Shown here piece by piece: positions 1 through 64,000 of a stretch of 64,000 nucleotides of DNA. The position numbers were made by a program, and so were the translations under genes. Numbering within the stretch: position 1 is the first letter of the stretch; the number at the start of each line of letters is the position of its first letter. The stretch spans positions 30,549-94,548 of IMG/VR virus record IMGVR_UViG_3300009710_000010; one strand, written 5' to 3'. The stretch is from a virus. Lineage: Duplodnaviria > Caudoviricetes. A model generated the notes under the pieces. The model saw only the letters and a program-made list of their open reading frames with translations. It was not told the origin of the DNA and did no database searches.

Positions 1-206
1 CCAAATTCCCAAGTGGTCCAGGTAAATTCACCGTATACTCTAAATAAGTTCATATTAAGACTCCTCGTAATAATACACTTGATATTTTAAATCCTCAGAA
101 CGTAATTGAATGTTAATAATAAAACAATCCATCATATAAAAGAAGTCTTGAAGTTGATTAAAACTACCAAAAACTTTATTTTGTATGTTTTTACCTAAAG
201 TGTTCA

Positions 207-512
207 TTATGCAGCTCCTTTTTCTAAATCGTTAAAATAGTCATAAACTTTATGTTTCGCCCAGAACTTTCTGGCCCTTTCAGTCTTAATGATCCCGTAA
301 GCGCCAAACATCCAACCTTCAGCTTTACACTTCTTTTTAAGTTCTTGGACTAACAAAGAACCATAGCCCATTCTTCGGTGGTCCTCGTATACCATTAGGT
401 CGTCTACCAATAGTAAATTCCCATATTTGAAGATTCTCGCATCAGCCACGGCCTTACCGTTAACTAGAACCCAACACGTTTCACCATACACGAACTTTAC
501 ATCTTTAGGCAT
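207..512 (-). CDS. GNAT-family acetyltransferase
   Basis: Acetyl-CoA-binding motif A (MVYEDHRRMGYGSLL) and C-terminal ARKFW; 101 aa. Confidence 0.7.
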   Translation of the reverse strand: MPKDVKFVYGETCWVLVNGKAVADARIFKYGNLLLVDDLMVYEDHRRMGYGSLLVQELKKKCKAEGWMFGAYGIIKTERARKFWAKHKVYDYFNDLEKGAA

Positions 513-622
513 ATTATAGTCCCTCTTTAATAATCGCGTTAGAAGTGTAGATATTCTTACTCAATTTTAGATTTATTAAGTCGAGTTTATCCCAAATTTC
601 TTGAATTAAAGTTTGTTCCACA

Positions 623-1493
623 TTATTCTCCTATAGCTTTCTTTAAAGTTTGTTCAATTTCGTTTCTTAAAGTTGGATGTAAATGGTAAGTCAAAACTTC
701 TTGAAGTAATAAATACATCTTAGGAGATTGACTCATTAAATCCGATTGCAATTGACTTTCTAAGTCTTCAGCAGGTCCAGATAAGCTTATAAGACTTAAA
801 TCCGGACGACATACACATGAGTGGTTTTGGATAGTTTTAAAGTCAGAAGAGGGAGTGTATTGGCCGACGGTCCAACTTTCATTAGTCCAATTTTTAATGA
901 TTTCAGCTTTACTTTTCATTATTGCACCGTCTGATACTTTCTAGGAGCATAATCGCTCACTCGATCTATGTGGTTAATAACTTCTGAGTCAGATCTAAAA
1001 CTAAACTTTCTCAAAATCACGCCATTCAAAACTAAAACCCAGTAAACGCCGTAATTATCGACTTTCTTAGTAGCAAAGAAAACCATTTTATAGTTTATAT
1101 CAGAACCATCCATTAAAAACCTCCAATATAATTAAAAAGAGTCATGCCAATAAAACCAACCGTATAAAGTAAAGTCACAAAACAAGCAATACTTTCCATA
1201 AATTACTCCTGTACCAAAATAGGATTCTTAGCAATAAAAGCATCTACACCAGAATGGTAGTCTTCAAAAGCATTAGCATTCGAAGTATGCCAACCTTTAG
1301 ACCAAGCCTTGTACATCATAATTCTACGACCTTCAGGAACTTCATCCTTAATAAACTTAAAGAATTCAGTATCATAATGTGGAACAGACTTTAATCCAGT
1401 ATTAAAAGCCTTTACACCATATTCGTATGCTTTTGCTTTAAGATCTTTTAATTTAGGTTTATTAGATTTCATAATGTAATCTCCTATATACAT
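623..1493 (-). CDS. Three small hypothetical early proteins (623-919, 919-1113, 1203-1493)
   Basis: Co-oriented ORFs, the first two with a TAATG overlap, SD-like GGAG upstream; no recognisable motifs. Confidence 0.55.
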
Positions 1494-1750
1494 AGTATAA
1501 GCTATTTCGACTATACTTATACACTAAAAAGTATAGCTGATTCAAAATAGCACATATAGATAAAGGATCTATATCACTATGAGCCGGGGCGGAACCCTTG
1601 ATGCTTATATAGGATCTAAATTAGGTGCTACCGCAGCGCGAAGCACCGGCGAGCGGGGGGTTTTAGCTGGTGCCATCTGCAATATACGGACTGCATTTTA
1701 TGGGCTATACCGCTTAAATAGGATCTGGATGTACGCATTTCAAAATTATG

Positions 1751-1780
1751 TTGACAAATCAACCAGGTGGAAGCTATTAT
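1751..1780 (+). promoter_or_regulatory. Sigma70-type promoter for the plus-strand island at 1900-2848
   Basis: TTGACA (1751-1756)-N18-TATTAT (1775-1780); a second extended -10, TGGTATAAT, at 1846-1854. Confidence 0.6.
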
Positions 1781-1899
1781 AGGATCTATTAGATAGCGCT
1801 GGTAGCGCGCCGGCGCCGTCTTGGCGCAGCGATAGCGTCTCATAGTGGTATAATATAGTTTTGACCTTATGACTATACTCAGATCCTATTTAAGCGCAA

Positions 1900-2397
1900 T
1901 TGGAGCATGCTGTGCAATGTAAACGATGTAAATCATGTATGGCGAATTTGCCGTTATCTGCATTCGGTGTTTCTCGACATGAGAAGGATGGGATGCGTCC
2001 TACATGCTTCGAGTGTCAAGCTCAGTATCCACGCCTTAAACGTAAAGCCAAATATAAGGATCTACGTTCTCATATAGATGATTCTGTTATTAGATCAGTT
2101 CGTATGCAGAATATAGCTGTTCTTGATACGGCTTTAAAATCCACATTAGAGGTTCGAGCTCTTAACTACTTGACCAAAGTTCCATATAAAGTTTTCTTTG
2201 GACCATCTTCAGTTAATGGAATGCACTCTATTGCCTTTTTCGACTTTAATTCAGTCTTATACCGTGAATTTATATTCTCAGGTGGAGATGCGAATATCCA
2301 AGAGATTATATTAAACATATTACGTGATCATAATCTTAGGCTAGAATATACCGATGGAGATTTAACGACTTCTCTGTCGACTATATATTATGTCTAA
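1900..2397 (+). CDS. Hypothetical protein with N-terminal Cys-rich zinc-binding motif
   Basis: CKRCKSC...RPTCFEC; overlaps the start of the next ORF. Confidence 0.6.
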   Translation: MEHAVQCKRCKSCMANLPLSAFGVSRHEKDGMRPTCFECQAQYPRLKRKAKYKDLRSHIDDSVIRSVRMQNIAVLDTALKSTLEVRALNYLTKVPYKVFFGPSSVNGMHSIAFFDFNSVLYREFIFSGGDANIQEIILNILRDHNLRLEYTDGDLTTSLSTIYYV

Positions 2398-2848
2398 ACG
2401 CGTTACTACTCAAAAATTATTACAGCTTAGATCCAGAATGGTGAAAGAAGCCACTCAGCGTTTTCATACAGATCCTGAGGGTATTGCTTCCATATATGTT
2501 ATACGCCTCTTAGAGGGCCTACATAAGAAAGCCACCGTCAGTCAAGCTTACATCGATATTGTCAGGTTAGAATCCGGTAGAAAAGCCTCTTACGAAGCAA
2601 AGGTAGCTCATATATTAGAATTACATGAGTCTGGCCGAATGGTGGAATTAGTTGAAACGTACGGTCAAGAGTTCGAAGCTAACTATACGATTACAGATAG
2701 CTTTATGGTTTTAAGCGGTTGTTTTAATCCTAGAAATCCTAATCAAACTAATGGATGGCAGTTCACTAATTTAGAAGATGCTCTTAAAAAGAAGTTCTTA
2801 TTAATTTACTACCGAGTTTACGACCATTATGTGAGAAATGTCCAATAA
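2390..2848 (+). CDS. Chimeric ORF: N-terminal 65 aa resemble sigma-70 region 2, C-terminus unrelated
   Basis: PEGIASIYVIRLLEG...TVSQAYIDIVRLESGRK resembles ECF region 2.2-2.4 (D..R); junction at the inverted repeat 2578-2585. Confidence 0.55.
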   Translation: MSKRVTTQKLLQLRSRMVKEATQRFHTDPEGIASIYVIRLLEGLHKKATVSQAYIDIVRLESGRKASYEAKVAHILELHESGRMVELVETYGQEFEANYTITDSFMVLSGCFNPRNPNQTNGWQFTNLEDALKKKFLLIYYRVYDHYVRNVQ

Positions 2849-3199
2849 TACATCCAAAGAACGTATTAAAGATCTAGTATATATTTAATGCGTTCTATCT
2901 CTTTGGTGACTATTTGATGAATCCTACTTTCAGTCACCCCAGCTTCTTCTGCAATCTCAGCGTATTTATAGCCCAATAAAACCTTATCAAAGATAGCCTT
3001 ATATTTAGGCTTTACAAACTTCAAAGCTAAATGTAAGTCTAACCGATCATCCACACTTACGTTAAGGACTTCAGGCTGGTTTTCTATATACGAAGCTTGC
3101 TCATCAGACGAAGCTTGCTCATCAGACGAAGCTTGCTCATCAGACGAAGCAACCTGGTTTATACTCTTCCGTTTGTCATAAGACTTAAAGCCTTTTCTA
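2578..3199. repeat. In-frame 8-bp inverted repeats TAGAAAAG (2578-2585) / CTTTTCTA (3192-3199) bounding a candidate invertible segment
   Basis: Read directly; both copies encode Arg-Lys in the same codon phase of the two convergent ORFs. Confidence 0.7.
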
Positions 3200-3351
3200 T
3201 GAAGCTCTTGTTGAGCTTTAATTTCGTTAAATTTTGCTTGGATTGCGTTTGCTTCATTATTGTAAAGAGTGAATTCTGCACTAGATAAATCTTCACGGTC
3301 TAACTGACGTTCTAACCACTTAAGTCTTGCTTCTGGGTTTTGACGGTCCAT
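2866..3351 (-). CDS. Chimeric ORF: C-terminal sigma-70 region 4 HTH fused to an unrelated N-terminal 53 aa
   Basis: DLHLALKFVKPKYKAIF...GYKYAEIAEEAGVTESRIHQI is typical of region 4; N-terminus is coiled-coil-like. Confidence 0.7.
   Translation of the reverse strand: MDRQNPEARLKWLERQLDREDLSSAEFTLYNNEANAIQAKFNEIKAQQELHRKGFKSYDKRKSINQVASSDEQASSDEQASSDEQASYIENQPEVLNVSVDDRLDLHLALKFVKPKYKAIFDKVLLGYKYAEIAEEAGVTESRIHQIVTKEIERIKYILDL
3091..3150. repeat. Perfect 18-bp tandem repeat, 3.3 copies (CGAAGCTTGCTCATCAGA), encoding (ASSDEQ)3
   Basis: Read directly. Confidence 0.95.
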
Positions 3352-3452
3352 GATTTAGCTCCTTTGTTAGCTATAAATACAATATATAAATATAACTTTA
3401 CTTTGTACAATTAAAAGTATAGTTGTATCGAATTGATGCATGAGAGTTAAAA

Positions 3453-3829
3453 TGGTGGACCTGGAGGGAGTCGAACCCTCGTCCGCAAGACATTACTCTC
3501 AAGACCTTTTACATGCTTAGGCTATTTTAAAGACCAGCTCCCAGTCTTAGGGGCGATCTGGCTTCAAACCATTTCACCCTCCACCATCTGATCTTTACAG
3601 GCGTCAGAATTCCTCAAGCTAGTTTAAAAGTCCAGCTTAAATGACTCTTTTTGATACTTTCTGTTTCGAGGTTGTATCCACCCAATCAAAGCTAACTGCA
3701 ATTAAGCAGCGTTTTGAAATGCGAAATCGTTAGATTCTGCATTTATAAATCGAAGCAGGTTTTAACCGTCCACTTCACCGGTCGCATGATTCTAAGCCTA
3801 TTTCTCCACGTCGAAACCATGGCAGGCCC
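3453..3829 (-). ncRNA. ssrA: tmRNA (one-piece), tag AESNDFAFQNAA*
   Basis: 5' GGGCCTG pairs with 3' CAGGTCC-ACCA including G3.U70; T-arm GAGGGTTCGACTCCCTC; tag ORF 3740-3702 with GCA resume codon ending GCT GCT TAA. Confidence 0.95.
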
Positions 3830-4006
3830 AATTAAATATAACTTAACTATTTAGATCTGTAAATCGATCTCTATTAAAAGCTCTGACCACTCCATCTTCA
3901 GCCAAAACGTAGTACATCTTGTGAAGTTCTTCTATTATTTTATAACTCTTACCTTCGATTAAATAAGAAGCAAATCCTTTTATGCATTTAAGTTCGTAGA
4001 GATAGA

Positions 4007-5396
4007 TCATGATAAATCCTTGTATCTTACAAGACCTTTATAGAGCAATTTTATGTATTTTATGTATTTAAGGATAGTCATATTTTTAAGCTTTAAAATG
4101 TGCTTACGGTTAATCCAAAAGTATTTAACGTCTCTTTTCATTTCCCACTCTGGATTGAAATCTAAATATTCGAACGTTTCTGTATTGAGTTCTACAGCTC
4201 CCCATCCTAGATTTCTATGATTACCATAAAGCCATTCAGTTTTCATACGACTACCTTATTACACCTTTCGGCAACTTTACATCCATACACGCAATTGCCA
4301 TTTCAGCTGTTTCGTCTTGAGTCATTTCTTTGGCATGTCTTACTAAGCATCCCCAAGCGGCTTCTGACCCTATTTGAATTACGACTTCATTTTCAGATTC
4401 ATGGTTCATAACGAAACCAGGATCTTCTTTACCTTCAGGAATAGCTAATATGAAACCATCTTTTGTAGTGATGGTCTTTTGTTTGGCCTCCATATATTTC
4501 AAACAAAAGTACAAGCGTCTGTGGAAGCTATAATGAATCGCCATTTAATCCTTCTTTCGGTAAACTCTTATATTGCCATTTAAGTTGTTCTAAGCAAATT
4601 CGTTCACCTTTATTGTTAGTTAAGATAAATCCACCGTCCCTCATATCGAATCTAAGGTTGATGTATTTACAATCCCAGTTTTTAGCCCAAGACCAATCCT
4701 CGACTCCAGGCTTTAACGTATTTCCATCTTCTTCATACATGTCATCAATATCAACGGCCAAAGCTTTAATAGTCTTAATGAATTCGTCAAGCTCTGATTT
4801 ATTGTGCCACATATTCGACTCTACCATTTGATTATGATACGCCAAGACTGGAGGGCAGTTTACACCTGGAACTTGGGGTTCTGGTGGAGGATCTTCTGGC
4901 TTTTTATATTCAACGTAGTTTGTAGCTTGCCAATATCCATACTCGTTTGAAAGATCTGGATTAGGTTTATTTCTAGACCTAGCGGCTTTCTGTTTAGCTC
5001 TTCTTTGGGCTCTATTCATAACAATCCAATCAACGATTCAATAAGTCCAAATATAAGTATTCCACCAAGTCCCACTCCAACTGAAACTATAATCAAGACT
5101 AAAATACCACCTGTGATTTCTGTAAGTCTATCTCTATTCATTTAGTATCTCCTATTAGATTTAGCTTGACCCATTTCATCAGCATGGTCTGCCGCTTTCA
5201 ATAAGTTTTCAGCTAACTCTCTTGCATCGTCGGGACTCAAGTGAATTTGGACCTTTGCACCTTGAACTTCTTCTTGTTTCATTGGATCCCAAGTAGATTC
5301 TACAACTTGAGTAACTACTACCATGTCATTAGATCCAGCGGTTTCTACGGATTGACCACGTTCTTGTTCAAATTTATATTGCACCCAAGATTTCAT
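4007..5396 (-). CDS. Run of hypothetical early proteins (4007-4246, 4251-4544, 4528-5019, 5142-5396)
   Basis: Tightly packed co-oriented ORFs; 4528-5019 starts with an NRAQRR motif common in phage proteins. Confidence 0.55.
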
Positions 5397-5420
5397 TTAA
5401 GTTCCTCTAGTTCTTTCTGT

Positions 5421-5867
5421 TCATTGATTTTTCCAAGTAGGTTTTCTTTTATCGTTCTTCCATTTTTCAGCCATATAAAGCTTGTACGCTTCGTGCACGT
5501 TTGACACGTCTTTGAATGTAGTGCAATTAGGATGCGTGGTCATAGGTGCATCTTTAAACATGATTCTACGAGCTTGAAACATCTCCAAATATTGATGACA
5601 TTTATGTGTCTTTCCGTACCGATGAGTATATTCGCTCAGTAAGGCTTGGAAGTGTTCAACCGTCCAATCGTAATTAGATCTATTCTCGCGTACCCAAATA
5701 GAACACGGATGATTTACATGTGTAGGTTTATAAGGTGCATTTCCACCAGTTAAATGGATAGCAGTACTCAACAGCTGACAAGTCTCAAGTACCATCTTGA
5801 CTACTCGCTTATCATCTAACTCTTCTGCGCATACTGTAGGGTCTGGGTGTGTAGCAAAGATATTCAT
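5421..5867 (-). CDS. Pyrimidine-dimer DNA glycosylase / endonuclease V-like protein
   Basis: MNIF...DDKRVVKMVLETCQLLSTA...YKPTHVNHPCSIW signature. Confidence 0.8.
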   Translation of the reverse strand: MNIFATHPDPTVCAEELDDKRVVKMVLETCQLLSTAIHLTGGNAPYKPTHVNHPCSIWVRENRSNYDWTVEHFQALLSEYTHRYGKTHKCHQYLEMFQARRIMFKDAPMTTHPNCTTFKDVSNVHEAYKLYMAEKWKNDKRKPTWKNQ

Positions 5868-6551
5868 ATTAAAATCCAACCTTTTCGCAGGACACTTTAC
5901 GGTAATTAGTATCTACGTAATAGTTGTCAAATCTGTATTTTACAGCTTTCAAATTCATAACCATATAAAAGTCAAAACCTTTATCTAATACTCGAACTAC
6001 CCCAGCTGACGATTCTGGAAATAAAACGTGCTGAAGGCAATCGTCAACTTCCAAAACACGGACCGAGGCGCAGCCTTGGATCATAAAAGCTAACAAATAA
6101 ATGGCAGCTATAGTCAATAAACTGGTCAAAAAATTTTCTTTTGTTTTAGTCATTTATAGACTCCCGCTAACGGGTATCGGCCTGGTTTTAATGTATTGAC
6201 GACTTTCAATAGATCTTTCTTTGAAGTGTAATACCACTCGGGCTCCGTGTACGGATCACCTTTCCAGGTGAAAGTAAAATACTCTCCAACTTCAACTATA
6301 TGAATCTTTTTACAGTTATTATTTGAAGTGTTTAAACCACCTACGTATTGATAACGGCGTCTAAATTCAACTGCTCCGTAGTTTCTAGCACTTGCGCAGA
6401 TGAAAACATCTGGACGAAAACCTGCACGTTTAAATACAGGAGCCACTACGTAATACTTACGCTCAATGGTTCTACGATGAGGCTTTCTAACTAATACTAA
6501 ATCGTTTGAGAATCGATCTTGATAGACCCAACATGCAGTTTTAGGCATTTG

Positions 6552-6950
6552 TTACCCCTTGTTATTGATATTCATCATTGACTTTACCAAGTCGTAGGGA
6601 AATATGAAACCTTGTTTTTCAAACCAGAATTCAACTTTAATTGGTGCAATCACCTTCAAAATACCGAATCGTTCTGATACGATTACGCCTGCTTTTTCGT
6701 GGTACGTTTCGATACACTTTCTAAAAGACTCCAACGAAAGCTTATTCTTTAGAGTATTACAATGCTTACATGCAGGGAACAGATTCACCACATCATCTGG
6801 TCCTCCGTCCGCCCACGGGATAACATGGTCGCAATGCCAACCTTTAGATTTTAGTTGAACACCACAATAAGCACAGTGTCCACCAAATTTGTGGAATACA
6901 TCTTGACGTATCGACTTATCTATAGGTTCACGATCATCACGGCCGAACAT
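6552..6950 (-). CDS. HNH endonuclease (McrA-like)
   Basis: CAYCG...DHVIPWADGG...NLFPACKHCNTLK. Confidence 0.9.
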   Translation of the reverse strand: MFGRDDREPIDKSIRQDVFHKFGGHCAYCGVQLKSKGWHCDHVIPWADGGPDDVVNLFPACKHCNTLKNKLSLESFRKCIETYHEKAGVIVSERFGILKVIAPIKVEFWFEKQGFIFPYDLVKSMMNINNKG

Positions 6951-7252
6951 TATTTGGCCAATTGATAATAAACTTCAGTGCGGCCGATAGAGGTTCTTTT
7001 AAATCGAACATCATCTTCTAATAAAGTCGATATTTCAACTGGAATTCCGTGCTTTATTTTGTTTCGCTCTTTCCAGTAAACTACAGTTGGGTGATCGTCG
7101 TGTTCTAGTTTCATTAATTTCCAAAGATCTGCAAGTCTTAAAATTGATTCAGGTCTACGGGTAAAAAATGTATGTATTAAGTTAATCATTGTAACTGCCG
7201 CATCTTTTTTAGATACTTCCTCTTTAATTTGTTCCATTATAGTCTCCTTTAT

Positions 7253-7549
7253 TTAAAACGGAATGTCTTCTTCGTCATCGTTTTCAAGTACTAATTCATC
7301 TGGTAATTTACTAGATAACAAATCTACATATTGTTTTTCGTCTTCTGCACGTTCTTTAACTAAATTCTCAATAGCATCTTTATTGCCATTAAGTTGTTCT
7401 AGAACATTTAGTGCCAAACTTGGATCATTAGTTGCCAAAGCACTAAAGCTAGATTGGATAATTTCAACCAATTTCTCAGTTGCATTGTCCAGTTTTTGGA
7501 TCATTTGTTTGTGCTCAAACTGCATAGTTGCTAATGCTGACTTTTTCAT
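7253..7549 (-). CDS. Coiled-coil protein ending in an SSB-like acidic tail (DDEEDIPF)
   Basis: C-terminus matches the bacterial SSB-Ct consensus DDDIPF; no OB fold apparent. Confidence 0.65.
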   Translation of the reverse strand: MKKSALATMQFEHKQMIQKLDNATEKLVEIIQSSFSALATNDPSLALNVLEQLNGNKDAIENLVKERAEDEKQYVDLLSSKLPDELVLENDDEEDIPF

Positions 7550-7842
7550 TTTGAATTTCCTTTGTCAAAACCGACTTTTAATTCTTTGTAAGTTTCGCCT
7601 ACAGATTTACCTAAGCACTCAGTACCAGAATTAGTACCTTTGCAAGCGTCGCAACCTGATACGTACATTAACCATCCGACTATCATTCCAAAGAATAGAT
7701 AATCCACAATTGTGGTTGTAGAATTTCTTACTGTTACTTTTGGCTCACTCATATTATCTCCTTTTAAAATGGTATATCGTCTGATGGATCAAAATTTGGT
7801 TCTGGTCCAAAGTCTTTAAATGGATCATCTTAACTTTAGTTT

Positions 7843-8004
7843 TCATTTTCGTTTATCCTTATACTTCGGTTTTGTTTTACCGTATTTACCTTTACGTTTA
7901 GCGTTCTCACCTTTGTTAGGTCTACAGAAAGAACAGTTTAAATCTTTACGACGCTCCCGATCGTCAACGGTGGAATTAGTATTAGGTTCTCTATTTTTAC
8001 CCAA
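7843..8004 (-). CDS. Small basic protein with CxxC (MGKNREP...CSFCRPNKGEN...KRK), below ORF-track cutoff
   Basis: TTG start after GAGG; 53 codons; ATGA-coupled to the next small ORF. Confidence 0.55.
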   Translation of the reverse strand: MGKNREPNTNSTVDDRERRKDLNCSFCRPNKGENAKRKGKYGKTKPKYKDKRK

Positions 8005-8305
8005 CTGAACCTCTGCGTTTTGCTTCTTCCACGACTGGACAGACTATTTGACCATGGATTTTGTATTGATCAAATAGTTCATATTCATGAAGTTTATTAT
8101 AAAGAGTTTTAATAGTAACCCCTAAACTAACTGCAGCCCGTGTTTTATTCCCTTTGTGAAGTTTTAATGCTTCGATAATATGAAGTTTTTCCATTTGAGC
8201 TAATGTTAAAAACGGGGGATCTACTCGATCATTGACCGGTCTAGTTTCGTCTATCTTAAGTTTTAATTCAGATCCTTTTGGGAGCTGAGGAATTTCATCA
8301 CTCAT
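7997..8305 (-). CDS. Stand-alone Fis/NtrC-type HTH (HTH_8) DNA-binding protein
   Basis: TLAQMEKLHIIEALKLHKGNKTRAAVSLGVTIKTLYNKL is the canonical bEBP C-terminal HTH. Confidence 0.85.
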   Translation of the reverse strand: MSDEIPQLPKGSELKLKIDETRPVNDRVDPPFLTLAQMEKLHIIEALKLHKGNKTRAAVSLGVTIKTLYNKLHEYELFDQYKIHGQIVCPVVEEAKRRGSVG

Positions 8306-8888
8306 TTTAACCTCTTAATCATTTCTTCACAAAATGGTTCTAAAATTAACTCTGGTGCTTTAGCAAAAGTAACCAATTTCATAGTTAGATTCGTGTTGTT
8401 TCCAGCTGAGAATACGATCATCCAATCATTTCCCATTCTTTCCATTCGAATGAGCAGCGGGTAACCTTCTGCGTTTGCTAATTTCTCGAGTCCGTCTAAA
8501 ACCTTTTGATGATTCATTTTAACCTTTGTTGTAGCACTTAACTTTTACGTAATTTTCTTTAATAAATTGAAATGTTCTCAATCTTAAAGTTCCAGGAACT
8601 TCACTTAAAACCCAGCCTTGCAGATATTCGCTTTCATGGACTTCTGCATCCCTTAAATGAGCCTCTTTCAAAGAATCATAAGTTCTATGCACTATAACAG
8701 GCTTATAGGATTTGTCGATATAGCACTGTCCTTCTTCTATTTTATTTTCAGGAGAATCAAATACTCCAGCAAAATATAGAGTTGCGGCAATAACAGTACC
8801 TACAAATATAAGTAGTATGAGAATTTCGCATCCAGCACAACTTTCAGCTTTGATTGAAGTTTTTGCAGTCTTTTTAACTATTTTCTTT

Positions 8889-9416
8889 TTAGACATTCGG
8901 CTTCTCCTTTTTATATGGTAGCCCTAAAACAATACTAGCGGCCTGGGCTCTCGTTACATCTCTAGTTTCAACATCACTAACATCTCTTTCAAAAGATCTG
9001 ACAACCTCTGAATACGGATCCGGTCGTAAAATAAATACCGGAATCTTCATAGAAACTGGAAGAGTTCTCTTCATCGCCTCCAGTCTATGGTTCCCATCAA
9101 CTACCAACCACTTATCTTGGTTGTAGTCCCAGATAACTTTAATTGGTTCTAATTTTTTCCAACCTTCAGTGTTAATCTTTTTTACCAAGTGTTTCACCCA
9201 AAGTGGATAATTAATTTTATGACCAGGAACTATTGATCCCAATTGCACGCACCCGTGCCCAAGAACTAAATCATGTTCACGACAAAGTGATCTCATATAT
9301 CGAATTTGATTTCGGTATTCAGAATCCCAAAAGACTCTGAAGATGGCATAAAACTTACCCTTCTTTAAATTTCTATACAAACTTCTAACTGTTTGTTGAA
9401 AACTATTTAGACGCAT
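8889..9416 (-). CDS. ParB/sulfiredoxin-like N-terminal domain protein
   Basis: EPIKV...LVVDGNHRLEAM. Confidence 0.75.
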   Translation of the reverse strand: MRLNSFQQTVRSLYRNLKKGKFYAIFRVFWDSEYRNQIRYMRSLCREHDLVLGHGCVQLGSIVPGHKINYPLWVKHLVKKINTEGWKKLEPIKVIWDYNQDKWLVVDGNHRLEAMKRTLPVSMKIPVFILRPDPYSEVVRSFERDVSDVETRDVTRAQAASIVLGLPYKKEKPNV

Positions 9417-9601
9417 ACTTCTCCCGTAATTTTTTAACGTAAATCTTTTTGTCTTTACCTTTTAAAGTAGCCAAGTGGGCTTCTTCATCAGGTGTTAATT
9501 TCATTCTGTTAGAATCCCGTTGAGAACGGTCTGGATCTTTAGCAATAGGGAGTGCTCCCATTCCAGCCAATAAACCTAAAGCGGCTGCTAAGCTTAATGT
9601 T

Positions 9602-10141
9602 TTACGCATAAAGTTTTCCTTCAATCCAGATTTCATTATTAATAATTTGAGATACATGACCTTTTGAAATCTTAAACCCTTCAACCAGCTTTGAATACGA
9701 AGCACCCATTTTATGAAGGTATCTGATTGTTCTTACGGTTTCCCAATCTAAACGGACATTTCCCATAACTGGAGGTTTCCCACCATCTTTACGGAATCTA
9801 TGGTAATTATTTTTGGATTGAGTCACTAATTCTAAGTTCTCTGGAGAGTTATTGTAGCCGTTATCATCAATGTGATTAATTACTAAATCTATTTCTAATC
9901 GGCCTTTGAATTTAGCGTAAATGATTCGATGAACTTGAAGCATGCGCCCAAAATACTTCACAGTATAATAATCTCGGCGACCACTTCCGGCAAGTCTCCA
10001 TACATTGTTTACTGATACTTTTCCGGTTTTGGTTATTCGAGTCCAAACTGTTCCATCAGCACGGACTTCGTAATTAGGATCTTTTAATAATTCGTAAATG
10101 TAAGAATCATTTGTGCAAGTTAATTGTCCAGATCTTCCCAT
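9602..10141 (-). CDS. HNH homing endonuclease (HNH_3 plus C-terminal HTH)
   Basis: VHRIIY...INHIDDNGYNNSPENLELVTQSKN. Confidence 0.85.
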   Translation of the reverse strand: MGRSGQLTCTNDSYIYELLKDPNYEVRADGTVWTRITKTGKVSVNNVWRLAGSGRRDYYTVKYFGRMLQVHRIIYAKFKGRLEIDLVINHIDDNGYNNSPENLELVTQSKNNYHRFRKDGGKPPVMGNVRLDWETVRTIRYLHKMGASYSKLVEGFKISKGHVSQIINNEIWIEGKLYA

Positions 10142-10795
10142 CGATCCTCCCGATAATGTAATTATTACCTACCAAGAGCTATAAGTTAACTAGCTATTTT
10201 GATACAGTTTCTTCAGGATCCCATGCGTTATCGTATGCATCAAGATGAGACAGTTTCGTCGTAGGTGGAAGCATTCCAACATCTTCAATTACTTTTAAGA
10301 GTTCTTGAGCTTTATCTTTGTCAGATAAATCTCTAATCCAGAATAATCTGGCCTCTAGTTTACGAAGAACTTCACTACGCTTCATCGTCTAAACTCCGGT
10401 CAGGCGGAAAGATTTTGTCTAATTTTGAGATAGTAGATGCATCCGTAACCATTGAAAACTTATCAGCACAAACAGACCTCATCATACGGTATCGGCGCCC
10501 TTTAATTGGGTATTTTAATTTTTCATAAAATACACCTTTAAGTTCCGTAGTCATACTCATATCGTAGATGTTTAAGTCATTTTCTTTTTCGCTCATGCTC
10601 TGCCCGTTGTTTTATTGTTAATTTCAAATTGCTCTAAATTATCCTGAAAGAATGCTAAACCTTCTTCAGTTGGTTTTCCATCTTTTAAGATTTGACCATA
10701 ATCCGGATGAAACATATCCACTGCTGCACCAAAATTTCCAGCATTCATGATAGCTGCTTCAACCATTTCTTCTTCAATTTGATCTTGTGTCTTTT

Positions 10796-11683
10796 TCATT
10801 TTGACATGTCCTCAGGAGATCTAAACCCATACCATACTGGGATCCTTGGTTTATCTTTAACCCCGTGTGGTTGTGATCGATAGTGTACGAGCTTACCCAA
10901 ATATTGATCTTTATTATCCCAAATCTCTTTACGAAGTTGGGCAGTAAGACCTTGACCTGTTCCAATTTTAAATTCAGTGCCATCAGATTTACGTACTAAA
11001 AATGCTCCAAGAGTATTACCTGGCACCATGTTTTCTTTTTTAGATGAACGTTCTGAATGACCAAACGCATCTTTAGTTTGCTCATTCTCATTATGCATAA
11101 GTTCCTCGAAGCCAATAACTTCAGCTTCACCATCTTCAAAATATTTAATTGCAGTTAAATATCCCTCTTTTAAAGAAGCACGACCACATTTATATGGTGA
11201 TTCCGGAGAACGAATCATAGTTCCTTCGTGACCTTGTTCAAGATGTAGGGCCATAATATCTTTAAGTTCTTCTAAGTTATTAACCAAAACACCATATAGT
11301 GGTTTGCAAAACGATAACAACGGAGTATGGCAAAAGTCTTCGGCTAAATGAAGTTGACGTTCGGCGTATGGAGTATCCAAAGAATTTCTTACTGTATCAA
11401 ATACCAAATAGGTGAACTCCGGTGTACCATCTCGTTTCATAACCATTGATTGAACATCTGAAAATCCGTCACCGCATAAGATCTCTCCATCAAAACCATC
11501 TGGACAATGCTGTTCAATCATAGTTCTAATATGAACATTTGGGATTGGCTTAAATGATCGACTGAGAGCTTGACCATTTACTTTGATACATCGGATTCCA
11601 TCGATTTTAGGGGTTGCTAAAACAGGGAACTTAATGTTTTCAAATACTGGTTTCTTTGCTGCAAGAATTGGAGATGTGATCAT
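10796..11683 (-). CDS. Minimal ATP-dependent DNA ligase
   Basis: Motif I TPKIDGIR, FDGE, EGTMIR, FKIGTG, PRIPV; ATG at 11683 follows AGGAG. Confidence 0.92.
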   Translation of the reverse strand: MITSPILAAKKPVFENIKFPVLATPKIDGIRCIKVNGQALSRSFKPIPNVHIRTMIEQHCPDGFDGEILCGDGFSDVQSMVMKRDGTPEFTYLVFDTVRNSLDTPYAERQLHLAEDFCHTPLLSFCKPLYGVLVNNLEELKDIMALHLEQGHEGTMIRSPESPYKCGRASLKEGYLTAIKYFEDGEAEVIGFEELMHNENEQTKDAFGHSERSSKKENMVPGNTLGAFLVRKSDGTEFKIGTGQGLTAQLRKEIWDNKDQYLGKLVHYRSQPHGVKDKPRIPVWYGFRSPEDMSK

Positions 11684-12527
11684 GGATATACTCCTAAAAC
11701 TAAAAGTGTTGTTAATAAAGCTAAATGTAAAAGGGCCATTAAGAACATAAAAAAGTACCAAATGCACAGTAAGCAGGCCGTTACGATCGTCATTAAAATG
11801 ACGTTCAATAAAGTTTTCATCCGATACCTAACTTATGTTTTGCTTCAACGGAAGCTTCGCCTGCCATTGGATGGTTAAACGGAAACGAATCAAGCGTGTA
11901 TGGGTAATCATCTCTTACGCCAAGTTCGTTAGCGATACTGCTCCAAATCGTTTTATTATTCTGAAAGTCACGATCTGTCATGTGGCCAGGTCTTTGCATT
12001 TCCTGACGAATATAAATTTCAACCATTAAACTATAGGTTAAATTTTGAAACTCTTGAGTTAGCTTTGGAAGAATCTTTTTGTAAGTCTCATAGGCGTGTC
12101 CGCCTGCGTGACATCTTTCGAAGTTTTTCATAATCCCCCTGAGACATGAAATTCTGATGTTTAATCAAACCTTTATCGGTCTTGTATATTCTAAGATACT
12201 TGACCGGATACATACTCATAGAATATCTACATAAAAGCCAATGGTAAACGAAGAACGCGATTATTCTAAATCGCGTCTCAAATCGATACTCTTTATATTT
12301 CAGATAAACAAAGTGTCTACCGTACGTTATTCTCCACATTAGAAATGGCCTCTTCAATTTGATCAGCATCGGCGTCTCGAGATGATTCAGTGTCATACTT
12401 GAGTTTCATAACAGCAGATCCTATAGTCAATATTATAGTTTGAGTAGATCCGTTACTACCATTAATATCATAATCTCTAGAAATAGAAGTGATAGCAGAA
12501 ACCACCACTTTAGTCTTTTCTCTATTT

Positions 12528-13133
12528 TTAAGTTGTAGTAACATTTGATTCTGCCTGTTGAGCTGCAATTTGTTTAAACGCTTCGATCATTTCTTTAAAT
12601 AGTTTATAATGATCAATTACATATTGTGCTTGATTTTTAGCATCATCCAAGGCGTTATGATTTGTACCTTCCGATTTGTCAACTTTCGCACCGTTTGCTA
12701 CGTAGCGTTTAAATGTACGTAAGTCATAAACATTGTAGAAAAGCCATGGACATTTGATGTCGTACATGCGGAACATATCTTCAATAATTGAAATATCAAA
12801 GCTTGAACCATTACCCCACGGGTTGATTTTTGAGATCGTGTTTTGACCTAAAACCCATTGAGCAAATAATGTTAAAACATCTTTTGCAGGTTTTGCTTGT
12901 TCGTTAAATACTTTCTTAGCGGCACCTGATTGACCCATCCACCACTTCAAAGTGGATCCATCAATTGAACGACCCCGTTTGATTTGTTCATCCACATCAA
13001 AGGCCATATAAAATGTAGGTCCCATTTCTCCAGTTTCTTGGTTAAAGAAAACTGCACCTAGTGAAATTACAGTTGTGGTTGGTGTTTGTCCTAAGGTTTC
13101 GAAGTCGATCATTAAGTCTTGGAATTTTGACAT
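12528..13133 (-). CDS. DEDDh 3'-5' exonuclease (ExoVIII/RNase AS-like)
   Basis: LMIDFETLG, WGNGSSFD, DLRT, HNALDDA. Confidence 0.88.
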   Translation of the reverse strand: MSKFQDLMIDFETLGQTPTTTVISLGAVFFNQETGEMGPTFYMAFDVDEQIKRGRSIDGSTLKWWMGQSGAAKKVFNEQAKPAKDVLTLFAQWVLGQNTISKINPWGNGSSFDISIIEDMFRMYDIKCPWLFYNVYDLRTFKRYVANGAKVDKSEGTNHNALDDAKNQAQYVIDHYKLFKEMIEAFKQIAAQQAESNVTTT

Positions 13134-13141
13134 GGCTCCTC

Positions 13142-14216
13142 CTACATTACCCATGGTTTCTTTTTATTATCATAAGGAGTATACAGTCCAGGCCGTGCCT
13201 CAAACCAAGTAGACTCTCTGGTTCCGTCTCTAGATATTACAATCTTTTGAGCCTCGAGGAAATCAAACATTTGACGTATAACTTCTTCTGGCGAAAGATT
13301 AATTCCAACATGTTCAAAATGTTTTTTAAATACTTGCGTTAAATTGTCAGGATATGGAGTTAATTTGTATCCTTTAGCGTAAATGCAACTGAGAAGCGAC
13401 TCAGCTAAGGCTTCGTATCGATTTGATATTCTTGTAGTGACTAAAATATCTATTGCGTTACTTTTGATTAGTAATATATCCGTTAAGTTAAAATCTTCAT
13501 ACTTCACGTTTTATCCTTTTGTTTTAAAGGGATTGTTATCTGCCGTTTGTATCGATTTAAGACGCGCATCTACGTAGACCTTAAGTTCCTTAATTCCCAT
13601 ATCACCAGAAATCATTGATTTGATTTCAGTTAATATTTCCCTAGATCCTTCTTTTTTGCCAACTTCAAAAGCATCGGCTAAAGTAGGTTCTAGATCACTG
13701 GACTTCGTCGTCATCTGATGGTTTCCCCAATCGGTTGAATTCAATTATTGCTTCAGCCCGTTGCATTTGTGAATCAAAAATTGTAGGTCTAATATGCCGA
13801 CCAACTATTTTTGAATCTACAACCTGTCGAATCTCTTCCGTATCGTGGTTTTCCAGGTAGTGTTCTAAAACCTGTTGAGTTCTATACATTTCCTGGAGCG
13901 CTACGGCATCTTCACCGAGATAAGTTTCACCATTAGAATCATCAATATAAGAATCGTGCATCTTAATTAATGGATGCAGAGAATAGATATTTATAAACCA
14001 CTGAATTGCTTCAGGATGATACATATCAATATGAAACGATACAACAATTGAAGGATCATCTTCTTTTGTAAACATTCCATAAAATAATTTAAAGAGCGGT
14101 CGTTTGTCTTTATAAAAAGTGTGAATGTCCCTATGATCAACTTCAATATCAAGTTTATAGGTATCTTTCAACTTCCCAATGACGAACAAGTATTGCTCGT
14201 ACAGCGTTGTTACCAT
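13142..14216 (-). CDS. Three hypothetical proteins (13142-13507, 13511-13744, 13695-14216)
   Basis: Co-oriented ORFs with no recognised motif. Confidence 0.5.
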
Positions 14217-14225
14217 ATCTATATT

Positions 14226-15092
14226 TTACTCTGATTTAGGACCAGAGAACTCAGTTATATTTTCGTTTGATAACATTTTTCGATACTGAATAAAACCACG
14301 TAGGTTTCCAGACCTCAAAGTTGAGTCGTCTGTAGCTTGCGCTTGATGTTCTGTTGGAGATGCGTGTAGTGGAGATCCTCCCACTAATCGGTCATATAAC
14401 TGTAAATCTTTTCCATAAGAATTCTCAGAACCATCTAAAGTTGAGTACGATGTACGGGCGCATCTTGCTACAGAGACTTTAATTAACTCTGCTACCATTT
14501 CATCACCATCTTTTAAACTTGAATCGTTTAAAACATTTGCCATATCCGTTCCGGTGACAAACGGTAAATGCCACTGACCTTTCTTTAATTGGTTAGGCAT
14601 ACTTTTAGAGTATTCTTCCCACATCGCAAGTGCGAGCTCTCTAAATTCTGGTTGAGCATCTTTATGAGTTCGAAGTGCAAAGAAGTTATTCCAATCTGTA
14701 GCGGTGGCCACGACCCTCATGTGTTGGAACGGTTCTAAAAGACGATTAGCGTGTTGTTTATGGACCCCAAGATCTGAAAGTTTTTGAACGAAACCCATCA
14801 TAGCATCTCTAGCTTCCAACCAAATTTTAACAGCTTCGTCTTGACCTTCTATTTCCTCTTTAGCCTGCATTCCTTTACAGTTTTTAGAGAACGATGATGG
14901 CATAGCTGGATTTTTTGAAATCTGTTCCATAAACGTGGCCACGGGAATGGCACGTGAACTTGATGCGTTCTTTGAAATCATACGATGAGTCATAAATTCT
15001 GAATGAATAAATCTAGGATACGTTAGAACGAAAGTAGTTAAACGCACGCCTGCTGGTGAAAGTGAATCAGCTATGATTTCAGCTTTAATCAA
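14226..15092 (-). CDS. thyX: Flavin-dependent thymidylate synthase
   Basis: SEFMTHRMISKNASSSRAIP, HKQHANRLLEPF, FFALR...AQPEF, HASPTEH (phage Thy1 type). Confidence 0.88.
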   Translation of the reverse strand: MIKAEIIADSLSPAGVRLTTFVLTYPRFIHSEFMTHRMISKNASSSRAIPVATFMEQISKNPAMPSSFSKNCKGMQAKEEIEGQDEAVKIWLEARDAMMGFVQKLSDLGVHKQHANRLLEPFQHMRVVATATDWNNFFALRTHKDAQPEFRELALAMWEEYSKSMPNQLKKGQWHLPFVTGTDMANVLNDSSLKDGDEMVAELIKVSVARCARTSYSTLDGSENSYGKDLQLYDRLVGGSPLHASPTEHQAQATDDSTLRSGNLRGFIQYRKMLSNENITEFSGPKSE

Positions 15093-15108
15093 GTTGCCCC
15101 CTTAAAAT

Positions 15109-15600
15109 TTAGTCTTTATATGGATTTTCGTTTTTAAATTCTTCTACTATCCAGCGCCACTGTCCTTCGGGACTATTCGTACCGTTTGGATTATAACCGC
15201 CATAGGGAAAGTGTACAAACTTTCCACCATTTTGTTCAAACTTTTGTTTCCACTTTTTCTCGTTATCATCAATAAGATAATCGCCCACATTTAAACCTTT
15301 ATCTTGGGTCAAAATGATCTTGTTAGTTAATTGTGGAAAGTGCCTTTGGATCCATTCTACTTTTTCGATATAAGACTCTGGGAGGTTGGCCAAAGGTTGG
15401 CTCAGGATCCAAATATCAAAACCCATTTTAAGTAATTCATGGACTGCTGCTTTAGCCCCTGGAACTGGTTCTAAATTTAAAAAGAAATGTTTATCATACA
15501 TTCTAGATTCTTGAACACGACCTAATGAGTCGGCTGCAGCTTTATAAAAATCCGCTATAACGTCGTCCATATCGATATAAAGAATCTTAGACTTTTTCAC
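15109..15600 (-). CDS. 5'(3')-deoxyribonucleotidase, HAD family
   Basis: YIDMDDVIADF, EKVEWI, GDYLIDD. Confidence 0.85.
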   Translation of the reverse strand: MKKSKILYIDMDDVIADFYKAAADSLGRVQESRMYDKHFFLNLEPVPGAKAAVHELLKMGFDIWILSQPLANLPESYIEKVEWIQRHFPQLTNKIILTQDKGLNVGDYLIDDNEKKWKQKFEQNGGKFVHFPYGGYNPNGTNSPEGQWRWIVEEFKNENPYKD

Positions 15601-15818
15601 CTAGTACTTCTCTTTTAAACCTCAGAATGAAATCTTTATTCCACTCTTCATCTGTTAATTTTGGCTTCTCAACATGCCCCTTACGCGTACGTACGGGCTT
15701 ACGAAGATTGTCCAATTCTTTTTTATAAAAATCACGCTCTTTTCTTAATTTGAGATTATCCGATTTTAACTCTTTAATAATACCGTTCAGTTTTTTCTGA
15801 TTCTCTTTCGGATAGGTT

Positions 15819-16412
15819 CTATTTCTCAAATTTTGCTCCTTTAGTCAAATTATCAATAGCCCATAGTGGTTGTAAATTAGTATAGTGAAAAGCTTTATAT
15901 AGTTCTTCTATAGGAAATGACGAGATAGGTCTAATATGGTCTATATGCCAAGTTCCATGGTTTTCCCAAGACATTCCTTCTAAAAATTTAGATTCTAAAT
16001 GCAATTTACAAAATTCAATTGAACATCCTAATAAAGTTTTCCAACTACCAGATTTATAGTTACCACTTAAGGCTCTTTTGATCTGCCCTCTAAAACTATT
16101 TGCTAATTTATTTTTAGGATCTTTTAAATAAGAATGTCTATAAGTTTTACGTTGTTTGGCAATTTTGTCTTTATTTTTTGCTCTCCAAGCCTTCCGATAC
16201 TCTCTTATAGCTTCCTTATTAGCATCTCTATTTTTCTTTTTGTAAGCTAATATTTTATCTTTATTTTTTAATCTATACTCTTTTGTTCTAACTCTAATAG
16301 ATTCAATGTTTTTATTATAATGTTCTTTTTGGTAAGAAAGTTTACAGCTTCTACACCAAGAGTTGTTTCCCTCGTGAAGTTTATTACATTTTGTACAATT
16401 TTTAGTATTCAT
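15819..16412 (-). CDS. HNH homing endonuclease with Zn finger
   Basis: CTKC...CRSC; MSWENHGTWHIDHIRP...HYTNLQPLWAIDNLTKG. Confidence 0.85.
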   Translation of the reverse strand: MNTKNCTKCNKLHEGNNSWCRSCKLSYQKEHYNKNIESIRVRTKEYRLKNKDKILAYKKKNRDANKEAIREYRKAWRAKNKDKIAKQRKTYRHSYLKDPKNKLANSFRGQIKRALSGNYKSGSWKTLLGCSIEFCKLHLESKFLEGMSWENHGTWHIDHIRPISSFPIEELYKAFHYTNLQPLWAIDNLTKGAKFEK

Positions 16413-17856
16413 AAACTGTAGATTTAAAGTTTCTATCATAAATATCTAAGCGATCTTCACAATGTTTGGCCATAAATTTAGTGCCGTTAAATCGAAAATC
16501 ATGAACATGCGCCATGTCTTTACCGTCATATAACCTAATAGCTCTCCCGATGGCCTGAACTATAGCTATTTCAGATTTACCGCCATTTGCCATAATTAAA
16601 TGGTCTGTAGAACGAATATCAACGCCTTCTCCAAAAACAGAAGAACCTATTAAAATTCTAATGTTTTTAGAATTAAAAGCTTTTATACCTGCGTTAATTT
16701 CTATAGAAGTATTATCTCCTGATAAATAAGTGTTAGTTATACCAACTGATTTTAAATATTCATGAATAACTAATCCGCATTTATCTTTTTGTTTTACTAA
16801 AATCAAAATTTGTGACGAGTCTGGTACTGTTTCTATAATTTCTTTAATTTTTAACAGAAACGGAGGATTTGAACAATACGTTTGTTCATATTCTTTTTGA
16901 TAATTCCTATTTGAGGTAGCATTCATGTTATGAATGTGAACCGTCATTGGAGTCAGGTAACCTTCTTGGATTGCGCGATGGGCCGGATATTGATAAAGCA
17001 CGTTTGATAAGAACGACCACATTTCTAGAGTCTTGTTGTCATTTCTAAGGAACGTACCAGAAAAACCATATCTATAATAACAATGTTCTAAGTCTTTTAA
17101 AAGTCCTGTGTATGTGGATGCGCCTGCGTGATGAACTTCATCTACATATAAAGCGTCAATCCATTTGGCAAAGTCTTTAAATTCACCAGATTTAACCAAG
17201 GATCCCAAAGATTGTACCGTAACGATACTGATTGCAGGTGGTTTTCCAAGCTTTCGAATTTTTTGAGCGTCTAAAAGTTTGACATTTCCTTCTCCAAACC
17301 AACTGCAAAAATCATTGTAAAGTTGACCACTTAAACCTCTTGAAGGTACGACGATTAAAGATCTACAAGATATGTTTTTAATTAAATAAGCCATCACTAG
17401 GGATTTGCCGCTTCCTACTGCTGCCTCAAAAACACCTCGGCCTGCTTTCAATCCCAAATCAATCATTTCTTTTTGATAATATCTGGGATCCCATGGAGCG
17501 TTGTTCCAACGCAAAATTGCAGTTTCACCAGGAGATTGTCTCAAATCGGTAAGTGTAAACGGAACTTGTATCGCTTTGAGACCTTCCACAGCAATATTCA
17601 AAAGTCCTGTTGGAAATGATCCATCTCTATAAAGACATACGTATTCATTCTCTTGGAGTGAAGTTACTCTAGCTTTACAAGCGTGGAAAGTTTTCCAATC
17701 TTGTTTGCTTTTAGCTATTTTCATTTGATAGAAACACTGACTAACTTCTGCTTCAATCTCATTTTTATAAGTCATAACTGCACGGAGCATTTCGTCCGCT
17801 TGTGGATGAATTATTCCGCTGACTTTAACAAAAGAGTTTTGAACTACTAATTCCAT
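16402..17856 (-). CDS. SF2 DNA helicase (UvsW-like)
   Basis: AVGSGKS, DEVHH, SGT, GEGVDI, QAIGRAIR; start at MELVVQ is inferred. Confidence 0.9.
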   Translation of the reverse strand: MELVVQNSFVKVSGIIHPQADEMLRAVMTYKNEIEAEVSQCFYQMKIAKSKQDWKTFHACKARVTSLQENEYVCLYRDGSFPTGLLNIAVEGLKAIQVPFTLTDLRQSPGETAILRWNNAPWDPRYYQKEMIDLGLKAGRGVFEAAVGSGKSLVMAYLIKNISCRSLIVVPSRGLSGQLYNDFCSWFGEGNVKLLDAQKIRKLGKPPAISIVTVQSLGSLVKSGEFKDFAKWIDALYVDEVHHAGASTYTGLLKDLEHCYYRYGFSGTFLRNDNKTLEMWSFLSNVLYQYPAHRAIQEGYLTPMTVHIHNMNATSNRNYQKEYEQTYCSNPPFLLKIKEIIETVPDSSQILILVKQKDKCGLVIHEYLKSVGITNTYLSGDNTSIEINAGIKAFNSKNIRILIGSSVFGEGVDIRSTDHLIMANGGKSEIAIVQAIGRAIRLYDGKDMAHVHDFRFNGTKFMAKHCEDRLDIYDRNFKSTVYEY

Positions 17857-17952
17857 TAGTGTATTGTCCACCTTGGTTAGTCGATCGTAAATCGACTTTT
17901 TTGCGTTTTCATAAAAAAGTTGTTTACTTAGCGCGTTGCGACGCGGTAACAT

Positions 17953-18200
17953 ATCTTTACTATCCTAAATTTCATTAATTTACTTCTATATAGATCCTAA
18001 AATCCACATCAATACTATACTTAAAACATTATTTCTATACTCATTACTTATTCTATATTTATTATTTCTATACTCTTCTTAATTACTTATATTTATAAAT
18101 TCTATACTTACTATCTTAGATCCTATAGCGCGATTTTGGCCCGAATCGGCCGTTTACTCCGACCAACCTCATAGATATTATTGGTAAATCAATATTCCGG
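17953..18200. promoter_or_regulatory. AT-rich divergent intergenic region with CTATACT direct repeats (origin or control region candidate)
   Basis: CTATACT at 18015, 18035, 18068, 18102; TTATTTCTATACTC twice; sits at the main strand switch. Confidence 0.5.
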
Positions 18201-18202
18201 AG

Positions 18203-19840
18203 GTGGAAGTGTCTAAGAAAATCGTTACTAAAGATGAATTACAAGAACCTAAACGCAAAGGTCTTAAGCAAGTTGCTGGTATTGTAAAAAGAACTTTGGG
18301 TCCAGGTGGACTTCCAATCGTTATTCAACGCGTAGGACAAACTCTCGAAGGAACTCCTTTGGGACCAAAAATCACAAAAGATGGTGTAAGTGTAGCTGAA
18401 GAGTGTTCTTCTCCAAATGAAGAAGAAGATATTATAATTCAAGCTGTAAAAGGAATTTGTAGAAAAACAGTAAATACTGCAGGCGATGGAACGACTACAG
18501 CCATAGTTTTAGGTGAGGCTTTAGTAGAGGCAATGGACGCGGAACTTCAAGCTAATCCAGATCTAAACCCCCAATTAGTTAAAGAATCTTTAGAGTCCGC
18601 CTCAAAAGAAGTAATTAAGAAACTTAGAAAGTTAGCAACTCCAGTTAAGTCAACAAAAGTAATTAAACAAGTTGCAACTATCTCTGCGAATGGGGATGAA
18701 GAGATCGGCCAAATTATCGCTGATGCCTTTGACCATGTGGGTGTAGACGGAGTTGTAACTGTAGATGAAGGTTCAAATAATAAAGTGACTTTAGATAAAG
18801 TTGATGGGTATCAATTCCAGCGTGGAGCTGAAGGTCGAAATGCTTTCTTTAATAATAAAGAAAACACACAGTTTGAAGCAACTGATGTAAGTCTAATTAT
18901 TTATGATGGTCGTTTAATTTCGTTTAATCAACTTATTCCTGCATTAAGACTTCTTAATGGGGTGGAAAATGGTCCAATGGGTGAGCAAGCTACAAAAAAG
19001 GCACCACCTTTGGTGATTATTGCCAATGAATTTAGTCCAGAGGTACTTCAATTCTTATTGATTCAAAAGGATCAAGGTGGAATGGTAGTTGTTCCAGTTC
19101 TTGGACCAAACACGACCAGCGTACGATCGGGTTACTATGATGATTTAGCTGCGTATTCTGGAGGAACTCGACTGGGTAATGGTGCCCGAAACCTAGAATC
19201 AATTGAAGAACAAGACTTTGGATTGGTTTCAAGAGTCATCATTAATAAATATAAAACTACCTTTTATGAAGGTCAAGGTGCCGAAGACGATATTTTGGCA
19301 AGAGTTAACCAATTAAGAGCTGCAAAAGAGGAAGCTGAATCTCCGTACGATGCTCAAGTTTTGAATGATAGAATCGCAGCTCTAACTAACGGGATCGCGA
19401 AAATCGGTGTTGGTGGTGCAACTGAATTTGAAATTAAAGAAAAATATGACAGGATTGAAGATGCTCTAAATGCCGCACGGGCAGCTATTCAAGAAGGTGT
19501 AGTTGCGGGTGGCGGTTCAACTCTATTAAGAATTGCTAGAAGTTTGAACTCTGAAAAGAGCGTCGGCCATAGAATCTTGCAAAGAGCACTTCAAGCTCCA
19601 TTTTATCAGATTTTAGAAAACATAGGACTAAAAGAAGATAAAGTTGCAGAACTAGCTTCTCAGATGACTAGATCTGATAAAATAGTATATGATGCTAGAA
19701 ACAAGGAAATTAAAAGAGCACTAGCTGCAGGGATTATTGATCCTGTAAAAGTTACTAGAACTGCATTAGAAAATGCAGTAAGTATTGCATCACTTTTATC
19801 TACTGCAGGTGGTGCAATTATTTATAAAAACCCAAAATAG
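18203..19840 (+). CDS. groEL: Phage chaperonin GroEL
   Basis: TLGPGG, ITKDGVSVA, AGDGTTT, EDALNAARAA, GIIDPVKVTRTALENAVS; lacks the GGM tail. Confidence 0.97.
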   Translation: MEVSKKIVTKDELQEPKRKGLKQVAGIVKRTLGPGGLPIVIQRVGQTLEGTPLGPKITKDGVSVAEECSSPNEEEDIIIQAVKGICRKTVNTAGDGTTTAIVLGEALVEAMDAELQANPDLNPQLVKESLESASKEVIKKLRKLATPVKSTKVIKQVATISANGDEEIGQIIADAFDHVGVDGVVTVDEGSNNKVTLDKVDGYQFQRGAEGRNAFFNNKENTQFEATDVSLIIYDGRLISFNQLIPALRLLNGVENGPMGEQATKKAPPLVIIANEFSPEVLQFLLIQKDQGGMVVVPVLGPNTTSVRSGYYDDLAAYSGGTRLGNGARNLESIEEQDFGLVSRVIINKYKTTFYEGQGAEDDILARVNQLRAAKEEAESPYDAQVLNDRIAALTNGIAKIGVGGATEFEIKEKYDRIEDALNAARAAIQEGVVAGGGSTLLRIARSLNSEKSVGHRILQRALQAPFYQILENIGLKEDKVAELASQMTRSDKIVYDARNKEIKRALAAGIIDPVKVTRTALENAVSIASLLSTAGGAIIYKNPK

Positions 19841-19868
19841 TGGTATTATTATAATCTCGACCTCCCGT

Positions 19869-19911
19869 ACGCCGTGTAGTTGATCCCCCCTCCATCTGCA
19901 CGGCGTTTTTT
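19869..19911 (+). terminator. Rho-independent terminator after groEL
   Basis: ACGCCGTGTAG / CTGCACGGCGT stem followed by a T run. Confidence 0.75.
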
Positions 19912-19974
19912 ATTTCAATCAAATGTCAAAATAGTTTGTAAAATATCCTTACCCCAAACATTGTAGGAGTCATC

Positions 19975-21825
19975 GTGAATAAATCAAACAAATTGCTTTC
20001 GAACTTAGTCGCATTCAGAACATACGCTAAATACTTACCGCATCTCTCACGAAGAGAATCTTTAGAAGAAACTATTAATAGAAATATGAACATGCATCTT
20101 GAGAAGTTTCCAAAACTTTCAAGAGATATTATTAAAGCTTATAAACAAGTTCACGATCTTAAAGTTATGCCATCAATGCGATCTTTGCAATTTGGTGGAG
20201 ATGCTATTTTTAAAAATAATGCACGTATTTATAATTGCGCGTTTGTTCATATAAAATATACAAGAGTCTTTGCAGAATCACTGTATCTTTTGTTATGTGG
20301 AACTGGTGTAGGTTACTCTATACAGAATCACCACATCTCGGAACTTCCATCTATTAGAAAACCAAAACGTGAAAATACTCATATGATTCATGATTCTATT
20401 GAAGGATGGGCAGACGCAGTCGACGCACTAATGAATGCGTATTTTCATGGGGCAATTAGACCTATTTTTGATTATTCTCAAATCAGTCCAAAAGGAACTT
20501 ATTTAGCGACTACTGGATCTAAAGCTCCAGGACCTGAGCCACTTAGATTAGCTTTAAATCAGGTAGAAAAGAAATTGCAAAACTCTATTGGTCGAAAACT
20601 TAATAGTTTAGAATGTCACGATATTATGTGCATTCTGGCTGATTGCGTATTAGCTGGAGGAATTAGACGAGCAGCTCTAATTGCTCTTTTTGATAAAGAT
20701 GATGAATTAATGCTTACCTGTAAACAAGGTGAGTGGTGGGTTAAAACTCCATACCGTGCACGTGCTAACAACTCTGCTATATTGGTTCGAAATGAAACAA
20801 CTAAAGAAGAGTTCTTGAGAGTTTTTGATGCGTGTATTAAATCTAATGCCGGTGAACCTGGATTTTTATGGGTAGACGATCGTGAAACTGGTGCAAATCC
20901 ATGCGTTGAAATTGGATTGCAATCTAATCAGTTCTGTAATTTGACAACTACAAACATGACTGGTATTAAAAACGAAAAAGACTTTTTAAATAGAGTCTAT
21001 GCTGCAGCTTTACTCGGAACTTTGCAGGCGTCATACACTGATTTTCCATATCTTGGGGAACGCTGGAAACAAGTTACAGAACAAGAGGCTTTAATTGGTT
21101 GCTCTTTTACTGGAATCGCCGATTCTCCTGAAATTACAGCTGAAATGCTTCAAAAAGGTGCAGAACTTGTAAAAGAGGTTAACGAAAAGTATTCTAAAAT
21201 TATTGGAATTAATGTCGCAGCTAGAACTACTGCTATTAAACCTGAAGGCACAGCAAGTTGCGTATTGGGTTCTGCATCTGGAATCCACGCACGTCATTCA
21301 AAGTATTATTTAAGACGAATCCGACTAAACAAAGAAGAGTCGCTTGCTAAATATCTTAAATTAGTAGTTCCTGATTTAGTAGAAGATGATTTGTTTAGTA
21401 CTCGTGATATAGTTGTGACTATTCCTCAAGAATCTCCAGAAGACTCAATCGTCAGAGAAAAAGAATCAGCTATGACTTTACTTGATCGAGTCCTTCATTA
21501 TAATAAGAATTGGGTAATTCCAGGACATAGATCTGGAAAAGCACGTCACAATGTTTCATGCACTATCAATTATAAACCAGAAGAAGTCGAAGCATTAGCT
21601 CAACGTATGTGGGAAGAACGAGACGTTTATTCAGGGATCAGCCTACTTCCATATGATGGAGGAACTTACCAACAAGCTCCGTTCGAAGAATGCACTAAAG
21701 AGGTTTTCGATTCTATTAATAAGTTGGTAAAAGATATTGATCTAACTCAAGTGTTAGAAATGGACGATCAAACAAACATGGCAGAGCAACTAGCTTGTGC
21801 GGGTGGAGTTTGCGAAATCCGATAA
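19975..21825 (+). CDS. nrdJ: Class II (adenosylcobalamin) ribonucleotide reductase
   Basis: RTYAK, MPSMRSL, YNC, ANPCVEI, FCNL, KPEGT, C-terminal CAGGVCEI; no NrdB seen. Confidence 0.92.
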   Translation: MNKSNKLLSNLVAFRTYAKYLPHLSRRESLEETINRNMNMHLEKFPKLSRDIIKAYKQVHDLKVMPSMRSLQFGGDAIFKNNARIYNCAFVHIKYTRVFAESLYLLLCGTGVGYSIQNHHISELPSIRKPKRENTHMIHDSIEGWADAVDALMNAYFHGAIRPIFDYSQISPKGTYLATTGSKAPGPEPLRLALNQVEKKLQNSIGRKLNSLECHDIMCILADCVLAGGIRRAALIALFDKDDELMLTCKQGEWWVKTPYRARANNSAILVRNETTKEEFLRVFDACIKSNAGEPGFLWVDDRETGANPCVEIGLQSNQFCNLTTTNMTGIKNEKDFLNRVYAAALLGTLQASYTDFPYLGERWKQVTEQEALIGCSFTGIADSPEITAEMLQKGAELVKEVNEKYSKIIGINVAARTTAIKPEGTASCVLGSASGIHARHSKYYLRRIRLNKEESLAKYLKLVVPDLVEDDLFSTRDIVVTIPQESPEDSIVREKESAMTLLDRVLHYNKNWVIPGHRSGKARHNVSCTINYKPEEVEALAQRMWEERDVYSGISLLPYDGGTYQQAPFEECTKEVFDSINKLVKDIDLTQVLEMDDQTNMAEQLACAGGVCEIR

Positions 21826-21840
21826 CAATAGGATTTAACA

Positions 21841-22296
21841 ATGATAACAGACAAAAAACTAAAAAAGTATTATCGCCACGCTCTGGCTGCTTCGGTGGAT
21901 TCTCCAGATCCATCAACTAAAGTCGGAGCCGTTTTAATCAATAAAAATTCAGGTGCCGTTATAGCTGATGGCTTTAATGGGTTTATTCGAGGAGCTCAAG
22001 ACGACAAGCTACCTCTCACACGACCAGAAAAATACGACTATATCATTCACGCAGAAACCAACCTACTATGTAATGCAGTAAAACATGGAATTTCAACTGA
22101 TGGTTGCGTTTTATTTTGTACCCATTCACCGTGCATTAAATGTATGCGTATGCTATATCAAGCAGGAATAAACGAAGTCTATGTTAAAGAGTTCTACTCA
22201 GACTTTAAAACTTGCTCGTCGATGCTAGACCTAAGTCTTGAGGTTACAACGCTGGGCGAATTTAGTAAAATAGAAATTAAACCAAAGAGGAATTAA
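21841..22296 (+). CDS. dCMP deaminase
   Basis: DPSTKVGA, HAETN, THSPCIKC. Confidence 0.92.
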   Translation: MITDKKLKKYYRHALAASVDSPDPSTKVGAVLINKNSGAVIADGFNGFIRGAQDDKLPLTRPEKYDYIIHAETNLLCNAVKHGISTDGCVLFCTHSPCIKCMRMLYQAGINEVYVKEFYSDFKTCSSMLDLSLEVTTLGEFSKIEIKPKRN

Positions 22297-22841
22297 TGAA
22301 AAACAGTATCGTAACAGTTAATATGGGAAACTCATCTTCAAACACGTTCATCGTTGATACTGACGAAGGAGATACAGTACTCCTAACTCATCCATTGGCA
22401 AAGGGTCTCTTAATGAGAGTTCCTAAAGATAAAGTCGATGTATCTGCTCCTAATATTAAAGATTCCACAGAACGTTGCATAGACTATGCAAATAATAATA
22501 AATCATATCTCGACTATAATACTGTTGGAGATTTAGAATCCGTAGGTACTCATTTTGCCTTTAAAAGGCAACTTACTCCTCGCCAAAAGCAAACATTAGC
22601 TAACATTTGCGGAGTTATTGCTAGTGTTAAATTTAATAATGATCTAAGAGAGGCCATGAACTTTGTCAGCAAAAATTCATCACTTTTAGATGAGTTTAAT
22701 TCTATGTGGTATAACAACTTCCGAGGTTTGTTTAATGGAAGTCAACAAGTTACGTCAAAAAAACAAAGAAGTGCAATATTTAATATAGCAGGATACGTTT
22801 TAGCTGAGTTGGAGAATCCAACGGCTAAAACTCGTAAGTGA
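22296..22841 (+). CDS. Hypothetical protein
   Basis: TAATG-coupled ORF, 181 aa. Confidence 0.6.
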   Translation: MKNSIVTVNMGNSSSNTFIVDTDEGDTVLLTHPLAKGLLMRVPKDKVDVSAPNIKDSTERCIDYANNNKSYLDYNTVGDLESVGTHFAFKRQLTPRQKQTLANICGVIASVKFNNDLREAMNFVSKNSSLLDEFNSMWYNNFRGLFNGSQQVTSKKQRSAIFNIAGYVLAELENPTAKTRK

Positions 22842-22876
22842 TATAATCTTACTATTCAATACACACAGGAGTACAG

Positions 22877-24691
22877 ATGTCTTCATTAAAACGGGCCCAT
22901 ATAGACTTCGTAATGAATTTACGAAAACAGGGAAAGACCTTCCTAGAAATCACATTAGCATTCGGTAAAAAGTTCGGTATTAAGAGATCTACTAGCTCAA
23001 TCGAAAGAATCTTTAAAACTTATAAAAACGAATACGACTTAAAATCTATTAAAAGTACAGTCGAAGTTAAAGCTGAAGTTATGCAGGAAAAGCTTATGAG
23101 TTCTTTCCTGGAACTCGTTTCTCTGCGCAAATACATTCCAATTCAAACAGAGTTCATTCAACACCATGGTGGAAATAAAGACACTATCAATAAATATTAC
23201 GGGTCATTTGACAATTTGATCCAGGAAGCCCGTAAGAGGGATCCAAAGGTATTTAAAAATATCATCGATGAAACATCATTTAATAATGAAGCATTTAAAG
23301 AATTACGAAACTATATTTCTGAACATAAGAGATTCTTTATAACTTCTGCGGTCACTGGATGTGACGTCCATGAGGACGCACTAGCTGCGGTACAAACTTA
23401 TTGCAAAAAGAACAAAGCGGCACTTTTAATTCTTCCATGTTCTGATCCAGCTCGTCAAAAAGACCATAAAAACAAGTGGACGCTTTCACCAGATCTTCCT
23501 AAAAAATCAGTAGTATTTAAGGAAGTTGCGCTAAACGACAATATTATACTTTCTACAATTAAAATGTCAGCAAAGCAGCTTCAGCCTTTGACAGGTATTA
23601 AGCGACTTTCTCAAAAGAAAGGTTCTGCAATCGTAGCGTCTCCTAAACAATTTCTTGAGTATGTTGCTAATTCCAATAACAATACTGAAATACCAAGAGC
23701 TCTAATGTCTACAGGATGTATTACTAAAGCTAGTTACCAGACAGAAATGTACATGTCTGAACGTACAGCTGAATTGGCAAATTTAGATCACGAATTAGGT
23801 GGCATTATCGTTGAAATTAAAAACGGTAAGATTTTCTTTTTCCGCCAAGTTCAAATCAATAAAAAAACAGGTTCATTTACAGATATTGACAAAAAATATA
23901 ATGCAGATGGAACTGTTGAAAAAGTAACTGCAGATTTAGTTCAAACTGGCGATTGGCACGTACTTTCAACATGCCCATCTACTCGTCGAATTGCTAAAGA
24001 AATTGTAGAAGCCGTCAAACCTAAATATCTTACATTTGAAGATTTTTTAGATGGTATTACCATCAATCCTCATGAAAAGCATAACTTAGTTGCGCTATCT
24101 AAAAAGGCCAAACAAGGTCTTTTAGCACTAGATCACGAATTAGAAGCTTGCGCTAAAGAGATCAACGAAGTATGTAAATGGCCGGCTGAAGAAGTCGTGT
24201 TTAAGTACGGTAACCACGAAGATTTTTTAAAACGATACTTAGCAGATGGTGCTTTCATGTACCAACCTATGAATAAAATTATTGCGATGAAACTTACGAT
24301 TGCTTTAGAAGAGCTTGAAGTTAATCCATTTGAATATGCAATGCGTGAAATGTATGGATTAGATCAACCTGATAAAGTTAAATTTTTATCTATTAACGAT
24401 TCTTTCAAAGTTAATGGAATTGAGAATGGCGCCCACGGGCACATGGGCAAGGGCGGTCGTAGAAACCCAGGTATGGCAGAAATCGAAGAGTGTTACGGAG
24501 CAGCCAACGTCGGTCACAACCACTCAGCTGCAATCTTTAGATCTGTATTTCGTGTGGGAACAAGCACTAAATTACAACTAAGTTATAACGATGGCCCTTC
24601 GGCTTGGACCCAAACACACTTAATTCAACATAAAGATGGATCACGCCAACTGATCAGCAATATTTATGGTGAGTGGAGACTTCAAGATTAA
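22877..24691 (+). CDS. Large calcineurin-like metallophosphoesterase with N-terminal HTH-like region
   Basis: GDWH, D.LDG, GNHE, HGH, GHNH metal-binding motifs. Confidence 0.75.
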   Translation: MSSLKRAHIDFVMNLRKQGKTFLEITLAFGKKFGIKRSTSSIERIFKTYKNEYDLKSIKSTVEVKAEVMQEKLMSSFLELVSLRKYIPIQTEFIQHHGGNKDTINKYYGSFDNLIQEARKRDPKVFKNIIDETSFNNEAFKELRNYISEHKRFFITSAVTGCDVHEDALAAVQTYCKKNKAALLILPCSDPARQKDHKNKWTLSPDLPKKSVVFKEVALNDNIILSTIKMSAKQLQPLTGIKRLSQKKGSAIVASPKQFLEYVANSNNNTEIPRALMSTGCITKASYQTEMYMSERTAELANLDHELGGIIVEIKNGKIFFFRQVQINKKTGSFTDIDKKYNADGTVEKVTADLVQTGDWHVLSTCPSTRRIAKEIVEAVKPKYLTFEDFLDGITINPHEKHNLVALSKKAKQGLLALDHELEACAKEINEVCKWPAEEVVFKYGNHEDFLKRYLADGAFMYQPMNKIIAMKLTIALEELEVNPFEYAMREMYGLDQPDKVKFLSINDSFKVNGIENGAHGHMGKGGRRNPGMAEIEECYGAANVGHNHSAAIFRSVFRVGTSTKLQLSYNDGPSAWTQTHLIQHKDGSRQLISNIYGEWRLQD

Positions 24692-24720
24692 GCTTCTCAA
24701 AACTAACGTTTACCTAGGCA

Positions 24721-24757
24721 AGAGCCATTGGATAAGATGAATCCGATGGCTCTTTTA
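24721..24757 (+). terminator. Stem-loop (terminator or processing hairpin)
   Basis: AGAGCCATTGGA / TCCGATGGCTCT followed by TTT. Confidence 0.55.
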
Positions 24758-24776
24758 GTTTAAAACGGAGGATAAA

Positions 24777-25343
24777 ATGCTTAATGTAAAATACTGTCTC
24801 AAATTGGGACAAGACATGTTCGAAATCACTGGAGATTTTAAAACAGAAAAGGAGTTCTTCCAAAAGATGGCTTTCTTTTCAAATCTTCCAAAAACTGCAC
24901 CGAAAGGCGCTACTGATCTTAAATTGGTAGTTCGAGAAACTAAAAAAGGTACATATTACTCTTTAGTTTCTGAATCTGAGAAAATGGAATTTCAAATTGG
25001 TCAGCATAAAGAAGGTGATACGCTTTATGCTAAAGACTGGGTTCCTCTGTATCAAGCTGAGACAGAACAAGGTCCTGCGACATTCGGTGGTCAATCTGCG
25101 CAAAAGACAGCAGCACCTACACAATCAACTGCTCCAGCGTTTGGGACTCAAACGGCAGCTGCTCCTGTAGCCCAAGCCGCAGCGCCAGCGTTTGGAACGC
25201 AAGCGCCAACTCCGGCACAACCTGCAGCGCCCGCTCCTCAAACTACAGCGCCAGCCGCAGCCCCAACCGCTGCTGCAGTGAGTCCTGCAATTCAGCAAAC
25301 TGCCAATAACGTATTATCGCGTTTTGGAATTCAGGCTAAATAG
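24777..25343 (+). CDS. Hypothetical replication-region protein with Ala/Pro/Thr-rich linker (repeated PAFGTQ)
   Basis: Strong SD; low-complexity C-terminal half. Confidence 0.7.
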   Translation: MLNVKYCLKLGQDMFEITGDFKTEKEFFQKMAFFSNLPKTAPKGATDLKLVVRETKKGTYYSLVSESEKMEFQIGQHKEGDTLYAKDWVPLYQAETEQGPATFGGQSAQKTAAPTQSTAPAFGTQTAAAPVAQAAAPAFGTQAPTPAQPAAPAPQTTAPAAAPTAAAVSPAIQQTANNVLSRFGIQAK

Positions 25344-25351
25344 GAGATAAC

Positions 25352-25672
25352 ATGTCAGAAGATCAAGGTCAAGATAATAAAGCAAACCGACGATACGTCG
25401 GTAAAATGCGAGGAACTAATACAAAGTATGGCACCATGTATAAAATCTACATGGACAATTTAGATGCTCAAAATAAAGACGGTACTCCAAATAAGTACTA
25501 TAAGGGTGCTTTAATTTGGGCAGATGCTGAAACTGGTAAAAATTATCATGTAAAACAAATGAGTTTATGGATTCCTAAAGATGGAATGGATCCAGCGTTG
25601 GTTGCAAAAGGATATTCTCATTTTATTACTTTAAATCTTGATGATCAATATGAAGTAACAGTTCTAGGTTAA
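25352..25672 (+). CDS. Putative ssDNA-binding-like protein
   Basis: Small, beta-rich, aromatic/basic, directly upstream of the primase; function is inferred from context. Confidence 0.35.
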   Translation: MSEDQGQDNKANRRYVGKMRGTNTKYGTMYKIYMDNLDAQNKDGTPNKYYKGALIWADAETGKNYHVKQMSLWIPKDGMDPALVAKGYSHFITLNLDDQYEVTVLG

Positions 25673-25694
25673 TATTCACATCTGAGGGGTATCC

Positions 25695-27743
25695 GTGAGT
25701 TTCTACCGATTAATTAAAGCTGATTGGGGCAAGCCGTTATTAGATAACGGCAAGCCTAATCCTAAATTTGTAACAGAAATCAAAGGTCCTAATACCTATG
25801 AAGGTTATAATTTTACTCCAGAATTCCTAAAAGAAAAGAATGAAGCAGGTTATAACGTTTATTTCTTTCCTAACCATCCTAAAAGAGACGTCTACAGCGA
25901 GGGTGTAGTATCTTTAGCCGGTAAACACATTGAGCAATTCAATTTTGTTTTTGTGGATATGGACTTAAAAGATAAAATCTATAATAGTAAAGATGAATTT
26001 ATCATGAAGCTATTAGAGTTTCCGCTTAAACCAACCATGGTGGTAAACTCTGGAAACGGTGTTCATGCATATTGGGCAGTAAACCCACTAACCCGAGATG
26101 AATACGTTTTTGCCCAATTAGCTCTCTTGAAATATTTTAAAACTGATGAGTCTGTTTTTACAGTTCTTCAATTAATGAGACTTCCTGGATATTTGAATAC
26201 TAAAAAACACAATGAATTTGTTCCAGCCTCTATAGTTGCGGAAGCATCTTCTAACTTATCTTATACTTTAGATCAGTTTCCTAAAGAAGTATTTGAGGCT
26301 CTCGCTCCTGAGGATATTGCGCGCGGTCAAAAACATCTAGACCGTCTAGACGGTAAATTAGCTATTAACGCTCCTGAGTATGTTAATATTGATGAAGTTC
26401 CTGAAAAATTCTTTGATTATATTAATGATCCTAAAAACAAACAAGCTTTAGATCTTTGGATGGATCCAAAAGGCACGTATGGTGATCGCTCTAAAGCTGA
26501 TATGAAGCTTGCAAACATGCTTTATAAAAGTAATTTTAATAAAAAAGAGGCTTTAGCTATTATTTCTAATACACAAAAGGCGTTAAGCCACGCTAATCGT
26601 AAACACTACGCTGAAACTACTGTTGATAAAGTTTATACTGAAAAATTAAATAGTAAATTTATGACAGTTGGTCAAAGAAATAGAACTGTCGAAGAAGATA
26701 GAAATCTTGGAGATTTAATCAGATGTTCTTGGTGGGTAGACACCAACGTATTAGGAAACCCGTGGAGAAAACGAGAATTGACAGGCTTAATAGCAGGTCC
26801 CGGCGTAGGCAAAACTTCAGTAACTTTAAAATGGATTAAAGACGCTATTGAAAACAACCCAGACAATGATGACATTTACGTAATATTTACATTAGAAATG
26901 TCGGTGGGAGAGATTCAAACTAGATGGAACAATTTAGTAGGAAAAGAGTCTCCACTAGCCGATCGTTTATATGTGATTGGTAATGAGACTGAAACATTCG
27001 AACCACGAAACGTAGGAATGCAAGAAATTGTTGAAGATTGTCTTGAATTAAAAAAGCTTACTGGTAAAAATATTGGAATGATGGCTATTGATCATATAGG
27101 TCTCATTTCGAAACATATCGATATTCGTAAAAAATATACGTTCGGTATTGATTCAGAACAGAACGCTGGTTATGGAAATATTAGGACATTAGGTCTAAAT
27201 TCCATTGCTAAACAAATGAAACCGTTATGTAAGTTACTAGATACCCATATTATCTTATTGACCCAGACTACTAAAGAAAAAGGTGTTGGAGATCTTCCAA
27301 TTGGTAAAGACGGAGCTTTTGGTATTTCAGATTATGAAAACATTATGGACCGTATCATTACGGTATGGCAGCCTTTAAAATTAGTCCAAGCTCAGACTAA
27401 AAATAGGTTTATGGCATGGCAATACGTTAAGATTCGAAGTAAGCACCAGAACGACAAGATACAAACGGATGAACCTAAAATAATGACGTACGATCTAGCT
27501 ACTGGGGATATTCAACCAGCTACCCAAGATCAATTTAATGAGTTTATGAGGCTATATCCGACTACCATTGAGATGCGTGACGCCATGATGAAGAAAAAGG
27601 GTGGAATTGGATATTCAATTCACGTAAATCTTGATACTTTAAATAAAGTAACATCGGCCCTAGTTAACAGGGGCGCAGGGGATAAAAATGATTTGGCAAA
27701 AGTACAACCTAATCAACACTCCGGAACTAATCAAGCAGGTTGA
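25695..27743 (+). CDS. Primase-helicase fusion (RepB'/AEP primase plus DnaB-like SF4 helicase)
   Basis: FVDMD, SGNGVHAYW, MRLPG; Walker A GPGVGKT, TLEM, IDH, LLTQ. Confidence 0.88.
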   Translation: MSFYRLIKADWGKPLLDNGKPNPKFVTEIKGPNTYEGYNFTPEFLKEKNEAGYNVYFFPNHPKRDVYSEGVVSLAGKHIEQFNFVFVDMDLKDKIYNSKDEFIMKLLEFPLKPTMVVNSGNGVHAYWAVNPLTRDEYVFAQLALLKYFKTDESVFTVLQLMRLPGYLNTKKHNEFVPASIVAEASSNLSYTLDQFPKEVFEALAPEDIARGQKHLDRLDGKLAINAPEYVNIDEVPEKFFDYINDPKNKQALDLWMDPKGTYGDRSKADMKLANMLYKSNFNKKEALAIISNTQKALSHANRKHYAETTVDKVYTEKLNSKFMTVGQRNRTVEEDRNLGDLIRCSWWVDTNVLGNPWRKRELTGLIAGPGVGKTSVTLKWIKDAIENNPDNDDIYVIFTLEMSVGEIQTRWNNLVGKESPLADRLYVIGNETETFEPRNVGMQEIVEDCLELKKLTGKNIGMMAIDHIGLISKHIDIRKKYTFGIDSEQNAGYGNIRTLGLNSIAKQMKPLCKLLDTHIILLTQTTKEKGVGDLPIGKDGAFGISDYENIMDRIITVWQPLKLVQAQTKNRFMAWQYVKIRSKHQNDKIQTDEPKIMTYDLATGDIQPATQDQFNEFMRLYPTTIEMRDAMMKKKGGIGYSIHVNLDTLNKVTSALVNRGAGDKNDLAKVQPNQHSGTNQAG

Positions 27744-30501
27744 TGATTTCTTAATGGATTCCAATGGGAATCCTAAATTTAATTTAATGTCGTACGATAC
27801 TGAAACCAACGGGTTGGAGTTGTATAAAACTTCAATTGTTGGTTTTTCGTTTTCAGTAGATTCACATAAAGGTTTTTATGTACCTCTATTGGTATGGGTA
27901 CCAGACCCTAAATCTAAAAAATCAAGAACTAAAGATAAGATCAAAATGGAAGTTTTTACAGATGGACATTTTGTAAATCCGTGGACTGGTAAAATACACC
28001 CAGAAAATGTCAAACCAAAAGATGTAGATTATCCTGAATGGGTTGGACCCATTATGCAAAGATGGTTCGGCAAGGCCCAACTCTTTATGTGGAACGCCCC
28101 GTTCGATATTAATCACACATATATTTGTTTTAATGTAGATTTAAAAGATAATCTAGTTGCCGACGGTGGATTACTAGCACATATCGCCAACGAGAACGAA
28201 TCTGTCGGATTAAAAGAATCTGCGATAGTTTATCAAAAACAACTAGGTATTAATCCATGGGCCATGGCCGATCAAGAGAAAAAAGAACTAAAAGGTTCCA
28301 TCATACTTAACGGCGGACAGGGTCGAGAAGTTTGGAGAGCAGATTTAGAGCCACAAATGAAATACGCTTGTGCGGATACGTTTCTTACACACGGCCTGGT
28401 GGAAGTTATTTTAACAGAAATAGCAAAAGAGCGTCGAGAACAATATTCTCAAACTGAGAAGTGGATATTCGATGATGAAGTAATGCCAGTATGTAAAGAA
28501 GTCGTTGTAGACATGAAACGTAAAGGCGTTTACATAGACGTTCCTCATTTCCAAAAACTATATGATCAGAATTCAAAAAAATTGATGGAGCTTGAGGATC
28601 AATTTATTAAAGATATTACTCCATTCTTAACTGATTTTGATAAAGGTAAATCTTTAGATGAGGCAGTATCTCATCAAAGATTAGTTAAAAAGATCATGGA
28701 ATTAGAGGGAGTAGCAATACCCCAGATTCTTGATAAGAAAAGCGGAGAGATGAAAGAATCTATCTCGAAGGCTGCAGTTAAAAAAGCGTATGAAGAGAAT
28801 CCTCATTGGATCTTTGGGTACCTATTAGATCAAGACGAAATTAAATATTCTGAAGCTAAATTAAACGAAATCAAACAAAAACTTTACGAAGAGGTAGAGG
28901 AGCGTAGGTATCGTTTTAATCTTAACTCAAATGCACATTTAATTTGGTTATTTTTTGATAAACTTAAAGAAGAGCGTCGTAAATTTCCTAAAACAGATGG
29001 CTCTACTACAGAAGAGTGGGTACCGTCGATTGATGCAGAGGCGATCAAGGAACACTTACTTCCTAAATACCCGTGGGTAAACTCACTCTTAAAATATAAA
29101 AAGATTCAAAAGATCCTTTCTACGTATGTGGCACCAGCTCTAGAACTTCAAATTGATGGCTGGATGTATATGGATATGAAGCAGAATGGTACAACATCTG
29201 GTCGATTCTCTTGTTCTGGTGGTTATAACTTACAAACCCTACCCCGCGTTGATGATGAGTACGAAGCATTAGATGAGTGTCACAAATGCGAAGCAAAGCG
29301 TTTAAATAAAGACGGAACTGAAACGGGCCTGATCACATTAGATGAATACATCGAATGCATGGCCAACAGAATCTGCAATAATTGTGGACACGTCGAGTAT
29401 GATATTCCACGACCATCCGCTATTAAAAAAGGATTCATAGCTCCTCCAGGTTACAAGATTATTAACGCAGACTACTCTTCGCTTGAGCCTAGATGCTTTG
29501 CGTATGAATCTCGAGAGGATAAAATTAAAGCTGTTTATAAACAAGGTTTAGATCTATATTCTAAAGTTTATTGCGATATGTTCGATACTCAAGGTCAGTA
29601 TTCCGCAGATCCTAAAGCTCCAAACTTCTTAAAAAAGGCATATCCAAAAGGTCGTAAATGGGTAAAACCAATAGTTTTAGGTATTCCTTACGGAGCCGGA
29701 GATGCGCAATGCGCAAATATGACGGGTGCTACTATTCGTTCTGAAAAGCCAAACGAGTATGGTATATATGAAGAACGTCCAGACATGAATAAGGGTAAAG
29801 AGATTAGAGATAAATATTTAGCGACCTATCCCAATCTACAACAATATATGTCACACCAAGAGTATATGGCTGTTGAGTATGGCTATGTTGATGCTAAATA
29901 TGGAAGACGTCGACACTTTGAATATGCTAAAAAGATCGGTGATTTCTTTGGAGCCAAGCCTTCGTCTTATGGAAATTATGATGATAAAATGGTAAAAATT
30001 GAACATTTTCTTAAAACAGGAAAAGCTCGATTAAACGGTACATCTGCGATTATTAAAGATAAACTTACGGGCAATGTTGTATTTAATCTTACAGAAGAGG
30101 ATTTGGTTGCACTAGCTGAAACTTTAGGCATGAGTTTTAGCATGGATAAATATGGAAAAGACGGTGTTAAACAAAAAGGTGGATGGTCTTACATTAGATC
30201 ACTTCTGAAAGCCGACTTAAATAATGCTAAAAATCATCCAATCCAAGGTTTAGCTGGACATATTGCCAACATGGGAATGCTGACAACAACTAGAGGTTTT
30301 AAAGCTAGAAACTTAAATGCGTGGGTAGCTTTGCAGGTACATGACGAAATTACGTGCTATGCTCAAGAAGATCAAGCGGAAATAGCTAAAGAAGTTTTAC
30401 AGTCTGGCATGGAAGACAATATTTATACTATCCCTCTTAAAGAGGATGTTGTTATGATAGCTGAACCTGTTATTTGCGATAATTTGAAAGATTCTAAATA
30501 G
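27688..30501 (+). CDS. polA: Family A DNA polymerase with 3'-5' exonuclease domain
   Basis: YDTETNG, TTSGRFS, ADYSSLEPR (motif A), RKWVKPIVLGIPYG (motif B), QVHDEI (motif C). Confidence 0.95.
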   Translation: MIWQKYNLINTPELIKQVDDFLMDSNGNPKFNLMSYDTETNGLELYKTSIVGFSFSVDSHKGFYVPLLVWVPDPKSKKSRTKDKIKMEVFTDGHFVNPWTGKIHPENVKPKDVDYPEWVGPIMQRWFGKAQLFMWNAPFDINHTYICFNVDLKDNLVADGGLLAHIANENESVGLKESAIVYQKQLGINPWAMADQEKKELKGSIILNGGQGREVWRADLEPQMKYACADTFLTHGLVEVILTEIAKERREQYSQTEKWIFDDEVMPVCKEVVVDMKRKGVYIDVPHFQKLYDQNSKKLMELEDQFIKDITPFLTDFDKGKSLDEAVSHQRLVKKIMELEGVAIPQILDKKSGEMKESISKAAVKKAYEENPHWIFGYLLDQDEIKYSEAKLNEIKQKLYEEVEERRYRFNLNSNAHLIWLFFDKLKEERRKFPKTDGSTTEEWVPSIDAEAIKEHLLPKYPWVNSLLKYKKIQKILSTYVAPALELQIDGWMYMDMKQNGTTSGRFSCSGGYNLQTLPRVDDEYEALDECHKCEAKRLNKDGTETGLITLDEYIECMANRICNNCGHVEYDIPRPSAIKKGFIAPPGYKIINADYSSLEPRCFAYESREDKIKAVYKQGLDLYSKVYCDMFDTQGQYSADPKAPNFLKKAYPKGRKWVKPIVLGIPYGAGDAQCANMTGATIRSEKPNEYGIYEERPDMNKGKEIRDKYLATYPNLQQYMSHQEYMAVEYGYVDAKYGRRRHFEYAKKIGDFFGAKPSSYGNYDDKMVKIEHFLKTGKARLNGTSAIIKDKLTGNVVFNLTEEDLVALAETLGMSFSMDKYGKDGVKQKGGWSYIRSLLKADLNNAKNHPIQGLAGHIANMGMLTTTRGFKARNLNAWVALQVHDEITCYAQEDQAEIAKEVLQSGMEDNIYTIPLKEDVVMIAEPVICDNLKDSK

Positions 30502-30509
30502 GAGTATTG

Positions 30510-31154
30510 ATGGCAAAATTAGTAGCATTCTGCGGAGCAAAAGAAAGTGGAAAGTCAACTTCGGCTGAACTTTTTAGACAAGCCGTAAACACCGCAACCG
30601 AAGAAGTGGCATTTGCTGGTCATTTAAAAAAGACCTGTGCTAAAGTTTTTAAAATTGACATTAAATATTTTTTAGATACTAAACTTAAAGAAGCTGAATT
30701 GGAAACTTATGTTAGACTAACCAAAGAAGCTATTGAGCAAATATTCCAAGAATTTGATATTCAAGCCTTTGATTATGACAAACATATACGTCCCCATATG
30801 GGTCAAGTTTTTGATACACCTCGTAAAATACTTCAATACGTTGGAACAGAAGTCCTACACCCTTTAGACAAGAATATCCATGTGAATATTACTCTTAAAA
30901 AGCTAAATCCAGAAGTAATTACAGTCGCCACGGATTTAAGATTCCCTCAAGAGTTTGATGCTTTAAAAGACAATAAAGATTTTATTCCAGTTTATGTTAA
31001 TAATAAAAAAGCAGAAGACGCAGCTGCAGCGGATACTCACGCATCTGAACAAGGTTGGAAACAGTTTAAGCACTTATGTATTGAGCTGGATAATAACGGT
31101 ACCATGTCCGATTTAATAGCAAATGTAAATAAATTTATTAAGGAGAAATTATGA
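30510..31154 (+). CDS. Deoxynucleoside monophosphate kinase
   Basis: GAKESGKST, FAGHLK, TPRKILQYVGTE, TDLRFPQE, HASE. Confidence 0.88.
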   Translation: MAKLVAFCGAKESGKSTSAELFRQAVNTATEEVAFAGHLKKTCAKVFKIDIKYFLDTKLKEAELETYVRLTKEAIEQIFQEFDIQAFDYDKHIRPHMGQVFDTPRKILQYVGTEVLHPLDKNIHVNITLKKLNPEVITVATDLRFPQEFDALKDNKDFIPVYVNNKKAEDAAAADTHASEQGWKQFKHLCIELDNNGTMSDLIANVNKFIKEKL

Positions 31155-31561
31155 GTCTAAGAAATACTATTATATTAATGATTTTAGTTGCCGCAGCTTC
31201 TGCTGGAATTACGCGATATTACTTTCCGCAAGTAGAATTTAAAAATACAGAAACAGTAAAAGAAGTCGTTAGAAACGACGTTAGAACCATTGTTAAAGAG
31301 GTAGTTCGTCCGGATGGTTCTAAAGAAATCGTAACTGAAGTAATCGATAAGTCGACTAAAAAAGAGACGTCTACTTCTGAGACGATGAAAGCTGCTCAAA
31401 AACAATGGTTAGTTGGTTTAGGAGCTCGTGCAAAAGTATCAGAACGAGACACCATAATTTATGAATTAGAAGCCCATCGACGTATACTAGGTCCTTTTTA
31501 TTTAGGTGGAAAAGTTGGATCTGATAAAAGTGTAGGCTTGTCCGTTAGCATGGAATTTTGA
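31151..31561 (+). CDS. Envelope protein with N-terminal TM/signal and C-terminal amphipathic beta-strands ending in Phe
   Basis: IILMILVAAASAGI...GLSVSMEF. Confidence 0.6.
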   Translation: MSLRNTIILMILVAAASAGITRYYFPQVEFKNTETVKEVVRNDVRTIVKEVVRPDGSKEIVTEVIDKSTKKETSTSETMKAAQKQWLVGLGARAKVSERDTIIYELEAHRRILGPFYLGGKVGSDKSVGLSVSMEF

Positions 31562-31573
31562 TAGGATTCACAT

Positions 31574-31960
31574 ATGTTAGATTACCAGCAACTTCAAAAT
31601 TTAGTTAATCAATATCTCGATCTAATTACTATAGATCGGGATGCTATTATTGACGCCCGCAATCGTGCTGCTAAATTTCTTGTAGTTCAATCCCATTTAT
31701 CAAATCATTTAAAAACATTAGACGATATTAAAGTTACTGCATCTACTCTAGAAAAAGCTACGTATGCTCAAGCTTTAATGAGACAGGCCGGTAAAAACGT
31801 TACTGAGAATAAAATTAATGCTGAAGCTGATCCAGAATACGCGCAAGCTAGAAGTTCTTTAGAACTAGTAGATGCTGAAATCAATTGGACAAAACGTCAT
31901 TTTGAAATATTTGGAAACGCTCACGTAATGTTTAGGCAAATTGCTGCAGAAAGACCATAG
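31574..31960 (+). CDS. UvsY-like recombination mediator
   Basis: Helical, contains ADPEY, sits immediately upstream of the recA-like gene. Confidence 0.5.
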   Translation: MLDYQQLQNLVNQYLDLITIDRDAIIDARNRAAKFLVVQSHLSNHLKTLDDIKVTASTLEKATYAQALMRQAGKNVTENKINAEADPEYAQARSSLELVDAEINWTKRHFEIFGNAHVMFRQIAAERP

Positions 31961-31968
31961 GAGATATT

Positions 31969-32877
31969 ATGGAAAAGAAGTTTGACTTTTCAAAAACAAT
32001 TAAACGCGTTCAAGATAACTATAAAAACGACAAAAAGATGGCTCAACAAATTGGATTAGGTCAAGCATTAGAGACTATCTCCAACGATCCAAATGATTAT
32101 GTGGTAATGGCTGATTGGTGGAAATCTAAATTTGGAATTATGGGTTTAAAATTTGGACATATGGTTCAAGTAGCCGGTAAGTCTGACTCAGGTAAAACGT
32201 CAATTTCGTTGGATGCAATGAAGAGAGCCCAACAACAAGGTTGTGCCGTTGTTTACGTGGAAACTGAAGGAAAGACTGGACCTGAAGATTTAATCTCAGC
32301 CGGTATTGATCCAGATGGTGTAGTTTGTATTTATTCTTCAATTACAGAAGAAGCATTTGAATTAATGCTCAAAGCTGTAGATTCTATTTATGTTGATTAT
32401 CCAGAGGCAAAAGTACTAGTAGTATTTGACTCTTTCGGTAACACTACATCAGTTCGTGATGCATCTTTAGAGATGACTCAAAAAACGGCTATGGTTGGTG
32501 GAGCTGCGAAAACTAATAGATTGGGCCTTTCAGCTCTCCGTGCAAAAATGTCAAAAGATCCAATCGCAGTATTGCTAGTAAACCGCACGTATGATAATTT
32601 AAACTCTCCAGGTAAATCAAACGCTGGTGGAGATGCAATCAATTTCTTCTCTATGTTAACCCTTCAAACAGCTCGTAAAGGTTGGTATGAACGTACTGTT
32701 AAGGGCGAAAAGGTTCGAGCAGGCGCCGTTGTTATTTGGAATGTTTATAAAAACCACTATGCTAAAGCTTTGAAAGGCGAAGATGGACAATCAATCTTAC
32801 TCCCAAAACAAGTCGAACTTAAAATTACATCAGAAGGCATTAATCCGACTGACCAGGTATCTGAAGAAGGCGAATAA
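31969..32877 (+). CDS. RecA/UvsX-like recombinase
   Basis: GKSDSGKT, VETEG, VVFDS, GGDAINF. Confidence 0.88.
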   Translation: MEKKFDFSKTIKRVQDNYKNDKKMAQQIGLGQALETISNDPNDYVVMADWWKSKFGIMGLKFGHMVQVAGKSDSGKTSISLDAMKRAQQQGCAVVYVETEGKTGPEDLISAGIDPDGVVCIYSSITEEAFELMLKAVDSIYVDYPEAKVLVVFDSFGNTTSVRDASLEMTQKTAMVGGAAKTNRLGLSALRAKMSKDPIAVLLVNRTYDNLNSPGKSNAGGDAINFFSMLTLQTARKGWYERTVKGEKVRAGAVVIWNVYKNHYAKALKGEDGQSILLPKQVELKITSEGINPTDQVSEEGE

Positions 32878-32979
32878 GATTTATAACTTATTTCTTTTGT
32901 TTATGCTGTTTAGATTAGTTGATTATAATTACTTCATCACTGAACGATTAGACATACTCGTTCGAGAGTTGGGGAATTT

Positions 32980-33966
32980 ATGCTTGATCTCTTTACATTT
33001 ATTGGCGACCCACATATCACTCCTAAATCCTTAGACAAGGGTGAAGTACTATTTAATACAGTTGAGAACTTAGGTCGCCATTGCGTATGGCTTGGTGACC
33101 TCTTAGACACTAAAGAAGTTATCAGAGGAAAGTGTTTAAACGCATTTTATGACTACTTTAGTAGATCTAAACTTCAGCATATTATTATCGTAGGAAACCA
33201 TGATTGGTTCAATCTTGAATGTAAAGACCACTCGTTAAAAGCTCTAGCGGCCCTCCCCAATGTTACTATAATTGATACAGTAAGATCTCACCCAACTTTG
33301 CCATTCGTGTTCTTTCCGTACATCCACGACAAGGCTAAGTTAAAGGAAGAACTTAATGCTATTGAAAATCCTCAAGACAAAATTATAGTTGGACACTTTG
33401 AAGTATCTGGATTCGACTTCGGAAACGGTCATTTATGTGAAGACGGAATCATAACTCATGACGATTTTAAACAATTTAAAAGAGTCATTTCTGGACACTT
33501 TCACAAATTACAACAAACAGGAAACTTCACGTATTTGGGAACACCGTTCAGTCACTCTTTTGGAGAAGCAAATCAAGATAAAGTATTAGGAACTTACTGT
33601 CTATCAGACGATACTCTCACATTAACTCCTACATCTTTTCCGCGCCATTTGAGTATTAAAATTGATCTTTCTAAGAAAGGTGCTGAAAAGAAGCTTCAAG
33701 AGTTTCTTGCTGGTAATGAGTCGAATATAAACCGAGTTCAGCTATATGGAACAACTGAAGATGTTATCAAATTTGATAAGTCTAAGTATCCAGAAGTAAC
33801 TAAGTGGGAAGACAAATCAGAGACTAAAATTGACGCTAAGACTAATTTAGACGAAAGTTTAGACAATAAAACACAATTCCAAGAGTGGGGTAAAAACATC
33901 AAACAATTGGATAAGGACACTATTAAATTAGGTCTAGAAATCTTGGAGGCTGTCGGTGCTAAGTAG
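32980..33966 (+). CDS. SbcD/Mre11 (gp47-like) nuclease
   Basis: GDPH, GDLLD, GNHD, GHFH. Confidence 0.9.
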   Translation: MLDLFTFIGDPHITPKSLDKGEVLFNTVENLGRHCVWLGDLLDTKEVIRGKCLNAFYDYFSRSKLQHIIIVGNHDWFNLECKDHSLKALAALPNVTIIDTVRSHPTLPFVFFPYIHDKAKLKEELNAIENPQDKIIVGHFEVSGFDFGNGHLCEDGIITHDDFKQFKRVISGHFHKLQQTGNFTYLGTPFSHSFGEANQDKVLGTYCLSDDTLTLTPTSFPRHLSIKIDLSKKGAEKKLQEFLAGNESNINRVQLYGTTEDVIKFDKSKYPEVTKWEDKSETKIDAKTNLDESLDNKTQFQEWGKNIKQLDKDTIKLGLEILEAVGAK

Positions 33967-36076
33967 TATTAAAGCAACCAATTTCTTGTCGTGGAAAGAA
34001 TTACATTTTAATGTAACTAAAGGTGCTACCCTGGTGGACGGGTGGAATGAAGATGACCAAAGATCTGAAGGATCTGGTAAATCTGCAATCCTTAATGCTG
34101 TTTCGTGGTGTATTTTTGGTAAAGTCCCAAAAGATGCAAACATTGACGATGTCATTAAAGACGGAGAAACCTCGTGTTCTGTAGTGTTAGAGTTTGACAA
34201 CGGCGACGCTATCGTTCGCTCTCGCAAGCCACACGACTTATATATAATGAAGGCGGGCGCTACTATTAAGGGTAAAGACGCCAGAGAGACTCAAACATTT
34301 ATTGAAGAATACATTGGTTGTAATTTTGAAACATTCTGCCAATCTGTATACTTTGCTCAAAACTACGATAAAAAGTTTCTATCTTCTAATCAAGAAGATA
34401 AGGGTAAGATTCTGTCTAGTATTCAAAATCTTCAGGTTTTTGATAAAGCCCGTAAAGAGGTAATGGATCTATTGAAGCTTGAAAACGATAAAATTACTAA
34501 ACTTAAAAACCAACTAACTGTTGAAGAGAATAACTTCAACAATCTAAATTCTCAAAAAACGATGTTGAACTCTTTTATTGCTGACAAGATTAAAAAGCAT
34601 AAAGAGCAACAAAACATGCTGACCCAACAACGTGATATGGTTTCTGGACACGTCAAACGTACAGAATCTGATATGGAAGCAATAGTTCAAAAAGCATCTG
34701 CAATCGATTTACAAGCTTTAGCTAATGATGAGGCTGAACTAAATAAAGCTAAAGCTGATTATGGAACCCAACTATCAGGGGTTACATATCAAAAGAGTCA
34801 GGTTGATTCAGTTAAAAAAGCAATCCAGAGTAAAGAATTTGAAGGTCAAACACTAGCTACTAAGTATTCAAACTTAGAAAAGAAACTTCAAACTTCTAAA
34901 ACCACTAAAAGTCCTAGAATATTAAGCCTAGAGACGAATCGAGACTTTGCATTAGATCTAAATAAAAACCAAAGCCGTAACCGCCTTTTGACCAAGGTAA
35001 AACAACTAGAAGATTTTATAGCAAATCCAACAAAGATCTGTCCATCATGTGGAACTGAACTAGCATCAGCGGATACTAGCCATTCTCAAAAAGAATTAGA
35101 ATCTATTCGCCAAGAAATTACTCAAATAGAAGCGCAGGCTAAAGATCAAGCAGCCCAGTACGATATTCAAATTCAACAAGAGTTACAAAATAATGTAACT
35201 GAACAAGAGTCCATGGCTGCTGAAATGCAAAGCATCTTAGCGCAACTCGAGGCCGTATCTCAATATTTAGACCAAAATAAAATCCCATCTATGGACGAAC
35301 TAAACAAGCAAGAAGTTGAAATTAGGGGAGTAATTACTCAAATTGATCAGGCTATATTTCAAACAAATCAAAAGAAAAATGAGCATGCTCAGTTAGTTAA
35401 CCAACATGGAACTTTAAGCAACCAACTAGCTAATTATAATCAGCAACTACAACAACTACAAAATTCATTAAATCAATTGGGAGAGCCTGACGTTTCTCAA
35501 GATACAGCTAAACTGGCTGCTCTAGATTTAGAAGTATCTAATGTTACAGTTAAAATTGAAGAACTTAAAAATTTGATAGAGGTTGCAAACATTCATGCCC
35601 AGCGTTTAGAAACTCTTAAAGAGGGTTTTAAAGAAATCAAAACCCACGTATTTACAAATGCTCTTAAAGAATTAAATCACAGAACAAATGAATATCTATC
35701 TCAATTATTTGACATGGAAGCAACTGTTAAGTTTACAACAGAAGATCAAAAGATCGAATCAAAGATCGTGTTAGACGGTAAAGAGCGTAGTTTAGGTCTG
35801 TTATCTGGTGGTCAAAATCGCCGATTCAATTTAGCAGTAGATTTAGCTATTTCAGATCTTGTATCAAATAGAAAATCCTCTAAGTTAGGAATTCTAATCT
35901 TTGATGAATACTTTAAAGACTTGAGCGAGATTAGTATGGAAAAGTCTTTAGATCTTCTTAAAGATAGAAAGTGTCCAGTAGTACTTATCGAACATAACAG
36001 TATCTTTAAAAACATTGTGGATAATACGTTCTTCGTAAGACTCGAAGACGGAACATCTAGAGAGTCGAGACCGTAA
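33956..36076 (+). CDS. SbcC/Rad50 (gp46-like) ATPase
   Basis: GSGKS, coiled coil with CPSCG zinc hook, LSGGQ, FDE, H-loop. Confidence 0.92.
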   Translation: MLSSIKATNFLSWKELHFNVTKGATLVDGWNEDDQRSEGSGKSAILNAVSWCIFGKVPKDANIDDVIKDGETSCSVVLEFDNGDAIVRSRKPHDLYIMKAGATIKGKDARETQTFIEEYIGCNFETFCQSVYFAQNYDKKFLSSNQEDKGKILSSIQNLQVFDKARKEVMDLLKLENDKITKLKNQLTVEENNFNNLNSQKTMLNSFIADKIKKHKEQQNMLTQQRDMVSGHVKRTESDMEAIVQKASAIDLQALANDEAELNKAKADYGTQLSGVTYQKSQVDSVKKAIQSKEFEGQTLATKYSNLEKKLQTSKTTKSPRILSLETNRDFALDLNKNQSRNRLLTKVKQLEDFIANPTKICPSCGTELASADTSHSQKELESIRQEITQIEAQAKDQAAQYDIQIQQELQNNVTEQESMAAEMQSILAQLEAVSQYLDQNKIPSMDELNKQEVEIRGVITQIDQAIFQTNQKKNEHAQLVNQHGTLSNQLANYNQQLQQLQNSLNQLGEPDVSQDTAKLAALDLEVSNVTVKIEELKNLIEVANIHAQRLETLKEGFKEIKTHVFTNALKELNHRTNEYLSQLFDMEATVKFTTEDQKIESKIVLDGKERSLGLLSGGQNRRFNLAVDLAISDLVSNRKSSKLGILIFDEYFKDLSEISMEKSLDLLKDRKCPVVLIEHNSIFKNIVDNTFFVRLEDGTSRESRP

Positions 36077-36605
36077 TGGCCTTAAAACTTTATAAATGTC
36101 CAGTATGTGATAAGACAAAAGAGACTCTTAAAAAAGACATACCTACGTGCCCGCACGGGGAACTATTGATTAATATGGAGCAACAAATTACAGCTCCTAA
36201 TCAAAAGTTTATGATTTCTGCTAACGCGGCTGAGGGTAAATCTAAACTTAAAGATTCTGATAAAATGCTAAAAGCGAGAGCTAGGAACCACTCTAGGGAC
36301 GTACTTGGGGATGAAACTATTCAAATAAATCTAAAAAATGGATTAAAAGAGTCAGTTTCTAGAAATCTTCTAAATGAGAAGGGCGAACGTAGAAAGAAGA
36401 TTGATGATATATGAAAGTAGAATTTTATTGGTGCGTAAATTGCGGCCACAAATCCAAAGCTAAAAGAAGCGATCAAACCACGTGCGATAATTGCGGATAC
36501 GTTGGAATTACGCCATATGAGAAATCAGAGATATTAGAGGATAAGAATTTAACCGAACGTTTTAAGGAAGTAATAGATGAAGATTCTGCTGTCTCTGGAT
36601 CTTAG
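36076..36605 (+). CDS. Two small zinc-ribbon proteins (36076-36414, 36411-36605)
   Basis: CPVC...CPH; CVNC...CDNC. Confidence 0.6.
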
Positions 36606-37182
36606 TACTACCTGTACTGGATGGTCTGTTTTTGATATAGAAACGAAGAAACTCGTTTCATATGGAACGTTGAAACCGTCTACAAAAGGCTTATCAAAAA
36701 TGATATATCCTAAGCAACAACTAACTAAAATGATTGATCTATCTTTTCAGCTTAGATCTTTAATAGAAAACTTTAAACCTTCCCACATAGTAATCGAAGA
36801 GATTGCAGGATCTAAGCAAAGAATTGGTCAAAAAGTATTAGATGGTCTACATTGGATCTTTCTTCATAATAATCAAGAAATTATCGATATAGTACAGTAC
36901 TACGACGTTACAGGGTCCGACGGATGGAGAACACATCTCAATTTGAAACTAACAGACGCCGATAAACTTGCAAATAAAGAAGCTAAAAAACTCAATAAAG
37001 AACTTGGACGTGGCGTATCAAAATTACCCATTTATGACGCAAAAGATTTAGCATGTCGACATGTCAATTCTAATTTTGGACTAAGCCTGGATCCTCAGAC
37101 GAATCAATATGATGCAGATATTGGAGATAGTATCGCAATGGGACATTCGTGGCTACTTTTTAGGTGTCCGTCACAAGTATAG
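36577..37182 (+). CDS. RuvC-like Holliday junction resolvase
   Basis: LSLDLSTTCTGW, IVIEE, DIGDSIAMG. Confidence 0.82.
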   Translation: MKILLSLDLSTTCTGWSVFDIETKKLVSYGTLKPSTKGLSKMIYPKQQLTKMIDLSFQLRSLIENFKPSHIVIEEIAGSKQRIGQKVLDGLHWIFLHNNQEIIDIVQYYDVTGSDGWRTHLNLKLTDADKLANKEAKKLNKELGRGVSKLPIYDAKDLACRHVNSNFGLSLDPQTNQYDADIGDSIAMGHSWLLFRCPSQV

Positions 37183-37199
37183 TTGGATAATATATAGAT

Positions 37200-37730
37200 A
37201 TGGATAAGAGTAAGTTTCAATATGAAGGAATTAAGTGGATCATGGAGATGGAATTATTAAACCATCCCCAAGCTATCAACACGATTAAATTCAACATATT
37301 GATGGTAAGCAAACGAATCAAGGAGGTTGAGCTTCTCATTTATCGCGAAAACAAATCTATGTTAGTTTTATTAGAACTATCATGGTTTGGACGTAAATTC
37401 CGTAAAAAACAGATCTTTACGGAAGTACACGAAGTATTAAGCCAGTTGTTACCTAGTTTTAGATTTCGAGTAATCGATGATCCTAAAATTATGCAAATGG
37501 CGATAGAAAGAGTACAAAAAGCCTTAACAGGAGGTAAAAATGAAAACTCTACTAATAACAATAACACTATTGCTCTCGAGCCAAATAAACAAGAACCAAA
37601 GCCTTCCGAATCAACCACAATTAATAAAACCGGAAGTCTTGAAAGTGTTCAATCAGATTCAGAAAAACCATCCGAAGCTCCAGAAGGATTACTCCCTGAA
37701 GTTAGCGGAAACGATCGTAAAGAAGAGTAA
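37200..37730 (+). CDS. Hypothetical protein, 3' end overprinted on the transglycosylase gene
   Basis: 176 aa; 191-nt overlap with 37540-38100. Confidence 0.6.
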   Translation: MDKSKFQYEGIKWIMEMELLNHPQAINTIKFNILMVSKRIKEVELLIYRENKSMLVLLELSWFGRKFRKKQIFTEVHEVLSQLLPSFRFRVIDDPKIMQMAIERVQKALTGGKNENSTNNNNTIALEPNKQEPKPSESTTINKTGSLESVQSDSEKPSEAPEGLLPEVSGNDRKEE

Positions 37731-38100
37731 GAAACACGGTATCTCTTCTAGAGTTCTAGCTGCGATGTTAATGCAAGAATCTGCATATAAAATCTCGGCC
37801 AAGAATCTCAAATGTGGTATATCAATAACTACAGGTGAACGGGATTGTATTGCGGTTGACTTTGGCATAGGTCAAATCAATCACAAAACTATCAAAAGTT
37901 ACAAATTTGACCAAGTTAAGTTAATGTCCGACTTAACTTATTCGGTAGAGGCGTCTGCAATTGTTTTATCAGACTTTAAAAAGAAGTATGGTAAGAACGA
38001 TTCGGAGTACTGGACTAGGTATAACGCGGGAGTAAAGAATACTCCGACTGTAAAAAGAAATAGAGCTATCTATAAAAACCTGGTAGCTAGATATTTATAG
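37540..38100 (+). CDS. Lytic transglycosylase (SLT domain) with signal peptide
   Basis: AMLMQES, DFGIGQIN, RYNAG; hydrophobic N-terminus; SD AGGAGGT. Confidence 0.82.
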   Translation: MKTLLITITLLLSSQINKNQSLPNQPQLIKPEVLKVFNQIQKNHPKLQKDYSLKLAETIVKKSKKHGISSRVLAAMLMQESAYKISAKNLKCGISITTGERDCIAVDFGIGQINHKTIKSYKFDQVKLMSDLTYSVEASAIVLSDFKKKYGKNDSEYWTRYNAGVKNTPTVKRNRAIYKNLVARYL

Positions 38101-38150
38101 TCGGCTATACTTTTATTCCCAGTTGATATAATGAGCACTGGGAATAAAAT

Positions 38151-38765
38151 ATGGACTCTGACGATAAAAACAAATCAATGGTAATCACTTTAGACGGAAA
38201 CACTTTAGGTCTAGAGAAGATTAAAAATGAATATATATGCGAAGGGACTACAGCTCCCGAGCTCGCTATGAAGTACAACTTACCAGTTGAACTAGTTCAG
38301 CAATTCATATCAAATGAGCAATTAGATAAGCTAAGAGCAGCTCACATTAAGCACGGCTTACAGTTGTTACAAAATATACAATTGGGTCAAGCTGAAAAAC
38401 TGATGAATCTAGAAAATCAGTTTAAAAAGATGAGAATCATTCAAATAGAGAAGATGTTAGAAGATTATGCTGCGTATTACGCGCGGTATGGTCACTTTTA
38501 TAAAGTACATCCAATTACTAACGAGATATTGAAAGATACGAATGGAATTCCTCTACAAATTAAACTTCCAAACGTTGCCCATGAAATTACACAATTAAAA
38601 GAAAGCGTATCTTTATCTGAAGGTTTAAAACAAATGCTAGGTCACATTGACGCTATCATCAATAAGCCTAAAGATATTGATAACATTACAGATCCAAATG
38701 TCCTAGATGCTAGTTTTACGGATCTGTTCTCACAAAAGAAACACGGGGATGAGGACAGAGAATGA
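38151..38765 (+). CDS. Putative terminase small subunit
   Basis: N-terminal HTH (ELAMKYNLP); located upstream of terL. Confidence 0.55.
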   Translation: MDSDDKNKSMVITLDGNTLGLEKIKNEYICEGTTAPELAMKYNLPVELVQQFISNEQLDKLRAAHIKHGLQLLQNIQLGQAEKLMNLENQFKKMRIIQIEKMLEDYAAYYARYGHFYKVHPITNEILKDTNGIPLQIKLPNVAHEITQLKESVSLSEGLKQMLGHIDAIINKPKDIDNITDPNVLDASFTDLFSQKKHGDEDRE

Positions 38766-39316
38766 TTATTTATAAAATTGTAAACTCTATTACTAGTGAT
38801 TTTTATATAGGAAAAACTACAGGTTCACTTGAACTTAGGTGGCAAAAACATTGCAGAAATTCAAGTAATTGTAGGTATTTATCAAATGCAATTAAAAAAT
38901 ACGGTAAATCTTCGTTTAGGTTAGAAGTCTTAAAAGTATGCCAGTCTTTAGAGGACTTAAATATTTCAGAAAAACATTTTATTAAAACGATGTCCCCTTT
39001 GTACAATTTAACTAAAGGTGGAGACGGTGGAGCATTAATTGGAGAGTCTTTAGAAAGAATGAAGATAGGAGTTTCTAAAGCTCTTAAGGGCAAAAAAAAG
39101 CCACATAGAACTTTAGAACATTCTAATAAAATATCTAAATCTTTAACCGGTAAACCTAACATGAAAAAGAGAATACCAATAAAGTGTTCTAATGGTTTAG
39201 TTTATTCTGGAATTAAAGAAGCATCTAAATTATTAAATATTAGCGCCGGAAACATTCATAGCGTTTTAAAAGGTTATAGAAAAACTGCTGGAGGATATTC
39301 TTTTGGATATATCTAA
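38762..39316 (+). CDS. GIY-YIG homing endonuclease (NUMOD-type C-terminus)
   Basis: IIYKIVN...FYIGKT, YNLTKGG, KTAGGY. Confidence 0.9.
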   Translation: MIIYKIVNSITSDFYIGKTTGSLELRWQKHCRNSSNCRYLSNAIKKYGKSSFRLEVLKVCQSLEDLNISEKHFIKTMSPLYNLTKGGDGGALIGESLERMKIGVSKALKGKKKPHRTLEHSNKISKSLTGKPNMKKRIPIKCSNGLVYSGIKEASKLLNISAGNIHSVLKGYRKTAGGYSFGYI

Positions 39317-41135
39317 GCTTAGTCAGCAACAGTTTGCTGTGCTTTTTAATAAGATTGTTGAGAAGATCAAGCAAGACCCGATTGAGAACTTTGTAAAAGC
39401 TAGTGGGTTTTTAGATCTAGATCCGACGCCAGCCCAAGAAGTAATTCTTAAAATAGTTTTTAATAAAGAACTGGATTCTGTAACCCGTAAAAAAGTTAGA
39501 TTTGAAGAACGAGATGGCGCGTCTATTAAATTCAAAACAGTCTTAATGACTGAGTACGAAATCTATGAATTTTTAACGGATGAGAAGTACAATCCTAAAA
39601 AGTTAAAAGACATCAAGATCAACAAAATCGATCTCATATGTGGTCGTCGTTCTGGTAAGACTTTATTATCAGCTGTTATTTCTATTTATTGCGCTATTTC
39701 TAATAATTGGAAACCGTTCCTTAAAAAGACACCCTTTGCAACGGTTCTTATTATGTCCCACTCTCGTGAGTTCTCTGACGAGGTTTTAGAGATCATACGT
39801 ACATTGATTGAAAGTTCTCATGTATTAAGTGCGTTGATTAATAAAGATAAAAAGAATACGTCATCAACTATGAATCTTAAAGTACCTTGGATTATCAACG
39901 GTACTCAAATCCAATATTCAAGGGTTCAAATTAAGGTTGCAGCTGCATCGAGTAAAACTACACGGGGAGTTGCAGCTTGCGCAATTCTTTGCGACGAGAT
40001 TGCATTCTGGAACTTAGATGAAAGCATGAAGGAAACTGATGCTAAAATCATGAAAGCCGTACGTCCGGCCATGAAACAGTTCCGTGAATTTGGAATGCTC
40101 ATCAAGTTATCGTCTCCTGGTATTAAACAAGGTGTTCTATATGGTGAGTACAAGAAACACCGAGCAGGAGAACTTCCTCCGTCTTACGCAGTATTTAAAG
40201 CTCCGTCATGGGTAATGACTCCAGATGACGTAGTTCCAAGCGAGGAGTTTAAAGAAGAATTTGATTTAGATGCAGAATCGTTCGATCAAGAGTATCGTGG
40301 TAATTTTGCAGACTCATTAAGTTTCTTTATTACTCCTGAATATATTGACATGGCCGTTCTTAAAAAAGTAACGTTCATGGCACCAGAAGCGGATGCAACT
40401 AAATATACAGCAGCAATCGATGCCGCGTACAAGGGTGATAGATTTACATTTTCAGTCACGGCGTATGTTAATGGTAAACTCAAACAATATATGTCTAAAT
40501 CTTGGGAAGGTACAAAACAAAAACCAGTATCTGCCTATGAAGTTGCAGAGTTTATTAGAAACGTGACTAAACAATTTAACATTGATGAAGTTGCCGCTGA
40601 CCAGTACTCGTTTCAACCTTTAAAAGAAATCTTTGGAACTTATGGAGTAAATCTTAAAGAATATGTATTTACTCCAGCATTTAAGAAAAAGATATACTGG
40701 AATCTTAAAAAGTTAGTACACTCACAACAGATCGATCTCTTAGATAACGAGATTCAAACTAGAGAGTTAAAGGAATTGATAGTCGAACAGGGTCAATCTG
40801 GAAATATCAAGATTGGTCACCCGGCGGGAGGAACAGATGACTTTGCGGATTCCTTGGCAGTATCGGCTTTCTTGGCTACACAGGAAGTTGGACAAGGCGT
40901 TTTTGAGGTTGTATCTGCGGCCGCCGGGGAAACTTATGGAGTTAAAACGGATAGTCAGGGTCGAGCTATTGGTAAAGCCCCAAGTCCAGATATGTTAGTC
41001 CAATCTGGTCACTTATCTGAGAATGTGATGGATAACTCCGAACAATTTGAAAAGGATCCAAAAACTGGTAAGTTGGTTAGAAAAGAAGACCTGGAAGATG
41101 ATGAAGCGGACTCTGGTGCACAATTTGTTTTCTAG
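39303..41135 (+). CDS. Terminase large subunit
   Basis: CGRRSGKT, ILCDEIAF, LSSP, RNase H-like AIDAA...DDFADSLA. Confidence 0.92.
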   Translation: MDISKLSQQQFAVLFNKIVEKIKQDPIENFVKASGFLDLDPTPAQEVILKIVFNKELDSVTRKKVRFEERDGASIKFKTVLMTEYEIYEFLTDEKYNPKKLKDIKINKIDLICGRRSGKTLLSAVISIYCAISNNWKPFLKKTPFATVLIMSHSREFSDEVLEIIRTLIESSHVLSALINKDKKNTSSTMNLKVPWIINGTQIQYSRVQIKVAAASSKTTRGVAACAILCDEIAFWNLDESMKETDAKIMKAVRPAMKQFREFGMLIKLSSPGIKQGVLYGEYKKHRAGELPPSYAVFKAPSWVMTPDDVVPSEEFKEEFDLDAESFDQEYRGNFADSLSFFITPEYIDMAVLKKVTFMAPEADATKYTAAIDAAYKGDRFTFSVTAYVNGKLKQYMSKSWEGTKQKPVSAYEVAEFIRNVTKQFNIDEVAADQYSFQPLKEIFGTYGVNLKEYVFTPAFKKKIYWNLKKLVHSQQIDLLDNEIQTRELKELIVEQGQSGNIKIGHPAGGTDDFADSLAVSAFLATQEVGQGVFEVVSAAAGETYGVKTDSQGRAIGKAPSPDMLVQSGHLSENVMDNSEQFEKDPKTGKLVRKEDLEDDEADSGAQFVF

Positions 41136-41227
41136 GATAGTCAATTTGATACAATATGCTATAGCGACTATTATTTATATCAACGTACCATTTTGATACA
41201 AATAGTTGAAATTACAGAGGAAATAAG

Positions 41228-43276
41228 ATGCAGAAACCGGATAACAAAAATATATCTATCTTTCAAAAAGTCCTGGAAGCCGGAAATGCGTACCTGGACA
41301 CGCAGATTTTTAAAGCTAAAACTACAATCATCAATTCAAATATTGAAGACCAGAGTGACTTCTTTTTCGGTAAAGCCGTAATTGAAGATCCTAGCTATTC
41401 TTTACATTCCCAAGGTTGGACAGACAAACCTTATAGGATTCAAAACGGACATCTTAAACAAATGTCATATCAGGATTCTGCTATTGCTGCAGTTATTCAA
41501 ACTCGCCAAAATCAAGTATCTAGCCATTCTCAATTAGTTAAATCTGAACAAGAAAAAGGTTTCATGATTAAACTCAAAGATGAGGAGTCTATCTTAGCTA
41601 AAATTAAAGAAGAACTACGAGCTGAGATGAAGGTTAAAGAAATCTTAACTGGTGAGAAAAACGAAGCAACCGAAACACCAGAAGAAGCTTCTCAACCTGA
41701 TCAAAATGATGAAAACCCAATTCAAAAATCAGATATGAATAGCGGGGCAGATCTTGAAGATCAATCGTCAATGGAAGGTACCGAAGATAAAAACCCGTCT
41801 GACGATAGTAAATCAGATGATGAAGTAGAATTGCTAGAATTTGAGCTTGAAAGAAAAGCTAGAGCTAAAATGGAAGAGCAATTTGAAAAAGCTAAAAAAG
41901 CAGTTGAAGAATATATTCTAAATTGCGGCAAGACTGACAACAGACCATTCGAAACTCAGAAGTGGAATTTTGATGCCGCGCTTCGTGCCATGGTTCGAGA
42001 TTCTTTAACATACGATAACTACGCGGTGGAGAAGGTTCCAGACCGTGCAGGAAGACCTCATCACTGGTTTCCAGTAGATGGCGGAACTATTAAAAAGGCG
42101 TCAAGAGACTTACGTAAATATAAAGATGCTGCTCAAAATTTTTACAATATCGATATTCTATATCCCGAAAGATCTGAAGAAGCTCAAGCACGTCAAAAAG
42201 TAATCGATCTTAGAGAGGATCTTTTAGAAAAAGATGCATACAAATACGTTCAAGTTATCCGTGGAAAAGTAGAACGTGCATATACTGCTGATGAAATGGC
42301 AGTAGGTATTCGTAACGTAAATACAGACATTTATAATAACGGATATGGTATTGCAGAGCTTGAGTTATTAGTAGCGATGGTTACTGGCCATCTAAATGCT
42401 GAGTATTATAATCAAGCTTACTTCACACAAGGATTCTCTGCAAAAGGTATCTTACATATCAAAGCAGCTTTAAACAGACGTAAAGTTGAAAGCGTAAGAA
42501 CGCAGTGGCATCATATGTTAAAAGGTGCACGCAACTCTTTTCAAACACCGATCTTTGCTGGTGTCGAAGATGTGAATTGGATTCCACTAACTCAAAACCA
42601 CAACGACATTGGTTTCGAAGGCTGGATGCGTTACTTAATTACTATGATTGGTGCAATCTATCAAATTGATCCTGCTGAGATGGGTATCCACTTTAAAGCT
42701 GAAGGCGGAGGCGGCGGTCTAGGTTCTAAAGATGACACTAAAGAAAAGACTCAAAATTCTAAAGATAAGGGTCTGTATCCACTATTAAAACATTTACAAA
42801 CATTTATAAATGACCAAATTATAAAACCATTTGATGCCAGATTCGTAATTAAATTTACAGGCTGTAACGGTGAAAACTCTACTCAAACTTTAAATCGACA
42901 AAAAGAAGAGTCTAAATTTAAAAAGACAGTAAATGAACTTCGAGCTGAAGATGGTCTTCCACCATTGCCAGGAATGGATGATGTAATTTTAGGATCCGAG
43001 TTCATGACTTGGTATACGCAGTTCTCTCCTAAAGCCTTAAAAAAGCAAGCTGAAGATCGTAAAGAGCAGCAACGTCAGCATAAAGCTCAGCTTGACCAAC
43101 AAATGCAACTTCAAAAAGAACAAATGAAGGCGGGCGGTACTCAAGAACAGCAAGTTCCTCCAAACGAAGATATTTATGGAGAAGGCGCTCTTCATATGAA
43201 TAATCAACCATTTGTAGAAAAATCACTAAGAAAGTCTAAACAATTAACCGTAGAAGTCTATAAAATAGAGGACTAA
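41228..43276 (+). CDS. Portal protein (SPO1/Twort-like)
   Basis: VRDSLTYD, PVDGGTI, GYGIAELE, YQIDPAEMG, TVNELRAEDGLPPLPGMD. Confidence 0.9.
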   Translation: MQKPDNKNISIFQKVLEAGNAYLDTQIFKAKTTIINSNIEDQSDFFFGKAVIEDPSYSLHSQGWTDKPYRIQNGHLKQMSYQDSAIAAVIQTRQNQVSSHSQLVKSEQEKGFMIKLKDEESILAKIKEELRAEMKVKEILTGEKNEATETPEEASQPDQNDENPIQKSDMNSGADLEDQSSMEGTEDKNPSDDSKSDDEVELLEFELERKARAKMEEQFEKAKKAVEEYILNCGKTDNRPFETQKWNFDAALRAMVRDSLTYDNYAVEKVPDRAGRPHHWFPVDGGTIKKASRDLRKYKDAAQNFYNIDILYPERSEEAQARQKVIDLREDLLEKDAYKYVQVIRGKVERAYTADEMAVGIRNVNTDIYNNGYGIAELELLVAMVTGHLNAEYYNQAYFTQGFSAKGILHIKAALNRRKVESVRTQWHHMLKGARNSFQTPIFAGVEDVNWIPLTQNHNDIGFEGWMRYLITMIGAIYQIDPAEMGIHFKAEGGGGGLGSKDDTKEKTQNSKDKGLYPLLKHLQTFINDQIIKPFDARFVIKFTGCNGENSTQTLNRQKEESKFKKTVNELRAEDGLPPLPGMDDVILGSEFMTWYTQFSPKALKKQAEDRKEQQRQHKAQLDQQMQLQKEQMKAGGTQEQQVPPNEDIYGEGALHMNNQPFVEKSLRKSKQLTVEVYKIED

Positions 43277-43277
43277 T

Positions 43278-43520
43278 ATGGCTAAGTTAAAAATTCTTTT
43301 AGAAAAAGGTGAAACCTTACAAGAGGCTGAAGATTTAATCTTTAAGGCATTAAATCACCACGCCTCTGGTGATGTACATTCTAGTCATCAATTTCAAGAT
43401 CCAGCTATGGCTGCCGTAGCGGAGCGCTTCGAGGAAACATTTAAAAAAATACACCAAGATATGATTACTGAGATCGGTGAAGCTTTAGATAAGGATTATT
43501 TAAAACGTTATGGTAACTAA
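43278..43520 (+). CDS. Hypothetical head-region protein
   Basis: SD GAGG; overlaps the next ORF. Confidence 0.6.
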   Translation: MAKLKILLEKGETLQEAEDLIFKALNHHASGDVHSSHQFQDPAMAAVAERFEETFKKIHQDMITEIGEALDKDYLKRYGN

Positions 43521-44418
43521 AAAAGCAACTATCGAAGAAATACGATCTATTATTCAGAAGCACTATTCGCGACTGATTATTTCTGTATTGGGTCGGGATG
43601 CTTTAACACCTAAAGAATTAGAAGAATTAGAAGCTCAAGGAATCGACGTATCTAACCAAGATTCACTAATGTCTTTAGTTTATAATCACAACTTTATCAA
43701 CCATCCCGTTCAACCAACGGATCCTAAATCTGTGGAAGACATGAAGGCACAACAATCTGTTCAAGGACTTAAGCCAGTAGGCGAAGCCCACGAATACACG
43801 ATTGAGAATATTAACGACAAAACTAAACAATTAATTGAAAAATTAAAATTAGATCAAATGACTAAAATCGAGGGTATTATTCGAGAGAACAATGATACCT
43901 ATAAAATGAATGCTCTTCAGAATCTAGATAGAGACGACATCGTCGATGAATTAGTAAAAGAGTCATCTTTAGGTAAATTAAAACAAAAATTAAAAGATAC
44001 AGCTGGAGATGGTAATCGAGATTGGATGCGCGTTGCTTTGACTGAAATGTCAAATGCCATTGGTATTGCATCTGTAGATCGTATTGTTAGTGATAATCGG
44101 GATTCTGATTTGGACGAAATTTACGTGTATAGAGTGACTGTAAAAGATGCTAAAACATGTAAATGGTGTAGACGCTTTTATGATGACGATGATGGAAGTC
44201 CTAAACTTTATAAGTTGTCAACTCTACTTGCTAATGGATCTAATTACGGTAAAAAAACAGACGCTTGGAATCCGGTAATTGGGGCAACTCATCCAAACGA
44301 GAGATGTTCTCAAATGATCGAACTAAAACCCGGTTTCGCACTTACGTCTGATGGTATGCCAACTTACATTGGTTTGGATAAGTGGAAACAGTACATTTTT
44401 GAAAAGCTTCAAAACTAA
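43510..44418 (+). CDS. Head morphogenesis protein (MuF/gp7-like)
   Basis: RVALTE, TCKWC, HPNERC; follows the portal. Confidence 0.7.
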   Translation: MVTKKATIEEIRSIIQKHYSRLIISVLGRDALTPKELEELEAQGIDVSNQDSLMSLVYNHNFINHPVQPTDPKSVEDMKAQQSVQGLKPVGEAHEYTIENINDKTKQLIEKLKLDQMTKIEGIIRENNDTYKMNALQNLDRDDIVDELVKESSLGKLKQKLKDTAGDGNRDWMRVALTEMSNAIGIASVDRIVSDNRDSDLDEIYVYRVTVKDAKTCKWCRRFYDDDDGSPKLYKLSTLLANGSNYGKKTDAWNPVIGATHPNERCSQMIELKPGFALTSDGMPTYIGLDKWKQYIFEKLQN

Positions 44419-44477
44419 TTCACCTGAAAAAGCCCAATAGATATTATTCTCTAAGACCATACGTGGGCGGAGAAGCA

Positions 44478-45026
44478 ATGTCTAAAATTGATGCACAAAT
44501 CAAAGCTTTACAGCTTAAAAAGAAGAAGATCGATTATGTCAGCTACGTTGCTGATCTGATTAAAAATGATACACATTGCGTTGACTTTAAAGATGTTCAA
44601 AAAGAGATCGTAGATAAGATTGAACCATATCTTCTTAAATTAATAGAAGCTATTGAGTCAGATTCCGAAGTATCTACAGATGCGCAACCTGCCCTCTCTA
44701 AAGAACAATTAGAAGCTGTAATGTTGGTTGCAAATAAAGTCTTAAATAAGTCTCAAAATAGTACGCCATCTGCACCAATTCAAGACGGTGGATATACGCC
44801 AGAGCAAACCCTTAAAAAGGGTAAACAAGAGATGAATCATAACGATAAAATGAATTTTGCTATGAACAATCGTCATTTGGCAAATAAAAAAGTACAAGTT
44901 ATTAACGATCAAAACGTCCAGATAACTGGATCTGTCGTCGGACTCGATGCCCCTTATGTGGTAGTTAAGACAGATTCGGGTCCAACTATTAATGTTCCTT
45001 TAGAGAAGGTGGTATTGTTGCCATGA
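44478..45026 (+). CDS. Hypothetical protein with possible C-terminal Sm/SH3-like barrel
   Basis: KVQVIND...ITGSVVGLDAPYVVVKTDSGPTINVPLEKV. Confidence 0.5.
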   Translation: MSKIDAQIKALQLKKKKIDYVSYVADLIKNDTHCVDFKDVQKEIVDKIEPYLLKLIEAIESDSEVSTDAQPALSKEQLEAVMLVANKVLNKSQNSTPSAPIQDGGYTPEQTLKKGKQEMNHNDKMNFAMNNRHLANKKVQVINDQNVQITGSVVGLDAPYVVVKTDSGPTINVPLEKVVLLP

Positions 45027-45517
45027 AAAAGTCATCATTTATAGACGCTCAAGAATTCAAAAAACTTGAAGAAAATCATAAAAAAGTAAGAGCTAGTATG
45101 AGTCCTGAGCAACTAAAAGTTGCCCAAGAAGCAGACGCTGCTTTTGAGGAAATTACTCAAGATGTATTTGATTTTGAAAGCGAAAATAGAGTTCGTCGGG
45201 CTGGATATTCCCCACAAGAGGCTGAAGACATTGCTTTCATTCTTAAAAAAGAAAATATACAAGTTGGTCAAGTTTTTAAATATCACAGAGCTCGTGGGGT
45301 TGAATTATTGACTTTAACGCCTTTCAAAACTGTAGTTCCAGCACAAACGTATATAACTAGCTTACAGGATCGATTGTTTGAGATAACAACGGTTGATCAA
45401 GAGGTTATGGTTTCAAATTTGAAAAGTCAGGTTCAACAGTTCACGTCTTTATCATTTTTTGGTTTAATCAAATTGGCATTTAAACGTTTAATAAAAGGGA
45501 GAAATAATGGGAAATAA
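45023..45517 (+). CDS. Hypothetical protein
   Basis: ATGA-coupled ORF. Confidence 0.6.
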   Translation: MKKSSFIDAQEFKKLEENHKKVRASMSPEQLKVAQEADAAFEEITQDVFDFESENRVRRAGYSPQEAEDIAFILKKENIQVGQVFKYHRARGVELLTLTPFKTVVPAQTYITSLQDRLFEITTVDQEVMVSNLKSQVQQFTSLSFFGLIKLAFKRLIKGRNNGK

Positions 45518-46091
45518 AAAAGGACAACAACGACTACAACAATCAATGGGGAACATGGTAAGCCGAGCAGCACTAGCTCAGCTTGGTCCTCATATTGAAC
45601 AAATGGTAGTTGATTACGTAAATCAATTGGGAAGCAATCTTTCAACGCAAACAGCTTCTACATTAGAGTCGATGTTTTCTAGAATCGTAGTATTAGAAAC
45701 TATTCTTATTGAAAAGATGGGATATACTAAAGAAGATTTAGCAAACAAAGTTGCAGATATTGAAGATCAAAACCAAGGTCTTAAAAAGACCGAATCTTCA
45801 GTCGAGAAAAATGATGTCGTACGTCTTGAGATTAAGACTAAAATGAAAGAACAAACTGAATATCAAGGTACATCTAAATTAAGAATCTCTCAAATTGGTT
45901 CTGGTCAAACTTTGGGATTAGAACTCGAATCTGCTATCATTGGAATGAAATCAGGAGAAACTAAAGAAGTAGAATTCGGACAAAACAAAGAGATGCTTGC
46001 GCAGATCACTCTAAACCGTGTTTCTCGTTCTGAAAAGAAACAAGCAGCGGAGGCTTCAAATGAGTCAACAGCAAGTCAATCTCAGGGGTAA
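45507..46091 (+). CDS. Protein with C-terminal trigger-factor-like FKBP domain
   Basis: NDVVRLEI...IGSGQTLGLELESAIIGMKSGETKEVEF resembles TF/SlyD FKBP (GxGxxIPGFEExLxGMKxGE). Confidence 0.6.
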   Translation: MGNKKGQQRLQQSMGNMVSRAALAQLGPHIEQMVVDYVNQLGSNLSTQTASTLESMFSRIVVLETILIEKMGYTKEDLANKVADIEDQNQGLKKTESSVEKNDVVRLEIKTKMKEQTEYQGTSKLRISQIGSGQTLGLELESAIIGMKSGETKEVEFGQNKEMLAQITLNRVSRSEKKQAAEASNESTASQSQG

Positions 46092-46326
46092 TCGGGTAGC
46101 TATCGAAAAGACAAAGAAAGTCCAAAACAATAAAAATTTGGGCATTGTCATGCCAGAGTCTGAAGAATATTCAGGCACTATCCGTTATGTGGGAGATTCC
46201 GCTTCAAAGGATTTGCAAGTAGGTCAAAAAGTATATTTCGGAACTAATTACCAACAAACTAGAATTGGTGGATTAGAACTTTGCATTATGGAAGATTCAC
46301 AAGTATACGCAATTATTTCTGAGTAG
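46060..46326 (+). CDS. groES: Co-chaperonin GroES
   Basis: LRGNRVAIEK, mobile-loop GIVMP, GTIRYVG, LQVGQKVYF, IMEDSQVYAII; ATG 46060 after GGAGG. Confidence 0.8.
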   Translation: MSQQQVNLRGNRVAIEKTKKVQNNKNLGIVMPESEEYSGTIRYVGDSASKDLQVGQKVYFGTNYQQTRIGGLELCIMEDSQVYAIISE

Positions 46327-46331
46327 GACTT

Positions 46332-46958
46332 ATGTCGAGAAAAATAAACCGTGATGATGTCGATAAATTATATGATTACGATCTCCATATCCCAAGTAGA
46401 ACACTTTACATGGGAAGTGCTGAAAGTTCTCAAGAGTACGGAGAATCAGGTACCGACTCGGTCATGGCAGAGCGCGTTATAAAAGCACTCCATATATTAG
46501 ATAATGCTGCGCCAAAAGGCGATCAACCCATTACTATTATTATGAATAATCCGGGTGGGGACGAATACGACGGTCTTGCCATTTACGATGCTATTAAAGC
46601 TTGTAAAAATTATGTAACTATTATTGTTTATGGAAAAGCCATGAGCATGGGTGGGATTATATTGCAAGCTGCTGATAAACGAATCATGTCGCCCAACTCA
46701 AGATTTATGATGCATTATGGTACATTTGGCATAGTTGCAAATGCAAAAGACGTGTATAAATGGGTTGATGATAATAAAAAGATTGATACTTTAATGGAAG
46801 ATATATTTCTAGAAAAGATGATCGAAAAAGATCCAACTATAACTAGAAATAAATTACAAGAAATGTTAAAAGATGATTTCATTGTCGACGCTCAAGAGGC
46901 TGTTGATCTTGGATTCGCTGATGCTGTCTTAGGCCAAGATGAGGATGATCCTACATGA
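46332..46958 (+). CDS. clpP: ClpP-family serine protease
   Basis: NNPGGDEYDGLAIYD, AMSMG (Ser), MMHYG (His), AQEAVDLGFAD. Confidence 0.9.
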   Translation: MSRKINRDDVDKLYDYDLHIPSRTLYMGSAESSQEYGESGTDSVMAERVIKALHILDNAAPKGDQPITIIMNNPGGDEYDGLAIYDAIKACKNYVTIIVYGKAMSMGGIILQAADKRIMSPNSRFMMHYGTFGIVANAKDVYKWVDDNKKIDTLMEDIFLEKMIEKDPTITRNKLQEMLKDDFIVDAQEAVDLGFADAVLGQDEDDPT

Positions 46959-47722
46959 AATCATTAATAGACGTATTTAATGAAACTATTATAAAACCAG
47001 ATTGGGAAAGTAAAAGCAAAAAAGCTCCTCAATTTAAAATAAAGCCATCAATGATTGGTTCTTCTTGCGAACGTAAAATTTACTACGCTTCTGCAGGAGT
47101 TGAGGAAGATTACGGATTTGATCTTAAAGGTAAAAAGAGAATGCTTTTAGGAGATTCTATTGAGACATCTCTTGAAAAGGTTTTTAGAAAGTCTGGAATA
47201 CTAATAGACTATGTAAATCCAGATGGAACACCTCATCGTAAATTTGGCTTTGCGGATGTTACTACACAGTTTCCAGTGGAATGCGCTGATATTTACATTA
47301 AAAATGGCTATATTGATGCTGTCTGTATTTTAGACGGTAAATTATGGATCGCAGATTATAAATCAATAAATCTAAATGGATTTGGTGGACTATTATCTGC
47401 TAAGAATGACCACTTAATTCAAACTGTAATTTATCTTTATATATTTAATTTGATGTTAGCTGAGGGTAAGTTTTCACACATAGAAAAGCTTCAGGGATTT
47501 ACAAAGGCTGAAGGCGTACGGATCCTTTATGTGAACAAAGATGACACTGAAATGAAAGAGTTTACTCTTACAGATACAGATGCGTTCTTTGCCCAAATCG
47601 TTAATAAAATCATGGCTACTAGAAAGAACTATGATACTAAAACTTTACCACCTAAAACTCCAGAATTCTGCAATACTTGTAACTGGCGAGACAAGTGTAA
47701 AAAGAATTTCAATATATCATAA
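46955..47722 (+). CDS. Cas4-like PD-(D/E)xK exonuclease with Fe-S cysteines
   Basis: PSMIGSSCERK, GYIDA, DYKS, FCNTCNWRDKC. Confidence 0.8.
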   Translation: MKSLIDVFNETIIKPDWESKSKKAPQFKIKPSMIGSSCERKIYYASAGVEEDYGFDLKGKKRMLLGDSIETSLEKVFRKSGILIDYVNPDGTPHRKFGFADVTTQFPVECADIYIKNGYIDAVCILDGKLWIADYKSINLNGFGGLLSAKNDHLIQTVIYLYIFNLMLAEGKFSHIEKLQGFTKAEGVRILYVNKDDTEMKEFTLTDTDAFFAQIVNKIMATRKNYDTKTLPPKTPEFCNTCNWRDKCKKNFNIS

Positions 47723-47797
47723 TAATTAGTTTACCTAACTAACTATTAAAAGCTAAAATATTAAAAGAGAAGTCATACCAATATTAAAGGAGAGAAT

Positions 47798-48754
47798 ATG
47801 ACAAAAGTCCTTATCGGATTGCTGGCAGTCGGTGTCTTGCTAGTAAGCTACCCAGTGGGTAAAAAAGTAGTCGATACCGTCCGTAGTGGAGGAATCACTC
47901 AAGAGCAAGATAATACCAATGCGGTTGAAATCAAGCTACCAGATACGTTGTCTGATCTTCTAACAGAAGCTCCTAAAAAATTGACAACAGTTAAAAAGAC
48001 GCTTGTCTTGGAAGGCAAAAATACAGTTACCCTTCGAGGTCCTGTCACTAGTGACTCAGTTGGTAAACTAATCCAAGAGATCTCTAAATTAAGTCGCAAT
48101 CTTCCTAAAACTGAAGCAATCTATTTGGTTTTAGATACTCCAGGTGGATCTGTATTCGACGGTATGGACTTCATTGATTTCTTAGAAGCTATCCCTCAAG
48201 AGGTTCGAACAGTAACTCTCTTTGCTGCTTCAATGGGATTCCAGATTGCTGAGAATAACCCAGGTAAAAGAATTATCGCACGTAACGGTGTTTTAATGAG
48301 TCACCGAGCTGCTGGCGGTTTAGATGGCCAATTTGATGGTGAATTTGAAAGTCGATACCGCATGGTAAAGCAAAAGATTGATTTCTTAGATGCGACTGTT
48401 TCCCAGCGTTTAGGTATGAAATATGAAGATTACAAAGCCAAAATCGTCAATGAGTGGTGGATCCATGGCTTTAACGCTGTAGATGAAAAGGTAGCTGACG
48501 AAATGGCACTTATTCAGTGTGGTTCGACTATGAACGGTACTGATGAGGTTATAATCAATACTATGTTTGGCCCAATTAAAGTGGTATTCGATAAATGTCC
48601 TTTGCTCAAGGAACCTGTATCTGTAGACTTTGCAGGAATCTCTCAACACGCACAACCATACGTAAAATCAGTATTTAATGATTTAATCCATAATAAACAA
48701 AAGTTTACTAAAGACTTTATTTTATCGAATAAATTTCACACATTATTTAAGTAA
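47798..48754 (+). CDS. Second ClpP-like protease with N-terminal membrane anchor/signal
   Basis: [21 protein letters not shown]; N-terminal [15 protein letters not shown]. Confidence 0.8.
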
Positions 48755-48792
48755 TTAACACCGAGCCCCGATGAGGGGCTTTAGGATTTAAA

Positions 48793-49164
48793 ATGACAGA
48801 TTCTACCGACAACTCGGGGAACTGTCCTCCTGATAACAAACCTGAAAACAAGGAAGAAGTAGGCTGTCCCTGGCATATAAATTCTCCAGAACATCATAAC
48901 TGCCTTTGGCTATATATTATAGACAAGAGCGGTCCAGATGGATCTATGCCTGAACTTGTTCAGTCGGAAATAGCTCAACTTTTAGGATGGTCTAACACGA
49001 AGACACACTTTATGTTGAAGCAAGCAATGGCCGAATTAAATCAAGCTTTTAAAAATTATAAATCAAACCAGCTTATAGCTGGAGATCCAGACCAAAACGT
49101 TGAATTAAACTCATTTGATATTGATCCAATTTCTAACTATACTTCTGAGGATTCTGAAGAGTAG
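48793..49164 (+). CDS. Small sigma-region-4-like HTH protein
   Basis: QSEIAQLLGWSNTKTHFMLKQAMAEL preceded by CPWH...HNCLW. Confidence 0.5.
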   Translation: MTDSTDNSGNCPPDNKPENKEEVGCPWHINSPEHHNCLWLYIIDKSGPDGSMPELVQSEIAQLLGWSNTKTHFMLKQAMAELNQAFKNYKSNQLIAGDPDQNVELNSFDIDPISNYTSEDSEE

Positions 49165-49175
49165 TTTAGTTGATT

Positions 49176-49184
49176 TGATAAAAT
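49176..49184 (+). promoter_or_regulatory. Extended -10 promoter TGnTAnAAT (also at 22839, 38124, 41147, 51099, 52695, 60425)
   Basis: Recurs upstream of operon starts with no clear -35. Confidence 0.6.
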
Positions 49185-49190
49185 GTAGTT

Positions 49191-50051
49191 ATGAAAAACG
49201 ATTTTAAATTTGTAATCCCCGCAGAAATTTCAAAAGGTAAAGATGGAGAGTGGAGAGTAGCTGGTATAGCTTCCACATCTTCTAAAGACCGTCAAGGGGA
49301 AATTATTATTCCAGAAGGTATCGATGCTACGCCTATTGCCAAGGGAAAAGGATTCTTTAACTGGGACCACGACAACTCACCAGAAAATACAGTCGGAGTT
49401 CTTGATTCTTATAAAAAAACAGCTAATGGCATGTTTGTTGAAGGTCGCCTGTTTAAGAATCACACCCGGGCTAAAGCTGTATACGAAATCATGTCTTCCC
49501 TTAACAAAGGTGATACGGGCCGAGTCGGAATGTCAGTCGAAGGTAAAGTCATTGAGCGTGATCCGAATAACCCGTCTATTATCAAACGCTGCCTTATCAA
49601 AAATGTGGCATTAACGATGAATCCTGTGAATCAAGATACGTATGCAGACATAATCAAATCCATGACTGGCGAAAGTGAAGTTGAATTTGCATCTGAAGGA
49701 AAACCAGCTGATCCAACAGAACAACCAGTAGTTAAGTCTGAAGAACCTACTTTTACTGCATCTCAAGTATTCGCAATGATGGAAAAAGCATTAGGTATTG
49801 GTGCAGGAAATTCTGCAGCTCCAGCTGATCGATCTGGCGGAGATGCTTTAAGCATGGAATCTATGGACAAAAAGAAAGTCGATAAGAAGAAACTTAAAAA
49901 ATCTTCTGCGGATATTTTTAAGTCCCAAATGATTGAAGTTCTAGATAAGTTACAAGCTTTATATCCAAACCATACTAGATCTGAGATATGGTCGGCGGTA
50001 CAAGAGCGTATGGAAACTAAGTTTCCTGAGCTTAAAACAAAAGAACTTTAA
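49191..50051 (+). CDS. Prohead protease
   Basis: GIASTSSKDRQGE, NWDH, GMSVEG, VALTMNPVN. Confidence 0.88.
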   Translation: MKNDFKFVIPAEISKGKDGEWRVAGIASTSSKDRQGEIIIPEGIDATPIAKGKGFFNWDHDNSPENTVGVLDSYKKTANGMFVEGRLFKNHTRAKAVYEIMSSLNKGDTGRVGMSVEGKVIERDPNNPSIIKRCLIKNVALTMNPVNQDTYADIIKSMTGESEVEFASEGKPADPTEQPVVKSEEPTFTASQVFAMMEKALGIGAGNSAAPADRSGGDALSMESMDKKKVDKKKLKKSSADIFKSQMIEVLDKLQALYPNHTRSEIWSAVQERMETKFPELKTKEL

Positions 50052-50094
50052 TTTAGGTACAATTATTATAGTTTAAAATACAAGGAGTTTTCAC

Positions 50095-50214
50095 ATGTCT
50101 GAAGAACTTAAAAAGCGCATTCGCGTATCAATCACTGACAAAGACACGGCTAACGAACTTATTGCTCTTTTAGAGAATATGTTAGAACGTATCGTTGCCC
50201 TTGAAACACCGTAA
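50095..50214 (+). CDS. Small unlisted ORF (39 aa, MSEELKKRIRVSIT...RIVALETP)
   Basis: AAGGAG SD, upstream AGGTACAAT promoter-like box, fills the gap before the scaffold gene. Confidence 0.6.
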   Translation: MSEELKKRIRVSITDKDTANELIALLENMLERIVALETP

Positions 50215-50231
50215 TCTTTTAGGAGAGAACA

Positions 50232-51092
50232 ATGGATAAAAACAAAACTACAAATGAGGATCTGAATAAATCCATCGATTCTCTTATCGAGGATCTATTT
50301 GCAGAGCCTGTTCAAAAAGGTGAAAACTTTGAAGTAGCTAACGCTGCTAAAACCACTGCAGATGCTGCTATTGCGGCTGCTCCGACTTTCCAAGATGATG
50401 CTGCGCGTGGTGCTGGTCGTCCAAAACAAATCTCTGACGTTCCTAAAAACGACGAAGATGGAAAACGTGACGGAACATACGATGCAACTATTGCTGCTGC
50501 TATCGGTGAGATCGAGAATGATGAAGCTAAAAAACAAGCTAAATCTATTGATCAAACTACATCGGCTGGTCGTATGGGTGAAGGTCCTAAAATGAAGGAT
50601 CCACGCCTTTCTAAATCATTAACTGATGAAGAGTATGCTGAATATCAATCTTTAAAGAAAGCTTCAGATGAAGCTAAAGCTAAAGCAGACGCTGAAGCTA
50701 AAGCTCTAGAACTTAAAAAATCTGAAGATCTTAAAAAAGCCGAATTTGAATCTTTAGTTAAGTCTGCGGTTGCATCTGCAATTGCTCCGATTCAACAAAA
50801 GAATGAAGAGCTTCAAAAGTCTTTAGAGAAATCTGAAGCACTTATTAAAGCTATGGCGGGTCAGCCTCAACGTTCTAAATCTGTGACTGGAATCGAAGCA
50901 TTAGAAAAATCAATGCCTGAAGATCAAGGTCCTAAGGAATTCACTAAGTCTGAAAAACTAGATGCAGCTGAACGCCTTGTGATGAAGAAAGCTCTTCCAA
51001 TGGAAGCAGTAGTTGAGCTTGAAAACACCGGTACTCTTTATAATGCAGAGTACAGAAAGTTAATTGAAGCAGAACTTCAAAAACAAAACTAA
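50232..51092 (+). CDS. Putative capsid scaffold protein
   Basis: Charged coiled coil with repeated LxKS motifs, between protease and capsid. Confidence 0.6.
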   Translation: MDKNKTTNEDLNKSIDSLIEDLFAEPVQKGENFEVANAAKTTADAAIAAAPTFQDDAARGAGRPKQISDVPKNDEDGKRDGTYDATIAAAIGEIENDEAKKQAKSIDQTTSAGRMGEGPKMKDPRLSKSLTDEEYAEYQSLKKASDEAKAKADAEAKALELKKSEDLKKAEFESLVKSAVASAIAPIQQKNEELQKSLEKSEALIKAMAGQPQRSKSVTGIEALEKSMPEDQGPKEFTKSEKLDAAERLVMKKALPMEAVVELENTGTLYNAEYRKLIEAELQKQN

Positions 51093-51116
51093 TAATTTTG
51101 CTATAATTTAAAAGTT

Positions 51117-51136
51117 AGCTGGACTTCGGTCCAGCT
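51117..51136 (+). promoter_or_regulatory. cUUCGg hairpin at the 5' end of the capsid transcript
   Basis: AGCTGGAC-TTCG-GTCCAGCT just after TGCTATAAT (51099-51107). Confidence 0.6.
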
Positions 51137-51221
51137 TTAATTAGATCTTAAAAATAACATTCTTTTTACAAATAATCAAATAACAGAAAACTAAAAACTA
51201 TTTTACTTTAAGGAGTAAAAC

Positions 51222-52640
51222 ATGGAACAAATCATCCAGCAAGTAGCCAACGACGGATCAGTAACTGGTTTCGGTTCGATGGATGCTGCTAAGGTAGACG
51301 CTCTTCAAAAAGCATTGTCTATCTCTCAAAACTACGGGACTACTGCTCCCGGTGCGTTGCAAGGTGGTTCTGCACTAGCTGTAGAAGATCTTGACCGTAC
51401 TCTTAAATTGGTCACTCATGGCCTTGAACACTTAAAACTTTGGAAAGACATTATCAAAGAAAAAGTTGTTCAAACTGTTCATGAGTATAACGTTCAAAAT
51501 AGCTACGGCCAAGAAGTTTCTCCATTTTTCCAAATGGGTGGAACACCTCAAGGTACTGATGCTAATTATGGCCGTGAATTCATCCAAGTTAAATACTTGG
51601 GTACTCAAGGTGCTGTTCAGCACAACTTGACTTTGATCCAAGCGGCTCATGGTCCGGTTATCGCTCGTGAAGTTAAGAACAAAACTGTTGAATTGCTTGC
51701 CCGCAATGAACGTTTTATGTTCGAAGCTGATTCTAACATCAACTCTTTAGAGTACGATGGTATTGAATCTCAAGTCAAAACTAAAGAAGCTCAATCTCAG
51801 TACAAGTCTACAGCATTTGCTGGATACGAAGCTGTAGGTTCTTCTGATTCTGTTATCGTTGACGTTCGCGGAAAGTTTGACGATGGCGTTGCTGAAGAAA
51901 TCGCGTTACGTAACGTGAACAACTTCGGTATGGCTATGGACTGTTACTTAGGTACAGACATCCACTCAACTTTCTCACGTGATTTCTACTTGAAACAACG
52001 TACTCTTCCTGGAGAGACTTTGACTTCTGGTAATCGCGTAAAAGAACATACTGGTTCAATCGATTACCGATTCAAACCATCATTGTTCAACCGTCCTCGT
52101 ATTTCTCCGTTGTCTGCTACCGTTTCTGCGCAATCTGCTCCAACCCTTGCTACTCTTACTTCTCCGGTTGCTGCTGATTCTCAATTTAAAGCAGCTGACG
52201 CTGGAACATACGGTTACAAAATGTCAATGGTTTATGCTGATGGTGAAACACTTCCATCTGCTGAAATCTCTGGCGCTGTAGCTGCTGGCGACGAAGTTCA
52301 AGTAGTTCCATCTTATGCCGGTGCACCACTTTACGCTAACGTATTCCGTTCTGGTAAAGATGCTGCTGGTTCTAACTGGAAGTTTATCGGTCGTATCAAA
52401 TTGTTAGGTACTGGCGTTGCAGTTCGTATCGACATCAATGAGAACGTTCCTGGATCTGGTAAAGCTTACTTGTTAATGCACGATGCTGACGCATTATGCT
52501 GGAAACAATTAGGTTCTATGATCAAGTATGACCTTGCGGTTACTGATACTTCATACAAATGGTTGCAATTAATGTACGGAACGCCTCTGGTTTCTGCAGG
52601 TCGCAAACATTGTATAGCCAAAAATTTAGTTAATTCTTAA
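51222..52640 (+). CDS. Major capsid protein (SPO1/Twort-like)
   Basis: LQKAL cleavage region, GGSALAVEDLDRTLK, LEYDGI, WKQLGSMIKYDLA, LMYGTP; biased codon usage. Confidence 0.9.
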   Translation: MEQIIQQVANDGSVTGFGSMDAAKVDALQKALSISQNYGTTAPGALQGGSALAVEDLDRTLKLVTHGLEHLKLWKDIIKEKVVQTVHEYNVQNSYGQEVSPFFQMGGTPQGTDANYGREFIQVKYLGTQGAVQHNLTLIQAAHGPVIAREVKNKTVELLARNERFMFEADSNINSLEYDGIESQVKTKEAQSQYKSTAFAGYEAVGSSDSVIVDVRGKFDDGVAEEIALRNVNNFGMAMDCYLGTDIHSTFSRDFYLKQRTLPGETLTSGNRVKEHTGSIDYRFKPSLFNRPRISPLSATVSAQSAPTLATLTSPVAADSQFKAADAGTYGYKMSMVYADGETLPSAEISGAVAAGDEVQVVPSYAGAPLYANVFRSGKDAAGSNWKFIGRIKLLGTGVAVRIDINENVPGSGKAYLLMHDADALCWKQLGSMIKYDLAVTDTSYKWLQLMYGTPLVSAGRKHCIAKNLVNS

Positions 52641-52665
52641 TTAAATTATAAAGTTTAAGACTTTT

Positions 52666-52695
52666 AAACCCGACCCTAATAAGGTCGGGTTTTTT
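52666..52695 (+). terminator. Rho-independent terminator after the capsid gene
   Basis: AAACCCGACC-loop-GGTCGGGTTTTTT. Confidence 0.85.
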
Positions 52696-52709
52696 GTTAT
52701 AATTTTAGT

Positions 52710-53126
52710 ATGAAAAAGTGCCTAACTTGCAAACAAGAAAAGCCTCTTACTGATTTTTATAATAGATCTCAGAGTCCTGATAAACTTCACTTCCACTGCA
52801 AAGAGTGTTCTAAAAATAAACGTAATAGATGGAATAACGAAAAAGGTAAAGATTATTGGAGACGAATATCGTACGTTAGGGCTTCATCTAAAACCGGTAT
52901 TGCTATTCAAGAAATATATGATGCGATAAAATCTCAAGACTTTAAATGTAAGATATGCAAATCCCCAGAAAAAGATAAATTCTTAGCAGTAGATCATTGC
53001 CACGCGACCGGTAAATTTAGAGGAATGCTCTGTCAGAAATGTAATACCGGGTTGGGTCAGTTTAACGATGACCCCGAATTACTACGACAAGCTATCTTGT
53101 ATCTTTTTCCTGAGCTTCAGCCTTAG
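52710..53126 (+). CDS. Endonuclease VII-type HNH homing endonuclease
   Basis: CKIC...VDHCHATGKFRGMLCQKCNTGLG. Confidence 0.88.
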   Translation: MKKCLTCKQEKPLTDFYNRSQSPDKLHFHCKECSKNKRNRWNNEKGKDYWRRISYVRASSKTGIAIQEIYDAIKSQDFKCKICKSPEKDKFLAVDHCHATGKFRGMLCQKCNTGLGQFNDDPELLRQAILYLFPELQP

Positions 53127-54068
53127 ACGCCAGATCTTGTAAATCTACTTTAGGTCCCTCTATATGGAGGATACTTACTAGATAAACTCCACCTTGAGGA
53201 GTCGTAACTGGTACTTTTACATAATTTAACTCTTTTTGATCAGTATGAGATAACAATCCAAGAACTTGCATAAAATATTCAGAATGTGCCAACTGCAAAG
53301 CAGCTTCTACCTCTTCTGCAGAAAACGATTTCTTTTCAGAACTCATATAGACTCCTTTTTAATTAATCCTTTTTCTTTCATAATTTTATAACAACCTTCA
53401 AATCCCTTGATAATCGGTGCTTGACTTTTATGAGGTCTTTCCATATTCGTTTCTTCTTTGGCAAATTCAATAGCTAATTTACGAAGTTCTTCTGGAAGTT
53501 CTTCATCCTTAACTTCCGATAACAAATCTCTAGCTTCAGTTAGTTTCTCAATTAATAAGTCTAAAGACTCTAAAGTCGAAAAATCTAAAACTACCTTATT
53601 AAGTAAATCAACTTTAGATGGAACTTTACCCAACTCAGTCTTTTCACATGTGACAAACTCCACCTGCGCACCAAATCTAGACTGTAAAATATGAGTCTTG
53701 ATTCTAACGGTACCTTTTCCAAAATTAACCATAGTTCCTTTATTGTTTTGAAACTTTTTGATCATCTTCTTCTCCTGTTACGGTTGTACTTAATCCCATG
53801 CATTTCATCTTAAACTCAAAATCATAATCAGCACGTTCTTGTTTCTTTTTCTGAATTCTCATCATTACAAAAAATGTAATAAAAGACAACACAAAAGCTA
53901 TACTTATTTTTATAATAAATTCTGTCATACTTTTCCCAGATGAGTTGTATCATTTGAAATCAAAAGATCAAATAAGAATTCGGTCTGATTAGTAACCCAG
54001 CATCGATTAATAATATGTCTCAATTTGGGATACCTTAAAATAAGATAGTAATAAGTAAGCTGATGCAT
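53092..54068 (-). CDS. Minus-strand cassette of four small hypothetical ORFs (53092-53346, 53343-53765, 53740-53928, 53925-54068)
   Basis: Overlapping, mostly ATGA-coupled; 53740-53928 has a TM helix. Confidence 0.55.
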
Positions 54069-54204
54069 TGATCCCCCGATCAATAAAATGGTATCTATTA
54101 TTGATGAATAAGTAAAGTTAAAATAGTGTATTAAAATGATACACTTAATTTGGCGTTTACTAAATCTATTAACAGTTGGTATTTTATAGTTAATCGGAGG
54201 CTAC

Positions 54205-54966
54205 ATGGATTTAGAAAAAGAGATTACGAAACTTGAAAAGAAATTTATTCGTGATGGACGGGAATCACTAGTTCGTGAATTAAGAAACTTGACAAATGAT
54301 CAGCGTCGAGATCGTTTAAAACAACAAGCTATCTTGATGCAAGAGATTGCTGATAATAAGGCTAAAGCTGAGCAGGAATTAGAACTCAAAATTCCAGTAC
54401 GAACACTAAAAGAGGCGATCTCTACAGTTAAAGAACATAACTCTCTATTTAGAGAACAAGTAGATGCTGCAAAACGTCTTTCACGTTTTATTCATCTATT
54501 AATTCAAGATTCCAATAAAGTTTAACTAAAACAAAGGATGTAACAATGATCCTAGTAGGAAAAGCCTTAACAATGGCAATTTTAGCAGTATGCCCAGGTT
54601 GGGATATAGATAACGGACAAGTCATTACTACGGCATGTCAAGAGTTTATGGTAAACTGCGTAATCAATAAGGCAGGTACAAATGGACCCACGAAAAGTCA
54701 AGTCGATAGCTGCAGAGACGAGCGAGAAGCTAGAATCAGACGCGGCGGTAAAGATATTCCCAGCACGCTCTTTAAAGAGTAGTGCCGGTGGCCCTATTGA
54801 TAAAGATGGCGAAGGTGGCGGATCAGATTCGGATGTAGATTCGTTTGTAATAGATATTGCTGATAACGGTTTTGTTTTAATTGTAAATTGTTTTGATGGT
54901 CTTCAAGAGAAGACAATACATAATACTATAGACGAAGTATTTGACGCTATTAGAAAGCGTTTTTAA
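54205..54966 (+). CDS. Small hypothetical proteins (54205-54525, 54546-54782, 54682-54966)
   Basis: SD motifs; the last two overlap, so one may be spurious. Confidence 0.45.
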
Positions 54967-55128
54967 TGAATAAAACTAAAATATCTATCTGGTCTAAATT
55001 GCAACCAAAACTTTACCCTGTGTGGGTTTTAATCATGGCAACGTGTATTATTTTAGCGGTTTTAACTGACAAATAAATCCGTTCACGAATGTCTATAGGT
55101 TTGTAACAATTATTTTGTGGAGGATCTC

Positions 55129-56184
55129 ATGTTTTTTGAGTCATATCAAATAGATAAGAAAACAAAGATTGGTATTACGCACCTCCTGTCAAATATAACG
55201 ACTCGAGAGGGTTCTCATAAGGGTGGATGGACTAGATTGTTGAAGTGTCAATTATTTAATATGGGATACGAAAACGTTACTATTTTAGATAATAAAAATT
55301 CACTTCAAGAATTTGAAGTTATCATCTTTGATTTGGGTGCTGAATTCTCTGGAGCATTAAACATGTTCGGTGGTTTAGATGAAAAAGTATTTAAAAGACT
55401 CTCTGAAATTAAATCCTTCAATGGTAGTTTTTATTCTTGGCGCAACGATCTTCCTGATTTATCCGTACTCGAGTCCCGCAGAACCAACGCCAGCACCTGC
55501 GAAGCTTTCAAGGCAACAGAGGCGACGTTCCTAAGTGATGTAAGCTCAAAATTATCATCATGCAAGACTTTTATGCATGCTTATAAAACAACTAAAGTTT
55601 TGATTGGTGATTCCCATACACCAAGCGTATGGACTCCAGAGTTTATGATTGAGCGTAGAGATGGGCGTACGCTTAAGGGGATGATCGATAAAGAAACTAT
55701 CCATAAAATAGTAAACACTAATTTTAGATTTCACGGAATGGATATTGATGCAGTTCATATTCACTGTAGTTCTATAGACATTCGACATCACGTTTTTAGA
55801 GAGCAAAATCCAGAACAATACATTGCAACTTTAGGTTCCCAGCTTTTAGATCGATTGCTTAATCTCCACGACCCATGTGAATTAATCGTAACCCATTCTA
55901 TGGGAATAGAAGATGAGTCTAGAGATCTTCCAAAGACTGGTTACTTCAAAGGTACGCCATTTATGGGCACGTGGGAACAGCGTAACTTAGCTAGAAACAT
56001 ATTTAATGCCGTAATGGATGAACTTCCAAAAATGGATCACGAAACTAAAGTAATAACGTTTCCAGAGTATTTCTTTGATGAAACTGGAAAACTTAAATTT
56101 GATGTAATGGAAAAACCACAATCGGTTCATTTATCCCCAGAGTTCTATCGATGGGACTTAGATAAAAACGTTAGGAGATGGTAA
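55129..56184 (+). CDS. Hypothetical enzyme with SGNH-like GDSH motif, first gene of the modification cluster
   Basis: LIGDSHT, IDIRHH, C-terminal SVHLSP. Confidence 0.55.
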   Translation: MFFESYQIDKKTKIGITHLLSNITTREGSHKGGWTRLLKCQLFNMGYENVTILDNKNSLQEFEVIIFDLGAEFSGALNMFGGLDEKVFKRLSEIKSFNGSFYSWRNDLPDLSVLESRRTNASTCEAFKATEATFLSDVSSKLSSCKTFMHAYKTTKVLIGDSHTPSVWTPEFMIERRDGRTLKGMIDKETIHKIVNTNFRFHGMDIDAVHIHCSSIDIRHHVFREQNPEQYIATLGSQLLDRLLNLHDPCELIVTHSMGIEDESRDLPKTGYFKGTPFMGTWEQRNLARNIFNAVMDELPKMDHETKVITFPEYFFDETGKLKFDVMEKPQSVHLSPEFYRWDLDKNVRRW

Positions 56185-57212
56185 TGGATATTTATTCTGA
56201 TGAATACATAAAGTATTTGTATTCACTTCCCCATAAAGAGAGAAATCGTAAGTTTATAGAAAACTTCCCAAATCTAAATATTTTAGATATGCCAGATCAC
56301 GGCGTACCTAGAATCGGTAAAGCTGAAAAAGAGCATAAGAATCCCAAAGGTTGGGTTAATATAGATGCGCTCCCTCCTAGAGATGAGTCAAAATCTCTTG
56401 AGTATTATTTAAGTTTAATTCCTAATTTTAAAGATCCATATCCAAATAATGTTGTAGAACATGAAGGAGTCCTGGTTATAAGAGACGATCTTATTCCTGG
56501 AAACTTAGGTTCAAAAGCCAGATACACAGAAGCTCTAATAAGTCAAGTTCCTCAAAAATACTTATTTTATGCCATGGTCCCGCAAGGTCAAGCTCTTAAA
56601 ATTTTAGCATCAGTTGCAAAGAAATATAATAAAATGATAGTTGCAATTGCGCCTTTAAGAAACGAACCAACCGAAGGCCATGTTGAAGCAATGATGCGAG
56701 GTGCGATCATGATGTTCTATCAGACTGGTGGAATGGCTGGAGCTAGAAAGCGTTGCAGAGATTTTATTACAGAACAATTAAATGGACAAGGTTTATATAT
56801 TCCAGCGGGAGTTAAGCACGAGTTGATAACTGCCGGATTCGCTAAATCATGTTTAGCTATCAATAACGAGTTCAAACCAGATGTGGTGTTTTCTGTAGCT
56901 AGTACTATGGTTATGAACCACGGTATTCAGTTAGGATTTCCTCAAGCAGAAATTTACGCAATACAAGTAGCAGGTAATTCAGCTTCAAGAAAATATCCAG
57001 GTAGAGCTAAAGTTATTGAGCATCCGCAACCGTTTAATGAACCATGTCCTAAATCAGATTTGCCTCCGTTTAATGCTATTGAAACTTATGATGCTAAAGG
57101 TTGGAAGTATGCTTTAGAATATAAAAAGGCAAACCCTGATAAAGTTGTAATGTTTTGGAACGTTGCAGGAGCTACTAATTTGGAGGATGTAAATGTTAAC
57201 AGCAATGGGTGA
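56178..57212 (+). CDS. PLP-dependent enzyme, fold type II (TrpB/cysteine synthase-like)
   Basis: VIRDDLIPGNLGSKAR (Schiff-base Lys region), YDAKGW, FWNVAG. Confidence 0.72.
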   Translation: MVMDIYSDEYIKYLYSLPHKERNRKFIENFPNLNILDMPDHGVPRIGKAEKEHKNPKGWVNIDALPPRDESKSLEYYLSLIPNFKDPYPNNVVEHEGVLVIRDDLIPGNLGSKARYTEALISQVPQKYLFYAMVPQGQALKILASVAKKYNKMIVAIAPLRNEPTEGHVEAMMRGAIMMFYQTGGMAGARKRCRDFITEQLNGQGLYIPAGVKHELITAGFAKSCLAINNEFKPDVVFSVASTMVMNHGIQLGFPQAEIYAIQVAGNSASRKYPGRAKVIEHPQPFNEPCPKSDLPPFNAIETYDAKGWKYALEYKKANPDKVVMFWNVAGATNLEDVNVNSNG

Positions 57213-57813
57213 CGTAATGCGAGAAGCTTACAAACGTGGGTGGATTACAACTAGAGATGGTAACGTTTCAGTAAAACAACATGACTGTTTTTATATAACT
57301 CCGTCTGGTGGAAGAAAATCAATTATACACCCAGAACATATATTAAAAGCTAAAATTCAAAAAGATAAATCTCTTAAATGGGTCAGAAACAAATCTGATA
57401 ATAAACCTTCTGGAGAATTAGAAATGCACCTCTTACTGCAGACTACCGACTGCGTTAAAAAGTACAGATCCGTTGTTCATTTACATCCAACATACACTAT
57501 TGCAGCTATGCACAAAGGTTTTGATCTTCAAAAACTAGCTAATGAATTTCCAGAAGTCAGTAGATACACTAAAGTTGGTCCTAATGTTCCAGTTCTTCCA
57601 GTAACGTCCGCAGTTCTAGCTAATTCAACATTTCAAATGATGACTGAAATTCCAGAGTTTACCATGGGTACTAAACTGATATATGATATTGTAGGTCAAG
57701 CTGGTCACGGAGTTACCGCAGTCGGAATGTCACCGTGGGACGCGTTTGAACATATTGAACGATTAGAACATATTTGCCAAATAGTTTTGGCATCAGGGGT
57801 AAGTCCTAAATGA
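57193..57813 (+). CDS. Class II aldolase/adducin-family protein
   Basis: DGNVSV, ITPSG, PSGELEMH, VHLHP, GHGV. Confidence 0.88.
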   Translation: MLTAMGDVMREAYKRGWITTRDGNVSVKQHDCFYITPSGGRKSIIHPEHILKAKIQKDKSLKWVRNKSDNKPSGELEMHLLLQTTDCVKKYRSVVHLHPTYTIAAMHKGFDLQKLANEFPEVSRYTKVGPNVPVLPVTSAVLANSTFQMMTEIPEFTMGTKLIYDIVGQAGHGVTAVGMSPWDAFEHIERLEHICQIVLASGVSPK

Positions 57814-58151
57814 CTAGAGATAAATTATGTAAATTTTGCGATTCTAAATTTACTGATAACAGTAGATTTAATACACAGGAGCTATGTTCTAATTTCTGTA
57901 AAAAAGAACACATGAATTATCTTAGATACACCTCTATTTCAAAAGATCAATATTTAAAGTTATTACAAGTATCCAATTGTCAACTTTGTAATAAGTTATT
58001 TAACAAGAGACAGGATCTTCATATAGATCATTGCCACGAGACCGGTAAGGTTAGAGGCGTTTTATGTAGAAAATGTAACGTAGCTATTGGTAGTCTTGGG
58101 GATAATGCTCAAGGACTTCAAAAAGCTATAAGATATTTGGAAGGCGCATGA
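57810..58151 (+). CDS. Endonuclease VII-type HNH homing endonuclease
   Basis: CQLC...IDHCHETGKVRGVLCRKCN. Confidence 0.85.
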   Translation: MTRDKLCKFCDSKFTDNSRFNTQELCSNFCKKEHMNYLRYTSISKDQYLKLLQVSNCQLCNKLFNKRQDLHIDHCHETGKVRGVLCRKCNVAIGSLGDNAQGLQKAIRYLEGA

Positions 58152-59188
58152 TTAAAACTGAATTCTTTCAAGACTTCTTAGACTATTATATTAAAGCTAA
58201 ACATCTTCAAGAGAAGAATCTTGGAATATCTGTCATCAACAATGTCAACGATCCTTTAATGGATAATGTGACTATCTATGATACTGTCAATCGTCGATTT
58301 GCTGGATTCTCTAAAGCTTTAGAAGACATTCACGGCGTTAGAGTACGAAAGGAATTAAGTCGATATGCGGACTTTTCTAAAAAACTTACTTCTCATCAGT
58401 TTCATTTTATTCACCTGTTTCACAGGTTTACTGGTAGTGGCGCATCTTTTCAGCCAACTATTTTACCTGATGGAACAAGAAATCCAAACGAGCACGGATA
58501 CTACAACAATCATGTTGGAAAACTTGCCAACATTATAAGTAATCACGATATACCAATGGCAAAAGAGTACATCGTAACTCTTAAAGAACCGATGGTTACT
58601 TCTGTAGGAAATCAACCGCCATCTCTAAAAAATGGAGATCCATCAAAATACAGATTGGCCCAACAGTATTACTTCGATAATTTTGCAGATGCTTTTGTTA
58701 ATGATTATTTGACGTTTTTAATAAACAACGAATACAAAAATAATAAACCAACAGGAATTAAAGAAGCAGTCGATTTCTGTTGTGGATGGCATAAGTCTAA
58801 AAATTTCAAACAGTGGCATTTCGTAATGACCGCCTTCGTAATGGACACAGCTGAGTATTATCCAGAATTAGTAGATCCAAATTCACATTGTTATTATGGT
58901 GCTAATTGCATTAGATCATTTGACCTTATCTTTACTAAAGAAAAAGGTGATCCTAAAAGTAAAGCAGACTTTTACGAACAGTGTATGACAGAACTTTGCA
59001 AAGCAGTAAACGGTAAACCTTATGATGTTGAAGACGTTTGCTGCGATTACATTAGATACGTTAAAGAGTATATTCCAAAAGGATATACTCATCTTACAGA
59101 AGAACAACGAATTAACAACTCCACGCTAAAACAAAATGGCGCTTATCCATCAGAGATCCTAGAAAAAATCAACAAAGTATTGGGGTAA
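58148..59188 (+). CDS. Putative DNA base-modifying enzyme (HhH-glycosylase-fold, aGPT-Pplase/5-hmU kinase-like, tentative)
   Basis: IYDTVNRRFAGF, FHRFTGSG, YYGAN, YDVEDVCCDYIRY recall this family; gene context supports it. Confidence 0.45.
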   Translation: MIKTEFFQDFLDYYIKAKHLQEKNLGISVINNVNDPLMDNVTIYDTVNRRFAGFSKALEDIHGVRVRKELSRYADFSKKLTSHQFHFIHLFHRFTGSGASFQPTILPDGTRNPNEHGYYNNHVGKLANIISNHDIPMAKEYIVTLKEPMVTSVGNQPPSLKNGDPSKYRLAQQYYFDNFADAFVNDYLTFLINNEYKNNKPTGIKEAVDFCCGWHKSKNFKQWHFVMTAFVMDTAEYYPELVDPNSHCYYGANCIRSFDLIFTKEKGDPKSKADFYEQCMTELCKAVNGKPYDVEDVCCDYIRYVKEYIPKGYTHLTEEQRINNSTLKQNGAYPSEILEKINKVLG

Positions 59189-59189
59189 C

Positions 59190-59753
59190 ATGAAGACGTA
59201 CGTTATAAACCTCCTCGGAGGTTCCGGTCTTGGTAAATCTACCACGGCTTCTTTAGTATTTGGAGAATTAAAACTCAGAGGTGAACTTTCTGAATTAGTG
59301 AGAGAGTTCGTTAAAGAGTGGGCATGGTCTGGTAAAAAAGTGGGACCATTCGGACAATCTATCATCTACGGTCAACAGCTAGAACGAGAATCTTCTCTCT
59401 ATAATAAAGTTGAGTTTATAGTAACAGACTCTCCGTTGCTTCTATGTCCTGTCTATCAAAAACATTATAATGGACACGAGTCAATTAAGCATTCTGTCTT
59501 TTCTGATATGAAGTTAGCAGCTAAGCAAGACGTAGTTCACATTAACTTTCTTTTAACTCGTCAGAAGCCCTTTGATTCTAGAGGGCGGTACGAAGATGAA
59601 AAGACGGCTAAAAGTATTGACCGTAAAGTTGAAGCATTTTTAGACTATCATGGGATTGACTACATTCTTGTTGACGTAGCTGATCAAGATAGAGTAAAAT
59701 TCATTACTGAAACTGCTCTAAGAATTCGATCAGAAGGAGTTAAAAATGGTTGA
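59190..59753 (+). CDS. P-loop kinase (NadR/AAA_28-like)
   Basis: GGSGLGKST, EFVKEWAW, VTDSPLLL, GRYE. Confidence 0.8.
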   Translation: MKTYVINLLGGSGLGKSTTASLVFGELKLRGELSELVREFVKEWAWSGKKVGPFGQSIIYGQQLERESSLYNKVEFIVTDSPLLLCPVYQKHYNGHESIKHSVFSDMKLAAKQDVVHINFLLTRQKPFDSRGRYEDEKTAKSIDRKVEAFLDYHGIDYILVDVADQDRVKFITETALRIRSEGVKNG

Positions 59754-60389
59754 AGTAAAATGCGCCTGTGGTAAGAACAAACGTAATTTTAAAGTTGATG
59801 TAGGTTCTTATGTAGATGAGTGTTGTATTGAGGCTGGATACGATGAACTCGGTAAACTTAAAAAGAAGCCTTTAGATACTAAAGATCTTCCTTCTGAGGA
59901 AGAATTAGCCAAAGCTGCAGCTAATCTTAAAGACGATCCAAACGAGGAAATGGCTAAACTAGAAGATCAAAAAGAGGATAAAGAAGATCAATCTGATGAT
60001 TCTCAAGAAGATCAAAAAGAAGAAACTAAAGAAGAAAAGAAAGCCCGTAAGAAAGCTGAAAAAGCTGCTGCAATGGCTGCCCAGAGAAAAGCCGAAAAAG
60101 AAGCTAAAACTGAAGAGACTACAGAAAAGGCAGAATAATGGAAGTCAAAGAGACCTCAGTATTTGAAACTCAAAATGCGGATCTTGGGACATTTCTTTTA
60201 TTCGAAGGCATTAAACTTATCGAATGTAAGAAGTCCCCAACTAATCCACGTGTGGTCGTACTGAGGTTCCTTGATGAGAAGAAAAATTGCCTAGATTTAG
60301 AACGTGTGTATTTAAGCTCACCTTATAAAAAATTTAGAGATATTAATAAGTATCTTTTAACTAAAATCCATGAAGCAATGCGGGAATAA
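59746..60389 (+). CDS. Two hypothetical proteins (59746-60138 charged low-complexity; 60138-60389)
   Basis: Translationally coupled ORFs. Confidence 0.55.
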
Positions 60390-60488
60390 CTCTCACATTC
60401 GTTAGAAACGTCTCACATCAAGATTGATAAAATTATAGCAGGTCGCAAGAGCGATCTTGGCTGTATAGTCGATTTGATTGGATTTGAA

Positions 60489-61465
60489 ATGATACAAACT
60501 AAGTTTGCCGCAGTGTCTGCGCAACCATTTACATCTGACGGGGATTCAGAAGGTAACTTAACTGTTGCCGACTCTACTTTATTTAAAGTCCAACAAATTA
60601 TACTTTTAAAATCGAGTGCTCAACAGCCTCGAGAACTACAAATTAAACGAATATCCGGTCCTAACCAAATTAAAGTCGGTAAATTAAAATCACCTATCCA
60701 CGAAGGTGTTGATATTTCAGACTTCCTGGTTGCGGACGGGGCTACCATACAATCTAAAGAACAAGATAGACCCACAATACCTCCTGATGCTTTTCAAAGG
60801 GCTGTATACGATGAGGAGCCCACGGTTGCTATTAGAACTACGTCTGTTGACGCCTTAGGAAACAAGTATTCTACTAAAAATCCTATGCCGGTGAGACTAT
60901 CTGATGGAGACATCAATATAGGAACGGTTAACGGGGAATTAGAAGTCCAGCTATCTCATAAAGATGGAGATCCAGATTCCGGAGATGTTCACGATTCTAT
61001 TAGAATTGGTGACGGCGTAAACGAGGCGACCGTTACCAAAGCTATAACTGGAACTAAGGCTGGACTAAACATAAATTCTATTAATGATGCTTTTTCTAAG
61101 CCTTTTAATAAATTAACGGTCCTTACAAAAAATGATGACGGGGACCCTCTAACAATAAGATCGTCTTATTTTGGGACTCCGGTTCAATTGGCAACAGTAA
61201 TATACGATTCTGACGGCGATTTTCAGGACATTGAAGTGAGTGATTTATAATGGGAAAATCAGTAAGACCTAGACGAAAAATTTCTATAAACCCGACTACT
61301 GGAAAACTAGATCTAGTATCGGATAATAACTTTAGTTATGAAAGCGTACCAAATAATAAAAGATTACATATTCCAGAAAACCACCAAATGGTAGTACGTG
61401 AGGAATTTGAAATAGAGACTGGATCAGAATTAAAGCTTGATGGATCCCTAATTGTGGAGGAATAA
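60489..61465 (+). CDS. Two putative virion structural proteins (60489-61250, 61250-61465)
   Basis: Beta-rich, behind a TGATAAAAT promoter, TAATG-coupled to the fibre gene. Confidence 0.55.
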
Positions 61466-64000
61466 TGGCAAGAATCAGAATAGCGGCTAGTAACCCAGCG
61501 TCAATACCAACGCCGCCAGCAAATAAAGCTACGATGTTTTTAGATATTACAGATATGTCGTTTAAGGCTAAATTGCCAGATGGATCTTTAATACCTATTT
61601 CAGCAACTCAAGAATATATTCAAGATCAATTTGCAAACTTTATACAAGACTCATCTACAATTAATTTTACGTATGATGACAATAGCAATTTAGCGTATTT
61701 AGAAGTTATTCAATCTGCACTAGATGTTTTTCAAATACCAGTAACTCCTAGTGGAAATTTAACATCTACAAATGTTGGAGCGGCTTTAAACGAGTTGCAG
61801 TCTAGTATAGATACTACCGACTCTAATTTAGCTACAGAAATTGCTAATAGAATTTCAGGTGATTCCAATTTACAGACTCAAATAACTAATCACATTAATG
61901 ATCCGGATCCGCATCCACAATATTTAAAAGAGGCAGATAACTTATTAGTAAATCCGCAAATAGTTAGAGTTAAAATTAGTAACGCAGGTGCTGGTGAATT
62001 TACTAGTTTAAATGCTGCTATCGCCTCTATTACAGATGCTGACCCTGAAACAAAACCATATGTAGTTATGGTTGGGGCGGGAGTTCACAATGTAGTGAAC
62101 CCATTAGTAATTCCGTCAGGCGTATCTATTCGAGGCGAAGGTATTAACGTTACGACTTTAAAACCAACTGTAGCTAATCAGCACTTGTTAATTCCTGGTA
62201 CTTTAACGGAAATCTCATTTTTAAATCTAAAAGGTATATCTGGATCTATTGGGTCTGGCAAAGCAGCCGTTTATTGTGAAAATGTTGGAGATTTTGCCCA
62301 GATTCATAAAGTATCTATTTATGACTTTGATATAGGTATCGAAAATAATTCTAATGGAGGAGACTCAACTATTTACGTCGAGTACACAGACATTAATGGT
62401 GATTTCTTACATGCTGTTAAAAACACTTCAGATGGTATTAATGCTAATAGACTTCAACTTGAAAACTTTTATACATACGAATCTGGAAATTCGTCTTCGG
62501 TTCATATTTTATCCTCAGGTGCTACTGCTGAACTTTTAATAAATTCAGCTGGATTGATTGGAGGAATTAACAATAAAGGTATAGTACTTTCAAATGGAGG
62601 TACTACTAAAATATCTGATACGTTTATTCAAGGGTTTTTAGGAGTTAATGGCGTTGGTCTTCAAAACGAAAATATAGGATCTGGATCTTTTATAGAAATT
62701 ACTTCAGTTTCTTTTAGTGATAATACTTCAGATCTACAAATATTAAATCCAAGTTCTACAGGTACAATATTAGGCGCGCTGGATAGAAATAAAGTTTCCA
62801 TTGTTAATGGCGCTGATTTTTCTGTTTCATTTTTAAATACTGATGAGAGCGGTATTACGTTTAACGGTAAAATATTCTACTCTCAAAATAACGTGCAAGA
62901 TGCGGAAGATATATCTGAGTTGATTATTAACACTCCACCGATGGGGGTAATCAACGGAGGTATTATTTCCCATGTTTCTGGGTTAACTATCAATATATCC
63001 CAAGGTTATGGATATAGAATGAACGGAGTCATTCCAAATAACGTCTTAGTACGTGAAACTTGGAATTCTACAAATTTAGTTATACCAGCAAGTTCTAATG
63101 TATTTGTGTATATGAATACTTCTGGAGTATTCGTTTCTAATTCGGCGTTTCCCAATACAGAAAACAATATTCTTTTAGGTAGAGTTATTAGTGATTCTAG
63201 CTCTATTTTATATATAAGTCAAACACCTCTACAAGCTCACCATTACAATAATAAAGTAGATAAGCTTCTTAGAGAGGCATTAGGACCCGTATACGTTTCG
63301 GGATCTTTAGTATCCGAAAACGGTACTCGCCAACTAGATGTCACTCAAGGAGAATATTATTATTCAGAAAACGAATTTATTCCAACAGGAGCAGTTATCG
63401 CAACTTGGGATGCATTTTATAAAAGTGCGACTCCTGGAGTATTTAATAGAATTGCGTCTCAAAATACAATATCGAATTCTCAATATGATGATGGTAGTGG
63501 GACTTTAGCCTCTATCCCGGCTTCTAGATTTACTAAACACGTTTTATATGTTTTAGGTGGACCTTCTGAAAAATATCTATTAGTGTTTGGTCAAGATACT
63601 TATGTTACTCAGGCTGAAGCTGAAGCAGCTCCACTTGCGATGCCTCCTAGTTTTGTAACTGGAGCCTTTGTAAGAATTGCGTCAATAGTGGTACAGCAAG
63701 GATCTGCAAATATATCTAGTATTGTGGATGAACGACCTCGAATAGGTTTTGCATCATCATCGACGGTTGGTGGCGTAACTTCTCATAGTGATTTATCTGG
63801 GTTAGGTAACGACGATCATACTCAATACTTGTTAGTAAGTGGTTCTAGACCTATGTCTGGAAATTTAGATATGGGTGGTAACAGCGTGGTAAACGTTGGT
63901 ACTATAGATGGCGTTGACGTTTCAAACCATGCGTCAAGACACTTACCAAACGGGGCAGATCCTTTAGCTACCGGAACTCCTTCAACTATTTCAGATTCTA
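61465..64000 (+). CDS. Long tailspike/tail-fibre protein with pectate-lyase-like beta-helix, truncated by the window end and absent from the ORF track
   Basis: Frame open from ATG 61465 to 64000 (about 845 aa); DPHPQY, GEFTSLNAAI...PSGVSIRGEG, DDHTQY, HASRH motifs. Confidence 0.8.
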   Translation, partial: MARIRIAASNPASIPTPPANKATMFLDITDMSFKAKLPDGSLIPISATQEYIQDQFANFIQDSSTINFTYDDNSNLAYLEVIQSALDVFQIPVTPSGNLTSTNVGAALNELQSSIDTTDSNLATEIANRISGDSNLQTQITNHINDPDPHPQYLKEADNLLVNPQIVRVKISNAGAGEFTSLNAAIASITDADPETKPYVVMVGAGVHNVVNPLVIPSGVSIRGEGINVTTLKPTVANQHLLIPGTLTEISFLNLKGISGSIGSGKAAVYCENVGDFAQIHKVSIYDFDIGIENNSNGGDSTIYVEYTDINGDFLHAVKNTSDGINANRLQLENFYTYESGNSSSVHILSSGATAELLINSAGLIGGINNKGIVLSNGGTTKISDTFIQGFLGVNGVGLQNENIGSGSFIEITSVSFSDNTSDLQILNPSSTGTILGALDRNKVSIVNGADFSVSFLNTDESGITFNGKIFYSQNNVQDAEDISELIINTPPMGVINGGIISHVSGLTINISQGYGYRMNGVIPNNVLVRETWNSTNLVIPASSNVFVYMNTSGVFVSNSAFPNTENNILLGRVISDSSSILYISQTPLQAHHYNNKVDKLLREALGPVYVSGSLVSENGTRQLDVTQGEYYYSENEFIPTGAVIATWDAFYKSATPGVFNRIASQNTISNSQYDDGSGTLASIPASRFTKHVLYVLGGPSEKYLLVFGQDTYVTQAEAEAAPLAMPPSFVTGAFVRIASIVVQQGSANISSIVDERPRIGFASSSTVGGVTSHSDLSGLGNDDHTQYLLVSGSRPMSGNLDMGGNSVVNVGTIDGVDVSNHASRHLPNGADPLATGTPSTISDS

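Follow-up and report, generated by a model that had tools for sequence, protein, structure and literature searches.

How an uncultured lytic-type phage comes to carry the two parts of a sigma-like protein on two convergent genes, and whether that arrangement can be reversed, are the questions raised by a locus within the window analyzed here, i.e., a stretch of 64,000 nucleotides from the 94,548-bp genome record of this phage. ORF A (positions 2390 to 2848, + strand; 152 aa) and ORF B (2866 to 3351, − strand; 161 aa) converge on a 17-bp spacer (2849 to 2865). The original prediction was that flipping the DNA between two short inverted repeats would rebuild a complete sigma factor (A′) and a second coherent protein (B′), and that this inversion serves as a transcription switch. 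The ORFs, their coordinates, and the 8-bp repeat with its same-phase Arg-Lys reading were as it described them. The left copy, TAGAAAAG, within which the crossover falls, occupies positions 2578 to 2585, and the right copy, CTTTTCTA on the + strand (the reverse complement of TAGAAAAG), lies at 3192 to 3199. On their coding strands, both copies read xxT AGA AAA Gxx (Arg-Lys) in identical codon phase.

Two convergent genes with exchanged 3′ halves

When A and B were each used as protein queries, they retrieved identical proteins, which were matched by different halves of the two queries. P0001 (163 aa), P0002 (161 aa), and P0007 (159 aa) match A residues 1 to 65 and B residues 54 to 161, while P0004, P0005, and P0006 (139 aa each) match B residues 1 to 53 and A residues 66 to 152. 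Multiple alignment placed the halves side by side, with neither gap nor overlap, at the A′ joint (...LESGRK/GFKSY...) on the first three proteins and at the B′ joint (...HRK/ASYEAK...) on the other three. The DNA of the closest relative, L001, gave the same picture. Window positions 2131 to 2588 match its + strand and positions 2864 to 3199 its − strand, and the two matches share 11 nt at the TAGAAAAG repeat, where L001 reads GGT AGA AAA GGC TTT AAG TCT TAT, that is, the left flank in A followed by the right flank in B. We accepted the inversion because the halves abut on the homologs and the L001 match changes strand exactly at the repeat. Protein and DNA alignments to relatives thus confirm that inversion of 2586 to 3191 exchanged, in frame, the 3′ halves of two convergent genes, leaving A and B as reciprocal chimeras with both reading frames open. 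Flipping this segment restores A′ (173 aa) and B′ (140 aa), both of which prove to be real in that their families contain full-length colinear homologs and the DNA match to L001 changes strand at the repeat. No sequence was gained or lost, the junctions are exact and scar-free, and the breakpoints coincide with a short inverted identity, as is characteristic of a microhomology-mediated inversion.

As the outcome of this exchange, A consists of a sigma-2-like domain followed by the B′ C-domain, and B of the B′ N-terminal hairpin followed by the sigma linker and sigma-4. The inverted segment itself (606 bp; 2586 to 3191, inverted with respect to the ancestral order) comprises both 3′ gene halves and the 17-bp spacer. 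Outside it lie the regions encoding A residues 1 to 65, the N-terminal three-helix (sigma-2-like) part of A′ (2390 to 2584, + strand; 74 to 85% identity to residues 1 to 65 of P0001/P0002), and B residues 1 to 53, the N-terminal helical hairpin of B′ (3193 to 3351, − strand). Fused to the sigma-2-like part is the C-terminal part of B′, made up of a small alpha/beta domain preceded by the end of the long helix (A residues 66 to 152; 2585 to 2848, + strand; 57 to 68% identity to B′ homologs). Fused to the B′ N terminus are the conserved G-F-K-S-Y motif, the acidic linker, and the sigma region-4 helix-turn-helix (HTH) of A′ (B residues 54 to 161; 2866 to 3192, − strand). The sigma linker also contains a perfect 18-bp tandem repeat of 3.4 copies (3090 to 3150; SSDEQA three times). 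Relatives have a single copy of this unit, and the window exceeds L001/P0002 by 36 nt and 12 residues; triplication of the 18-bp unit represents another recent change in this gene.

Both A and B keep their own start signals. Immediately upstream of A, a Zn-ribbon (CxxC) gene (1939 to 2397, + strand) ends in a stop codon that overlaps the A start (ATGTCTAA). This gene keeps its place upstream of the sigma-like gene in relatives, with homologs directly 5′ of A′ in L001, L006, and L013, and its PHROG match to endonuclease VII/Lar-like Zn-ribbon proteins covers the N terminus only. A sigma-70-like promoter match (TTGACA-18-TATTAT; 11 of 12 positions, as a consensus match only) lies upstream of this CxxC-A operon at 1751 to 1780 on the + strand. 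A perfect 17-bp inverted repeat brackets this strong promoter match, 500 bp upstream and just before the operon. On the other side, B is preceded by a promoter-like match (3409 to 3381) and its own AGGAG ribosome site. Beyond B lies a tmRNA gene (3453 to 3829, − strand), the sole Rfam match over positions 1 to 6000.

The parent proteins and the sites at which they are broken

A profile search of 1.84 billion representative proteins found 278 matches to the A′ family at an E value of ≤0.001, nearly all of which span the whole profile in proteins of 140 to 220 aa. Among the partial matches, only P0003, which is A itself, stops at position 75, the others being whole sigma factors or fragments. 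Pfam Sigma70_r4 was matched by 43 of 50 aligned family members and Sigma70_ECF by 10 of the 50; just one matched Sigma70_r2 (E, 0.0038), region 2 thus being faint by sequence, and Sigma70_r2 had no match anywhere in the genome. B residues 106 to 155 match Sigma70_r4_2 and Sigma70_r4 with E values of about 1e-4, below the Pfam cutoff, which the homolog P0007 exceeds (25.2 versus 24.1 bits). Compared with sigma factors of the PDB, the A′ family profile reached an E value of 2.5e-11. In the AlphaFold model of P0002 (pLDDT, 91), three N-terminal helices (residues 7 to 23, 29 to 41, and 50 to 62) are followed by a less confident middle and then by a four-helix C-terminal domain. All top Foldseek matches of the model were sigma factors, the best being of the ECF type (ECF SigL; probability, 0.99), and residues 101 to 161 align with sigma-4 of SigD (Z, 9.7; rmsd, 2.1 Å; 61 aligned residues). 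Full-length alignments of the model to the ECF factors SigL, SigH, and SigE and to SigB, obtained with Foldseek and VIA, span residues 1 to 161, although the full-length match to 6dv9_F combines a probability of 0.99 with a TM score of only about 0.35 and a large rmsd. The expected sigma-like nature of A′ is thus supported by Sigma70_r4 in 43 of 50 members, by the ECF matches in Foldseek, and by the sigma-4 alignment. As predicted from family profiles and the model, ancestral A′ is a small two-domain sigma-like protein endowed with a region-4 HTH.

The present phage does not encode the two sigma domains on one chain: the N-terminal part ends at A residue 65, and the part with sigma-4 begins at B residue 54, on the other strand. 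As the 94.5-kb record contains no other detectable sigma-like gene, this phage is left without a single-chain version of the A′ factor. The break in A′ follows closely on helix 3 and interrupts the most strongly conserved motif in this family, R-x-E-S-G-R-K-G-x-x-G-Y.

The second parent belongs to a family of 19 members (135 to 171 aa), all colinear. B′ had no match to a Pfam or PHROG family, no Foldseek match in the PDB at an E value of ≤0.001, and no usable match in the Atlas; the VIA-wide comparison reached a Z of at most 7.5, and only on the generic N-terminal helical hairpin. The model of B′ (P0158) comprises a helical hairpin, a long helix (residues 21 to 65), and a small alpha/beta domain, and hairpin residues 1 to 51 behave as a unit in fold matches. 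The break cuts the long helix where the hairpin unit ends. Outside the window, the left end of the genome record encodes an intact B′ paralog.

This anatomy bears on the idea that the inversion became fixed and was retained since its products work, either as a two-chain sigma factor or as new regulators. In the former case, the sigma-2 part on A and sigma-4 on B would each dock to RNA polymerase, possibly joined by the B′ halves; complex prediction for these halves as carried by A and B scored 0.04 versus a mark of 0.32, an outcome that counts neither for nor against such joining. Both chimeras do keep promoters, ribosome sites, and whole structural units, with A retaining the three helices of the N-domain, B the linker and the complete sigma-4, and the B′ hairpin (1 to 51) persisting as a unit. 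The lineage is also present in five assemblies. Moreover, sigma functions are divided between two chains in phage T4 (gp55 and gp33), and SigO-RsoA of Bacillus subtilis is a two-subunit sigma factor. These systems share with the present locus the location of sigma-2-like and sigma-4 (or sigma-4-like) functions on separate chains. However, they are evolved partners, whereas A and B are recent fusions with halves of an unrelated protein, and their activity is putative. Further against working products, A′ is interrupted within its most conserved motif rather than in a flexible linker, and B′ within its long helix. All contigs are identical, so no sign of selection can be read from them, and in some relatives the CxxC gene has no A′ next to it, so that mere loss would be tolerated. 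Retention for function is thus rather unlikely.

Breakpoint repeats, recombinases, and orientation of the segment

A reversible switch would be expected to leave traces at its sites. Between the two genes, there were three exact inverted 8-mers, whereas 500 shuffles averaged 5.6, and no inverted repeat there reached 9 bp or more; at the breakpoints, the inverted identity is 8 bp exact (9 of 10). By itself, the 8-bp inverted repeat is at chance level, and it gains significance only from its position at the homology breakpoints. For a random inverted repeat, the prior for in-frame fusion is 1 in 3. The flanks of the two sites have no similarity to each other, and no common recombinase site is visible in them. 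The imperfect dyad that had been likened to a recombinase core is present, in weak form, at the rebuilt B′ junction but is without a counterpart at the rebuilt A′ junction. Comparison by eye with Hin/Gin and dif/lox consensus sites led us to reject both types, as the two junctions share no half-sites.

Profiles of four recombinase families, PF00239 (Resolvase), PF00589 (Phage_integrase), PF07508 (Recombinase), and PF01548 (IS110/Piv type), were compared with the 94,548-bp record (about 82% complete), and none found a match, while the controls were positive. In the relative L015, a small serine recombinase gene adjoins the A′ homolog; tblastn with this resolvase found no match in the 94,548-bp record. 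Genes for DNA polymerase, primase-helicase, ribonucleotide reductase, an SbcC-like protein, and GroEL, along with those for portal, terminase, and major head protein, make the genome look like that of a large lytic-type phage.

ORF A as assembled occurs on five contigs, and the exact protein of its upstream neighbor likewise on five, with the same length distribution. All five contigs with the upstream neighbor carry the inverted form, bearing in mind that consensus contigs hide minorities and that the five may come from related samples, their independence being unproven. Over 2301 bp, tandem repeat included, the window shows 100% identity to an ENA contig (94,793 bp) and a JGI contig (17,213 bp). 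These contigs bear on the caveat, raised with the original prediction, that the inversion is an assembly or amplification chimera and the true genome has the uninverted order. Inversions at microhomology typify the chimeras formed in multiple-displacement amplification. However, the ENA and JGI assemblies, which are independent, do not differ by a single base, and the same base-identical arrangement is found in the SPAdes-style ENA contig, the JGI contig, the 94,548-bp record, and two further contigs. In addition, 8 bp is far below assembler k-mer sizes and cannot cause a misjoin. An artifact of this kind is therefore extremely improbable.

In relatives, the two parent genes occupy separate surroundings. 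A′ is followed by an ADP-ribosyltransferase gene in L001 and L006 and by an 81-aa gene in L013, whereas B′ lies within a co-directional early-gene array in L002, L007, L008, and L018. In L018, a CxxC gene without A′ alongside lies 4.3 kb from B′ on the opposite strand; L002 also has a CxxC gene with no A′ beside it, and the 54-kb record G001 has no A′. None of the relatives examined has A′ and B′ adjacent to each other, so that a conserved invertible module is lacking; the tail-to-tail adjacency that enabled the event is peculiar to this lineage. No further chimera was found in either family (278 and 19 members). An exact scan for the junction flanks in viral and metagenome contigs, with records of or near the window's own genome left out, returned nothing, and a search for related loci with A, B, or their alignments yielded nothing beyond L009. 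Among INPHARED phages, there was neither a DNA nor a protein match. The exact sequence of B is absent from a collection of 15 billion proteins, although the 161-aa gene is called on L003 and L004. Proteins of the flipped form did not appear in protein searches either, which is weak evidence, as B itself is also missing from the collection.

These observations weigh on the proposal of a programmed, reversible inversion, in which a recombinase would flip 2586 to 3191 between a state encoding intact sigma factor and B′ and one encoding the two chimeras. Several features are in its favor: the exchange is in phase and scar-free, with both ORFs open in the present orientation; a weak dyad exists at the rebuilt B′ junction; a resolvase adjoins the A′ homolog of L015; the perfect 17-bp inverted repeat brackets the promoter 500 bp upstream; and intragenic invertons are known in bacteria (PMC10028968). 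Nonetheless, none of the four recombinase families is represented in the 94.5-kb record, the 8-bp repeat is at chance level between dissimilar flanks, one orientation was found in five of five assemblies, the flipped-form proteins are missing (with the weakness noted above), and no relative examined has the gene pair adjacent. With the chimera, in addition, unique among the members of both families, the proposed transcription switch is not supported, and we regard programmed reversal as very unlikely. Slighter still is the chance of low-frequency flipping by a host or new enzyme, with no recognizable phage recombinase, which would yield four proteins from two genes and turn a phage sigma factor on and off at the DNA level.

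A probable single inversion and its relation to known rearrangements

The probable explanation is, instead, a single fixed microhomology-mediated inversion that split the only recognizable sigma gene of the phage, and not a reversible switch. A fixed inversion at microhomology had been noted as a caveat to the original prediction and proves to be a better reading than the switch. In the ancestral state, a CxxC-A′ mini-operon on the + strand would have stood tail to tail with B′, which would have been the last gene of an opposing early-gene array. The sequence T-AGA-AAA-G, encoding Arg-Lys, would have occurred by chance in both genes, in the same codon phase and in inverted orientation. One illegitimate recombination or replication template switch inside these 8 bp may then have inverted 606 bp, exchanging the 3′ halves reciprocally and in frame. 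The single-chain sigma-like factor would consequently no longer be made, a loss that may have been tolerated if phages of this group can do without the factor. As the CxxC gene of some relatives is not accompanied by A′, the A′ factor is probably accessory and its loss tolerable.

Certain observations speak against a one-off event. The two intact chimeric ORFs and the scar-free junction also fit a reversible system. A recombinase could lie in the missing ∼18% of the genome or come from the host, and a minority orientation is possible within a contig consensus.

Among known rearrangements, spontaneous inversions at short repeats in phages and bacteria arise by illegitimate or microhomology-mediated recombination or by replication template switching. 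The present case shares with them chance-level breakpoints, the lack of a recombinase or site architecture, and one orientation per assembly. It differs from them in that both breakpoints are coding and in the same phase, giving two intact reciprocal chimeras instead of broken genes, and in that one parent is the only recognizable sigma-like gene of the phage. Invertons, of which intragenic and partial-intergenic forms have been surveyed in bacteria with PhaVa (PMC10028968), and shufflons (Hin/Gin/Cin and Rci systems) similarly alter the encoded protein by inversion, and C-terminal parts are exchanged here as in shufflons. However, those systems are recombinase driven, with recognizable inverted repeats and both orientations in a clonal sample, whereas here we found no recombinase, an 8-bp repeat at chance level, and one orientation. 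Furthermore, shufflons exchange homologous variants, whereas the domains exchanged here are unrelated. The analogy to sigK that accompanied the original prediction is likewise limited. In B. subtilis and Clostridioides difficile, the sigK gene is interrupted by the skin element, which is excised by SpoIVCA (PMC5025042). Both cases involve a sigma gene interrupted in the DNA and, in principle, restorable by one recombination. However, sigK is split by a prophage-like insert with its own large serine recombinase and developmentally programmed excision, while the interruption described here is a reciprocal inversion that also breaks a second gene, with no inserted element, no recombinase, and only 17 bp of noncoding DNA between the halves.

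The locus thus provides a clean natural example of two unrelated genes that traded domains, reciprocally and in frame, by way of one small inversion at a chance identity of 8 bp, a route of phage domain shuffling that needs no mobile element. Should the two orientations prove to coexist, it would represent the first case of a phage sigma factor switched by inversion. As it stands, the cut between the sigma-2-like and sigma-4 domains of the only sigma-like factor in a circulating phage constitutes a natural experiment on the separability of these domains.

Relatives and repeats around the sigma-like gene

ORF B, one of the two reciprocal chimeras, carries the acidic linker that precedes the sigma-4 segment of the ancestral sigma-like protein A′. 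This linker is 12 residues longer than in all homologs, owing to a perfect 18-bp tandem repeat of 3.4 copies (3090-3150). Immediately downstream of B lies a phage-encoded tmRNA gene (3453-3829, minus strand; ARAGORN tag peptide AESNDFAFQNAA; Rfam RF00023, 98.7 bits). The two closest relatives, L001 and L006, carry at the position equivalent to that of tmRNA and B′, the other parental gene, an ADP-ribosyltransferase gene that stands in place of both and is convergent with A′ (L001:5483-6865 and L006:1039-1359, minus strand; 449-460 aa; PF01129 ART, PF03496 ADPrib_exo_Tox). This gene is absent from the equivalent place in the window. The 2.2-kb contig L015, from a related phage, carries a gene for a 196-aa serine recombinase (PF00239; 133-723, minus strand) that adjoins divergently an intact A′ homolog, P0011 (854-1381, plus strand). 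The next gene has the N-terminal motif MSKPIY..P.KPY in common with L001's ADP-ribosyltransferase gene but is in the opposite relative orientation. An intact, diverged B′ paralog of ∼160 aa (27 to 34% identical) lies outside the window, at the virus record's left end (C1:162-644, minus strand; locus L017), and resembles the longer B′-family members P0168 and P0169.

A promoter-like match within an inverted repeat

Upstream of the operon formed by the Zn-ribbon gene and ORF A, the arms of a perfect 17-bp inverted repeat (1711-1727 and 1880-1896) enclose 152 bp that contain TGGTATAAT and a near-consensus sigma-70 promoter match, TTGACA-18-TATTAT (1751-1780). At least five (T)AGGATCT boxes occur between 1556 and 1890. 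These features may represent operator sites or else an invertible promoter. The virus record yielded no recombinase.

A possible regulator and the phage type

A second, weak Sigma70_r4-like match in the window (9638-9724, minus strand; E value of 0.034, 10.9 bits) lies inside a 188-aa open frame that may encode another HTH regulator. INPHARED yielded no match to this phage. Its genes between 16405 and 52637 encode DNA helicase, GroEL, ribonucleotide reductase, primase-helicase, DNA polymerase, an SbcC-like protein, a T5 A1-like “DNA transfer protein” (phrog_1745), terminase, portal, and major head protein. The source genome is that of a large lytic-type tailed phage.

Follow-up and report, generated by a model that had tools for sequence, protein, structure and literature searches.

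Organization and recurrence of the gene cluster

The window, a stretch of 64,000 nucleotides that was analysed as a whole, comes from a marine-type phage and contains, at 55129-59753, five tightly coupled enzyme genes and one inserted EndoVII/HNH gene. These genes, the two small reading frames behind them and two context genes outside the operon are listed below.

55129-56184, + strand (open reading frame from 55117): P0001, two-domain SGNH protein (phrog_13881, structure search); overlaps the next frame by 7 nt
56178-57212, + strand: P0002, fold-type II PLP enzyme, ACC-deaminase-like (phrog_7093); overlaps the next frame by 20 nt
57193-57813, + strand: P0003, class II aldolase/adducin-family enzyme (PF00596, 84.7 bits); ATGA overlap with the next frame
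57810-58151, + strand: EndoVII/HNH homing-endonuclease-like gene (PF02945 Endonuclease_7, 73.7 bits); ATGA overlap with the next frame
58148-59188, + strand: P0004, helix-hairpin-helix glycosylase-fold protein (predicted structure, motif); 1-nt spacer before the next frame
59190-59753, + strand: P0005, AAA_28-type P-loop kinase (PF13521, 43.6 bits; phrog_2107)
59746-60138 and 60138-60389, + strand: two small coupled reading frames of 130 and 83 aa, function not assigned
21841-22296, + strand: dCMP deaminase (PF00383, 74.1 bits at G000:52404-52733), outside the operon
14226-15092, - strand: ThyX flavin-dependent thymidylate synthase (PF02511, 58.7 bits at G000:45140-45655), context only

An earlier note on this DNA had described five coupled enzyme genes broken by one HNH gene, and the overlaps, the domain matches and the recurrence of the cluster bear this out. 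Its choice of ATG 55129 as the operon start was right, with GGAGG found 7 nt upstream and the homologues of P0001 beginning at the same ATG. The operon is located between head and tail genes. No terminator-like site was found on the + strand within the block, and a strong terminator lies at 52666-52692, downstream of a 472-aa head-module gene. The same gene order was found again in relatives, hundreds of metagenomic phage contigs of about 117 kb carry the arrangement, and the homologues number 230 for the transferase P0004 and 588 for the SGNH protein P0001. The operon is thus confirmed as real, well beyond chance.

The constant part of the operon is limited to the genes for the SGNH protein, the PLP enzyme and the transferase. 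The aldolase gene, which is missing in L017/L018, and the kinase gene, missing in G001 and L017/L018, are accessory. The EndoVII/HNH gene, which matches phrog_2633 and phrog_2914 (endonuclease VII), sits between the aldolase and the transferase; it is not at that position in G001, L019/L020 and L023, and L017/L018 lack both this gene and the flanking aldolase. Its absence from these relatives denotes an insertion, in our reading a selfish one. The 83-aa reading frame is found downstream of the operon in all relatives inspected, and a role of either small frame in the pathway is putative.

Enzymes encoded in the operon

The enzyme classes had been called correctly in the earlier note, as judged from Pfam and PHROG matches and from the SGNH and glycosylase folds. 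P0001 has no match in Pfam and matches phrog_13881 with an E value of 1.9e-42. Its N-terminal domain (about residues 1-150) is a novel alpha/beta domain, and residues 157-355 adopt an SGNH-hydrolase fold in the AF2 model (pLDDT 89), with an invariant GDSH motif (Ser166) and His338. Structure comparison by VIA aligned it to 7tog (Z 14.3, rmsd 2.6, 169 residues aligned); the top VIA rows are all SGNH esterases or acyltransferases, and Foldseek matched a sialate O-acetylesterase with probability 1.0.

P0004 displays no match to Pfam or PHROG, and none of the Pfam Pplase families was recovered even at E 10; an hhalign comparison against M6 gp51 was likewise null. In its predicted structure (AF2 pLDDT 91), the nearest solved structure is 8z2m, the PaMx11 5-PmdU glycinyltransferase (PUGT), with Z 10.3, rmsd 4.3 and 212 residues aligned by VIA, and the rows that follow are all HhH glycosylases. 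A BFVD match was annotated as 'Amino acid:DNA transferase domain' (E 1.7e-15), further BFVD matches are Pplase1 and HMUDK_hel proteins of PhiW-14, SP10 and RSL1, and Atlas neighbours carry PF18723/PF18724. The invariant motif Glu295-Asp296-x-x-Cys299 has the same spacing as 'ETVLC' in M6 gp51 and as the metal-binding and catalytic motif E243-T244-x-x-C247 of PUGT (PMC11472151). P0001 is the invariable partner of P0004, and in other phages the two are often one protein; at least five representatives of such fusions carry the same motif (a G004 protein, P0323, P0330, P0339 and P0396). Moreover, P0337 is a fusion of methyltransferase, HMUDK_hel (43 bits, above the cut-off) and P0001. With no Pplase match in Pfam and the null hhalign result, the link of P0004 to this superfamily rests on fold, motif and fusions, by which P0004 is a predicted divergent clade of the aGPT-Pplase (ADDT/HMUDK_hel) superfamily. 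The earlier proposal that this protein has a glycosylase fold and is related to the aGPT-Pplase/ADDT transferases therefore holds by structure and motif; a match to the Pplase families themselves, a check that the note had suggested, did not appear, and the fold is a related one.

P0002 is a member of the M6 gp52/ViI gp226 family, of which M6 gp52 is a characterised DNA-adduct decarboxylase, and has an N-terminal extension of about 90 aa. It matches phrog_7093 (E 2.8e-27, profile positions 14-278 of 279), whose core is M6 gp52 (2.2e-159), and PF00291 PALP is present in its homologues. The predicted PLP lysine, Lys113, is invariant and aligned to K36 of M6 gp52, a residue named in PMC8989533.

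The two accessory enzymes are less specific in their matches. In the translation of P0003 the metal/acid residues Glu75, His96, His98 and His172 and a TPSGG phosphate-binding motif are present; its best NCBIfam matches are of the MtnB/FucA type, all far under the equivalog cut-offs, and its PDB matches are 2irp, 6vop and 4m6r. P0005 does not match PF18748, to which the control M6 gp54 scores 65 bits, and is by sequence outside the canonical 5-hmdU DNA kinase family. A bacterial Atlas cluster joins AAA_28 to HMUDK_hel in one protein, and P0005 may phosphorylate a DNA base (at the 5-hydroxymethyl group) or a small molecule. Since it falls outside that family and its phage relatives are located among nucleotide-metabolism genes, it could also be a nucleotide kinase.

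Hydroxymethylase and predicted target base

The earlier note had stressed that no hydroxymethylase was encoded. Our search of the phage's own record found no ThyA, TET/JBP, PF18723 or PF18748, but the lack of a hydroxymethylase is probably an artefact of a record that is 82% complete and ends 4.8 kb past the P0004 gene. In the collinear relatives G001 and L023 the gene of a ThyA homologue lies 16-20 kb downstream of the operon; three further phages with the SGNH-family protein, namely Aeromonas phage 44RR2.8t, G004 and L028, have such a homologue as well. All five homologues align with T4 gp42, carry D145, C148, D171 and D179 (T4 gp42 numbering) and show the dCMP-hydroxymethylase signature L143D, D169 and N177D; by published criteria the dUMP enzyme keeps Asn, and 5hoC synthase is marked by D169N (PMC13326640). 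Among the metagenomic relatives checked, a dNMP-kinase-like gene adjoins the ThyA homologue in G001, L023 and L028, and a dUTPase_2/MazG-like gene is near it in G001 and L023. In Aeromonas phage 44RR2.8t a fusion protein of the P0001 family accompanies a gp42-type enzyme, and no match to an alpha- or beta-glucosyltransferase was found. By extension from relatives with transferases 69-72% identical to P0004, the studied phage probably has the gene in the missing 20% or so of its genome. The ThyX of the window, as noted earlier, makes ordinary dTMP; together with the dCMP deaminase and the dCMP-type homologue of the relatives, this suggests that C, and not T, is replaced and decorated.

We consider it fairly probable that the operon acts after replication on 5-hydroxymethylcytosine of the phage's own DNA, in a hypermodification of the amino-acid or amine type. 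Because the relatives are predicted to make hydroxymethyl-cytosine and the operon adds enzyme types new to the hydroxymethyl-uracil pathways, the product is probably an undescribed modified cytosine. The earlier reading of a DNA hypermodification unlike the ViI/M6 thymidine type thus stands as the best one, without its premise of a lacking hydroxymethylase. As in the relatives, dCMP hydroxymethylase, the dUTPase_2/MazG-like NTPase and dNMP kinase would put 5-hmdC into DNA, with T kept ordinary by ThyX and dCMP deaminase. The operon, presumably expressed late, would act after replication. The 5-CH2OH may be converted to a leaving group, either a phosphate from P0005 where this gene is present or, alone or in addition, an ester formed by P0001. 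By analogy with PUGT, Cys299 of P0004 would attack C6 of the flipped-out base, the leaving group would depart, and an amine or amino-acid nucleophile would join the exocyclic methylene; Asp296, which replaces the Thr of uracil-specific enzymes, would suit the cytosine 4-amino group. P0002 is placed in its family by homology and may decarboxylate or otherwise tailor the tethered amino acid via Lys113, as M6 gp52 and ViI gp226 do. The aldolase is the least constrained step; it might tailor the adduct or use a phosphorylated, ketose-like metabolite to make the donor. Besides the lack of a hydroxymethylase in the record itself, the null family searches with P0004 and the position of P0005 outside the 5-hmdU kinase family, it counts against this pathway that we know of no ADDT that acts on cytosine, and that sugar metabolism is where SGNH enzymes, class II aldolases and kinases typically occur.

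In an alternative reading hmC would be decorated with a sugar or acyl-sugar group. P0001 would then handle a glycan or acyl group through its SGNH domain, which resembles carbohydrate esterases, and an N-terminal domain faintly similar to that of T4 beta-glucosyltransferase; the aldolase and kinase would make an activated sugar, and P0004 would be mainly a base-flipping DNA-binding module. The top structural matches of P0001 to carbohydrate and sialate O-acetylesterases agree with it, as do a comparison of P0001 17-89 to T4 beta-GT 2-77 (hhalign E 0.0099, 4% probability), a PF09198 match of the relative P0421 at E 0.078, an MGDG_synth-like segment in P0433 and, in G004, a glycosyltransferase-like gene following ThyA. 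However, every one of these sugar signals is under significance, the operon has neither a nucleotidyl-transferase nor a clear GT, the invariant E-D-x-x-C of P0004 favours catalysis over mere binding and the gp52-type PLP enzyme fits poorly, so we hold this route unlikely. Thymidine (5-hmdU) hypermodification of the ViI/M6/PaMx11 kind, with 5hmU derived from 5hmC by deamination or supplied by a dUMP hydroxymethylase whose gene lies elsewhere, is quite unlikely. The nearest characterised enzymes, PUGT and M6 gp52, do act on 5-PmdU or its adducts, and HMUDK_hel and ADDT proteins are among the neighbours of P0004; against this, the five system-associated ThyA homologues all have Asp rather than Asn at the N177 position, ThyX and dCMP deaminase supply normal dTMP, the record shows no TET/JBP, and P0004 has Asp at the site of the O4/metal-side Thr of the uracil enzymes.

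A target other than DNA would make the operon an auxiliary metabolic or virion/host-surface-modifying cluster, for example an esterase with a small-molecule pathway, that merely lies inside the structural module. Its position between head and tail genes conforms to this, phage tails can hold SGNH esterases (the N4 tail complex is VIA row 44 for P0001), and the aldolase and the kinase have folds of general metabolism. We regard it as highly improbable in view of the DNA-glycosylase fold and ADDT motif of P0004, the HMUDK_hel fusions, the repeated linkage to dCMP hydroxymethylase, and a PLP family that is not known outside DNA hypermodification clusters and fusions or neighbourhoods with ParB and DNA methylases.

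Comparison with known hypermodification systems

The thymidine clusters of M6, PaMx11 and ViI combine 5-HMUDK, ADDT/aGPT-Pplase2 and a PLP decarboxylase (PMC8989533, PMC11472151). Our operon shares with them a transferase of glycosylase fold whose catalytic motif is Glu-x-x-x-Cys, a fold-II PLP enzyme of the gp52 type in which the lysine is the same, a P-loop kinase nearby, and a division of labour in which a ThyA homologue (here in relatives) makes the hydroxymethyl-pyrimidine before replication and the tailoring, proposed in our case, follows it. It differs in its linked hydroxymethylase, of dCMP rather than dUMP type, in a transferase and a kinase that lie outside PF18723, PF18724 and PF18748, in the motif E-D-x-x-C where the others have E-T-x-x-C, and in the absence of radical-SAM, FAD oxidase and acetyltransferase genes. 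The constant, often fused two-domain SGNH partner and the class II aldolase are additions to the ViI/M6-type pathways, as the earlier note had recognized; the former is assigned by its fold and the latter by its PF00596 score.

The T4-type 5-hydroxymethylcytosine pathway comprises gp42, gp56, gp1 and the alpha- and beta-glucosyltransferases. The relatives have dCMP hydroxymethylases whose active-site residues are identical to those of T4, together with a dNMP kinase and an NTP pyrophosphatase, and a dCMP deaminase is in the window. Decoration would be carried out by the Pplase-like, PLP and SGNH set, in contrast to the UDP-glucose glycosyltransferases of T4, and T4-like Aeromonas phages without alpha- and beta-gt have a fused SGNH-family protein instead.

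Metavirome contigs with C5-MT/TET, a P-loop kinase and aG/PT-PPlase were described by Burke et al. 2021, where further modification of 5hmC by kinase and Pplase was speculated and nothing demonstrated (PMC8256090). Their 5hmC is made by TET after replication and their kinase is 5-HMUDK-like, whereas here neither TET nor C5-MT is found and 5hmC would be made before replication. The 5hmC carbamoyltransferase discovered by MetaGPA in uncultured phages is a non-sugar decoration of 5hmC linked to dCMP hydroxymethylase (PMC8670742). The pathway proposed for our operon is alike in both respects, but the MetaGPA enzyme is an unrelated TobZ-like carbamoyltransferase, and that system has no Pplase, PLP or SGNH component.

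Organization and conservation of the operon

The source virus is a tailed phage; its record is linear, 94,548 bases long and judged 82% complete, and the window corresponds to its bases 30549-94548. GroEL, a class II RNR-like protein, a primase-helicase, PolA, SbcCD, terminase, portal and two ClpP-like proteases are encoded by the phage, and the GC content is about 36% and even throughout. A phage-encoded tmRNA with the tag peptide AESNDFAFQNAA is located at 3453-3829 on the minus strand. Upstream of the operon, a strong terminator at 52666-52692 ends a 472-aa head-module gene; downstream of it are genes after which, in relatives, tail-sized ORFs occur. A large ORF at 61465-64000 (>845 aa) runs off the contig end without a Pfam or PHROG match, and lacks similarity to the collinear relatives, whose sequence departs from that of the window from about 60.9 kb onward. 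The operon and the small genes coupled to it are arranged as follows.

55129-59753, plus strand: six ORFs from the ATG at 55129, encoding the SGNH protein P0001, PLP enzyme P0002, aldolase P0003, an HNH protein, transferase P0004 and kinase P0005, with overlaps of 7, 20, 4 and 4 nt and then a 1-nt spacer
extending to 60389, plus strand: two further coupled small ORFs, from ORF calling

The earlier note had described coupled enzyme genes in this block, correctly as judged from the overlaps and the spacer. A GGAGG is placed 7 nt upstream of the first ATG, and a terminator scan of the block found no plus-strand terminator-like site inside the operon.

Homologues of P0004 (n=230) and P0001 (n=588) come nearly all from metagenomic contigs, many of which are 114-125 kb long. 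The gene order is P0001-PLP-aldolase-P0004-kinase in a 118-kb Logan contig, P0001-PLP-aldolase-P0004 without the kinase in the IMG/VR contig G001, and P0001-PLP-P0004 only in a 124-kb ENA contig. Based upon this gene content, P0001, the PLP enzyme and P0004 constitute the constant core, and the aldolase and kinase are accessory. The HNH gene is missing in all three contigs and is therefore regarded as a selfish insertion. No match was obtained among 50,697 phage records for the operon by megablast or for P0004 by tblastn. The uncultured 117-kb phage group is widespread, with hundreds of contigs, Tara samples among them. A GIY-YIG/SegE-like homing endonuclease gene was also found in the collinear relative L023 (16106-16732), immediately upstream of its dUTPase_2-ThyA module; both this gene and the HNH gene of the operon are mobile endonucleases that accompany modification genes.

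The transferase, PLP enzyme, aldolase and kinase

P0004 had no match in Pfam (even at E 10), PHROG, NCBIfam (lenient thresholds) or the PDB sequences. Its AlphaFold model, built from an alignment with 34 homologues (pLDDT 91), displays a helix-hairpin-helix glycosylase-like fold. The best of 48,161 PDB representatives is 8z2m (Z 10.3, rmsd 4.3, 212 aligned), the 5-phosphomethyl-dU glycinyltransferase (PUGT) of PaMx11, followed only by queuine-salvage DUF2419, AGOG, AlkA, Nth and other helix-hairpin-helix glycosylases. A Z of about 10 can arise by chance among helical proteins, but this list of matches is homogeneous. Foldseek against viral models (BFVD) retrieved an 'Amino acid:DNA transferase domain' protein (E 1.7e-15, TM 0.78) and, more weakly, Pplase1 and '5-hmdU DNA kinase helical domain' proteins of PhiW-14, SP10 and RSL1. 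The Atlas neighbours of P0004 are viral clusters with PF18723 or PF18724, those at TM 0.73 carrying PF18723 in 31-36% of members, and in one bacterial cluster AAA_28 is fused to HMUDK_hel. At the level of sequence profiles, PF18723 (HMUDK_hel / aGPT-Pplase1) matches neither P0004 nor any other part of the record, P0004 does not match PF18724 (ADDT / aGPT-Pplase2), for which the positive control M6 gp51 scored 159.6 bits, and hhalign of the P0004 profile against M6 gp51 was null (probability 0.3%).

In PUGT, Glu243 and Thr244 are located at the metal and Cys247 is the C6 nucleophile (PMC11472151), and the Cys and Glu/Thr are essential in an Acinetobacter enzyme (PMC13458397). M6 gp51 possesses ETVLC at 243-247. 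E295, D296 and C299 of P0004 are 100% conserved in 34 sequences, in which its other cysteines vary, and they repeat the i, i+1, i+4 spacing of PUGT E243/T244/C247 with Thr changed to Asp; we infer their equivalence to the PUGT residues by position rather than by residue-level superposition. P0004 thus appears to be a divergent clade of the ADDT/aGPT-Pplase superfamily that has retained the catalytic motif, with Asp replacing Thr. By analogy, its putative activity is the transfer of an amine or amino acid to a phosphorylated 5-hydroxymethyl pyrimidine within DNA.

Searches of P0002 against PDB sequences (phmmer) and, at lenient thresholds, Pfam and NCBIfam gave nothing useful. It matches phrog_7093 (E 2.8e-27, residues 94-330 against profile positions 14-278 of 279), the core of which is M6 gp52 (2.2e-159), characterised as a PLP-dependent decarboxylase that acts on glycinyl-thymine in DNA (PMC8989533). 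PF00291 is present in P0002 homologues, one of which was named ACC-deaminase-like by its source. In a joint alignment, the invariant Lys113 of P0002 is aligned with K36 of M6 gp52, the aldimine lysine proposed by its authors (PMC8989533). Judged from sequence, P0002 belongs to the M6 gp52 / ViI gp226 family, and decarboxylation of an amino acid attached to a DNA base is its putative activity. P0002 of the window (56178-57212) possesses an extra N-terminal region of about 90 aa and shares only about 32% identity with its counterparts in the relatives G001 and L019 (8503-9393), while the flanking genes are 60-72% identical between the window and the same relatives. This difference suggests that the PLP gene has been swapped as an allelic cassette inside a conserved operon, perhaps with strain-specific chemistry. 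Elsewhere, a PLP-enzyme homologue lies within a large 'DNA modification methylase' gene in Erythrobacter phage vB_EliS_R6L (gp1, L002), and another is a 236-aa gene right after two ParB/sulfiredoxin genes in Microcystis phage Mae-JY30 (L001:5989-6699). These two suggest more uncharacterised DNA-adduct pathways tied to ParB-type proteins.

P0003 is clearly a class II aldolase-family protein by sequence, with 84.7 bits to PF00596 (cut-off 22.2) and the metal/acid residues Glu75, His96, His98 and His172 present in the translation. Its closest similarities are to the MtnB and FucA types, far under the equivalog cut-offs, none of which was reached. P0005 is an AAA_28 P-loop kinase with HMM matches limited to AAA_28 and ABC_tran. 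PF18748 (HMUDK_HMUD1, 5-hmdU DNA kinase) was unmatched by P0005 and in the record at E 1 (control M6 gp54, 65.1 bits), and BLASTP of P0005 against M6 gp54 aligned the P-loop only. Phage relatives of P0005 are found among nucleotide-metabolism genes. Relatives in which P0005 is present carry a second, different kinase beside ThyA, and P0005 is therefore not simply the dNMP kinase. Since it starts 1 nt past P0004, an HMUDK_hel-like protein, and AAA_28-HMUDK_hel fusions exist, P0005 is a plausible but unproven candidate base kinase.

The SGNH protein and its fusions

The model of P0001 (pLDDT 89) consists of an alpha/beta N-terminal domain followed by an SGNH fold at residues 157-355. The SGNH domain gave Z 14.3 to 7tog and top rows of Z 12-14.3, all of them SGNH esterases or O-acetyltransferases/acyltransferases, with a Foldseek prob of 1.0. 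G164-D165-S166-H167, which contains the block I GDS nucleophile, and His338, 172 residues past Ser166, are invariant; H338 may be the block V catalytic histidine, an assignment by position only. P0001 did not match the PF00657 and PF13472 HMMs, a sub-threshold Lipase_GDSL match (E 0.02-0.07) being confined to fused relatives, and lenient Pfam and NCBIfam thresholds returned nothing. Nothing useful was obtained by phmmer against PDB sequences, and the P0001 profile gave only chance matches there, to Cas7 and ferritin. For the N-terminal domain, the ESM Atlas feature search had no usable match, and faint likenesses to beta-glucosyltransferase (hhalign E 0.0099 at 4% probability to the T4 enzyme's N-domain; PF09198 at E 0.078 in a relative) are leads only.

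An exhaustive P0001 profile search yielded 457 cluster representatives, among which are several long proteins. Five long forms (a protein of phage contig G004, P0323, P0330, P0339 and P0396) end in the PYD-x-ED-x-x-C-D-x-IRY motif of P0004 and are, by this shared terminal motif, P0001-P0004 fusions. In P0337 a methyltransferase, HMUDK_hel and P0001 are fused in this order, and PF18723 scores 43 bits, above cut-off. T4-like Aeromonas phages encode a 795-aa protein, the first 335 residues of which are P0001-like; its C-terminal half in ORF233c matches PF18723 below threshold (E 0.0036) and gave a weak Foldseek row in the P0004 search, and hhalign of the P0004 profile against this half was null. 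Through these fusions, the SGNH protein is functionally linked to the DNA-base transferase. On the 5.7-kb contig L028 (1331-5682), a dNMP-kinase-like gene and a ThyA of the dCMP-hydroxymethylase type come after a 981-aa triple fusion of FkbM-type methyltransferase, HMUDK_hel and P0001-like SGNH protein. In Aeromonas phage 44RR2.8t (ORF234c-ORF233c, L003:4396-8376), the 795-aa fusion comes immediately downstream of a phage-encoded sodium:solute symporter, which could import the modification donor.

The probable modified base and comparison with thymidine pathways

The earlier note had reported no hydroxymethylase in the window and suggested a search of the rest of the genome. No ThyA homologue was found in the 82%-complete record, but this need not mean a true absence: the contig ends 4.8 kb past P0004. 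Two relatives do encode a ThyA homologue, located about 19 kb downstream in G001, whose transferase is 72% identical, and about 16 kb downstream in a Logan contig of 114.5 kb that has a 69% identical transferase and is collinear with window 47.9-60.9 kb. In each case a dUTPase_2/MazG-like gene and a P-loop dNMP-kinase-like gene lie on its flanks. The present record has no counterpart of any of these three genes, as expected if the module is located in the missing fifth. In an alignment with T4 gp42, T4-like td and the M6 dUMP hydroxymethylase, the ThyA homologues of G001, L023, G004, L028 and 44RR2.8t all possess D145, C148, D171 and D179 (T4 numbering). According to published criteria, N177D confers dCMP specificity, L143D/E directs hydroxymethyl instead of methyl transfer, and D169N denotes a 5-hydroxy-dCMP synthase (PMC13326640). 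The catalytic Cys, L143D/E, retained D169 and N177D are present in all five associated phages, the own record being without a ThyA homologue, and these proteins therefore carry the dCMP hydroxymethylase signature (PMC13326640). Since D169 is retained, a 5hoC synthase was rejected by the same criterion (PMC13326640). For the present record, a search led to the rejection of TET/JBP as a source of 5hmC or 5hmU.

ThyX and dCMP deaminase are both encoded in the window and would then be the source of ordinary dTMP, in the manner of td and cd in T4. Phage 44RR2.8t encodes td, an enzyme of the gp42 type and the fused protein of the P0001 family; neither an alpha- nor a beta-glucosyltransferase matched there, in searches that had no positive control. 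In the most divergent relative, G004 (L009:2246-3760), the dCMP-hydroxymethylase-type ThyA is followed by a >505-aa protein with weak glycosyltransferase matches (phrog_14945; Glyco_tranf_2_3, E 0.018).

From the folds, motifs, family memberships, fusions and synteny observed here, each chemical step of a pathway on 5hmC can be proposed. The base would be built into DNA pre-replicatively, by a hydroxymethylase that this phage presumably encodes. Its hydroxymethyl group would be activated with a phosphate via P0005 and/or an ester via the SGNH domain, Cys299 of P0004 would add to C6 with expulsion of the leaving group, after which an amine or amino acid would join. The gp52-type PLP enzyme would tailor the adduct, and the aldolase may provide the donor or tailor the adduct. 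A kinase-independent route is also suggested, because 124-kb relatives have the SGNH/PLP/transferase core without the kinase and SGNH-transferase fusions recur. P0001 would then be a DNA-nucleobase O-acyltransferase that esterifies 5hmC, and through the Cys-dependent Pplase-like transferase an amino acid would take the place of the ester. We consider this version improbable; it would cover the cultured T4-like Aeromonas phages too, via their 795-aa fusion protein, and, if true, would give the first amino-acid- or amine-type hypermodified cytosine.

More generally, if 5hmC does carry an amino-acid- or amine-type adduct, the product would represent a natural DNA base of a new class, made by a new clade of transferases together with two folds, SGNH and class II aldolase, newly placed in DNA modification. 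A kinase and Pplase acting on TET-made 5hmC were speculated by Burke et al. (PMC8256090). No published account of an amino-acid-type cytosine adduct or of the present gene set was found in the literature. To our knowledge, all characterised Pplase/ADDT-type hypermodifications are on thymine, and we know of no established role of the SGNH and class II aldolase folds in DNA modification. Cytosine forms on record are methylated, hydroxymethylated, glycosylated, arabinosylated on 5hoC, and carbamoylated. Whether phage DNA resists restriction, CRISPR and type IV systems is determined by such bases, which also affect how it is sequenced and cloned. The cultured Aeromonas phages (44RR2.8t, 31 and relatives), with the fused form and a gp42-type enzyme, make the system open to direct test.

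Compared with the thymidine pathways of M6, ViI and PaMx11, the operon would be alike in its mode of working. It differs from them in lacking matches to the HMMs of ADDT, HMUDK_hel and 5-HMUDK, in its linkage to dCMP rather than dUMP hydroxymethylases, and in the addition of SGNH and aldolase components.
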